Part shown: positions 1 to 32,552 of the stretch, piece by piece | Numbering within the stretch: position 1 is the first letter of the stretch | Layout: each line of letters begins with the position of its first letter | Assembly: GCA_050633245.1 (NCBI GenBank) | Contig: JBOEGD010000014.1 | Location: forward strand, 73,981-106,532 | Source of the DNA: Calditrichia bacterium | GTDB lineage: Bacteria > Calditrichota > Calditrichia > RBG-13-44-9 > J075 | Direction of reading: 5' to 3' | DNA length: 32,552 bases | Made by a program: the position numbers and the translations under genes | The notes under the pieces: model-generated | Databases searched by the model: none | The model's input: the letters and a program-made list of their open reading frames with translations, nothing else | What the model was told of the DNA's origin: nothing

Positions 1-22
1 TGGGTCAAGACCCACGTTACTT
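1..22. repeat. REP-like palindrome (truncated by window edge), copy 1
   Basis: TGGGTCAAGACCCACGTTACTT is identical over 22 bp to 30654-30675; core palindrome (CG)TGGGTC-AA-GACCCA(CG); lies just past the pfkA stop codon. Confidence 0.75.
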
Positions 23-39
23 CTCATCTGCCATTATTC

Positions 40-62
40 CTGTGATCTGTGATCTGTGTTCT
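40..62. repeat. Heptamer tandem tract CTGTGAT/CTGTGTT
   Basis: CTGTGAT CTGTGAT CTGTGTT CT; same family at 26829-26849 and 32534-32552. Confidence 0.7.
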
Positions 63-67
63 AACAC

Positions 68-1195
68 TCAGTCCCCCAGGCACGTACCAACCAATCTTGC
101 AGATCGAATCCAATCATGGTCAAGCGGAACCATTTTACGCCGACCAACAACATCCTTTAGTGGAATCAAGCAACTACCAGTCCCCTGTGCCGCAACCATC
201 ACTCCATATTCTCCATTATGAATAGCCTCAGCACATCGTGTGCCCAGCCGCGTGGCTAATAAACGATCTGCCGCAGACGGCGTTCCCCCACGCTGAACAT
301 GGCCAAGAATTGTGACACGTGATTCCAAACCGGTCAGTTTTTCCAATTCTGCGGAAAGACGAATCGTATGGCCATTGCTTAGCGCCTTCGCTTTCGCGAG
401 TTTCTCAGCTGCGGCTTTCTTTTTGTCTTTACCTTTCGCCTCTTCTTTCGCAGCACGCGCTTTTGCCATTACCTTCGCCTCATTAACGGATAACGCGCCC
501 TCAGCAACGGCGACGATGCTAAAGTTTTTACCAGCGCGACGGCGACTCTTAATTGCCTCGGCAACCTTTTTAGTGTTGTAGGGAATTTCCGGAATCAGAA
601 TAACATCCGCACCTCCTGCAATACCGGCTCCGAGCGTTAACCAGCCTGCATTGTGTCCCATAATTTCCACAACAATTATCCGGTGATGACTATGTGCCGT
701 GCTGTGTAACCGATCGACCGCTTCGGTAGCTATACCCAGTGCAGTATCAAAACCAAACGTCACGTCTGTGGCTGACACGTCATTGTCAATCGTTTTCGGT
801 AACGTAATTACATTCAGCCCTTTGTTGAGCAGCCGATAGGCATTTTTCAACGTACCGCCTCCTCCCAGGCAAACCAATACATCCAGATGATGTTTATGAT
901 ATACCTCTACAATGGCGTCAGTCATGTCCATAACCTCTCCGCCAACCGGCATACGATGTGGCTTATCGCGACTTGTTCCGAGAATGGTGCCTCCAACGGT
1001 GAGGATGCCTGAAAGCTGCGCTTTGGCTAAGCGCATGGTACGATTTTCCATGAGTCCACGAAAACCATCACGAAAACCAATAACCTCCATGTCAAATTCG
1101 CTGCGTCCCGCTTTGCCAATTGCTCGGATTGCTGCATTTAAGCCCGGCGTATCTCCACCGGATGTCAGTATACCTACGTATTTTTCCTGTGCCAT
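68..1195 (-). CDS. pfkA: 6-phosphofructokinase (group III-like, probably ATP-dependent)
   Basis: [40 protein letters not shown] motifs; start placed at ATG 1195 (MAQEK), preceded by AGGGG SD. Confidence 0.93.
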
Positions 1196-1221
1196 ATTAA
1201 CCCCTGCGTATATCATGTATA

Positions 1222-1253
1222 CGATCGTTCCAGTATCTTTACCAGAACGATCG
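1222..1253 (-). other. Hairpin in the pfkA leader / DUF819-pfkA spacer
   Basis: CGATCGTTC...GAACGATCG arms; on the minus-strand RNA it forms a continuous 14-bp stem with two G-U wobbles and an AAGA loop; no U-tract follows. Confidence 0.5.
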
Positions 1254-1322
1254 AAGTATTTAATTCAATTAGTGATATAATATTCGGCAGGTTGCAAGAG
1301 ATTGTTATTCCAGCCAGCTAGT

Positions 1323-2615
1323 TTATCCACCAGCCATGGCTTGCAAGATGAGACCGCACATCCAGGCAGCATACGTGCCCAGTGCATACCCAAGTACGGC
1401 CAACAATACGCCGACAGGTGCCAATGCCGGGTGAAACTCAGCAGCAACAATCGGAGCAGATGCAGCGCCTCCAACATTTGCCTGGCTTCCTACAGCCAGA
1501 AAGAAGAATGGCGCTTTAATTAACTTGGCGACCAAAATTAACAAGCCGGCATGAAACGCCATCCAAATTCCACCGAGTGCAAATAAAGCGGGGCTTTTAT
1601 ACACAGCCGTAATGTCCATTTTCATTCCAATGCTGGCGACCAGCACATAAAGGAAAAGACTTCCCATTCGCGATGCTCCAACGCCTTCCAGCTCGCGCGC
1701 TTTGGTAAACGATAGAATCAGCCCACCGGTTGTTGCGATAACAATCAGCCAGAAAAATGACGAAGTGAGACTCATCCTCTGAATAATTGGAAAGTCGGCC
1801 TGCAGGCTTTGCATCCACGGTACAATAAGCTCAGATCCCCAATGTCCGATAGCCGTTATCCCAAATCCCACCGCCGCAACTGTTGTCATATCGGTTAGCG
1901 AAGGGATTTTTGCAATACTTGCGCGATAGTCTTCAATTTTGCGACGCACTTCTTCAATCGAAGACACATCTCCGCCTAGCCATTTGTCGATACGGTCGCG
2001 CATACCCACACCGTAAAGCAGAATAGCCATCCAGAAATTCCCAACTAAAATATCAACGGCAACCATTTTGGAGAAAAGCTCATCATTAACCTGAAACACT
2101 TCTTTCATCGCGGTTTGGTTAGCACCTCCACCAATCCAGCTTCCGGCAACAGTGGTCATTCCACGCCAGATTGCATCCGGCCCGTTGCCACCATTGGCCT
2201 GGATAGCCGCCATCGTTGCAGCATCCATTCCCACTACCTCTGGTGCAATTTGTGCCATCACGAAGAATGCCAGCGGTCCGCCAACCAGAATCCCTACGGT
2301 TCCGGTAAGGAACATGATAACCGCCTTCGGCCCAAGGTTAACAATTGCCTTCAAGTCTATACTTAATGTCAGCAGCACCAAACATGCAGGTAAGAGATAG
2401 CGACTGGAAACATAGTATAGATTCGATTCATCACCGGAAATTAGCCCGAGAGAATTAAAAACGGATGGAATAAAATAGCAGAGCAAGAGCGATGGAACGT
2501 AGCGGTAAAACGTTTTCCATTTGGGGTTATCGCTATGTGAAGTGCGGAAAACGAAGGCCAGAATGGCAAACAAAATTCCCAACACAATGGCATCATTTGT
2601 GAACAATGGCTGCAT
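1323..2615 (-). CDS. DUF819-family multi-pass membrane protein (putative transporter)
   Basis: About 11 hydrophobic segments; family motifs GSWIGGGAN and GSQANVGGAASAPIVA; AAGGA SD. Confidence 0.85.
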   Translation of the reverse strand: MQPLFTNDAIVLGILFAILAFVFRTSHSDNPKWKTFYRYVPSLLLCYFIPSVFNSLGLISGDESNLYYVSSRYLLPACLVLLTLSIDLKAIVNLGPKAVIMFLTGTVGILVGGPLAFFVMAQIAPEVVGMDAATMAAIQANGGNGPDAIWRGMTTVAGSWIGGGANQTAMKEVFQVNDELFSKMVAVDILVGNFWMAILLYGVGMRDRIDKWLGGDVSSIEEVRRKIEDYRASIAKIPSLTDMTTVAAVGFGITAIGHWGSELIVPWMQSLQADFPIIQRMSLTSSFFWLIVIATTGGLILSFTKARELEGVGASRMGSLFLYVLVASIGMKMDITAVYKSPALFALGGIWMAFHAGLLILVAKLIKAPFFFLAVGSQANVGGAASAPIVAAEFHPALAPVGVLLAVLGYALGTYAAWMCGLILQAMAGG

Positions 2616-2632
2616 GGTGATTCCTTATGTTT

Positions 2633-2675
2633 GATAAGAAAAGGGCGACTTTAACAGAATTGTTAAAGTCGCCCT
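2633..2675 (-). terminator. Intrinsic terminator after the TetR-ABC1 kinase genes
   Basis: Perfect 15-bp inverted repeat AGGGCGACTTTAACA-N4-TGTTAAAGTCGCCCT (2642-2675), followed by a U-rich tract on the minus strand. Confidence 0.85.
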
Positions 2676-2718
2676 ACAGAATACGGTGGATGGAGAAATC
2701 TCGCAAGGCAAAAGTTGC

Positions 2719-4041
2719 CTAGGTAGTTACATGACGATCAATTGCCTCTTCCATTACCCTAAAGCTATAGCGCATATCAATAACCGGCTTCAATTTCATC
2801 AACAGTGTATACATACCCACCACCACTTTATTCAGAAAGATAAAGTGTTTAGAACCGCGCACTTCTTTAAAGGTAGATGCCTTTTTGAACTGCTCATTTA
2901 AATCTGCCTTAAACTGCTGATCGCCAAAGTCGAAGGAATCTCCCTGATAGGGACGCAGAATAATTCCACCAAAATCCTTTGAGAACTGGAAGAAGATTTC
3001 ATGCTCTTCCGTTCCAGCTTCGGACGGATGCAAAATTTCGGTTCCATAATAAAGCTCCAAAATTCGCTTTTCGTCACCTGAAAGATGCGCAGGAATCATC
3101 TGAATAAACAGCTGTAGGAATTCCGGCGGAAACGTTTTTACACAACCAAAGTCAACAATTCCAAGGTTGCCATCCGGTTGGAAGATGAAGTTGCCGGGAT
3201 GAATATCCGCGTGAATTGTATACTGCTCGTTGGCGATCTGACGATGATACCAGTCCCACATCAGCTGCCCAAAATGGTTCTTCTGTTCCTGCGTGGGACT
3301 AGATTCGAGAAACTTGTCGAGGTGAACACCTTCCAAAAATGTCATGGTCAACACTCGCTCACTCGTGAGTTCCTCAACCGGCTCGGGAGTCACAATTCGC
3401 TCATCGGTATACAAGCCTGAGAAAAACTCCATCTGTTTCTTTTCAAGCATATAATCGGTTTCTTCAAGCAGCTTATCGTACACCTCGTCAAAATACATAT
3501 CGATGTTTTGCGACGAAACCAGTCGTCTGAAAATAGTTTTCGCGATGCCTAAATCAGATTTTATGGTATTGCGAATATCGGGGTACTGAATCTTTACCGC
3601 GACTTTTCGACCATCGTTGAGAATCGCTTCATGAACCTGCCCAATCGATGCTGCGGCAATCGCGTCAAGATTGAACTTTTTAAACAACTGCTCAGGATAG
3701 CTACCCAACTCGCGCTTGATACTGGTTCGCACGAGGGCTTTATTCATTGGCGGAACGCGATACTGCGCATTGCTCATCATATCGACAAACTCATCCGGCA
3801 AAAAGCCGGTATCCATGCTCAGCCCCTGAGCCAGCTTTAAGGCAGTGCCTCGTAGCTTGGTGAGCTCCTGATACACATCATTGGCATTGGCTGCATCCAG
3901 CTTCTGCTTTACTTCCGATTTTTTCTTCCCCGAAAGGGTGCGTTCGGCATAATATTTAGCATAATTGCTGCCAACCTTCAGTCCGGTTTTGGCAATAATT
4001 TTACCGCGCTGTAGCTTGGATGAAGGAAAGTCATCGCTCAT
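2719..4041 (-). CDS. ABC1/AarF/UbiB-family atypical kinase
   Basis: KLAQ (KxGQ variant), AAASIGQVH, VAVKIQYP, HADIHPGN, DFG motifs; ATGA overlap with the upstream TetR gene. Confidence 0.92.
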   Translation of the reverse strand: MSDDFPSSKLQRGKIIAKTGLKVGSNYAKYYAERTLSGKKKSEVKQKLDAANANDVYQELTKLRGTALKLAQGLSMDTGFLPDEFVDMMSNAQYRVPPMNKALVRTSIKRELGSYPEQLFKKFNLDAIAAASIGQVHEAILNDGRKVAVKIQYPDIRNTIKSDLGIAKTIFRRLVSSQNIDMYFDEVYDKLLEETDYMLEKKQMEFFSGLYTDERIVTPEPVEELTSERVLTMTFLEGVHLDKFLESSPTQEQKNHFGQLMWDWYHRQIANEQYTIHADIHPGNFIFQPDGNLGIVDFGCVKTFPPEFLQLFIQMIPAHLSGDEKRILELYYGTEILHPSEAGTEEHEIFFQFSKDFGGIILRPYQGDSFDFGDQQFKADLNEQFKKASTFKEVRGSKHFIFLNKVVVGMYTLLMKLKPVIDMRYSFRVMEEAIDRHVTT

Positions 4042-4730
4042 GATCGTCCTCCTACAAAAAATGATAACAGTCTTGATATAAGAGGAATATCGAACTTAAG
4101 CAGATCGTTGTTGACAAAAAACTTGAAGAGGTCTACGCCCTTGTCAATCAATCCGGACTCGACCAGTTCGGCAAGAAAAGAAACCAGTTTATCCGATAAG
4201 GCAACGGTACTTGAGAAATTTTCACTGGTGTCACGCAGCCAGAACTTTAGAAGGTGAGTATATTCTTTGGCAAGAAAATCGTAGGTATCCTGCTTTAGCA
4301 CAATCATACTCTGCAATCCGGATGCGGCATGGCTGGTTTCGAGGAAGTCGCGAAACACCTTGGCCACCTCTATTACAAAGGCCGACTTCTTGCCACGCTG
4401 GAAAACCATCTCATCGAAGGTCTCGTCAACAAACTCGCGCTGTTCCTGCAAGATATCGAACATGGAGTAGATGAATGTTGAGAGCTTCTCTTCCAGTGAA
4501 AACTCGCCAAAGCCATCAATCTCCGCAATCATCTCGCGAAAGCGTAGCACGGTGGAAGGATAATATTCCGGCAGGATATGAGACCGCGCATTAAACTCTG
4601 CGTAGACATCCTCTTCTTTCAGACGTGCCTTGGCAGCAATATTTTTGATAGTATACTTTTTATCTCCGCTAACATGCAGATCAATTGCCGCATCGATAAT
4701 TTTTTGTTTTGGGTTGGGTTTATCTGACAT
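4038..4730 (-). CDS. TetR/AcrR-family transcriptional regulator
   Basis: N-terminal HTH (IIDAAIDL...TIKNIAAKARLKEEDVYAEF); helical C-domain ending in a DLFKF motif; translationally coupled to the ABC1 kinase. Confidence 0.75.
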   Translation of the reverse strand: MSDKPNPKQKIIDAAIDLHVSGDKKYTIKNIAAKARLKEEDVYAEFNARSHILPEYYPSTVLRFREMIAEIDGFGEFSLEEKLSTFIYSMFDILQEQREFVDETFDEMVFQRGKKSAFVIEVAKVFRDFLETSHAASGLQSMIVLKQDTYDFLAKEYTHLLKFWLRDTSENFSSTVALSDKLVSFLAELVESGLIDKGVDLFKFFVNNDLLKFDIPLISRLLSFFVGGRS

Positions 4731-4806
4731 CAGCTCTCCCGAGTTAGTGAAATTTTTCTCGAACCAATATTCGACGTTTTTCAGTCCGAGTCAAGGGGAA
4801 AATCCA

Positions 4807-4845
4807 GAATGATGGTAATGAATGACGAATGATGAATTATGATTT
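4807..4845. repeat. Heptamer tandem tract GAATGAY
   Basis: GAATGAT (4807), then GAATGAC GAATGAT GAATTAT (4820-4840); same family at 31595-31660. Confidence 0.7.
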
Positions 4846-4864
4846 TACTCTTGCGTTTTGCGTC

Positions 4865-5401
4865 TTACTTCCCCATCATCTTCGCGTTGAACGCATCAGA
4901 TTGTCCACGCGCAATACTGAGCGTCTTCCACTTCTCACCAGCATGCCAGCGAGCAACAAACACAATCTGACCAATATGATAAGCATAATGCGCCAGCTGC
5001 CTTAGTAAGGCGTCAACTACACTGTGTGCTTCCCTGCGAATAGTGATGGTAGCGGCAAGGTCTTCCGGCGACAGCTTCTCGATTTCCGTTAAACAAACTG
5101 CCCAGGCAGATTCCCAATAAGCCATAAGCTCTTCTCGGCTGTTCTCAGAAGAAATAATAAACTCATTGTCCCGATGGCGATCGGGCTTTTCTCCATCCGT
5201 GGTCATAAAATCAGTCCAACGAGAAATCATGTTTCCAGCCATGTGTTTTACAATAACAGCCAGGCAATTTCCGCCGGAATGTATGTCGGCAAAAAACTGC
5301 TCGTCTGATACCTGAGCAAGAGCTTTTTCCGCCATTACTTTATACGATTTGTAGCGAGAGAGTGTTGATTGATGAAAGGCTTTACTTATAGAATTTGCCA
5401 T
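4865..5401 (-). CDS. DUF1572 / DinB-superfamily protein
   Basis: IVKHMAGNMISRWTDF, DGEKPDRHRDNEF, HYAYHIGQIV motifs (DinB His triad). Confidence 0.88.
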   Translation of the reverse strand: MANSISKAFHQSTLSRYKSYKVMAEKALAQVSDEQFFADIHSGGNCLAVIVKHMAGNMISRWTDFMTTDGEKPDRHRDNEFIISSENSREELMAYWESAWAVCLTEIEKLSPEDLAATITIRREAHSVVDALLRQLAHYAYHIGQIVFVARWHAGEKWKTLSIARGQSDAFNAKMMGK

Positions 5402-5402
5402 A

Positions 5403-6050
5403 TTATCCCTCCTCTTGGTAGCGTTTAAAGCCAGGGCTTAAATAAAATGTCCACAGTATATGAGCAGCGACGCTGCGAAAGGGCCGCCAGGGCTCTCCAT
5501 ATTCCATCATTGCATCCTGCCCGGGTCGCTTCTCCAATTTCTTTAATTTTTGCATTGCAACAACCAGCGCCAAATCGCCAACCGGCCAAATATCCGGGCG
5601 GCCCAGCGCCATCATTAGATACACATCGGTTGTCCAGCGACCGATGCCTTTTAGCTTAACCAGCTCGTTATGCACATCCTCATCAGGTAGATGAGCAAGA
5701 TTTTCCAGAACCAATTCTCGGCTGACAAGTGCCTGTGCCAATCCGCGCCCATAGGCTGTTTTTTGCCTGCTGAATCCAAGGTCTCGCAGCTTTTCATCCG
5801 TTAGCGGAAGAAATGTTTCAGGCGTAAGCTCGACTACATGCGCGCCCAGCTTATCGAATGTAGCTTGTGCAGAGGCCAGCGAAACCTGCTGTTCCAGAAT
5901 AATGTGCATAAGTGATGGAAAATTGGCTTCGCGCTGCACCATTTTGGGGTATCCGCAGCGTTTAACAAGCATGTCGAACATTGGGTCGATATTGCGAAGT
6001 GTATCAACGGCCTCGCGAAAGGTTGTGGAATTCAAAGCAAGTGAGGACAT
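5403..6050 (-). CDS. DNA-3-methyladenine glycosylase (AlkA-like, HhH-GPD)
   Basis: ILEQQVSLASA, HhH motif LKGIGRWT, PVGD, WRPFRS; start placed at ATG 6050 because GTG 6077 lies inside a terminator stem. Confidence 0.88.
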   Translation of the reverse strand: MSSLALNSTTFREAVDTLRNIDPMFDMLVKRCGYPKMVQREANFPSLMHIILEQQVSLASAQATFDKLGAHVVELTPETFLPLTDEKLRDLGFSRQKTAYGRGLAQALVSRELVLENLAHLPDEDVHNELVKLKGIGRWTTDVYLMMALGRPDIWPVGDLALVVAMQKLKKLEKRPGQDAMMEYGEPWRPFRSVAAHILWTFYLSPGFKRYQEEG

Positions 6051-6062
6051 CTTTTTCTTTCT

Positions 6063-6100
6063 AAATAAAAAACGCACCGCTGCATTGCAGCGGTGCGTTT
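6063..6100 (-). terminator. Intrinsic terminator after the TPR gene
   Basis: Perfect inverted repeat AAACGCACCGCTGCA-T-TGCAGCGGTGCGTTT (6070-6100), with a U-tract on the minus strand. Confidence 0.85.
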
Positions 6101-6132
6101 AGATTAAACAATTAATGTCTAAATCGAGCTGC

Positions 6133-6894
6133 TTAGCTAACCTTCTTCAGCATTTCCTTAGCCGTCTTCTTATGTTTTGCATCATTAGCTTCAGTTTCCG
6201 GCAGCGACAGTGCTTTTTCAAATTGGGTCTTTGCATCTGCTTTGCGATCCAGCTCCATGTACGTCAAACCAAGCTCAACATAATGGTTAATGTAGGTGGC
6301 ATTAAGCTCAGCTGCCTTTTCAAAACACTCAGCAGATTTTTCAACGGATGCTTCTTTCGGCACGCCACCGAGGAACATACCGGCAAAACGCTTTTCGATC
6401 CAGCTTAAGGTTGCCAGCTTGCGATGCCAACGTCCCAGAACGTGCCAGGCAATATCATCGGTTCCATCAAGTTCAAGCGAACGATCGACGTTCTTCTTAA
6501 TTTCCTTGGATAGGCGAACGCGCTCTTTCGCTCCGACATTGAGTGCCACACGTCCCACCGCGATGCTCATGGACAGAAATCCTTTTGCGCCTTCGGGGTT
6601 TATCTGAGTGGCTTTTTCGGCGTATTCCATGCCTTTTTTATAGTGTGCAACGCGCTCATCCTTATCACTTAGGGTTTCGCCCATATCGACATAGGCTCTG
6701 GACAGCTTCCAGGCGGCTTCATAGTTTGATGCATCGGCAGCTAAAACGGCCTCGTAACCTTTTAATGCTGCCGCATCATCATCTGCCTCATAGCTGGCAT
6801 TTGCCTGCTCTAAAAGTGCAGCGGCATCCTGTGCGTGAATGTTTATTGCGAATGTACAACAAGTCGCCAGCGCGATTAATATTATCTTTTTCAT
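6133..6894 (-). CDS. Secreted TPR protein (RMDN-like TPR fold)
   Basis: Signal peptide MKKIILIALATCCTFAINIHA-Q; TPR-like helices (YEAAWKLSRAY, AWHVLGRWH, YVELGLTYMEL). Confidence 0.78.
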   Translation of the reverse strand: MKKIILIALATCCTFAINIHAQDAAALLEQANASYEADDDAAALKGYEAVLAADASNYEAAWKLSRAYVDMGETLSDKDERVAHYKKGMEYAEKATQINPEGAKGFLSMSIAVGRVALNVGAKERVRLSKEIKKNVDRSLELDGTDDIAWHVLGRWHRKLATLSWIEKRFAGMFLGGVPKEASVEKSAECFEKAAELNATYINHYVELGLTYMELDRKADAKTQFEKALSLPETEANDAKHKKTAKEMLKKVS

Positions 6895-7082
6895 GGTAAA
6901 ACCTTTCTGTCTGATTAATAAGAGACTTTCAAATACTACAGTCTATAGAGCATTTTTGCAACTGAATAATTTTGCTGAAAGTTTCCAGAAATACTCACTA
7001 ATTGAGACAGGGTTGGTACTGCGAAGTCACTGGGGTGTCGATAGAAAGGTAATCGCTTTGGATGGGTGACTTTATTCTGGCG

Positions 7083-7109
7083 CTATAAATATTTCGCCCC
7101 GTTGGGGCT
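7083..7109. repeat. Solitary REP-like element CTATAAATATTTCGCCCC-GTT-GGGGCT
   Basis: Short GC-rich hairpin GCCCC-GTT-GGGGC preceded by an AT-rich foot, within a long intergenic region; only one copy in this window. Confidence 0.4.
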
Positions 7110-7263
7110 AATAGAAATTTTTTCACGATGCGTTTTATCAACGTCGACTGGCATCAATCCCAACTTATCCATCTTCTTCAACGCATTGTCTTAACTGTTT
7201 AATCGCTTTGCAATCCTGCCGTGCGATATTAGATTCTTTTTCAATGCAACAAAGTGAGGGTAG

Positions 7264-7884
7264 ATGGGAACATTTATAGAAGCGGTTGAGAACTACATCG
7301 TTGAGCGCAAAAAAGAATTTGATCAGATTTCACTCGAACGAAAGGCAGAGCTGGAAGAGCTCTCTAATTATATCAAGCGCGGCGCGAGCAAAGGACATCT
7401 CGTTGAGCTGAATTTTATCTGTACGCATAATTCCAGACGCAGCCATCTTTCGCAAATCTGGGCACAAGCGGCGGCAGCGCACTATGGCGTAGCCAATGTT
7501 CACTGCTATTCCGGCGGAACCGAAGCCACAGCATTTAACCCACGTGCCGTTAAAGCCATTGCCGATGTTGGGTTCCTGGTCGAAAAAAAAGGCAGTGAGG
7601 ATAATCCACACTACCTGATTTCTTTTTCAACCGATTTTGAACCGCTAATATGCTTTTCCAAAACTTATGATGATCTGTTTAATCCGCAGGAAAACTTTTG
7701 CGCGATTCTCACCTGCTCCAGTGCCGATGCCGCCTGTCCTATTGTTGCAGGTGCCTCCGAGCGCATTGCCATCCGCTATATCGATCCAAAAATTTCTGAC
7801 GGAACGCCGGAAGAAACCGCGACATATGCTGAGCGTTGTCGGCAAATTGCCCGCGAAATGCTGTTTGCCTTTTCGCAGGTCTAG
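7264..7884 (+). CDS. LMW-PTP-fold protein; probable thioredoxin-type arsenate reductase (ArsC-like)
   Basis: P-loop CTHNSRRS (CX5R), SGGTE, TCSSADAACP (two resolving-type Cys), DP motif; GAGGG SD. Confidence 0.82.
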   Translation: MGTFIEAVENYIVERKKEFDQISLERKAELEELSNYIKRGASKGHLVELNFICTHNSRRSHLSQIWAQAAAAHYGVANVHCYSGGTEATAFNPRAVKAIADVGFLVEKKGSEDNPHYLISFSTDFEPLICFSKTYDDLFNPQENFCAILTCSSADAACPIVAGASERIAIRYIDPKISDGTPEETATYAERCRQIAREMLFAFSQV

Positions 7885-7888
7885 CAAA

Positions 7889-9997
7889 TTACTTGTTAGC
7901 GAGCGCTTTCGGCTGAGCGGCAACCAATAGTTCTGTTCCCAGAATCTGGTCGAACTGCATCAGGCGATCGACAATCTGCATTCCCGAGACAATCTTTCCA
8001 ACCACGGTATGCCGGCCATTCAGGTGCGGCTGTGGCGTATGCGAAACAAAAATCTGGCTGCCACCGGTGTCTTTTCCGGCATGTGCCATTCCAACGGTGC
8101 CGCGCACATAGGGCAGCTGATTGTATTCGCAGGGCACGGAATAACCAGGGCCACCCCAGCCATCACCTCGCGGATCGCCCACTTGTGAAACAAATCCCGG
8201 AATAATTCGGTGGAAGTAGATCCCATTGTAAAAGTTGCTCTTTACCAACGAAACCAGATTCGCTACGTTCACCGGAGCGGCTTCAGGGTTAAGCTCTATA
8301 ACAAAATCTCCGCGTGTGGTAAAAAACTTAACGCGATAGCTTGAATCGACGCTGACCGGCTTAAAATCCCAGCGGGCAGCTTCTGCCATTCGCACGGCGG
8401 TTTTGGTCTCGCTGCTTGCTCCGCCAATTGTCTTAATCGCTTTTTCAGCCGCGTGACGCACGCTGGCATAAGGACTGATCAGTTCTTTCTCCAAAAAGCT
8501 AACGGCTCGTCTGTCCCCAATACTATCGAGTGCGGAAATTACCGGGACCAGTGCTTCAAGATCGCGCGGTGTTTCGAGTCTGCCGTAGGCGGCAATTAAC
8601 GGATCGACTGCGGCTTTTGCAAGATCGGGGTTCAGATTGGCAAAATAGTCTGCCAGAATGGAGGTCTGCGCCATGTCCGCAGTATTCAGCTGCTGTACAA
8701 AGTATTCTACAACCGGTGGCTTTTTGCGCCGTATGAGCGCTTCCAGTGCCAGCGTTTTTTGCGCCACATTATCGGTCTGAGCAAGTGCGACGAGCAGCTG
8801 CGTGGCTTTATCGACGGTTGTTTGATTTGCAGCGCGTCGATTGCTTGGATCGGTATCAGTTTCTATTTCTTTCAAAGTTTCAATGGCAAAGTAATTTTGC
8901 GGCCATGGCTTGTTCATCAAATCGCCTTCTACATTACGCAATGCTTCGTTGCCTTGCATGGTAGCAAGCACCGTCAATGCCTCGCCTCGTATTCGCCAGT
9001 CTTCTGCTTCGCGATACAATCGACGCATCTCGCGTCGGGTATACCAGTTGCGCAATGGCTTTCGGCCTAATTCCTGAATAGCAGTAACCTGCACGTTCAG
9101 GCTGGGGTCTTCCAGCATTTTCACCATTGGCTCCTGAAGCGTTTCTTCACCCATTGCACCAAATAACTCCAGAGCCGCGACGCGTACATACCAGGTAGAA
9201 TCTTCCAGCTGTTCGGTCAAGGCTCGTCTAAATTTTCGCGTTTTGTATGTGTTTATTAACTCGCGAACTTTTTCGTCCCGTTGATATTCCTTAATGGCAT
9301 CAGAGTTAATAAGACGTGCCATCTGAGACAGTCCTTTAAGACCATAGTAGCGAGTTAGCGCATTGCCATTTTCCAGCGCGCCACTAAAGTCTTCGAATGA
9401 ACGAAGAAGCCCAACGCGATACAGTCCGTACGTTGTACTCCAGGAAATCTCGGAATCGGTTGCTTCACGACGCAGAGCAGATAAATAGGGTGTTAACTTG
9501 TGCATGGACTTGCGGCGATATGCCAGCACACCGGCTGCCGTTGCAGCAGCCACCTGATAGGGCTTAATCGTGCTTTCCAGATAATCGCGGAGCTGCAGCG
9601 TCTGCCGCTCATCACCGCTTTTGCCCAGACCTTCAATCATCAGCACGCGTAAATTCTCATCGCGCTCGGACTGTAATGCTTCCGAAAGGTGTTTTGCAGC
9701 CTTGGGCGATTGCATCTGGCCAAGAGCAAATGCTGCCGCAGCACGAACAGAATTATCGCTGTCTTTTAGCTTATTAGCCACTTGAACAACTTTGGAGGTG
9801 TCCTGGAGACGTCCGACCACCTCAAGGGCGCGAGCCCGAACATTGGCTTTCGGACTATTCAGATAGCCGGTTATTGTCGGGTCATCCATCGTTCTGGAAT
9901 ACTCGATCTGAGTTAATTTTTGTAATGTCTTATCGTCTGAAGATTGGTTACACGATAGCAACAGTGCAAGTAAAAGCAGGATCCCAATGCGTATCAA
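7889..9997 (-). CDS. Lipoprotein with HEAT repeats and a C-terminal cyclophilin-type peptidyl-prolyl isomerase
   Basis: Lipobox LLSC; HEAT/PBS repeats (VRARALEVVG, VRAAAAFALG, VRVAALE); cyclophilin motifs FHRIIPGFVSQ, GGPGY, GMAH, GGSQ, HLNGRHT; TTG start with AGGAG SD. Confidence 0.9.
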   Translation of the reverse strand: MIRIGILLLLALLLSCNQSSDDKTLQKLTQIEYSRTMDDPTITGYLNSPKANVRARALEVVGRLQDTSKVVQVANKLKDSDNSVRAAAAFALGQMQSPKAAKHLSEALQSERDENLRVLMIEGLGKSGDERQTLQLRDYLESTIKPYQVAAATAAGVLAYRRKSMHKLTPYLSALRREATDSEISWSTTYGLYRVGLLRSFEDFSGALENGNALTRYYGLKGLSQMARLINSDAIKEYQRDEKVRELINTYKTRKFRRALTEQLEDSTWYVRVAALELFGAMGEETLQEPMVKMLEDPSLNVQVTAIQELGRKPLRNWYTRREMRRLYREAEDWRIRGEALTVLATMQGNEALRNVEGDLMNKPWPQNYFAIETLKEIETDTDPSNRRAANQTTVDKATQLLVALAQTDNVAQKTLALEALIRRKKPPVVEYFVQQLNTADMAQTSILADYFANLNPDLAKAAVDPLIAAYGRLETPRDLEALVPVISALDSIGDRRAVSFLEKELISPYASVRHAAEKAIKTIGGASSETKTAVRMAEAARWDFKPVSVDSSYRVKFFTTRGDFVIELNPEAAPVNVANLVSLVKSNFYNGIYFHRIIPGFVSQVGDPRGDGWGGPGYSVPCEYNQLPYVRGTVGMAHAGKDTGGSQIFVSHTPQPHLNGRHTVVGKIVSGMQIVDRLMQFDQILGTELLVAAQPKALANK

Positions 9998-10229
9998 TGC
10001 TGACTCCTGATAGTTAAGAATATTGTCGTTTGGTATAAATCATTTTCTATTGAAGCATTATACAATACGGTCATTAAAATTGCGAGTCGATCACAATCAC
10101 CAATGAATGCTCTAATATATTAGATTAATACCGAGAAATCTATGTGAGAAGAAACAAATCAGCTAACGAATGTTATCTCATCTTTAGTTATATTATTATC
10201 TTAAGCTACATCATTTTCGGGGACGGAGC

Positions 10230-10258
10230 TTGACAAAAGTCATCGCAATCAGTATATT
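10230..10258 (+). promoter_or_regulatory. Sigma70-type promoter of the yigZ-ABC operon
   Basis: TTGACA (10230-10235), 17-bp spacer, TATATT (10253-10258); 28 bp upstream of the yigZ ATG. Confidence 0.75.
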
Positions 10259-10286
10259 TTTCGGCACTTCCGGTTAGAAGCCTGAT

Positions 10287-10895
10287 ATGACAACAGAAAA
10301 GACGTTCACAATTGCCAAACCATTACGGCATGAATTAAAAATAAAGCGTTCTTCGTTCATTGGTTCAATCGCACCTGCAGAAAACAAGGATTCTGCCGAA
10401 GATTACATACAAACGATACGAACCGAATTTCAGGATGCCTCGCATAATTGCTTTGGATACCGCATAGATCGTCACGTGTTCCGATATTATGATGATGGTG
10501 AACCTGCCTCAACTGCCGGCAGGCCTATTCTGGCAATGATTGATAAATACGCTCTTTTAAAAAGTGCCGTGGTAGTAACCCGCTATTTCGGCGGAACCAA
10601 GCTGGGAATCGGCGGCCTGATCAGCGCGTATAGTCAATGTGCAGAAGAGACTATTCTCAGAGCAGAAAAAATTGAACTTATTGATTATCAGTATTATAAA
10701 CTGACATACTCATATAAGCTGGCACGCCAAATTGAATATATTGTGGCTCAATATCAGGGCGACATTTCAAAATCTGACTATCAGGCTGCTGTTACGTCTC
10801 ATCTGCGCATTCCATCCGCGGAGCGAGAACGGTTCGAAAAGGAATTAACTAATACTGGAAGCGGACGAATCGATATTAACCCCCTCGAGGGCTAA
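10287..10895 (+). CDS. yigZ: IMPACT/YigZ-family protein
   Basis: IKRSSFIG, ASHNCFGY, DDGEPASTAGRP, VTRYFGGTKLGIGGLISAY. Confidence 0.93.
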   Translation: MTTEKTFTIAKPLRHELKIKRSSFIGSIAPAENKDSAEDYIQTIRTEFQDASHNCFGYRIDRHVFRYYDDGEPASTAGRPILAMIDKYALLKSAVVVTRYFGGTKLGIGGLISAYSQCAEETILRAEKIELIDYQYYKLTYSYKLARQIEYIVAQYQGDISKSDYQAAVTSHLRIPSAERERFEKELTNTGSGRIDINPLEG

Positions 10896-11800
10896 TGCAT
10901 ATTAAAGCAAAGAACATCTTCAAAGAGTTCGACGATAAAGTCATTATCGAGAATATAAGCTGTGATGCTCGATCTGGCCACATTCTCGGAATTCTCGGCT
11001 CCGACGGCTCGGGCAAAACAACCGTTCTTCGAATGCTGATGAACATTGTTCAGCCAACAGAAGGCGAAATCACTTTCGACGATTTGCCAATAACCAAAGC
11101 GGTTCGCAACACCATTGGCTATATGCCTGAAGAGCGTGGGCTAAGGGAAAATGAGAGCATCTATCGCATTCTGGCTTTTCAGGCTCGACTGAAAAATCTC
11201 TCCCGCAAACGTGCGCATGTGGAAACCATTCGTCTGATCGACCGCTTTAAGCTGATAGATCAGATGGACGCACCAATTAGCACCCTCCCGGATGACATGC
11301 GTGAAAAACTGCATATCATGTCTACCATTATTCATAATCCGGATATTCTGATTCTTGACGAGCCGTTTAAGAACGTCAGTGAGAGCAATTGTACGCTTGT
11401 CTCAAAAATGCTGATGCGTTTTCGCGATGAAGGCAAAACGATTGTTATTGCTTCTGAAGATTTAAATGAAGCAGAGAAACTCTGTGATGAGGTCGTTCTT
11501 TTAAATGATGGGCAAACGGTGTTGCAAGGAGCAGTAGTTACGATTCTGGAGCGTTTTCAAGAGAACCTGGTTATCGTTGAGGGTCGAGACAATCTACAAT
11601 CTTTACGCAATATCCAGGGTGTTAAAAAGTTTTCGCTAAACCGGCAAACGGCAAAGATGTTTGTGGACAAGCGCATCCCCACTCAGAAGATTCTCGAAGT
11701 TATCACCAAATTGGTAGACGTAACGCGCATCGAAGTAAATCACCCCAATCTGAACGACATCTTTCTTGAAATCGTTCGCGGAAAGCCGCAGGGAGAATAG
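10895..11800 (+). CDS. ABC-2 type ATP-binding protein (NatA-like), catalytically degenerate
   Basis: Walker A GSDGSGKT, GYMPEERGL, Walker B ILILDEP, C-terminal PNLNDIF; signature, D-loop and H-switch are non-canonical; TAATG overlap with yigZ. Confidence 0.85.
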   Translation: MHIKAKNIFKEFDDKVIIENISCDARSGHILGILGSDGSGKTTVLRMLMNIVQPTEGEITFDDLPITKAVRNTIGYMPEERGLRENESIYRILAFQARLKNLSRKRAHVETIRLIDRFKLIDQMDAPISTLPDDMREKLHIMSTIIHNPDILILDEPFKNVSESNCTLVSKMLMRFRDEGKTIVIASEDLNEAEKLCDEVVLLNDGQTVLQGAVVTILERFQENLVIVEGRDNLQSLRNIQGVKKFSLNRQTAKMFVDKRIPTQKILEVITKLVDVTRIEVNHPNLNDIFLEIVRGKPQGE

Positions 11801-13300
11801 ATGGTACGTTTTTTTGCGATCAGCGGCTGGGAGTTTGTACAGCATCTGCGATCTCGCGGGTTTCTGTTATGGACGTTCATCTTTCCCGTCATTTTAGCAG
11901 CACTTATTTTGGTGCCTTCACTTTATTATTTGAATACCACCCAAAATCTGCAACGCACCGTCGGTTACGTTATGTCTGACAGTACCGGACACTTTCGTAG
12001 TCTTTCTGAGCGACTTGCACTTAATGTCGAAACTCAGGGAATTGGCCTTCCCACGCAGTTGGTGAAGGTCGAAGCCGATACCAGCGCACGCATGCAACAG
12101 GACTATCTGACCTTGGCTGCGATAAAGATAGAGCTTGACAGCCTGGAAGAAAGCTATATCGATATTCGTGAACGACGACGCTATATTTTTCAACGTCCCG
12201 CCTCCCGTAGCCGCGAAAAGCTATTGAACGAATCTTATAATCAGCTTATCACAACGCGCGAGCAAAAAGATCTGGCAACAATTGAATACACGCGCATGAA
12301 GCTGAAGCAGGATTCATTGATCCACAAAGCCGTTTTGGAACAAGCCGACAGCCTTTTATTCAAGCGCTCTATTGATGGCTATTTGGTTCTGGATAATGAT
12401 GATTTTCGCGAGGGTAATATTACCTTGCACTCACTTTTACCAGTCAGTTTTCTCGGCGTGGAAGACTTACTTCAATCGCTTCAGGTTCTTCTGGTGGAAG
12501 AGCGCATGCGCAAAGACGGTCTTACTGTTGGCAAGGTTGACGAATATCTACAGCCAATCAATATTGTACAGATGCAGGCTGATGATGCAGGCAAATATAA
12601 ATATCGTTTTCTGCTGAACTATGCGCTTCCCTTTTTGACAGTGCTGCTGTTAACCATTGCTATCTGGTCGGCTGGCAGCCTGCTGTTTAAAGCCGTAGCT
12701 TCAGAAAAGTCTAACCGAGTGCTGGAGATGATGCTGGGTTCGATAACCGATTCAACATATATAGCTACAAAAGTAGTTGGATGCGGATTTCTGTTGCTCT
12801 TTCAGCTGCTGGTTTGGTTCAATCTCATCTTCTTTCTAATTCTGATCAAGCTGATTCCGGTTGAGATGATTTCGTATTTTACGCTGTGGAATGCCGGAGT
12901 GTTTGTTATCTATGCACTACTGGGGTATCTGCTATATGCCGCGATCTTCCTCTCTTTGAGTTCGACCTCAACATCAACCGAAGATCGATTTTCGCTACAA
13001 AAAATTATGCGTATTCTAACGCTGTTGCCGCTGGTGTTAGGCCTGCTCGTGCTACAGTCTCCCGAGTCTGTTCTGGTGCGCTTTCTTTCATTCATTCCAT
13101 TATTGACGCCGGTCTTTATGCCGCTGCGAATTATGCTTAGCGCGCCTCCCGCAATCGATATCTATATCACTATTGGCATTATGATAATAATGCTTATATT
13201 ACTGTACTTATTTGCAGGAAAGATATTTAAAGCAACATCATTACAATATAACAAAAAAGCAGCCTGGCATTCTATACTACGAATGATCCAGGTTAGATAA
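11801..13300 (+). CDS. ABC-2 type permease (NatB-like) with an enlarged extracytoplasmic domain
   Basis: One N-terminal TM helix, long soluble loop, EKSNRVLEMML motif, about 6 C-terminal TM helices, SFIPLLTPVFMPLR. Confidence 0.87.
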   Translation: MVRFFAISGWEFVQHLRSRGFLLWTFIFPVILAALILVPSLYYLNTTQNLQRTVGYVMSDSTGHFRSLSERLALNVETQGIGLPTQLVKVEADTSARMQQDYLTLAAIKIELDSLEESYIDIRERRRYIFQRPASRSREKLLNESYNQLITTREQKDLATIEYTRMKLKQDSLIHKAVLEQADSLLFKRSIDGYLVLDNDDFREGNITLHSLLPVSFLGVEDLLQSLQVLLVEERMRKDGLTVGKVDEYLQPINIVQMQADDAGKYKYRFLLNYALPFLTVLLLTIAIWSAGSLLFKAVASEKSNRVLEMMLGSITDSTYIATKVVGCGFLLLFQLLVWFNLIFFLILIKLIPVEMISYFTLWNAGVFVIYALLGYLLYAAIFLSLSSTSTSTEDRFSLQKIMRILTLLPLVLGLLVLQSPESVLVRFLSFIPLLTPVFMPLRIMLSAPPAIDIYITIGIMIIMLILLYLFAGKIFKATSLQYNKKAAWHSILRMIQVR

Positions 13301-13363
13301 AGTTTAAGAGTTTAAACAAAGCCCCTCGAAAGCCTATATTATTAATCACACAGGAGAAGCAAC

Positions 13364-13702
13364 ATGGCAGGTAAGTTTGAAATCAAGAAAGCAAAAAATG
13401 GCCAGTTCCACTTCAATCTGAAGGCTGGCAATGGTCAGATCATCCTTTCCAGCGAGATGTATCCGGAAAAGGCTCGCGCTAAGACCGGTATCGAGTCCGT
13501 GCGAAAGAATGGCGTTGAGGCAAAGCGTTTCGAGCGTCTTGAGTCTAAAAAAGGCGATCCGTATTTTGTACTGAAAGCCGGCAACGGCCAGGTTATTGGT
13601 AAGAGCGAAATGTATTCCTCTAACTCCGCAATGGAAAACGGTATTGCTTCTGTAATGAAAAATGCCGGGGATGCTCCGATCAACGATATTTCCGATCAGT
13701 AA
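13364..13702 (+). CDS. yegP: YegP-family protein (tandem DUF1508)
   Basis: Two repeats of F-x-LKAGNGQ(I/V)I-x-x-SEMY...GIxSV; AGGAG SD. Confidence 0.92.
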   Translation: MAGKFEIKKAKNGQFHFNLKAGNGQIILSSEMYPEKARAKTGIESVRKNGVEAKRFERLESKKGDPYFVLKAGNGQVIGKSEMYSSNSAMENGIASVMKNAGDAPINDISDQ

Positions 13703-13715
13703 ATGCTATTTATTT

Positions 13716-13764
13716 CGAAACCCGGTGCATTGGATTTACTCCACGCCGGGTTTCGTGCTTTTTT
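13716..13764 (+). terminator. Intrinsic terminator after yegP
   Basis: CGAAACCCGG (13716-13725) pairs with CCGGGTTTCG (13746-13755), inner TGGA/TCCA pairing, followed by TGCTTTTTT. Confidence 0.75.
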
Positions 13765-13846
13765 ATTGTCCTGCCGCTTCATTCTTTTTACATTCCTGCC
13801 TCAATAGTTACACCGAGAGTCAATAAAATCTTCTGAGTCATCAACT

Positions 13847-14872
13847 ATGGATAAACAAACACGCGGCACAGTTCGCCCACTAAGTGTTGCCCCCATGATG
13901 GATCGCAGCGACCGTCACTATCGTGTATTCATGCGCAAAATTACGCGGGAAACGCTTTTATACACCGAGATGAAAACAACCGGTGCCATTTTGAATGGCA
14001 ATCGCGATAAAGTGTTGGGATTTAGTGAAGAAGAGCGTCCATTGTCTTTACAAATTGGTGGCGATAATCCAATAGATCTGGCTGCTTGTGCAAAGATAGC
14101 CGAAGAGTGGGGTTACGATGAGGTAAATATTAATGTGGGGTGTCCGAGCGACAGGGTTCAGCAGGGCCATTTTGGAGCTTGTCTGATGGCGAATCCTCAG
14201 CTGGTTGCCGATGGTGTTGCCGCGATGCGCGATGCGACCTCCCTTCCGGTTACAGTAAAGCATCGCATTGGTATCAATGGAATGGAAGAGTACGATCATC
14301 TGGTTCGCTTCGTTGCGACGGTTGCCGGCTCTGGTTGCGATCGCTTTAGTGCCCACGCCAGAATTGCCATCCTTGGTGGACTAAGCCCCAAGCAAAATCG
14401 TACCATTCCACCACTTCGTTATGATGATGTCTATAAACTGAAGCGTGAGTTTCCCGGTCTCGTTATCGAAATTAACGGTGGAATTCGCACACTCGAAGAA
14501 GCTGCAGCCCATCTGCTGGAAACCGATGCGGTGATGATTGGACGCGCAGCATACGACAACCCATTCCTGTTTGCCGAAGCAGATCGGTTGTTTTTTGGTA
14601 GCCAAGAACCGTTAACAACTCGTAGAAAGGTGCTGGAACAGATGGTGCCTTATCTGGAAGAACGGCTGGCAAAAGGAGATGTATTAACGCGCCTGGTAAG
14701 GCATATGCAGGGGTTGTTTTCCCACCAGATGGGCAACAAAGCATGGAAACAATTTCTGGGAAAGCGCGCTCCCAACCCGGATGCAGGTGCTCGAATTCTA
14801 CTTGAAGCGATGGAACACCTGCCAGCCGAAGTTCTGGACTTACTTCCCGGTGAGGCCATTGCTCAACCATAG
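13847..14872 (+). CDS. dusA: tRNA dihydrouridine(20/20a) synthase DusA
   Basis: SVAPMMD, LYTEM, NINVGCPSDRVQ, FGACLM, TVKHRIG, NRTIPPLRY, INGGI, MIGRAAY. Confidence 0.92.
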   Translation: MDKQTRGTVRPLSVAPMMDRSDRHYRVFMRKITRETLLYTEMKTTGAILNGNRDKVLGFSEEERPLSLQIGGDNPIDLAACAKIAEEWGYDEVNINVGCPSDRVQQGHFGACLMANPQLVADGVAAMRDATSLPVTVKHRIGINGMEEYDHLVRFVATVAGSGCDRFSAHARIAILGGLSPKQNRTIPPLRYDDVYKLKREFPGLVIEINGGIRTLEEAAAHLLETDAVMIGRAAYDNPFLFAEADRLFFGSQEPLTTRRKVLEQMVPYLEERLAKGDVLTRLVRHMQGLFSHQMGNKAWKQFLGKRAPNPDAGARILLEAMEHLPAEVLDLLPGEAIAQP

Positions 14873-14933
14873 GTTTGCCGGGTAACCTTCAGATCCAACT
14901 CCAACGGTAATCATCCAGTCATTAACTTTAGCA

Positions 14934-16430
14934 CTAATATTGAATTATTTCAGGGCCGTTCTTCGTTTTAGGCTCCTGCGCCTTTTCTTTAGGCGCTTCA
15001 GCTTTCTCGGCTTCTTCTTTTGGCTTCTTTTCTTCAACCGGCTTTTCTTTCTTTGCCGGTGGTTTCTCTTTTACATTCTGCTGCTTTTTACCACTGGGTT
15101 TCGGCTTAGCGGGTGGCTCGTCTTTCAGCGTTATCTGGTCTGCAAGCAGGGTAACGCTTTTAGCGATGTCCAGCATAACCTCCTTCGTTTGCCCAAAAGA
15201 TTTTTCTTTCTCAGGACCAGGTCCCATTGCGATAATTCGAAGGTGAACACCGTCTTTAAATAAATAGAGCTGTCTGATAATAATTTCCATCATGCCGGTA
15301 ATCCGGATACCGCCTTCAAGCTGAAAACAATTCCAGCCTTTTTTTTCATCATTCAATTGCTTTAGCGGGTTCGCTCGCCCGTTAATGCGAATCTTCTTTT
15401 TATCCTTATCAAAAAGATGAAAGAGGCGGCATATCAACAGTGAATCATTTAAAGCATCTACACCCTCGTTGGCATTTTCTACATAGGTCTGGAATTTTTT
15501 CGGGGTTACATGCTTAAGATCTGTTTTTTCTGTCAGCTTTTTGTCTGTTAAAACACCCTGAACAGCAATACTATAGTAATCGACACCCGCACGATCGTTC
15601 TTGGAACCGGCGTTCCCTTTGCGATTGATAATAATGGTATTCCAAATGCTGTCAGAGGAAAGACCTGTCATAAAGTTTGTAAAACCGTCCAGCGTTGCAC
15701 CAATCATGGCAAACATCAAATTATCTCGCTCTTCCGGTGGCAGAAAAAGTGTTTGTGAAGACCAATCTCCCGGAAGGTTCAACTCAAGCCCAAGCTGCTT
15801 ACTTCGCATAGCGGTTCGTGACTTCGGTCCGCCTTTCAGGCGCTCTTTCCTCCATTTTGCAATTGCCTGTTCAGCACCTTTTCCGTCAACAATATCATAA
15901 AAGCCGGCCCAGTCTATACGCGTTCTAAAACCACCAGATTTATCTGCAGTATCAGAGAATAGAACGTTAAAGGTTTTGTTTGGCGTTTTTTCCAGGCTAG
16001 GGCGTCGCACCTCCCCAACCCTGAACCTGTCGACTTTCGGAGCCTTTTTGCCCTCTTTGTTAATGATCATGATGTTTTTATTCGTTACGGCATAAATCGT
16101 CCGCACCCTATCATGCATAAAATTTGGGATAATTGATCTAAAGATCAGCGCCAGCAAGCCAGCAAGAAGAAAAACTGCGCCATAGTCAAGAACCTTTCGA
16201 ACTCCATCCATACTAAAAGGTCCACGCCAGTTCTGGTAATTGAGGTCAATCATTCCCAGGTAAAAAATAACAGCTGCAATCAAAAGCAAAAATGCGGCAA
16301 TGCGTTTAAGTAGATCGTAGGTCCTCAACCAAAAGCGGGAACCATCTTCCCCATTAGGTTGTCCCCACCAAATAATTTCTTCGCCACCCTTTAGTTCTTT
16401 ACGTAATATTGAATTGGCTACATTCAGCAT
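14934..16430 (-). CDS. Hypothetical membrane protein: bacterial PH-like N-terminal module, uncharacterised soluble domain and K/E/P-rich tail
   Basis: ELKGGEEIIWWGQP, two TM helices and YAVTNKNI pattern; low-complexity C-terminal tail; ATG 16430 has GGGA upstream; divergent from the putative sRNA. Confidence 0.7.
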   Translation of the reverse strand: MLNVANSILRKELKGGEEIIWWGQPNGEDGSRFWLRTYDLLKRIAAFLLLIAAVIFYLGMIDLNYQNWRGPFSMDGVRKVLDYGAVFLLAGLLALIFRSIIPNFMHDRVRTIYAVTNKNIMIINKEGKKAPKVDRFRVGEVRRPSLEKTPNKTFNVLFSDTADKSGGFRTRIDWAGFYDIVDGKGAEQAIAKWRKERLKGGPKSRTAMRSKQLGLELNLPGDWSSQTLFLPPEERDNLMFAMIGATLDGFTNFMTGLSSDSIWNTIIINRKGNAGSKNDRAGVDYYSIAVQGVLTDKKLTEKTDLKHVTPKKFQTYVENANEGVDALNDSLLICRLFHLFDKDKKKIRINGRANPLKQLNDEKKGWNCFQLEGGIRITGMMEIIIRQLYLFKDGVHLRIIAMGPGPEKEKSFGQTKEVMLDIAKSVTLLADQITLKDEPPAKPKPSGKKQQNVKEKPPAKKEKPVEEKKPKEEAEKAEAPKEKAQEPKTKNGPEIIQY

Positions 16431-16501
16431 TGAAAGTCCCAATGGTTTATGATAGAAAGTGTCTCTTTTTTACAGTTTAAATAATGTACAACAATCAAAA
16501 A

Positions 16502-16652
16502 GACAAATCCAGAGGCAACCTTCTCTCTCACAAAAGATTTTCCGACAAAAAATTGCAGGATATTTAGCCACACTCCGACAAATAGGTGAAAAACACACCA
16601 CGGGGCAGACAAAAGATTTAAGCTCAATGCAGAAAAAAGCCCATTTTCTGTA
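16502..16652. promoter_or_regulatory. Candidate upstream activator region of the sigma54 promoter
   Basis: GACAAA at 16502, 16544, 16577, 16608 (spacings 42/33/31); TCCGACAAA twice; CAAAAGATTT twice; inverted repeat CAGAAAA-N7-TTTTCTG (16630-16650). Confidence 0.35.
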
Positions 16653-16693
16653 TATTACTACCGCAATAAAGAATAAAATTCGAAACATACGAA

Positions 16694-16710
16694 CTGGCAC
16701 ATTCATTGCT
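16694..16710 (+). promoter_or_regulatory. Sigma54 (RpoN) -24/-12 promoter
   Basis: CTGGCAC-ATTCA-TTGCT matches YTGGCAC-N5-TTGCW with exact GG-N10-GC spacing (GG 16696-16697, GC 16708-16709); predicted +1 near 16721. Confidence 0.82.
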
Positions 16711-16720
16711 GTTGTATAAG

Positions 16721-17125
16721 GCGTAGGACAGAGAGAAAAACAAAAAAAGAGGCATAAGACAAGCAAGGACGTTTGACTTTAAGAAAACAAGGACGTTGAC
16801 AGATGTTATTCAGACAAGGATGTTTGAAGTATAAACAATGATGTTTACAGGTTTAGCCAAGCAAGGATGTTTAGGTCGCAAACAAGGATGTAAGCAAGAG
16901 AATTCAAACAAGGATGTTTGAGAGTTACGAACAGGAACATTGACAAGTTTATTCAAACAAGGATGTTTGGGAACTATAGACAGGGACGTTGACCAGGCTA
17001 TTCAAACAGGGATGTTTGAGATGTTAGGCAACAGGGACGTTGGTACTAGCGGATTATAGGAAGTATAAGATGGTCTGGAATAGTTTCAACGCGCAGTCGT
17101 ATTTATACGGCTGCGCGTTCTTTTT
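16721..17125 (+). ncRNA. CsrB/RsmZ-like protein-sequestering sRNA (GGA-hairpin array), about 405 nt
   Basis: 10 exact CARGGAYGT copies, mostly capping short stems (e.g. TTCAAACA-AGGA-TGTTTGAG); 16 GGA on the + strand; bounded by a sigma54 promoter and an intrinsic terminator; no ORF of 60 aa or more across the array. Confidence 0.82.
17088..17125 (+). terminator. Intrinsic terminator of the putative sRNA
   Basis: 14-bp stem AACGCGCAGTCGTA / TACGGCTGCGCGTT with one U-G wobble that pairs only in the + RNA, UUUA loop, then CTTTTT. Confidence 0.88.
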
Positions 17126-17132
17126 GTAAGGC

Positions 17133-18401
17133 CTATGTTTTCAATTTCTTTTTCTTCGCCGCCGGGAAAAGAATATTATTCAAGATCAGACGATAGCCCG
17201 GACTGTTCTTATGAAGCTCCAGCTGAGTTGGGGGATCGCCTACAGCATGCGTATAGTCTTCGGGGTCATGTCCACCATAGAAAGTAAACGTACCTTTGCC
17301 GGAATTGCCATGAATATAGCGCACTTCATTGGTCCCTTCCACTTCTCCCATAACAACCAGTGAGGGCTTTAACAGCTCCCGGTTAAACATCGTTGTCTGT
17401 CCCATAAAACCCTTCACAATTCCCACATGATTTTGTGTCAGCATGGTAGGAACCGGATCGTACTTTGCAGAGAATTGAAACAGACTAAAATAATCGGTTT
17501 CGGGATCGCGAATGCGGGGCGCAAAGCTTGGAGGAATATCAATATCCGAGAATTCATAGAGATTGGGATCTGGATATAGCTTAAAATTGTGAAATGCAAG
17601 ACAGCGCGAATAGTCTAATTTGCCGGCGTAATCCGCCTGTGGCGAATCACCATCAAAGGGAACATCAACAATATCCAGCCCTTCAGCGGCTAAAGCAATG
17701 TCCAGAGCATCTGTCGCCGAGCACATCGCAAATACAAATCCACCACCATCGACATAGGCTTTTATTTCGCGCGCAACAGATTTTTTCAACTCTGAAACAC
17801 TGGGATATCCCATACGCTTTGCCATCGCTTCATTGGTGCGCACTTCTTCCAAATACCAAGCGGCATTGCGAAAAGCAGCGTAGAACTTTCCGAACTGGCC
17901 GGTAAAGTCCTCATGATGCAGATGCAGCCAATCGTAATCGTGCAGCTTATCGGTTAACACATCTTCATCATAAATTTTTTCGTATGGAATTTCAGAATAA
18001 ACCAGTGCCATGGTAACCGCATCATCCCATGGTTGTTTATTGGTCGGAGTATAGACGGCTATCTCCGGTGCTTTTTCCAACAGTACGCGATCCATATTTT
18101 CCGACTCAATGGTGGCATAAATGGAGTTTACTTCGCCAGCTCCAATCAATTCATATTTTACACCACGCACCCGACACTCGGCCTCAAGCCCCGGAAAAAC
18201 CGGCATTAAGAAAGATCCGCTACGGTAATTCAGCAGCCATTCCACATTGATGCCACGGTTAAGAGACCAAAAAGCAATACCATAGGCTTTCAAGTGATCG
18301 GATTGCACAAAATCCATTGGAACAAGGCAGTGCTGCGCAAAGCAAGGCACCATAGCCAGCCAAGTCAGTAGAAGTATGTTACGAAGACGTTGTCTTATCA
18401 T
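17133..18401 (-). CDS. Conserved exported protein of unknown function (FCB-type family) with GATase-like motifs
   Basis: Signal-peptide-like N-terminus; conserved blocks HLKAYG, WLLNYRSGSF, PWDDAVT, DWLHLHHEDFTGQ, FAMCSATD, GGHDPEDY, NSPGYRLILNN; ATGA overlap with the upstream TPR gene. Confidence 0.8.
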   Translation of the reverse strand: MIRQRLRNILLLTWLAMVPCFAQHCLVPMDFVQSDHLKAYGIAFWSLNRGINVEWLLNYRSGSFLMPVFPGLEAECRVRGVKYELIGAGEVNSIYATIESENMDRVLLEKAPEIAVYTPTNKQPWDDAVTMALVYSEIPYEKIYDEDVLTDKLHDYDWLHLHHEDFTGQFGKFYAAFRNAAWYLEEVRTNEAMAKRMGYPSVSELKKSVAREIKAYVDGGGFVFAMCSATDALDIALAAEGLDIVDVPFDGDSPQADYAGKLDYSRCLAFHNFKLYPDPNLYEFSDIDIPPSFAPRIRDPETDYFSLFQFSAKYDPVPTMLTQNHVGIVKGFMGQTTMFNRELLKPSLVVMGEVEGTNEVRYIHGNSGKGTFTFYGGHDPEDYTHAVGDPPTQLELHKNSPGYRLILNNILFPAAKKKKLKT

Positions 18402-20251
18402 TGGACGATATCCGGGTTTTCCTGACGAATAGTTTTCAGTCGTTCTCTTGTTGCCGCAACATGCCGGCTGGCGGGATAATCGCTGAGCAACTGATCGTAT
18501 AATTTATAGGCTTGCGGTAAATCATTCAGCTTGTTTTCCAAGACTGAGGCCATAAAAAAGAGCGCTTGGTCGGCATAGGTTGCCAGGTTGTTATCTTGCA
18601 AAACCTGCTTGCAATACTCGAGCGCTTCGGCATGACGGCCGGATTCAGAAGAAAGATGTGCAGCTTCAAGCAATATTCGAATACGAAATGCATCTTCCGG
18701 GTTCTTGTCGAGTGCATTCTGCAATTTACTTACCGCTTCCGATTTCTTTCTGCTAAACAAAAGCTGATCTGCACGTGCATATTCTCTCAGTGCGTCCACA
18801 GATTGATCTTTGAAAACCAACAGCATCTGCAAATTCAAAGCATCATTTGTGGCAGTCCCGGAAAAGCCCTGTAGCTGCAGCACCTTATCCAACATCTCGG
18901 CAGCCCCGTCATAATCGCCGTCATAGAAAGCAATACGCCCCTTCAATAAAAGAGCATAAGCCTGTTGTTCCGCATTTGTTTTTGTTAAAAGCGGCTCCAG
19001 AGTCTTACCGGCTTTTTTTAAATCACCCTTAATAATATAGCTTTCCCCGGCACGAAGGGTGGCCTGAGAAAATAGTTTTTCATTTTTAACATTGTCTTTA
19101 GCGATGGCCTCATAAATACCAATTGCACGATCCAGATCGAAAAAGAACTCGCGATGAATATCACCTTCCAGCAGTATCATCTGGGGCAACTGCGGATGTT
19201 TCGGATAGTTTGAACGCACCTTTTCTATCATGCGAATAGATTTGCCGGCATATTCCTGATCATTATTTTTCCGTGCCAGCTCGAGGTTGCAGGTTGCAGC
19301 GCCCAGGTAGGCCGGTAGCAAACTACGGGAATTAGGAAATTGCTCGATCGCCTGGTCGTATGCCTTCAACGCAAGTTCATAGAGCGAATCGTTTTGAACA
19401 GCACGACCAAAGTCGATTAAGAATCGCCCTTTGGTTTTATCATTTTCGAGCTTACGATAAGTTGCCAACGCATCATCATAGCGACGATATTTCTGATAAA
19501 ACTTGGCTGCAACAATCTGAACTTCCTGTACCTTTTTGTATTTTTGCGTCTTAGTGCGCATCTGCTTAACCACTTTATGAATACGCTCGGGCTCAATTTT
19601 CATTGACAATAGTTGGCGCATTGCAATTTCATAGTTCTTACGATCTTCTTTCACAAAGCGTAAATAATAGTCGAGCGCATTTTCATAATCGAGTCGACGT
19701 TGATAAAAGTTCGCTATTTCGCGCAGCAAAAAATGTTTTTTGGGATGCTGCTTATAAGCTTCCTTAAACATTTCAATTGCTTCTTCATAAAGACGATTTA
19801 CGAGCATTTTATTGGCAACCATGGTAAACACGCCAACATTTTTACCGTGTTCTTTCAGCACCTCACGCCAGATTCCCATGGCCTCTTCTTTGCGATCGGA
19901 CTTGAAAAGTATCCCACCATAATCAACATCGTATCTTGGATTGGGGGCCGCCGCTTGTTTTTGTGACTCAATAAGTGCCAGAGCTTCGGTGTACAAGGCA
20001 AGCTGACCATACGATTCCAATAGTTCCTGATAGATCTGCAAACTGCCTGGATTTTTTTGATAGAGCGGGACCAACAGCTTAACGGCACTCTGATGTTCAT
20101 TTCGACGCTGGTAGTTTTGCGCCAGGCGCAGCTGCTGTCTTTCCATTGCCTTCTTACGAGCCTCCGGCGTCGGCTGTTGATTTTGTGCTATCGCAGTGCT
20201 ACCAAGAAAACAAGCGAGCAAGACAAGGCTATATATTTGGATGCTTTTCAT
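18398..20251 (-). CDS. Secreted multi-TPR protein
   Basis: Signal peptide MKSIQIYSLVLLACFLGSTAIA-Q; many TPR units, including BamD/CpoB-like YxxLLxDYPxS; start placed at ATG 20251 with GAGGT SD. Confidence 0.85.
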   Translation of the reverse strand: MKSIQIYSLVLLACFLGSTAIAQNQQPTPEARKKAMERQQLRLAQNYQRRNEHQSAVKLLVPLYQKNPGSLQIYQELLESYGQLALYTEALALIESQKQAAAPNPRYDVDYGGILFKSDRKEEAMGIWREVLKEHGKNVGVFTMVANKMLVNRLYEEAIEMFKEAYKQHPKKHFLLREIANFYQRRLDYENALDYYLRFVKEDRKNYEIAMRQLLSMKIEPERIHKVVKQMRTKTQKYKKVQEVQIVAAKFYQKYRRYDDALATYRKLENDKTKGRFLIDFGRAVQNDSLYELALKAYDQAIEQFPNSRSLLPAYLGAATCNLELARKNNDQEYAGKSIRMIEKVRSNYPKHPQLPQMILLEGDIHREFFFDLDRAIGIYEAIAKDNVKNEKLFSQATLRAGESYIIKGDLKKAGKTLEPLLTKTNAEQQAYALLLKGRIAFYDGDYDGAAEMLDKVLQLQGFSGTATNDALNLQMLLVFKDQSVDALREYARADQLLFSRKKSEAVSKLQNALDKNPEDAFRIRILLEAAHLSSESGRHAEALEYCKQVLQDNNLATYADQALFFMASVLENKLNDLPQAYKLYDQLLSDYPASRHVAATRERLKTIRQENPDIVQ

Positions 20252-20258
20252 AGATACC

Positions 20259-21461
20259 TCAATCAAATTTTGCGGCGATGGCATCAGCCATTAGCCAACC
20301 ATCCGTTGTTAAACGTAAACAACCGTCTTTTTGTTCAATCAATCCCTGAGCTCTCAATTCGGCAAGCGGTTTGGGATACACATCTTCCAACCGACGTCCA
20401 AAGCGCTCTTCAAATCGCTTTAGATAGATACCTGAACGCAGACGCAATCCCAGAAAGATTGTCTCGAACATCAACTCTTTTTCAGAAAGCTTCTCATCTA
20501 AATCCCGCGAAAATCGGCCAGCGGCAATATCTTTTATATAGGCCATAACCGACCGTTTATTGGAATAGCGGTTTACTCCGTCGAATGAATGCGCAGACGG
20601 ACCAAATCCAAAGTACGGTTCATGCTGCCAATAGAGCAAGTTATGTCGGCAAACATAGGCCTCTTGACGTGCAAAGTTAGAGATTTCGTATTGCCGATAG
20701 CCACGTGCTTCCAAAGTCTCACGAGCCATTTCGTAATATGTTGCTTCTTCCTCATTAGCCAGTGGGCTTACCTCACCCTTTTTCATTCGCTTATACAAAA
20801 TGGTTCCAGGTTCAAAAATAAGCGTGTAACAGGAAAGATGTTCGGTATTGAAAGACAGCGCCTTATCGAGGCTATGCTGAAATGAATCTGGGGTAATGCC
20901 CGGAAAAGATGTCATGAGGTCAATGTTCAAGCTATCAAACCCGGCGTTACGGGCAAATGTGACATTCTCTTCCACATCGGAAACGCTGTGTATGCGCCCA
21001 AGGAATTTAAGCTCGGACTCGACAAAACTTTGCACTCCCATGCTCAAACGATTAAATCCCAGGTCTCGCAAAAAAGCCAGCTTATCGTAACCGAGATCGC
21101 CGGGATTGGCTTCAATGGTTATCTGAGCATCAGGTTTAATTTGGAAACAGCGGTTCATGGTTTGCCAGATATCAGATAACTGTTGAGTGCTTAGCAAAGA
21201 CGGCGTACCGCCACCAAAGAAAACCGTGGTAAACAGCTTGTCTTTTAACGCAGGTGCTGCAAGCTCCATTTCTTTTTGAAGCGCCAATACAAATTCATCG
21301 ACCTGATCAAATTGTGTGATGGAGTAGAAGTCGCAATACTCGCACTTACGAATACAAAACGGAATGTGCACGTACAGCCCGTTTTGCTTTAGAAAGGCCG
21401 GTTTAGTGATCGCCCATTCAAATGTATTTGCAGAAGCTGTTGGTTCAGATAAGTAGCTCAT
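20259..21461 (-). CDS. hemW: Radical SAM heme chaperone HemW (HemN-like)
   Basis: YVHIPFCIRKCEYCDF (CxxxCxxC), GGGTPS, EANP, NRLSMGVQSF, YEISNFA, HNLLYW (HNxxYW); ATG 21461 overlaps the lepB stop (TAATG). Confidence 0.9.
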   Translation of the reverse strand: MSYLSEPTASANTFEWAITKPAFLKQNGLYVHIPFCIRKCEYCDFYSITQFDQVDEFVLALQKEMELAAPALKDKLFTTVFFGGGTPSLLSTQQLSDIWQTMNRCFQIKPDAQITIEANPGDLGYDKLAFLRDLGFNRLSMGVQSFVESELKFLGRIHSVSDVEENVTFARNAGFDSLNIDLMTSFPGITPDSFQHSLDKALSFNTEHLSCYTLIFEPGTILYKRMKKGEVSPLANEEEATYYEMARETLEARGYRQYEISNFARQEAYVCRHNLLYWQHEPYFGFGPSAHSFDGVNRYSNKRSVMAYIKDIAAGRFSRDLDEKLSEKELMFETIFLGLRLRSGIYLKRFEERFGRRLEDVYPKPLAELRAQGLIEQKDGCLRLTTDGWLMADAIAAKFD

Positions 21462-22186
21462 TAGCGCACCACTCTGCCAAGACGTTCCCAACGAATGCGG
21501 CCAAAGGTTTTTTCACCCGTTGGGTCTGTTTCCAAAGAGAGGTAAGTAATCAGTGGCTTTCCTACAATATTCTGTTCCGGAACAAATCCCCAGTTTCGAC
21601 TGTCTTCGCTCTTGTCGCGGTTATCACCGAGGACAAAATATGAATTTGCTGCGACAAGCAACGGACCAAAATTATCTCTGCTACCAAGTTCAGGCTGAAA
21701 CAGTTCATAGCTTTTTTCTTCACGCGTACGAATATCGGAAGAGGTTTTTAACCCTTCGGGCTCGACCATCTGCCTTCCATCGACATATACCGTTTTATTA
21801 AGGATTTCAACACTCTGATGCTCTACCGCAATACAGCGTTTTATATATTCCAACTTAGGGTTTCGCGGAAAGCGAAAGACAAAGATGTCGTTTGATTTGG
21901 GCGTATCGAGAGGGGGGAAACGATAGCGGATCCAGGATGGGGTTTCAAAACCGGTTGGCACGTACCAATCTTTTCCGCGCGTGAAGGGAATGCCAATCCA
22001 TTCCGGGACTTCTGCACCATACACAAACTTATTTACCAGCAGAAAGTCACCGACTTGCAGGGTCTCTTCCATCGAGCCGCTGGGAATCTTATAAGCGGCA
22101 ATAACAAACTGACGGAGAACAAGAGCAATAAACAATGCAATGCCGATTGCCCGAAAGGTATCGAAAAGCTTCGTACTTTTTTTCAT
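21461..22186 (-). CDS. lepB: Signal peptidase I (copy 2)
   Basis: IPSGSM (catalytic Ser), GDFLLVNKF, YIKRC (catalytic Lys), LGDNRDKSEDSRNWG. Confidence 0.93.
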   Translation of the reverse strand: MKKSTKLFDTFRAIGIALFIALVLRQFVIAAYKIPSGSMEETLQVGDFLLVNKFVYGAEVPEWIGIPFTRGKDWYVPTGFETPSWIRYRFPPLDTPKSNDIFVFRFPRNPKLEYIKRCIAVEHQSVEILNKTVYVDGRQMVEPEGLKTSSDIRTREEKSYELFQPELGSRDNFGPLLVAANSYFVLGDNRDKSEDSRNWGFVPEQNIVGKPLITYLSLETDPTGEKTFGRIRWERLGRVVR

Positions 22187-22199
22187 TCAGTTTCGAGCA

Positions 22200-22931
22200 T
22201 TAACGAATAACTTTGCCCAAACGCTCCCAACGTACTTTTTTACCAAATCCGGATCCATAACTATTCCATGACAACCAGATGATCAGTGGTTTGCCAACAA
22301 CCAGGTCATCCGGAACAAAACCCCAGCTGCGGCTGTCTTCGCTATTATCGCGATTATCGCCCATCATAAAATAGTGATCTTCCGGCACAGTAACAGGATC
22401 AGCGTTATTCCACTGATATTGGCCATCTTTAAACTGTCGAATAGTATAATTCTTGTCATTTTCACGCTTAATTTCGGTGTAGTTCACCTGGTGCTGACTA
22501 CGCAAATCATATTTCGAGCTGATAAAATGCCGCTGGCCTTCCGGCTTTTGGTCGACAAACACCTCACCGTTTCGCAGTTCGATACTTCTGCCGCCGGTTG
22601 CCATGCATCGTTTAATATAATCCAGCCACGGCTTCTTGGGATATTCAAAAACCACAATATCGCCTTCTTCGGGATCAACAAATCCGGGGAGTTTAAAAAA
22701 TGGAAGGCGAACTCCGGTATCAGTAAAGGGAATGCCAAGCCAGGTCGGCGTACGTGCGCCATACACAAATTTATTAACGAACATAAAGTCGCCAATCATA
22801 ATGGTGTCCTTCATCGAGCCGGTCGGGACATTATATGAGGCAAGCACAAACTGTCGTAAAATTAATGCGGCAATAAAAGCAATCAGAATAGACTTAAAGC
22901 TTTCAAACTGCCTTTTCCGTGGTTTTTCCAA
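22200..22931 (-). CDS. lepB: Signal peptidase I (copy 1)
   Basis: VPTGSM, GDFMFVNKF, YIKRC, MGDNRDNSEDSRSWG; TTG start with GGAGG SD. Confidence 0.93.
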   Translation of the reverse strand: MEKPRKRQFESFKSILIAFIAALILRQFVLASYNVPTGSMKDTIMIGDFMFVNKFVYGARTPTWLGIPFTDTGVRLPFFKLPGFVDPEEGDIVVFEYPKKPWLDYIKRCMATGGRSIELRNGEVFVDQKPEGQRHFISSKYDLRSQHQVNYTEIKRENDKNYTIRQFKDGQYQWNNADPVTVPEDHYFMMGDNRDNSEDSRSWGFVPDDLVVGKPLIIWLSWNSYGSGFGKKVRWERLGKVIR

Positions 22932-22992
22932 GGAGTAAATCCTCCACTATCATCTTCGTTATTATTCGCGAAATCGGGTAAAAAGTTTCTCT

Positions 22993-24795
22993 TTAATCCT
23001 CATCGGCTGATAGAACAGCGAGGAATGCTTCCTGCGGAATCTCGACACGCCCAACCTGTTTCATTCGCTTTTTACCTTCTTTTTGCTTCTCGAGCAGTTT
23101 ACGCTTACGCGTAATATCACCGCCATAACACTTGGCAGTTACATTCTTTCTGAGCGCCTTCACCGTCTCGCGGGCAATTACTTTACTGCCAAGGCTTGCC
23201 TGAATGGCTACCTCGAACATCTGACGCGGAATGAGTTTACGTAACTTTCGGCAGATTGACTTACCGATGTCGAACGCGCGTTCCTGGTGTACAATCAGAG
23301 AGAGCGCATCAAGCGGCTCACCGTTTATCAGGATGTCCAACTTGGACAACTTAGACTGCTCGTATCCCTTAAAGTCGTAATCTAATGACGCATAGCCACG
23401 AGTTACCGACTTTAAGCGATCATAAAAATCGAATACAACCTCTGCAAGCGGTAGCTTATAATGCAGGTCTGCACGGGTTGGGTCGAGATAGGACTGGTTA
23501 ATCAACTGTCCACGTTTCTCGGTACATAACTTCATGATATTGCCGATGTATTCGGGAGGTGTAATCAAGTGAGCATCGATCATTGGCTCTTCGAGCTTCT
23601 CGATACGCCCCGGATCGGGCATTTCAGACGGATTGTCGATAAAGGATTCTTTACCATCAGTGGTAAGAACACGATAAACTACGTTCGGCGTGGTAACAAT
23701 AATGGTTTGATCAAACTCGCGTTCCAAACGTTCCTGCACAATTTCCATATGCAGCAGGCCAAGAAAGCCACAGCGAAAGCCAAATCCAAGCGCAGACGAT
23801 GTTTCCGGCTCGTACTGCAGAGAAGAATCGTTTAGCACCAGCTTTTCAAGAGAGGTTCGCAAATTCTCAAAGTCCTGATTTTCAATCGGGTAAATACCGG
23901 CAAAAACCATTGGCTTAACCTGGCGATAACCGGCAAGCGCTTCAACAGCACCGTCCTTTGCATGCGTTACGGTATCACCAACCTTTACATCCCGGACGTC
24001 TTTAGCCCCACAAATCAAATAACCTACTTCACCGGTTTCAATAACCTTACTACGCACGCGTTTTAGCAGCAGCGTGCCGAGTTCTTCAACCTCGTATTCT
24101 TTACCGGTCTGCATGAAAACAATTTTATCTTTTTCGCGAATCGTACCGGCGATAACCCTCACCAAAGCAATCACTCCGCGATAACTGTCAAAATTTGAAT
24201 CGAAGATTAGTGCCTGAAGCGGTACGTCGGATTCACCTATCGGCTCGGGCACGCGTTCAATAATGGCTTCCAGAATCTCGGGAACACCCATACCTGTTTT
24301 TGCGCTCGCGTGCAAAATTTCTTCCGGATCACAACCAATAAGGTCAACAATTTGCTGGGTTACACGTTCGGGGTCCGCTCCGGGCAGGTCTATTTTGTTT
24401 ATAACCGGCACAATAATCAGATCGTTATCAATCGCCTGATAGAGGTTGCTGATGGTTTGCGCTTCTACCCCCTGCGACGCATCGACTAAAAGCAATGCAC
24501 CTTCTACAGCAGCAAGGGTTCGCGAGACTTCATAGGCGAAGTCAACATGTCCCGGTGTATCAACCAGGTTCAATGTATAGGTATCACCATCTTCGGCTTT
24601 ATAATCCAAGCGAATCGCGTGAGACTTAATCGTAATACCACGCTCGCGCTCTATATCCATGCTATCGAGCACTTGAGCCTGCATCTCACGATCCTGCAGC
24701 GTTCCCGTTGCTTCCAGCAAACGATCAGCTAGTGTAGATTTTCCATGATCAATGTGTGCGATGATGCAAAAATTGCGAATCTTATTTATACTCAT
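22993..24795 (-). CDS. lepA: Elongation factor 4 (LepA)
   Basis: [70 protein letters not shown]; start placed at ATG 24795 (600 aa). Confidence 0.97.
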
Positions 24796-24865
24796 AATCG
24801 ATCTTTTTTCCTTCAGTGAGGCGTTAGGAACGCCTTTTTTAAGCCAAGCTTTTCTATAGCCTGAT

Positions 24866-24894
24866 AAAATACAATAAAACCTTCTGCAAGTCAA
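24866..24894 (-). promoter_or_regulatory. Sigma70-type promoter of the lepA operon
   Basis: Minus strand TTGACT, 17-bp spacer, TATTTT; about 70 bp upstream of the lepA ATG. Confidence 0.6.
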
Positions 24895-24995
24895 TCACTA
24901 ACAACTTCAAATAATGCAGCTATCAGCCAGATCACCGATTATATTTCGAATAAGAATTCAATCCTTAAACTCCCGAAAAAAACAGTGGAGTCACT

Positions 24996-25490
24996 ATGAT
25001 TATTGCTCTGATTTCCGGCATTCACGGCCATCGCAAAAAGCCGGATTCTGCACTTAAGGCTGTGGAACATGCGGCGGTATTAAGCTGCCTTGGCAATATT
25101 TGCTCATCGTCTATTACGCGAGGTTTAAGTGAGGGTTTTTCCGATCCGATTCACGTTGTTTTTGTCAACAATGACGGCGACCTGTTCCGCATCACACAAA
25201 CCGCGAAAAACTTTACTAATATTACTCTGCACGGTGGGATAACCGAGCTGCTACAAAACGGAAAGCGCATTACGCACTATGATACAGCTGTCCGCATGCT
25301 CGCGCCATCGGATACTTATGTTCTGATCTGCTTTGGCCATACCCTTACGTATGAAGTTAGCCATCATAAAAAGACACTGCTTAGCTATCCCGGTGAGGCA
25401 ATGGGTGAATTAGCCGAAGGTGGAAGTTGCGTATTGTATTCGCCTGAAACCAACACCAGCACAAAAACAATGAATAGCGAGGCATCATGA
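24996..25490 (+). pseudogene. Degenerate YfcE-like metallophosphoesterase (open frame, most metal ligands lost)
   Basis: Motif remnants ISGIHG (for DxH), CLGNI (for GD), VNND (for GNND), ITHY, GHTL (for GHTH), YPGE (for NPG); GGAG SD intact. Confidence 0.6.
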
Positions 25491-26035
25491 GTACGCCGCC
25501 CGTTTTTCATACCGAGCGACTTACTATGCGCTCCTTTCAACTTAGTGACGCATCGGAAGTGCAGCGGCTTGCCGGAGATTACGCAATAGCTAAAACAACG
25601 TTGGGCATCCCCCATCCTTACCCGGAGAGAGCTGCCGAAGAATGGATTGGCTCACTTGCCGAATCTTATCGCACTAATCAGCTGGCCAATTTCGCCATTA
25701 CGCTGCGCGAGAAGAAAGCATTAATCGGTAGTATTGGCCTTATTCTAACGTTGGATCACAAACGTGCAGAAGCCGGATATTGGATTGGGAAACCATACTG
25801 GCGGAATGGGTATGCCAGCGAAGCGTTGGGTGCGATTCTCTACTTTGGTTTTCACACGCTGAGCCTGAATCGTATTCATGCGCAGGTATTTGCGGGAAAT
25901 CCGTCTTCCGAGCGAGTATTAATCAAGAACGGGCTAACATTTGAAGGCAAGCTTAAGCAGCATGTTATAAAAGAAAAAAAGTATATCGACTTGAAACAAT
26001 ATGCCATTCTTCGGAGTGACTATATAAAGGACTAA
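25487..26035 (+). CDS. RimJ/RimL-type GNAT N-acetyltransferase
   Basis: TERLTMR, AEAGYWIGKPYWRNGYASEA, NPSSERVLIKNG, FEG. Confidence 0.9.
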   Translation: MSTPPVFHTERLTMRSFQLSDASEVQRLAGDYAIAKTTLGIPHPYPERAAEEWIGSLAESYRTNQLANFAITLREKKALIGSIGLILTLDHKRAEAGYWIGKPYWRNGYASEALGAILYFGFHTLSLNRIHAQVFAGNPSSERVLIKNGLTFEGKLKQHVIKEKKYIDLKQYAILRSDYIKD

Positions 26036-26047
26036 CGTTTACAAACT

Positions 26048-26698
26048 ATGCCAAAACAAACATATGCATTTGAGCCAGGCGGTGATCCTCGCCTGATGAT
26101 TATCTGGCGACTCGGCTGGCGTGAAGTGGTAATTCAGCTCGATGGCCATACCATTGGCAAATTGGATCATCGCAGCTTGCTTGAAGAGGGGCGCGAATTT
26201 ACCCTTGATGAGGGAAAGCTGCACATTCGCCTAACCAAAGAAGACAATCGCCCCAGACTGCGAATCGCTTTAGACGGAACGCCACTTAAACCCAGCTCTG
26301 CTGACCCCAATCTGGTGCTGGAAAAAACCGCTGGTGCTCTTTTTCTGTTCGGCGGAGGCATCGCACTCCTCGGCATACTGGCCTCCGTGCTGCAAATTGA
26401 GCCTCTCATTAACCAGGGCTTTACTGTTGTTACTGCGTTATTTGGAGTGCTTTTCATTTTGCTTGGCGTGCTGGTAAAAAACAACTCACAGCATGCCCTC
26501 ATTGCGGCAATTGGACTTATCGCCGCCGATGCAGCTCAGATGCTGTTTTATGCGATTGAAAGTGGACAGCCTCCGCTATTGTCTATTGCTCTGAGAATCG
26601 CGCTTATTTTTTGGCTAAGTCGGGGTTTCTCGGCAATTCGTGAACTTCAAGAGCTGATGGTAAACGGTGAGCGGGCAACGGGCAGCGGTGAGCGGTGA
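26048..26698 (+). CDS. Hypothetical membrane protein (soluble N-domain plus 4 TM helices)
   Basis: Open 216-aa frame with four hydrophobic helices; the last ~12 codons come from a heptamer tract. Confidence 0.7.
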   Translation: MPKQTYAFEPGGDPRLMIIWRLGWREVVIQLDGHTIGKLDHRSLLEEGREFTLDEGKLHIRLTKEDNRPRLRIALDGTPLKPSSADPNLVLEKTAGALFLFGGGIALLGILASVLQIEPLINQGFTVVTALFGVLFILLGVLVKNNSQHALIAAIGLIAADAAQMLFYAIESGQPPLLSIALRIALIFWLSRGFSAIRELQELMVNGERATGSGER

Positions 26699-26849
26699 GC
26701 CTCACTGCGCGAGTAGAGAGTAGAAACAAGGTGATCGGTTTTTATTGCCTGGGCTCTAAGATCGGTAAGTGAAAAGGCAATTAGGCAATTAGGCACTCTT
26801 CCTTACTTCCCGTCTTCCTATCATTTGTTTCTGTGTTCTGTGTTCTGAT
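26659..26849. repeat. Cluster of short tandem tracts (7- and 8-nt periods)
   Basis: GGTAAAC GGTGAGC GGGCAAC GGGCAGC GGTGAGC GGTGAGC (26659-26700); GAGTAGA twice; AGGCAATT x2.5; CTTCCnnn x3; TTCTGTG TTCTGTG TTCTGAT. Confidence 0.7.
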
Positions 26850-26884
26850 CTTTGATATATCCCGCCAAAATCGTATAGTGTTTC

Positions 26885-27100
26885 ATGAAACGATATTTCA
26901 TCTGGATACTTGTATTCGGCAGCCTGTTTATCTTGTCGATGGACTTTTGGGCATGGGAAAATCAGGATACACCCAGCTGGTTGGGATTCCCCTCCCGCGT
27001 GTGGTATTTTGCCGCGCTACAGCTAGCTTTCGCTGTCGCATTTTATCTATTTGCACGCTCCGTATGGAAAGATAACTCTCCGGAGGATCTCTCCTCATGA
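26885..27100 (+). CDS. Small two-TM partner of the SSS transporter (DUF3311-like)
   Basis: DFWAW...WLGFP motif, two TM helices, ATGA overlap with the SSS gene. Confidence 0.8.
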   Translation: MKRYFIWILVFGSLFILSMDFWAWENQDTPSWLGFPSRVWYFAALQLAFAVAFYLFARSVWKDNSPEDLSS

Positions 27101-28533
27101 GCGTAACTCTCATAATCGTCGTCGCATACTTATTGGTCACTCTCTTTCTTGGGGTAGCTGCCTGGCGTGTTAGCAGCGAAAATCCGGAAGATTATTTTCT
27201 TGCCGATCGCGGCGTCGGTTCTTTCGTATTATTCTTTACGCTGATTGCCACGAATTTCAGCGCCTTCTTTTTCCTCGGCTTTTCCGGCGCAGGTTATCGC
27301 ATCGGCTACAGCTACTATGCAATGATGGGATTCGGCACAGCCCTCGTCTCTCTTAGTTTCTACTTCATTGGGCATAAGGTCTGGCTGTTTGGTAAGCAAA
27401 ACGGCTACATAACACCACCGGAAATGATAGGTGATCGGCTAAACAGCCGCCCACTCAAGGTAGTCTACTTAACCGTAATGGTTCTATTTACATTGCCCTA
27501 TTTGGCGCTTCAGCCAATTGGTGCCGGGCACTTGCTATCGCAGCTCACCGGCGGTAGTCTACCTTATTTCGGCGGTGCAATTGTGCTGTCTGTCTTTATT
27601 GTTTTGTATGTATTTGTCGGCGGAATGCGCAGCATTGCCTGGACGGATGTGCTTCAAGGCATTCTTATGTTCGCACTCATGTTCCTCGCAGTTTATTTGA
27701 TAAGCCAACCATTCGGTGGGATAACCGAGGCCAATGTGGCTGCCTATCATCAGAAGCCTGAGCTCTTCTCCGCTGACGGCGGTGGCTACTTTACGCCTGC
27801 GAGTTTTTTCAGCTTCATGCTACTATGGGCACTGGCTGTGCCCATGTTTCCCCAGATGTTTATGCGATTTTTCATGGCAGACAACCCGCGTTCGCTTCGC
27901 ATTTCCGCCAGTTTGTATCCGCTCGTTACCACCACGCTATTTATTTGCCCCATCGTTATCGGCGTTCTGGGTCATCTGGAATTTCCCGACCTTGCTGGTC
28001 GCGAGGCAGATACTATCTTACCCAAAATGCTTGCGGCATTCGCTCCTGAGTGGCTCGCGGCATTGGTAATGGTGGGTGCTCTTGCTGCTTTTATGTCTAC
28101 AATGGACTCCCAGCTGCTTGCATTAAGCTCCATGATTACACGAGACATCTACGTGGAGTTTATCGATTCGGAAGTTAGTATTGAAAAGCAGGTGAAAATT
28201 GGGCGTATCTTAATCGTTATTCTGGCTGGCTTTGGATTAGCAATTGCCTATAGTCCACCGGCAACAATAGCGGCAATCGCGACCCAGGCCTTCTCGGGAT
28301 TAGCAATTTTATTCCCAACAACCTTTGCATGTATTTACTGGAAGCGTACGACTGCACTAAGCTGCATCGTTTCCATTATTATCGCCGAGCTTTTACTTCT
28401 TTTAATTTATTTCGGTAGTATTCCAACGAATTGGCTGTTTGGTTTTCTGCCGGTAGTGCCGCTAACGCTTATCGCTTCGCTGCTGATTGTTATCGTTTCC
28501 CTGCTTTTACCCGATAATTCAAAAGCCAATTAA
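27097..28533 (+). CDS. Sodium:solute symporter (SSS family)
   Basis: DYFLADR, ATNFSA, YVFVGGMRSIAWTD, PQMFMRF, AAFMSTMDSQL; about 13 TM helices. Confidence 0.92.
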   Translation: MSVTLIIVVAYLLVTLFLGVAAWRVSSENPEDYFLADRGVGSFVLFFTLIATNFSAFFFLGFSGAGYRIGYSYYAMMGFGTALVSLSFYFIGHKVWLFGKQNGYITPPEMIGDRLNSRPLKVVYLTVMVLFTLPYLALQPIGAGHLLSQLTGGSLPYFGGAIVLSVFIVLYVFVGGMRSIAWTDVLQGILMFALMFLAVYLISQPFGGITEANVAAYHQKPELFSADGGGYFTPASFFSFMLLWALAVPMFPQMFMRFFMADNPRSLRISASLYPLVTTTLFICPIVIGVLGHLEFPDLAGREADTILPKMLAAFAPEWLAALVMVGALAAFMSTMDSQLLALSSMITRDIYVEFIDSEVSIEKQVKIGRILIVILAGFGLAIAYSPPATIAAIATQAFSGLAILFPTTFACIYWKRTTALSCIVSIIIAELLLLLIYFGSIPTNWLFGFLPVVPLTLIASLLIVIVSLLLPDNSKAN

Positions 28534-28630
28534 CCATCATTTATATAAGCTCGCATACTTTTTTCCGCAAAGATTGCAAGTAGAATATGCACGTATTAAC
28601 TTTGCGCCTTGTTATATTAAGGGGAACCCA

Positions 28631-30625
28631 ATGGAGCCGTTAGTTGCAGTCAAAACACGCTTTGCCAAAGCAGAGCTTCTCGAACTCTATCGAGCAATAA
28701 AACTACCCAGATTGATTGAGAAACGTATGCTCTCGCTGCTGCGCCAGGGCAGGCTATCCAAATGGTTTTCCGGCATTGGTCAGGAAGCCATCAGCGTTGG
28801 GACGACATTTGCTTTAAATAATGATGATTACCTGCTGCCAATGCATCGCAATCTTGGTGTATTTACAACCCGCGGTGTTGACTTAAATACACTTTTTCGT
28901 CAGCTAATGGGCAAGGAAAGCGGTTTTACAAATGGCCGCGACCGCAGCTTTCACTTCGGTATTCCCCAGCATCACATTATTGGAATGATTTCTCATCTGG
29001 CAGCCATGCTACCCGTTGCAGATGGCTTGGGTCTGGCATTCCAGTTGAAGAAAGAAAAGCGTATCGCCGTTAGCTTTACCGGTGACGGCTCTACCAGCGA
29101 GGGTGACTTTCACGAAGCATTAAATCTTGCCTCCGTATGGAAATTACCGGTGGTGTTTATTATTGAGAACAATGGTTACGGACTTTCAACTCCCGTTGCA
29201 GAGCAATTTGCCTGCGAGAAGCTGGCCGATCGCGCTATTGGTTACGGCATGGAAGGGATCCGTATAGACGGCAATAATGTATTGGAAGTCTACGAAACGG
29301 TGAAGAAAGCTGCGGACAAAGCACGAAAAGGCGGTGGCCCAACGCTCATCGAGGCCGTTACATTTCGCATGCGCGGACATGAAGAAGCGTCTGGGGTAAA
29401 ATACATCCCAAAAGAATTGTTTGAAATTTGGGAAGAGCGAGATCCTATCAAGCGCTTTGAAGATTATCTGCTACGTGAAGGAAAAATAAAAGAGGCCGAT
29501 CGTAAAAGCCTCGAAGCACGGCTCAGCGAAGAAATTGAGCTGGCTATTGAAGATGCACTTAACGCCCCGCTTCCCAAAAGCTCTGTGGAAAATGAGAAGG
29601 CAGCATTATTTGCTCCCGCATCGGATAAAACCATACCGCCATCCTCAAGCACAAAGACACTACGCTATGTCGATGCCATTAGCGAGGCTCTTAGGCAAAA
29701 AATGACGGACGATGAACATGTTTTGATCCTCGGTCAGGATGTTGCTGAATATGGCGGCGTATTTAAAATTACCCAGGATTTTGTTGAGCTGTTCGGGAAA
29801 GAGCGCGTTCGCAATACGCCGATAATAGAATCTGCTGCAATTGGCGCCGGCATGGGACTAGCCCTGGAAGGCTTCAAACCGGTTGTTGAAATGCAGTTTG
29901 CCGACTTTGTAACATGCGGGTTTAATCAAATTGTTAACAATCTTGCAAAAACACATTATCGCTGGGGCTCCGCCCTAAACGTAACATTGCGGCTGCCCTA
30001 TGGTGGCGGTATGGGTGCCGGCCCCTTTCACTCGCAATCACCGGAGGCTTGGTTTTTTCACGTTCCCGGACTAAAAATCGTTGCCCCCTCCACGGCTTAT
30101 GATGCCAAAGGGTTGCTGCTTGCGGCAATCGATGACCCGAATCCAATCTTGTTTTTTGAGCACAAGGCGCTCTATCGCAGCATCCGGGAAGAAGTACCGG
30201 AAAATGCCTACTCGCTGGAAATCGGTAAGGCCGACGTTAAGCGTTCCGGTTCAGATGCGACAATCGTTACCTATGGTCAGGCGGTGCATTGGGCTCTGGA
30301 ACTGGCTGAAAATATGGAAGGCGAGGGTGCTTCAATAGAAGTTGTTGATCTTCGCACGCTCCTCCCATGGGATAAGCAGACTGTTCTTGCATCGGTAGCA
30401 AAAACCAATCGCGTTATCGTGCTCCACGAAGCCAGCCATACCGGTGGTATCGGCGCCGAGATTGCAGCAACTATAGCAGAGGATGCCTTTCAACAGCTGG
30501 ACGCACCGGTGATGCGGCTTGCTTCGCTTGATATTCCGATTCCGTTTAGTCAGCATTTTGAGCGAGAGATTTACTGGCCAAAAGAAGAGCTTCCCGAGCG
30601 CATGCGAGCGTTGTTGGCTTATTAG
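28631..30625 (+). CDS. Fused E1 alpha/beta 2-oxoacid (probably branched-chain) dehydrogenase
   Basis: GQEA, TPP motif GDGSTSEG...ENN, RMRGH; beta part GQDV, GGVF, NTPIIE, EMQFADF, HSQ, DLRTL; start placed at ATG 28631 after AAGGGG. Confidence 0.92.
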   Translation: MEPLVAVKTRFAKAELLELYRAIKLPRLIEKRMLSLLRQGRLSKWFSGIGQEAISVGTTFALNNDDYLLPMHRNLGVFTTRGVDLNTLFRQLMGKESGFTNGRDRSFHFGIPQHHIIGMISHLAAMLPVADGLGLAFQLKKEKRIAVSFTGDGSTSEGDFHEALNLASVWKLPVVFIIENNGYGLSTPVAEQFACEKLADRAIGYGMEGIRIDGNNVLEVYETVKKAADKARKGGGPTLIEAVTFRMRGHEEASGVKYIPKELFEIWEERDPIKRFEDYLLREGKIKEADRKSLEARLSEEIELAIEDALNAPLPKSSVENEKAALFAPASDKTIPPSSSTKTLRYVDAISEALRQKMTDDEHVLILGQDVAEYGGVFKITQDFVELFGKERVRNTPIIESAAIGAGMGLALEGFKPVVEMQFADFVTCGFNQIVNNLAKTHYRWGSALNVTLRLPYGGGMGAGPFHSQSPEAWFFHVPGLKIVAPSTAYDAKGLLLAAIDDPNPILFFEHKALYRSIREEVPENAYSLEIGKADVKRSGSDATIVTYGQAVHWALELAENMEGEGASIEVVDLRTLLPWDKQTVLASVAKTNRVIVLHEASHTGGIGAEIAATIAEDAFQQLDAPVMRLASLDIPIPFSQHFEREIYWPKEELPERMRALLAY

Positions 30626-30651
30626 AGAAAAGTTCAGCGTTCGAGCGTACG

Positions 30652-30675
30652 CGTGGGTCAAGACCCACGTTACTT
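30652..30675. repeat. REP-like palindrome, copy 2
   Basis: CGTGGGTC-AA-GACCCACG followed by TTACTT; matches positions 1-22; 26 bp after the E1 stop codon. Confidence 0.75.
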
Positions 30676-30706
30676 GTTTGTTCGATGCCTCCCGGCTGTC
30701 CGAAAC

Positions 30707-30757
30707 TGCCCAATGCCCGATGCCTCACGACGGTTCGGGATTGCCCGTTGCCCGTTG
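30707..30757. repeat. Heptamer tracts TGCCCRA and TTGCCCG
   Basis: TGCCCAA TGCCCGA TGCCTCA; TTGCCCG TTGCCCG TTG (reverse complement of the CGGGCAA units near 26672). Confidence 0.6.
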
Positions 30758-30812
30758 TATAATTCCTGCAAATCCATTAAGTTTACCCAGACAATCTGAC
30801 TCAGGAAACCTT

Positions 30813-31595
30813 ATGATACTACTCGGCATTGCGCTGATTATCCTATCAATGATATTTTTCTTCAAGGCGCACGGAGAATGGAAAAAACTTCGTCAGCTTG
30901 AAGCAACTGAGCCTGCAACGGTAGAGCTACTGCATTCCCTGGATAACTCTATGGATGTTGGTGTCGGAGAAGGTAATCTGAATTTTGATACAGAAACCAC
31001 CGGTCGTGCTCTCTGCTCAAAGCCACTAATATCAGAGCTAACACAGCAACCTTGTGTTTACTATGCAATGCGGGTTGTTCAGCATTACGAAGAGGAATAT
31101 CTGGAAAGACAGCAAAATGGACGAACAATTAGACGCACTCGACGTGGTGTTCAGGAAGTGATCTTCAATAAACGCGCCACGCCATTTACCTTAAAGGACA
31201 ACACCGGAGAAATCCACGTTAACCCTGCCGGAGCCACATTCGTTCCTAAAATGGCATACTCACAACTTGTCCAGGCAGACTTTGCCAATCGCATTACAGT
31301 AGGTGAGACGGTAATTCAATTACCGTCTCACAGACGAGATCACCAGCGTTATATAAAGGGTTATGAGGTTGAAGAAGAATTGGTACCGTTAAACAGCACC
31401 GTCTACATCAATGGGGAAGCAAGCGACAGTAGCGGCACCTTACAGCTTCAACGTTCAGATGAACGTGGCATTTTTCTTATCAGTACGAAGAGTGAAAAAG
31501 AGCTGCTGAAGCGCGGTCACTCTCAAATAAACGTCTATGGCATCGCCGGCACGGTCTTGTTTCTTGCCGGCATTGGAGTAATGATCTATTTATAA
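30813..31595 (+). CDS. GIDE-domain membrane protein
   Basis: N- and C-terminal TM helices flanking SELTQQPCVYY, PFTLKDNTGEIHVNP, EEELVP...VYINGEA, FLIS; start placed at ATG 30813 after CAGGA. Confidence 0.75.
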   Translation: MILLGIALIILSMIFFFKAHGEWKKLRQLEATEPATVELLHSLDNSMDVGVGEGNLNFDTETTGRALCSKPLISELTQQPCVYYAMRVVQHYEEEYLERQQNGRTIRRTRRGVQEVIFNKRATPFTLKDNTGEIHVNPAGATFVPKMAYSQLVQADFANRITVGETVIQLPSHRRDHQRYIKGYEVEEELVPLNSTVYINGEASDSSGTLQLQRSDERGIFLISTKSEKELLKRGHSQINVYGIAGTVLFLAGIGVMIYL

Positions 31596-31660
31596 ATGAT
31601 GAATGATTATTGATGAATTCTCTAACAAAGCCGTCATCATCATTCATCATTCATCAATTA
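31595..31660. repeat. Inverted pair of ATGATGA/TCATCAT heptamer tracts between convergent genes
   Basis: AATGATGAATGATTATTGATGA on the left and TCATCATCATTCATCATTCATCAATTA on the right can form a long imperfect hairpin. Confidence 0.7.
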
Positions 31661-32419
31661 AAGAACGCTACCCGTAATCAGGTCAATCGTAATCGTTCGC
31701 TCACCGTTATTAATGCTCACTACGGCCTGCTGAGATCCGGTAAATGTTACCGAATAAGGAATATCGATTTCCTTGGACGGCAAATTACCGGCGGTAACCG
31801 TCCCTTTGGCATTTCCTGCCAGCACTCCGGAAACCGGGATATTATTGGTTGCAGATTGTGATAATCCAATATTGGTGAGACCAAAAGTGCTATTCAGTGC
31901 AAGCTGTAAATCCAGACTGGGTGTGCTAAAACCATGCTGCGACCTATCTGTTCCGGTGCCATTCACAATAGCGGTTGGCTGGAGAATCTCATTCATTTGA
32001 AAGTTCGACGTTCGGTTGAGTGAAATAGACCACGATTGTCCATTGGTCGTTATGGTTGAATCTCCGCTAAGAGCCGAGGATACGCTCATGCTATCCAGCA
32101 AACCCGGAACAGGAACCGGAATCTCCTGACCATTTTCACGGTAGAAACTTGCACTCACGGTATAGCTAACCCACTCGATGCTAAACGTGGTATCCAGTGT
32201 ACTTTTTTGGTAAAAATCAGCGCGCGTCATTGCCATCAAAGCCTGTAGCTGTGCCACCGCACCACCCTGCTCCGAAGCAATTTGAGTGATAACAACAGCA
32301 TTTTCCTGATCGTCTGTTAGCTCAATACCTTCCACAACATCATTGATAATATCTTCCGGATTACAAGCCGAAAAGAATAGTGCCGCGCAGGTTAGATATA
32401 ACACCCATTTAATTTTCAT
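31658..32419 (-). CDS. Hypothetical lipoprotein (Ser/Thr-rich, beta-rich)
   Basis: Signal peptide II MKIKWVLYLTCAALFFSA-C; AAGGAG SD before ATG 32419. Confidence 0.78.
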   Translation of the reverse strand: MKIKWVLYLTCAALFFSACNPEDIINDVVEGIELTDDQENAVVITQIASEQGGAVAQLQALMAMTRADFYQKSTLDTTFSIEWVSYTVSASFYRENGQEIPVPVPGLLDSMSVSSALSGDSTITTNGQSWSISLNRTSNFQMNEILQPTAIVNGTGTDRSQHGFSTPSLDLQLALNSTFGLTNIGLSQSATNNIPVSGVLAGNAKGTVTAGNLPSKEIDIPYSVTFTGSQQAVVSINNGERTITIDLITGSVL

Positions 32420-32435
32420 ACGGACTCCTTTAAAA

Positions 32436-32552
32436 AAGTTCAAAGTTCAGGGTTCAAAACGTGAAACGTGAATAGGGCAATATACTACCACCTTGCTCGC
32501 TACTTTTTATCCTCCGTTCACCGTTCACCAGTATTCTGTGTTCTGTGTTCTG
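32436..32552. repeat. Cluster of heptamer tracts
   Basis: AAGTTCA AAGTTCA GGGTTCA AAACGTG AAACGTG (32436-32470); CCGTTCA twice (32514-32527); TTCTGTG TTCTGTG TTCTG (32534-32552). Confidence 0.7.

Follow-up and report, generated by a model that had tools for sequence, protein, structure and literature searches.

CsrA is among the most widespread post-transcriptional regulators, and the field divides the means of its antagonism between RNA sponges, which act in Gammaproteobacteria under BarA-UvrY/GacS-GacA control, and a protein, FliW, in other bacteria. The excerpt of PMC7366521 considered here calls FliW and sRNA antagonism so far 'mutually exclusive', and that of PMC7652899 leaves open whether the two mechanisms co-operate. 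The locus described here raises the question of whether both could serve one cell. It is a candidate RNA gene of about 405 nt (16721-17125, + strand) from an uncultured Calditrichota bacterium, and lies within the 32.5-kb stretch of DNA that was analysed (the window). A preliminary description, made from the sequence alone, had likened it to the CsrB and RsmZ RNAs. Our reading, to which we assign a probability of about 0.65, is that the locus is a sigma-54-dependent gene for a CsrA-titrating sponge RNA.

A GGA motif array between two genes of the other strand

The + strand of region 16721-17125 contains 16 GGA triplets, at positions 16726, 16767, 16791, 16818, 16865, 16886, 16912, 16934, 16961, 16970, 16984, 17010, 17035, 17051, 17059 and 17077, while the - strand contains none. 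All sixteen positions had been listed correctly in the preliminary description, as had the lack of GGA on the opposite strand. Recounting also gave its ten exact CARGGAYGT motifs. These ten are the only ones in the whole window, each lies on the + strand, and together they span 16764-17040; the expectation is 0.69 (sd 0.85, maximum 3), and none of 100 shuffles reached ten. The extended form ACARGGAYGT occurs eight times in the window against 0.16 expected, with as many in none of 100 shuffles. These eight sites agree with the published SELEX consensus for CsrA, RUACARGGAUGU (given in the portion of PMC7652899 drawn on here), in its ACA/GGA/GU core.

No long ORF is present within 16443-17132, so that the ORF-free gap reported earlier holds between the flanking ORFs listed in Table 1, and both neighbouring genes are opposite in strand to the candidate RNA. 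Three other readings of the region were dropped: a CRISPR array, as spacer/repeat logic is absent; a protein-coding sequence, as an ORF is absent; and a 3' UTR, because both neighbours lie on the other strand.

The strict CARGGAYG motif forms only one cluster in the 6.35-Mb genome, and that cluster is the candidate RNA locus. A ranking of 506,278 windows on their ANGGA content per 300 nt puts the locus at only about 4th, and by GGA in hairpins (stem of at least 5, loop of 4-6) it is joint 2nd in the genome. The genome has further strand-biased, GGA-rich tandem repeats (Table 1), some of them denser by raw ANGGA count.

A consensus sigma-54 promoter and a predicted intrinsic terminator bracket the array

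A full sigma-54 consensus, CTGGCAC-ATTCA-TTGCT (YTGGCAC-N5-TTGCW), lies at 16694-16710 with exact spacing, five nucleotides between TGGCAC and TTGC being the consensus spacing of sigma-54 promoters. Counting both strands, the 6.35-Mb genome has only 10 sites with the core TGGCAC-N5-TTGC; over 12.7 million positions, this puts the chance of finding it in a given 100-nt stretch of one strand at about 8e-5. Transcripts from such promoters start about 12 nt downstream of the GC of the -12 element. Because the C of that GC is at 16709, the start is placed at about 16721, which is where the preliminary description had begun its + strand RNA. No sigma-70-like promoter was found on the + strand within 16300-17400. 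The predicted 3' end, at 17125, is that of an intrinsic terminator whose U-tract is found on the + strand only, again in agreement with the strand assigned earlier. By eye, a word resembling TTTTC(C)GACA recurs as a putative activator site; it did not hold up in an unbiased 8-mer search for a shared upstream activator site, which gave 11 of 12 sequences as compared with 8-10 in 30 shuffles.

Table 1. Features of the candidate RNA locus, its flanking ORFs and comparable repeats. Coordinates are those of the window unless a contig is named.
Feature	Position	Strand	Basis or remark
Flanking ORF	14934-16442	-	ORF list
Sigma-54 -24 element TGGCAC, with a C before it at 16694	16695..16700	+	sequence match
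Sigma-54 -12 element TTGC, followed by T	16706..16710	+	sequence match
Predicted transcription start (+-2 nt)	16721	+	inferred from promoter geometry
A-rich 5' leader, one GGA (16726)	16721..16759	+	mostly unpaired in MFE fold
Hairpin 1, CAAGC-AAGGAC-GUUUG, 5 bp, 1 G.U	16760..16775	+	
Core of tandem repeats, 5.3 copies of a 49-nt unit, each unit with a long and a short GGA hairpin	16786..17042	+	
Hairpin 2, AAC-AAGGAC-GUU, 3 bp	16786..16797	+	
Hairpin 3, UUCAGACA-AGGA-UGUUUGAA, 8 bp, 1 G.U	16809..16828	+	
Degenerate repeat copy AACAAUGAUGUUUAC, GGA decayed to UGA	16834..16850	+	repeat-unit alignment
Hairpin 4, AAGCA-AGGA-UGUUU, 5 bp, 1 G.U	16859..16872	+	
Hairpin 5, ACA-AGGA-UGU, 3 bp	16882..16891	+	
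Hairpin 6, UUCAAACA-AGGA-UGUUUGAG, 8 bp, 1 G.U	16903..16922	+	
Decayed copy ACAGGAACAU with GGA 16934, simple hairpin absent	16931..16940	+	repeat-unit alignment
Hairpin 7, UUCAAACA-AGGA-UGUUUGGG, 8 bp, 2 G.U, extra GGA (16970) in 3' arm	16952..16971	+	
Hairpin 8, GAC-AGGGAC-GUU, 3 bp, 1 G.U	16979..16990	+	
Hairpin 9, UUCAAACA-GGGA-UGUUUGAG, 8 bp, 1 G.U	17001..17020	+	
Hairpin 10, CAAC-AGGGAC-GUUG, 4 bp	17029..17042	+	
3' region, three GGA (17051, 17059, 17077)	17043..17087	+	
Intrinsic terminator, 14-bp stem (8 G-C), 4-nt loop, then CUUUUUGU	17088..17127	+	
Flanking ORF	17133-18401	-	ORF list
Other GGA-bearing tandem repeats of the genome	C24:70751, C6:29434, C9:60669, C36:76801, C1:224901		strand-biased

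Hairpins and repeat units

The candidate RNA has a minimum free energy of -102.3 kcal/mol on the + strand (z = -5.8), and the - strand of the locus likewise folds well (z = -5.25). Simple hairpin loops (at least 3 bp, loop 4-8) hold 13 of the 16 GGA, and the GGA-loop hairpins quoted in the preliminary description are among the structures present; eight G.U pairs were counted in the ten motif hairpins. GGA triplets are unpaired with a mean probability of 0.71, other triplets with one of 0.41, and only 2 of 5000 random triplet sets reach the GGA value.

The array is laid out as six units of about 49 nt, with two GGA-loop hairpins in each. Units are down to 69-74% identity, yet GGA and pairing are retained in 10 of 12 copies. 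Across the six units, pairing is found in 90.9% of cells, compared with 29-47% when the partners are slid. Covariation among the six internal units, which are paralogous copies inside one array, is modest, with 29 of 500 and 56 of 500 shuffles doing equally well.

Regular repeat spacing and inverted-repeat cores are also what would be seen in an iteron-like array of binding sites acting as DNA and never transcribed. We consider such an array very improbable. The eight G.U-only pairs and the strand asymmetry of 16 GGA against 0 would be meaningless in double-stranded DNA, and the array is framed precisely by its promoter and terminator.

Sister RNAs and related arrays

Three predicted RNAs that share the architecture of the candidate are encoded in one genome of the same family, G004. 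Two of these, G004:C357 and G004:C518, were first found by motif-only searches; each has a sigma-54 consensus 28-36 nt ahead of its first CARGGA motif, and each has a terminator. The sequence of hairpin 10 recurs identically in G004:C357, and the G004:C518 RNA is about 164 nt long with 6 GGA. GGA is preferentially unpaired in all three RNAs (50, 233 and 354 of 5000 random sets reach the value), and none of the three matched Rfam at E <= 0.01.

Searched with a composite pattern of promoter plus GGA, 7 of 86 genomes yielded 11 matches, against none for the reversed control. By pattern searches, the full architecture is limited to two of 86 Calditrichota genomes, the source genome (G000) and G004. 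A single-hairpin pattern matched 41 places against 11 control matches; most of these were rejected as coding-sequence coincidences, and KDEM-type matches in G001, G010 and G013 were rejected as coding repeats. A metagenome search yielded at least 80 loci. Among those listed, only L214/L192, L203 and perhaps L197 have the look of a GGA-array RNA, the remainder being judged mRNA-like or chance. Contigs L214 and L192 carry a putatively sigma-54-driven GGA-hairpin array that spans about 600 nt and contains about 40 GGA. A metagenome scan that required two copies of the long hairpin found none.

In the related genomes G014 and G006, near-perfect palindromes centred on GGA (GACAAGC-AAGGAT-GCTTGTC) form arrays; those of G014 are spread over three contigs and flank a gene for Y1_Tnp (PF01797, E = 2.3e-7). 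The arrays of both genomes were judged REP-like and were excluded from the covariation evidence. They bring up the possibility that the candidate locus, too, is a REP/BIME-like cluster, its palindromes being mobile and dispersed by a RAYT-type (Y1) transposase. The odds of this appear slight indeed: the source genome has a single motif cluster, a transposase is absent among the annotated neighbouring ORFs, and the units are imperfect, strand-asymmetric and provided with promoter and terminator.

Lineage and synteny

Nearly all of the proteins most closely related to the flanking 422-aa protein (62-83% identity) carry a Calditrichaceae, Calditrichia or Calditrichota label. By this comparison the source genome groups with Calditrichota and is not gammaproteobacterial, in line with the FCB-related lineage suggested at the outset from the flanking genes. 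BLAST over 41 relatives returned no array orthologue, only one chance 23-nt match (G013). The scan of related genomes for GGA-hairpin arrays at the syntenic site, which the preliminary description had suggested, gave a negative result: none of 80 half-syntenic loci around relatives of the flanking gene has the array. The side with the TPR and 422-aa genes is retained at 33 of 36 loci and the 502-aa/Dus side at none of 36; the candidate RNA locus is at a synteny breakpoint.

The missing orthologue and the breakpoint would suit a plain tandem repeat, in which GGA and hairpins are by-products of the duplication of a palindromic unit, the promoter is a chance occurrence and it is the convergent 422-aa gene that uses the terminator. 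Tandem Repeats Finder does report the core as a repeat (49-nt unit x 5.3, 69% matches, score 179), and several other strand-biased, GGA-bearing repeats exist in the genome. We nevertheless hold this explanation to be improbable. An exact sigma-54 consensus has the low chance expectation given above, and the U-tract of the terminator is on the + strand only. The genome scan found the other repeats to be without CARGGAYG, and flanking stems and a sigma-54 consensus are absent in the stretches examined. Units that have diverged to the extent described above still keep GGA and pairing. The sister RNAs of G004, finally, are not tandem copies, and have promoter type, GGA loops and terminator in common with the candidate RNA.

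CsrA, FliW and sigma-54 in the source genome

The genome-wide search for csrA and fliW that the preliminary description had envisaged returned both genes. There is a single csrA gene (PF02599, 94.5 bits, G000:C7:192407-192565), with an 82-aa product. Residues 1-52 of this CsrA align without gaps to RsmE of the RsmE-RNA structure 2JPP, the RNA-binding core is conserved with respect to 2JPP, 1Y00 and 2BTI, and the protein carries a C-terminal extension and Asn55. The fliW gene (100 bits) is an orphan, not adjacent to csrA, and has a sigma-54 consensus of its own. A model of the CsrA-FliW complex scored 0.84 against 0.14 for the best control, with contacts centred on residue 55, a score that may reflect memory of a like complex already solved (PDB 5DMB). 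The genome encodes rpoN (Sigma54_DBD, 198 bits) and has 37 Sigma54_activat matches, of which 33 score at least 190 bits. A search for Hfq in this 97%-complete genome found none.

The proposed sponge would operate as follows. A stand-alone ncRNA gene would be read by sigma-54 RNA polymerase after activation by an enhancer-binding protein, and the transcript, of about 405 nt, would stop at the intrinsic terminator. The RNA would fold into about ten short hairpins that present A(R)GGA(Y) in their loops, with 16 GGA overall. Because each CsrA dimer has two RNA-binding surfaces, one RNA could bind roughly 5 to 8 dimers, and the sponge would thereby strip CsrA from target mRNAs in the style of CsrB and RsmZ.

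Promoter and terminator are silent on the partner of the RNA. Its 8-bp stems exceed most SELEX hairpins, which have four or fewer pairs in the portion of PMC7652899 drawn on here, and the Rfam Csr models stay below threshold. These points would allow a real sigma-54-dependent ncRNA that does not titrate CsrA but sponges or scaffolds a different RNA-binding protein, acts by base pairing as an sRNA, or has a structural role in which the GGA loops serve some other partner, a reading that seems to us rather unlikely. The eight ACARGGAYGU sites correspond to the core that is invariant in the SELEX consensus of CsrA, a CsrA with an intact RNA-binding core is present, Hfq was not found, and we know of no other family that binds GGA loops.

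Candidate CsrA targets

A conserved mRNA leader, UUCAGGGAUGAA...UUCARGGAAGAAU-AUG, is found in 7 genera, the source genome included, upstream of a lipoprotein-like gene. It combines a GGA hairpin with a GGA at the ribosome-binding site and, to judge by these motifs, is a likely CsrA target. The hairpin of this leader (termed class B; in the source genome on G000:C14, upstream of 30314) is invariant, so that no covariation can be obtained from it, and the class-B protein belongs to no Pfam family. The flagellin leader has three GGA, one of them at the SD, which is suggestive of flagellin as perhaps another target. A FlgB-like ORF fragment had no match in Pfam.

Comparison with known systems

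Rfam gave no match in the window at the gathering level. The best score was that of CsrC (RF00084), whose 22.9 bits (E = 1.1e-4) compare with a gathering threshold of 61, with a low-scoring alignment that runs end to end along the candidate RNA. This result fits the divergent or independent origin contemplated in the preliminary description, and an independent evolutionary origin of the candidate RNA is plausible.

Like CsrB and CsrC of Escherichia coli (RF00018/RF00084, clan CL00106), the candidate is a non-coding RNA of a few hundred nucleotides with an intrinsic terminator and many GGA in hairpin loops or single-stranded stretches, 16 in 405 nt; CsrB contains 22 GGA and takes up about 18 CsrA subunits (PMC7652899, in the portion used). 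Unlike these BarA-UvrY-dependent RNAs, it has a sigma-54 promoter, belongs to another phylum, consists of a recent-looking 49-nt tandem duplication and comes from a host that also has FliW. UvrY/GacA boxes, searched with a consensus of this palindromic box at up to 3 mismatches, number 9 in the window against 11.2 expected, with none upstream of the RNA. RsmY, RsmZ and RsmX of Pseudomonas and Legionella similarly offer ANGGA in hairpin loops to RsmA/RsmE, and RsmY/RsmZ are close in size to the G004:C518 RNA; they are GacA-dependent rather than sigma-54-dependent in the excerpt of PMC7366521.

The FliW-CsrA switch of Bacillus subtilis, Campylobacter jejuni and Geobacillus (PDB 5DMB) resembles the present system in joining FliW to a CsrA with a C-terminal extension and Asn55. 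It differs in that here fliW lies away from csrA and an RNA sponge candidate co-exists with it. RsmA-binding sRNAs outside Gammaproteobacteria have been predicted by InvenireSRNA (excerpt of PMC5568370) and, in the excerpt of PMC11934962, in Geobacter sulfurreducens, a FliW-bearing non-gammaproteobacterium. Those RNAs are, like ours, GGA-rich, terminator-ended and intergenic, and are predicted only. As the excerpts present them, two of three are antisense to genes, promoter class is not given, and Calditrichota and sigma-54 fall outside their coverage.

In its input, the candidate would resemble Qrr and NrsZ, small RNAs made from -24/-12 promoters under an enhancer-binding protein. Qrr of Vibrio is reportedly a sigma-54-dependent sRNA controlled by an enhancer-binding protein. 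To our knowledge, sigma-54 sRNAs of the Qrr/NrsZ type have not been described as CsrA sponges, and our literature searches turned up no sigma-54-dependent CsrA sponge. For NrsZ of Pseudomonas, sigma-54 dependence is stated in the excerpt of PMC4253122.

Discussion

As a sponge candidate the locus is of textbook quality. Its transcriptional input, sigma-54, would be a different one, and its genome has a FliW-type CsrA and an orphan fliW. The promoter, the presence of fliW and the sister RNAs in one related genome are additions to the preliminary description. A broader scheme, which we put forward tentatively and regard as possible rather than probable, is that one CsrA has two antagonists, FliW and an independently arisen, sigma-54-driven sponge built by tandem duplication of a two-hairpin unit, and that such arrays form a wider class, so far unrecognised, in uncultured bacteria.

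The locus may show both means of turning CsrA off, RNA and FliW, in one cell, and it supplies a test case for the FliW-plus-sRNA question in a third, non-proteobacterial phylum. If CsrA is bound, sponge RNAs have either arisen repeatedly or go back much further than supposed, and the FliW and sRNA layers could be stacked. Searches that combine motif and promoter could then reveal Csr-like circuits across many uncultured phyla.

A tandem array of CsrA-type hairpins

The candidate CsrA sponge RNA gene at 16721-17125 carries 16 GGA triplets on the plus strand, each exactly where the preliminary description placed it, and none on the minus strand, as also stated there. The same holds for the ten exact CARGGAYGT motifs in the window, which all lie on the plus strand between 16764 and 17040; 0.69 are expected, and none of 100 dinucleotide shuffles of the window reached ten. 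Eight of the ten sites extend to ACARGGAYGT (0.16 expected). The SELEX consensus for CsrA is RUACARGGAUGU, in which ACA and GGA are invariant and GU nearly so, with GGA mostly within a hexaloop closed by AC/GU (passages of PMC7652899). Judged by sequence, the array sites fit this published description.

At 16786-17042, Tandem Repeats Finder detects 5.3 copies of a 49-nt unit, with 69% matches. The unit alignment has six units, each with one long and one short hairpin. Thirteen of the 16 GGA triplets lie within the loop of a simple hairpin, which bears out the claim that most are so placed. In the thermodynamic ensemble, the mean unpaired probability is 0.71 for GGA triplets vs 0.41 for other triplets, and 2 of 5000 random triplet sets match the GGA value. 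The plus-strand RNA folds at -102.3 kcal/mol (z = -5.8) and the minus-strand RNA at -77.1 (z = -5.25); because both strands fold well, the strand cannot be assigned from folding energy alone. The G.U pairs are informative, as had been argued: the ten motif hairpins hold eight, and each of these would become an A.C mismatch in the opposite strand.

Standard pairs make up 90.9% of cells across the six internal units; sliding the 3' partners lowers this to 29-47%. Covariation, proposed earlier as a check on the hairpins, appears as compensatory changes at two pairs, but 29 to 56 of 500 shuffles equal it and the copies are paralogues, so this internal signal is modest, supportive and not decisive.

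Promoter, terminator and genomic setting

The sequence CTGGCAC-ATTCA-TTGCT at 16694-16710, plus strand, fully matches the sigma-54 -24/-12 consensus. Only 10 TGGCAC-N5-TTGC sites occur on both strands of the 6.35-Mb genome (20 when either C or T is allowed at the final position of the first element, TGGCAY-N5-TTGC), so the odds of a chance site on the right strand of a 100-nt stretch are about 8e-5. The -12 GC occupies 16708-16709, and from there usual sigma-54 geometry predicts a start at about 16721, which coincides with the 5' coordinate first assigned to the RNA. An intrinsic terminator closes the interval. No sigma-70-like promoter was found on the plus strand of 16300-17400. The interval holds no ORF of note, in keeping with the gap first described, and the neighbouring genes (14934-16442 and 17133-18401) are both on the minus strand, which rules out a leader or 3' UTR.

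The candidate RNA falls short of the Rfam thresholds for CsrB, CsrC and RsmZ, consistent with its description as unannotated. It resembles those RNAs in its proposed mode of action but lacks their GacA/UvrY-type control, having a sigma-54-type promoter instead. Literature searches found no paper joining Caldithrix and CsrA and, in abstracts and passages, no sigma-54-dependent CsrA sponge.

An alternative is that the array is simply one of several GGA-rich tandem repeats in the genome. Other strand-biased repeats of this kind do exist, all outside the window (see table); ranked by raw ANGGA density, the locus comes only about fourth of 506,278 windows, and when hairpins are strictly defined it shares second place in the genome. 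It is set apart from them by the CsrA-consensus motif, forming the only CARGGAYG cluster in the genome, by the sigma-54 site and by the one-sided terminator. Arrays of GGA-centred palindromes may also be REP-like elements and need not be sponges. Arrays of near-perfect palindromes that mimic CsrA sites (GACAAGC-AAGGAT-GCTTGTC and GACAGGC-AAGGAT-GCCTGTC) lie on several contigs of two relatives, G014 and G006, those of G014 on either side of a Y1_Tnp (IS200-like) gene; none of these arrays entered the RNA family count.

CsrA and FliW

The assembly (59 contigs, 6.35 Mb, 45% G+C, 97% complete) contains the window at 73981-106532 of contig C14; no 16S gene was found in it. The host had been taken for FCB-related and not gammaproteobacterial, and the closest relatives (62-83% identity) of the 422-aa protein encoded at 17133-18401 (minus strand) are indeed nearly all labelled Calditrichaceae, Calditrichia or Calditrichota. 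This protein is highly conserved, matches no Pfam family and has 591 confirmed relatives. The best 80 loci (57-83% identity) carry titles from Calditrichota, Bacteroidota, Ignavibacteria, Zixiibacteriota, Cloacimonadota, Latescibacterota, Krumholzibacteriota/Krumholzibacteriia and Neomarinimicrobiota.

The CsrA that the sponge reading presupposes is encoded by one gene beside grpE/dnaK (82 aa, 94.5 bits), and the search for FliW, likewise proposed earlier, finds one (100 bits). The genome also has a sigma-54 gene (198 bits) and 37 Sigma54_activat matches, 33 of them strong and none within the window; Hfq was not found in the assembly. Residues 1-52 of CsrA align without gaps with RsmE of the RsmE-RNA complex (2JPP), and residues 2-81 with FliW-bound Geobacillus CsrA (5DMB), an alignment that takes in Glu54-Asn55 as well as the C-terminal extension. 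Modelled together, the CsrA dimer and FliW gave a complex scoring 0.84 vs 0.14 for the best control, with at least 94% of contacts common to three runs, partner pLDDT of at least 84 and contacts centred on residue 55; among 78 solved complexes 51 reach the mark applied, as do 2 of 108 mismatched pairs. Because the like complex 5DMB is already solved, the model is a likeness to it and no proof that this pair binds.

Within Calditrichota, csrA occurs in 77 of 86 genomes, and fliW only in the order containing the genome under study (families f1 15/15, f2 4/4, f3 16/17; other families 0/49). Many genomes of this order have two csrA copies. The stand-alone paralogue is almost invariant, with an REE motif and a C-terminal extension; the fliW-adjacent paralogue is more divergent, with YRQEL or YRMEL. 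The genome under study and G004, of the same family but a different genus, have the stand-alone copy only, and their fliW genes adjoin no csrA, unlike those of many relatives. CsrA of G038, from a FliW-less family (L314), has 66 aa and no C-terminal extension.

Sister RNAs

A DNA search of 41 relatives for an orthologue returned only a chance 23-nt match, and no stretch carrying the long hairpin twice turned up in a metagenome scan. The expectation of similar arrays at the syntenic site failed: the surroundings of the flanking gene's relatives, 80 loci in all, contain none. Synteny is kept on one side only, the 422-aa gene following a TPR protein gene in 33 of 36 loci checked and the 502-aa/Dus side being kept in 0 of 36.

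Pattern searches used species-representative genomes, with motif-only and composite patterns run over the 86 phylum genomes. Motif-only searches identified GGA-rich RNAs in G004, on contigs C357 and C518. Both have TGGCAY-N5-TTGC 28-36 nt before the first CARGGA (54 nt in the window RNA) and an intrinsic terminator; as they were found by motif alone and the promoter and terminator seen afterwards, the predicted architecture is an independent recurrence. The composite promoter-plus-GGA pattern gave 11 matches in 7 of the 86 genomes, a third G004 RNA among them, and its reversed control none. Each of the three G004 RNAs keeps GGA preferentially unpaired (50, 233 and 354 of 5000 random sets reach the values), and no Rfam family recognises any of them. 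A relaxed pattern added no member over the phylum genomes, which leaves the full architecture in 2 of 86; the distribution of these putative sponge RNAs is patchy.

Small GGA-hairpin RNA candidates with a terminator and no exact sigma-54 consensus were seen in three further genomes, and G006 likewise has a GGA-rich small RNA or leader lacking an exact site. Such elements indicate that sigma-54 is not the universal promoter of CsrA-type elements. Two species of one genus share an element of about 110 nt at a gene 3' end, with four GGA (CAACAGGGAUGUUGAUGGAUUGG), a terminator and no sigma-54 site, which may be a 3'-UTR-derived GGA RNA. CsrA-type RNA elements thus look common in the order, as far as such sequence features go.

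A metagenome scan with the architecture pattern returned at least 120 stretches and, among the matches listed, at least 80 loci, mostly noise. Two near-identical contigs with 55% G+C (L214 and L192) have a sigma-54 consensus, TTGGCACGCAGCTTGCTT, followed by an array of about 600 nt with about 40 GGA in hairpin units of about 66 nt; one contig has a unit more than the other, and 3' of the array come a 60-codon ORF and a terminator. A further stretch, L203:780-960 (plus strand), has the consensus, then an RNA of about 130 nt, similar in size to RsmY/Z, with five GGA, hairpins CUACAAGGAUGUAG and GGCAAAGGAUUGCC, and a terminator. Judging by these loci, sigma-54-driven GGA arrays may also exist beyond the genome under study. 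Three other matches (L259, L256 and L226) share their contig with csrA. In L256 and L259 the gene is on the strand of the match, 0.6-1.5 kb downstream of it, and in L226 about 8.4 kb away; the L256 and L259 matches are probably sigma-54-driven flagellar operons containing csrA.

Coordinates of features (window positions unless a contig or stretch is named; G000 is the genome under study, C its contigs, L stretches from relatives or metagenomes)
Feature	Location	Strand	Details
Long hairpin of unit		+	UUCAAACA-AGGA-UGUUUGAG type; unit alignment
Short hairpin of unit		+	AAC-ARGGAC-GUU type; unit alignment
Decayed repeat copies (2)	16834-16850, 16931-16940	+	unit alignment
Intrinsic terminator	17088-17127	+	14-bp stem-loop, 8 G-C, then CUUUUUGU; U-tract on + only
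Tandem units, ACATGGATGAACAGAATAAAAA type	C24:70751, C36:76801, C6:29434		G000
(GGAGACAA)n run next to (CTTTCTGC)n run	C9:60669		G000
Tandem repeat, 19-nt GATTGGAGCAGTTTAAAGA unit	C1:224901		G000
REP/RAYT-like arrays	L095:700-900 (+), L089, L103; L085:1490-1660 (-)		G014; G006
fliW-linked csrA	L305, L307, L311		
Stand-alone csrA	L306, L308, L312, L309, L001		
Sister RNA	G004:C357		~321 nt, 15 GGA; identical CAAC-AGGGAC-GUUG hairpin
Sister RNA	G004:C518		~164 nt, 6 GGA
Sister RNA	G004:C209		~251 nt, 10 GGA; composite pattern
Small RNA candidate	L147:1440-1600	-	G016:C65
Small RNA candidate	L150:760-960	-	G001:C11
Small RNA candidate	L165:990-1150	+	G023
~110-nt element	L117:100-330, L118:20-250	-	G013, G010
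Metagenome array	L214, about 5260-5877 in + coordinates	-	
Metagenome array	L192	-	
Class-B leaders	L173:1495-1570 (-), L174:1501-1583 (+), L180:1501-1584 (+), L172:648-726 (+), L177:1488-1601 (-), L319:1492-1565 (-), L322:23-71 (-)		L322 is the G000 copy
Sigma-54 site, TGGCAT-N5-TTGC	G000:C14:6445-6459 = L002:1945-1959	-	directly upstream of orphan fliW

Putative targets

The composite search also returned a gene, here called class-B, in which a sigma-54 consensus is followed by a leader, UUCAGGGAUGAA...UUCAGGGAAGAAU (3' part also written UUCARGGAAGAAU-AUG), and the start codon. The leader is conserved in seven genera, and the product is a conserved, lipoprotein-like protein of about 500 aa with no Pfam family. 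Six of seven have the exact consensus (G001, G002, G004, G020, G035 and later G006); the DNA upstream of the copy in the genome under study (C14:30314-28842) lacks it, while the twin-GGA leader is kept and its second GGA falls at the ribosome-binding site. CsrA-repressed mRNAs such as glgC classically combine a high-affinity hairpin with a site that covers the SD (passages of PMC7652899), and the class-B mRNA, with a GGA hairpin and a GGA at the SD, is a probable CsrA target. Because the hairpin is invariant in the seven genera, the leader yields no covariation.

Elsewhere in the genome, one TGGCAY-N5-TTGC site precedes a gene with a Flg_bb_rod domain and one a putative FlgB-like ORF; the flagellin leader has a GGA at the SD. 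Outside the window, at C1:239568 (minus strand), the consensus lies before the gene for a 192-aa lipoprotein. The leader of this gene contains a perfect GUUACA-AGGA-UGUAAC hairpin as well as ACACGGAGG (GGA at the SD), a layout that makes this mRNA CsrA-target-like. With about 33 strong activator genes, a common sigma factor does not imply a common regulon, and an upstream activator word spotted by eye failed an unbiased test.

Proposed mechanism

Sponge RNA and FliW antagonism are called 'mutually exclusive' to date in a passage of PMC7366521, and whether both antagonist types co-operate 'remains to be determined' according to one of PMC7652899. RsmA-binding sRNAs have been predicted computationally in selected genomes, FliW-bearing Geobacter included; these predictions are unverified (passages of PMC5568370 and PMC11934962). 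The available passages of a 2026 survey of CsrA diversity (PMC13443453) mention neither Calditrichota nor sponges outside Gammaproteobacteria.

We propose that an enhancer-binding protein would activate sigma-54 polymerase at 16694-16710, yielding an RNA of about 405 nt that presents about ten ARGGAY loops and six further GGA. As each CsrA dimer has two binding surfaces and would bridge adjacent sites, a single RNA could carry some 5-8 dimers. The pool of free CsrA would then drop, allowing translation of CsrA-repressed mRNAs, among them that of the class-B lipoprotein gene and perhaps flagellin. FliW would restrain this CsrA as well, as a second brake of allosteric type; the fliW gene, too, has a sigma-54 consensus.
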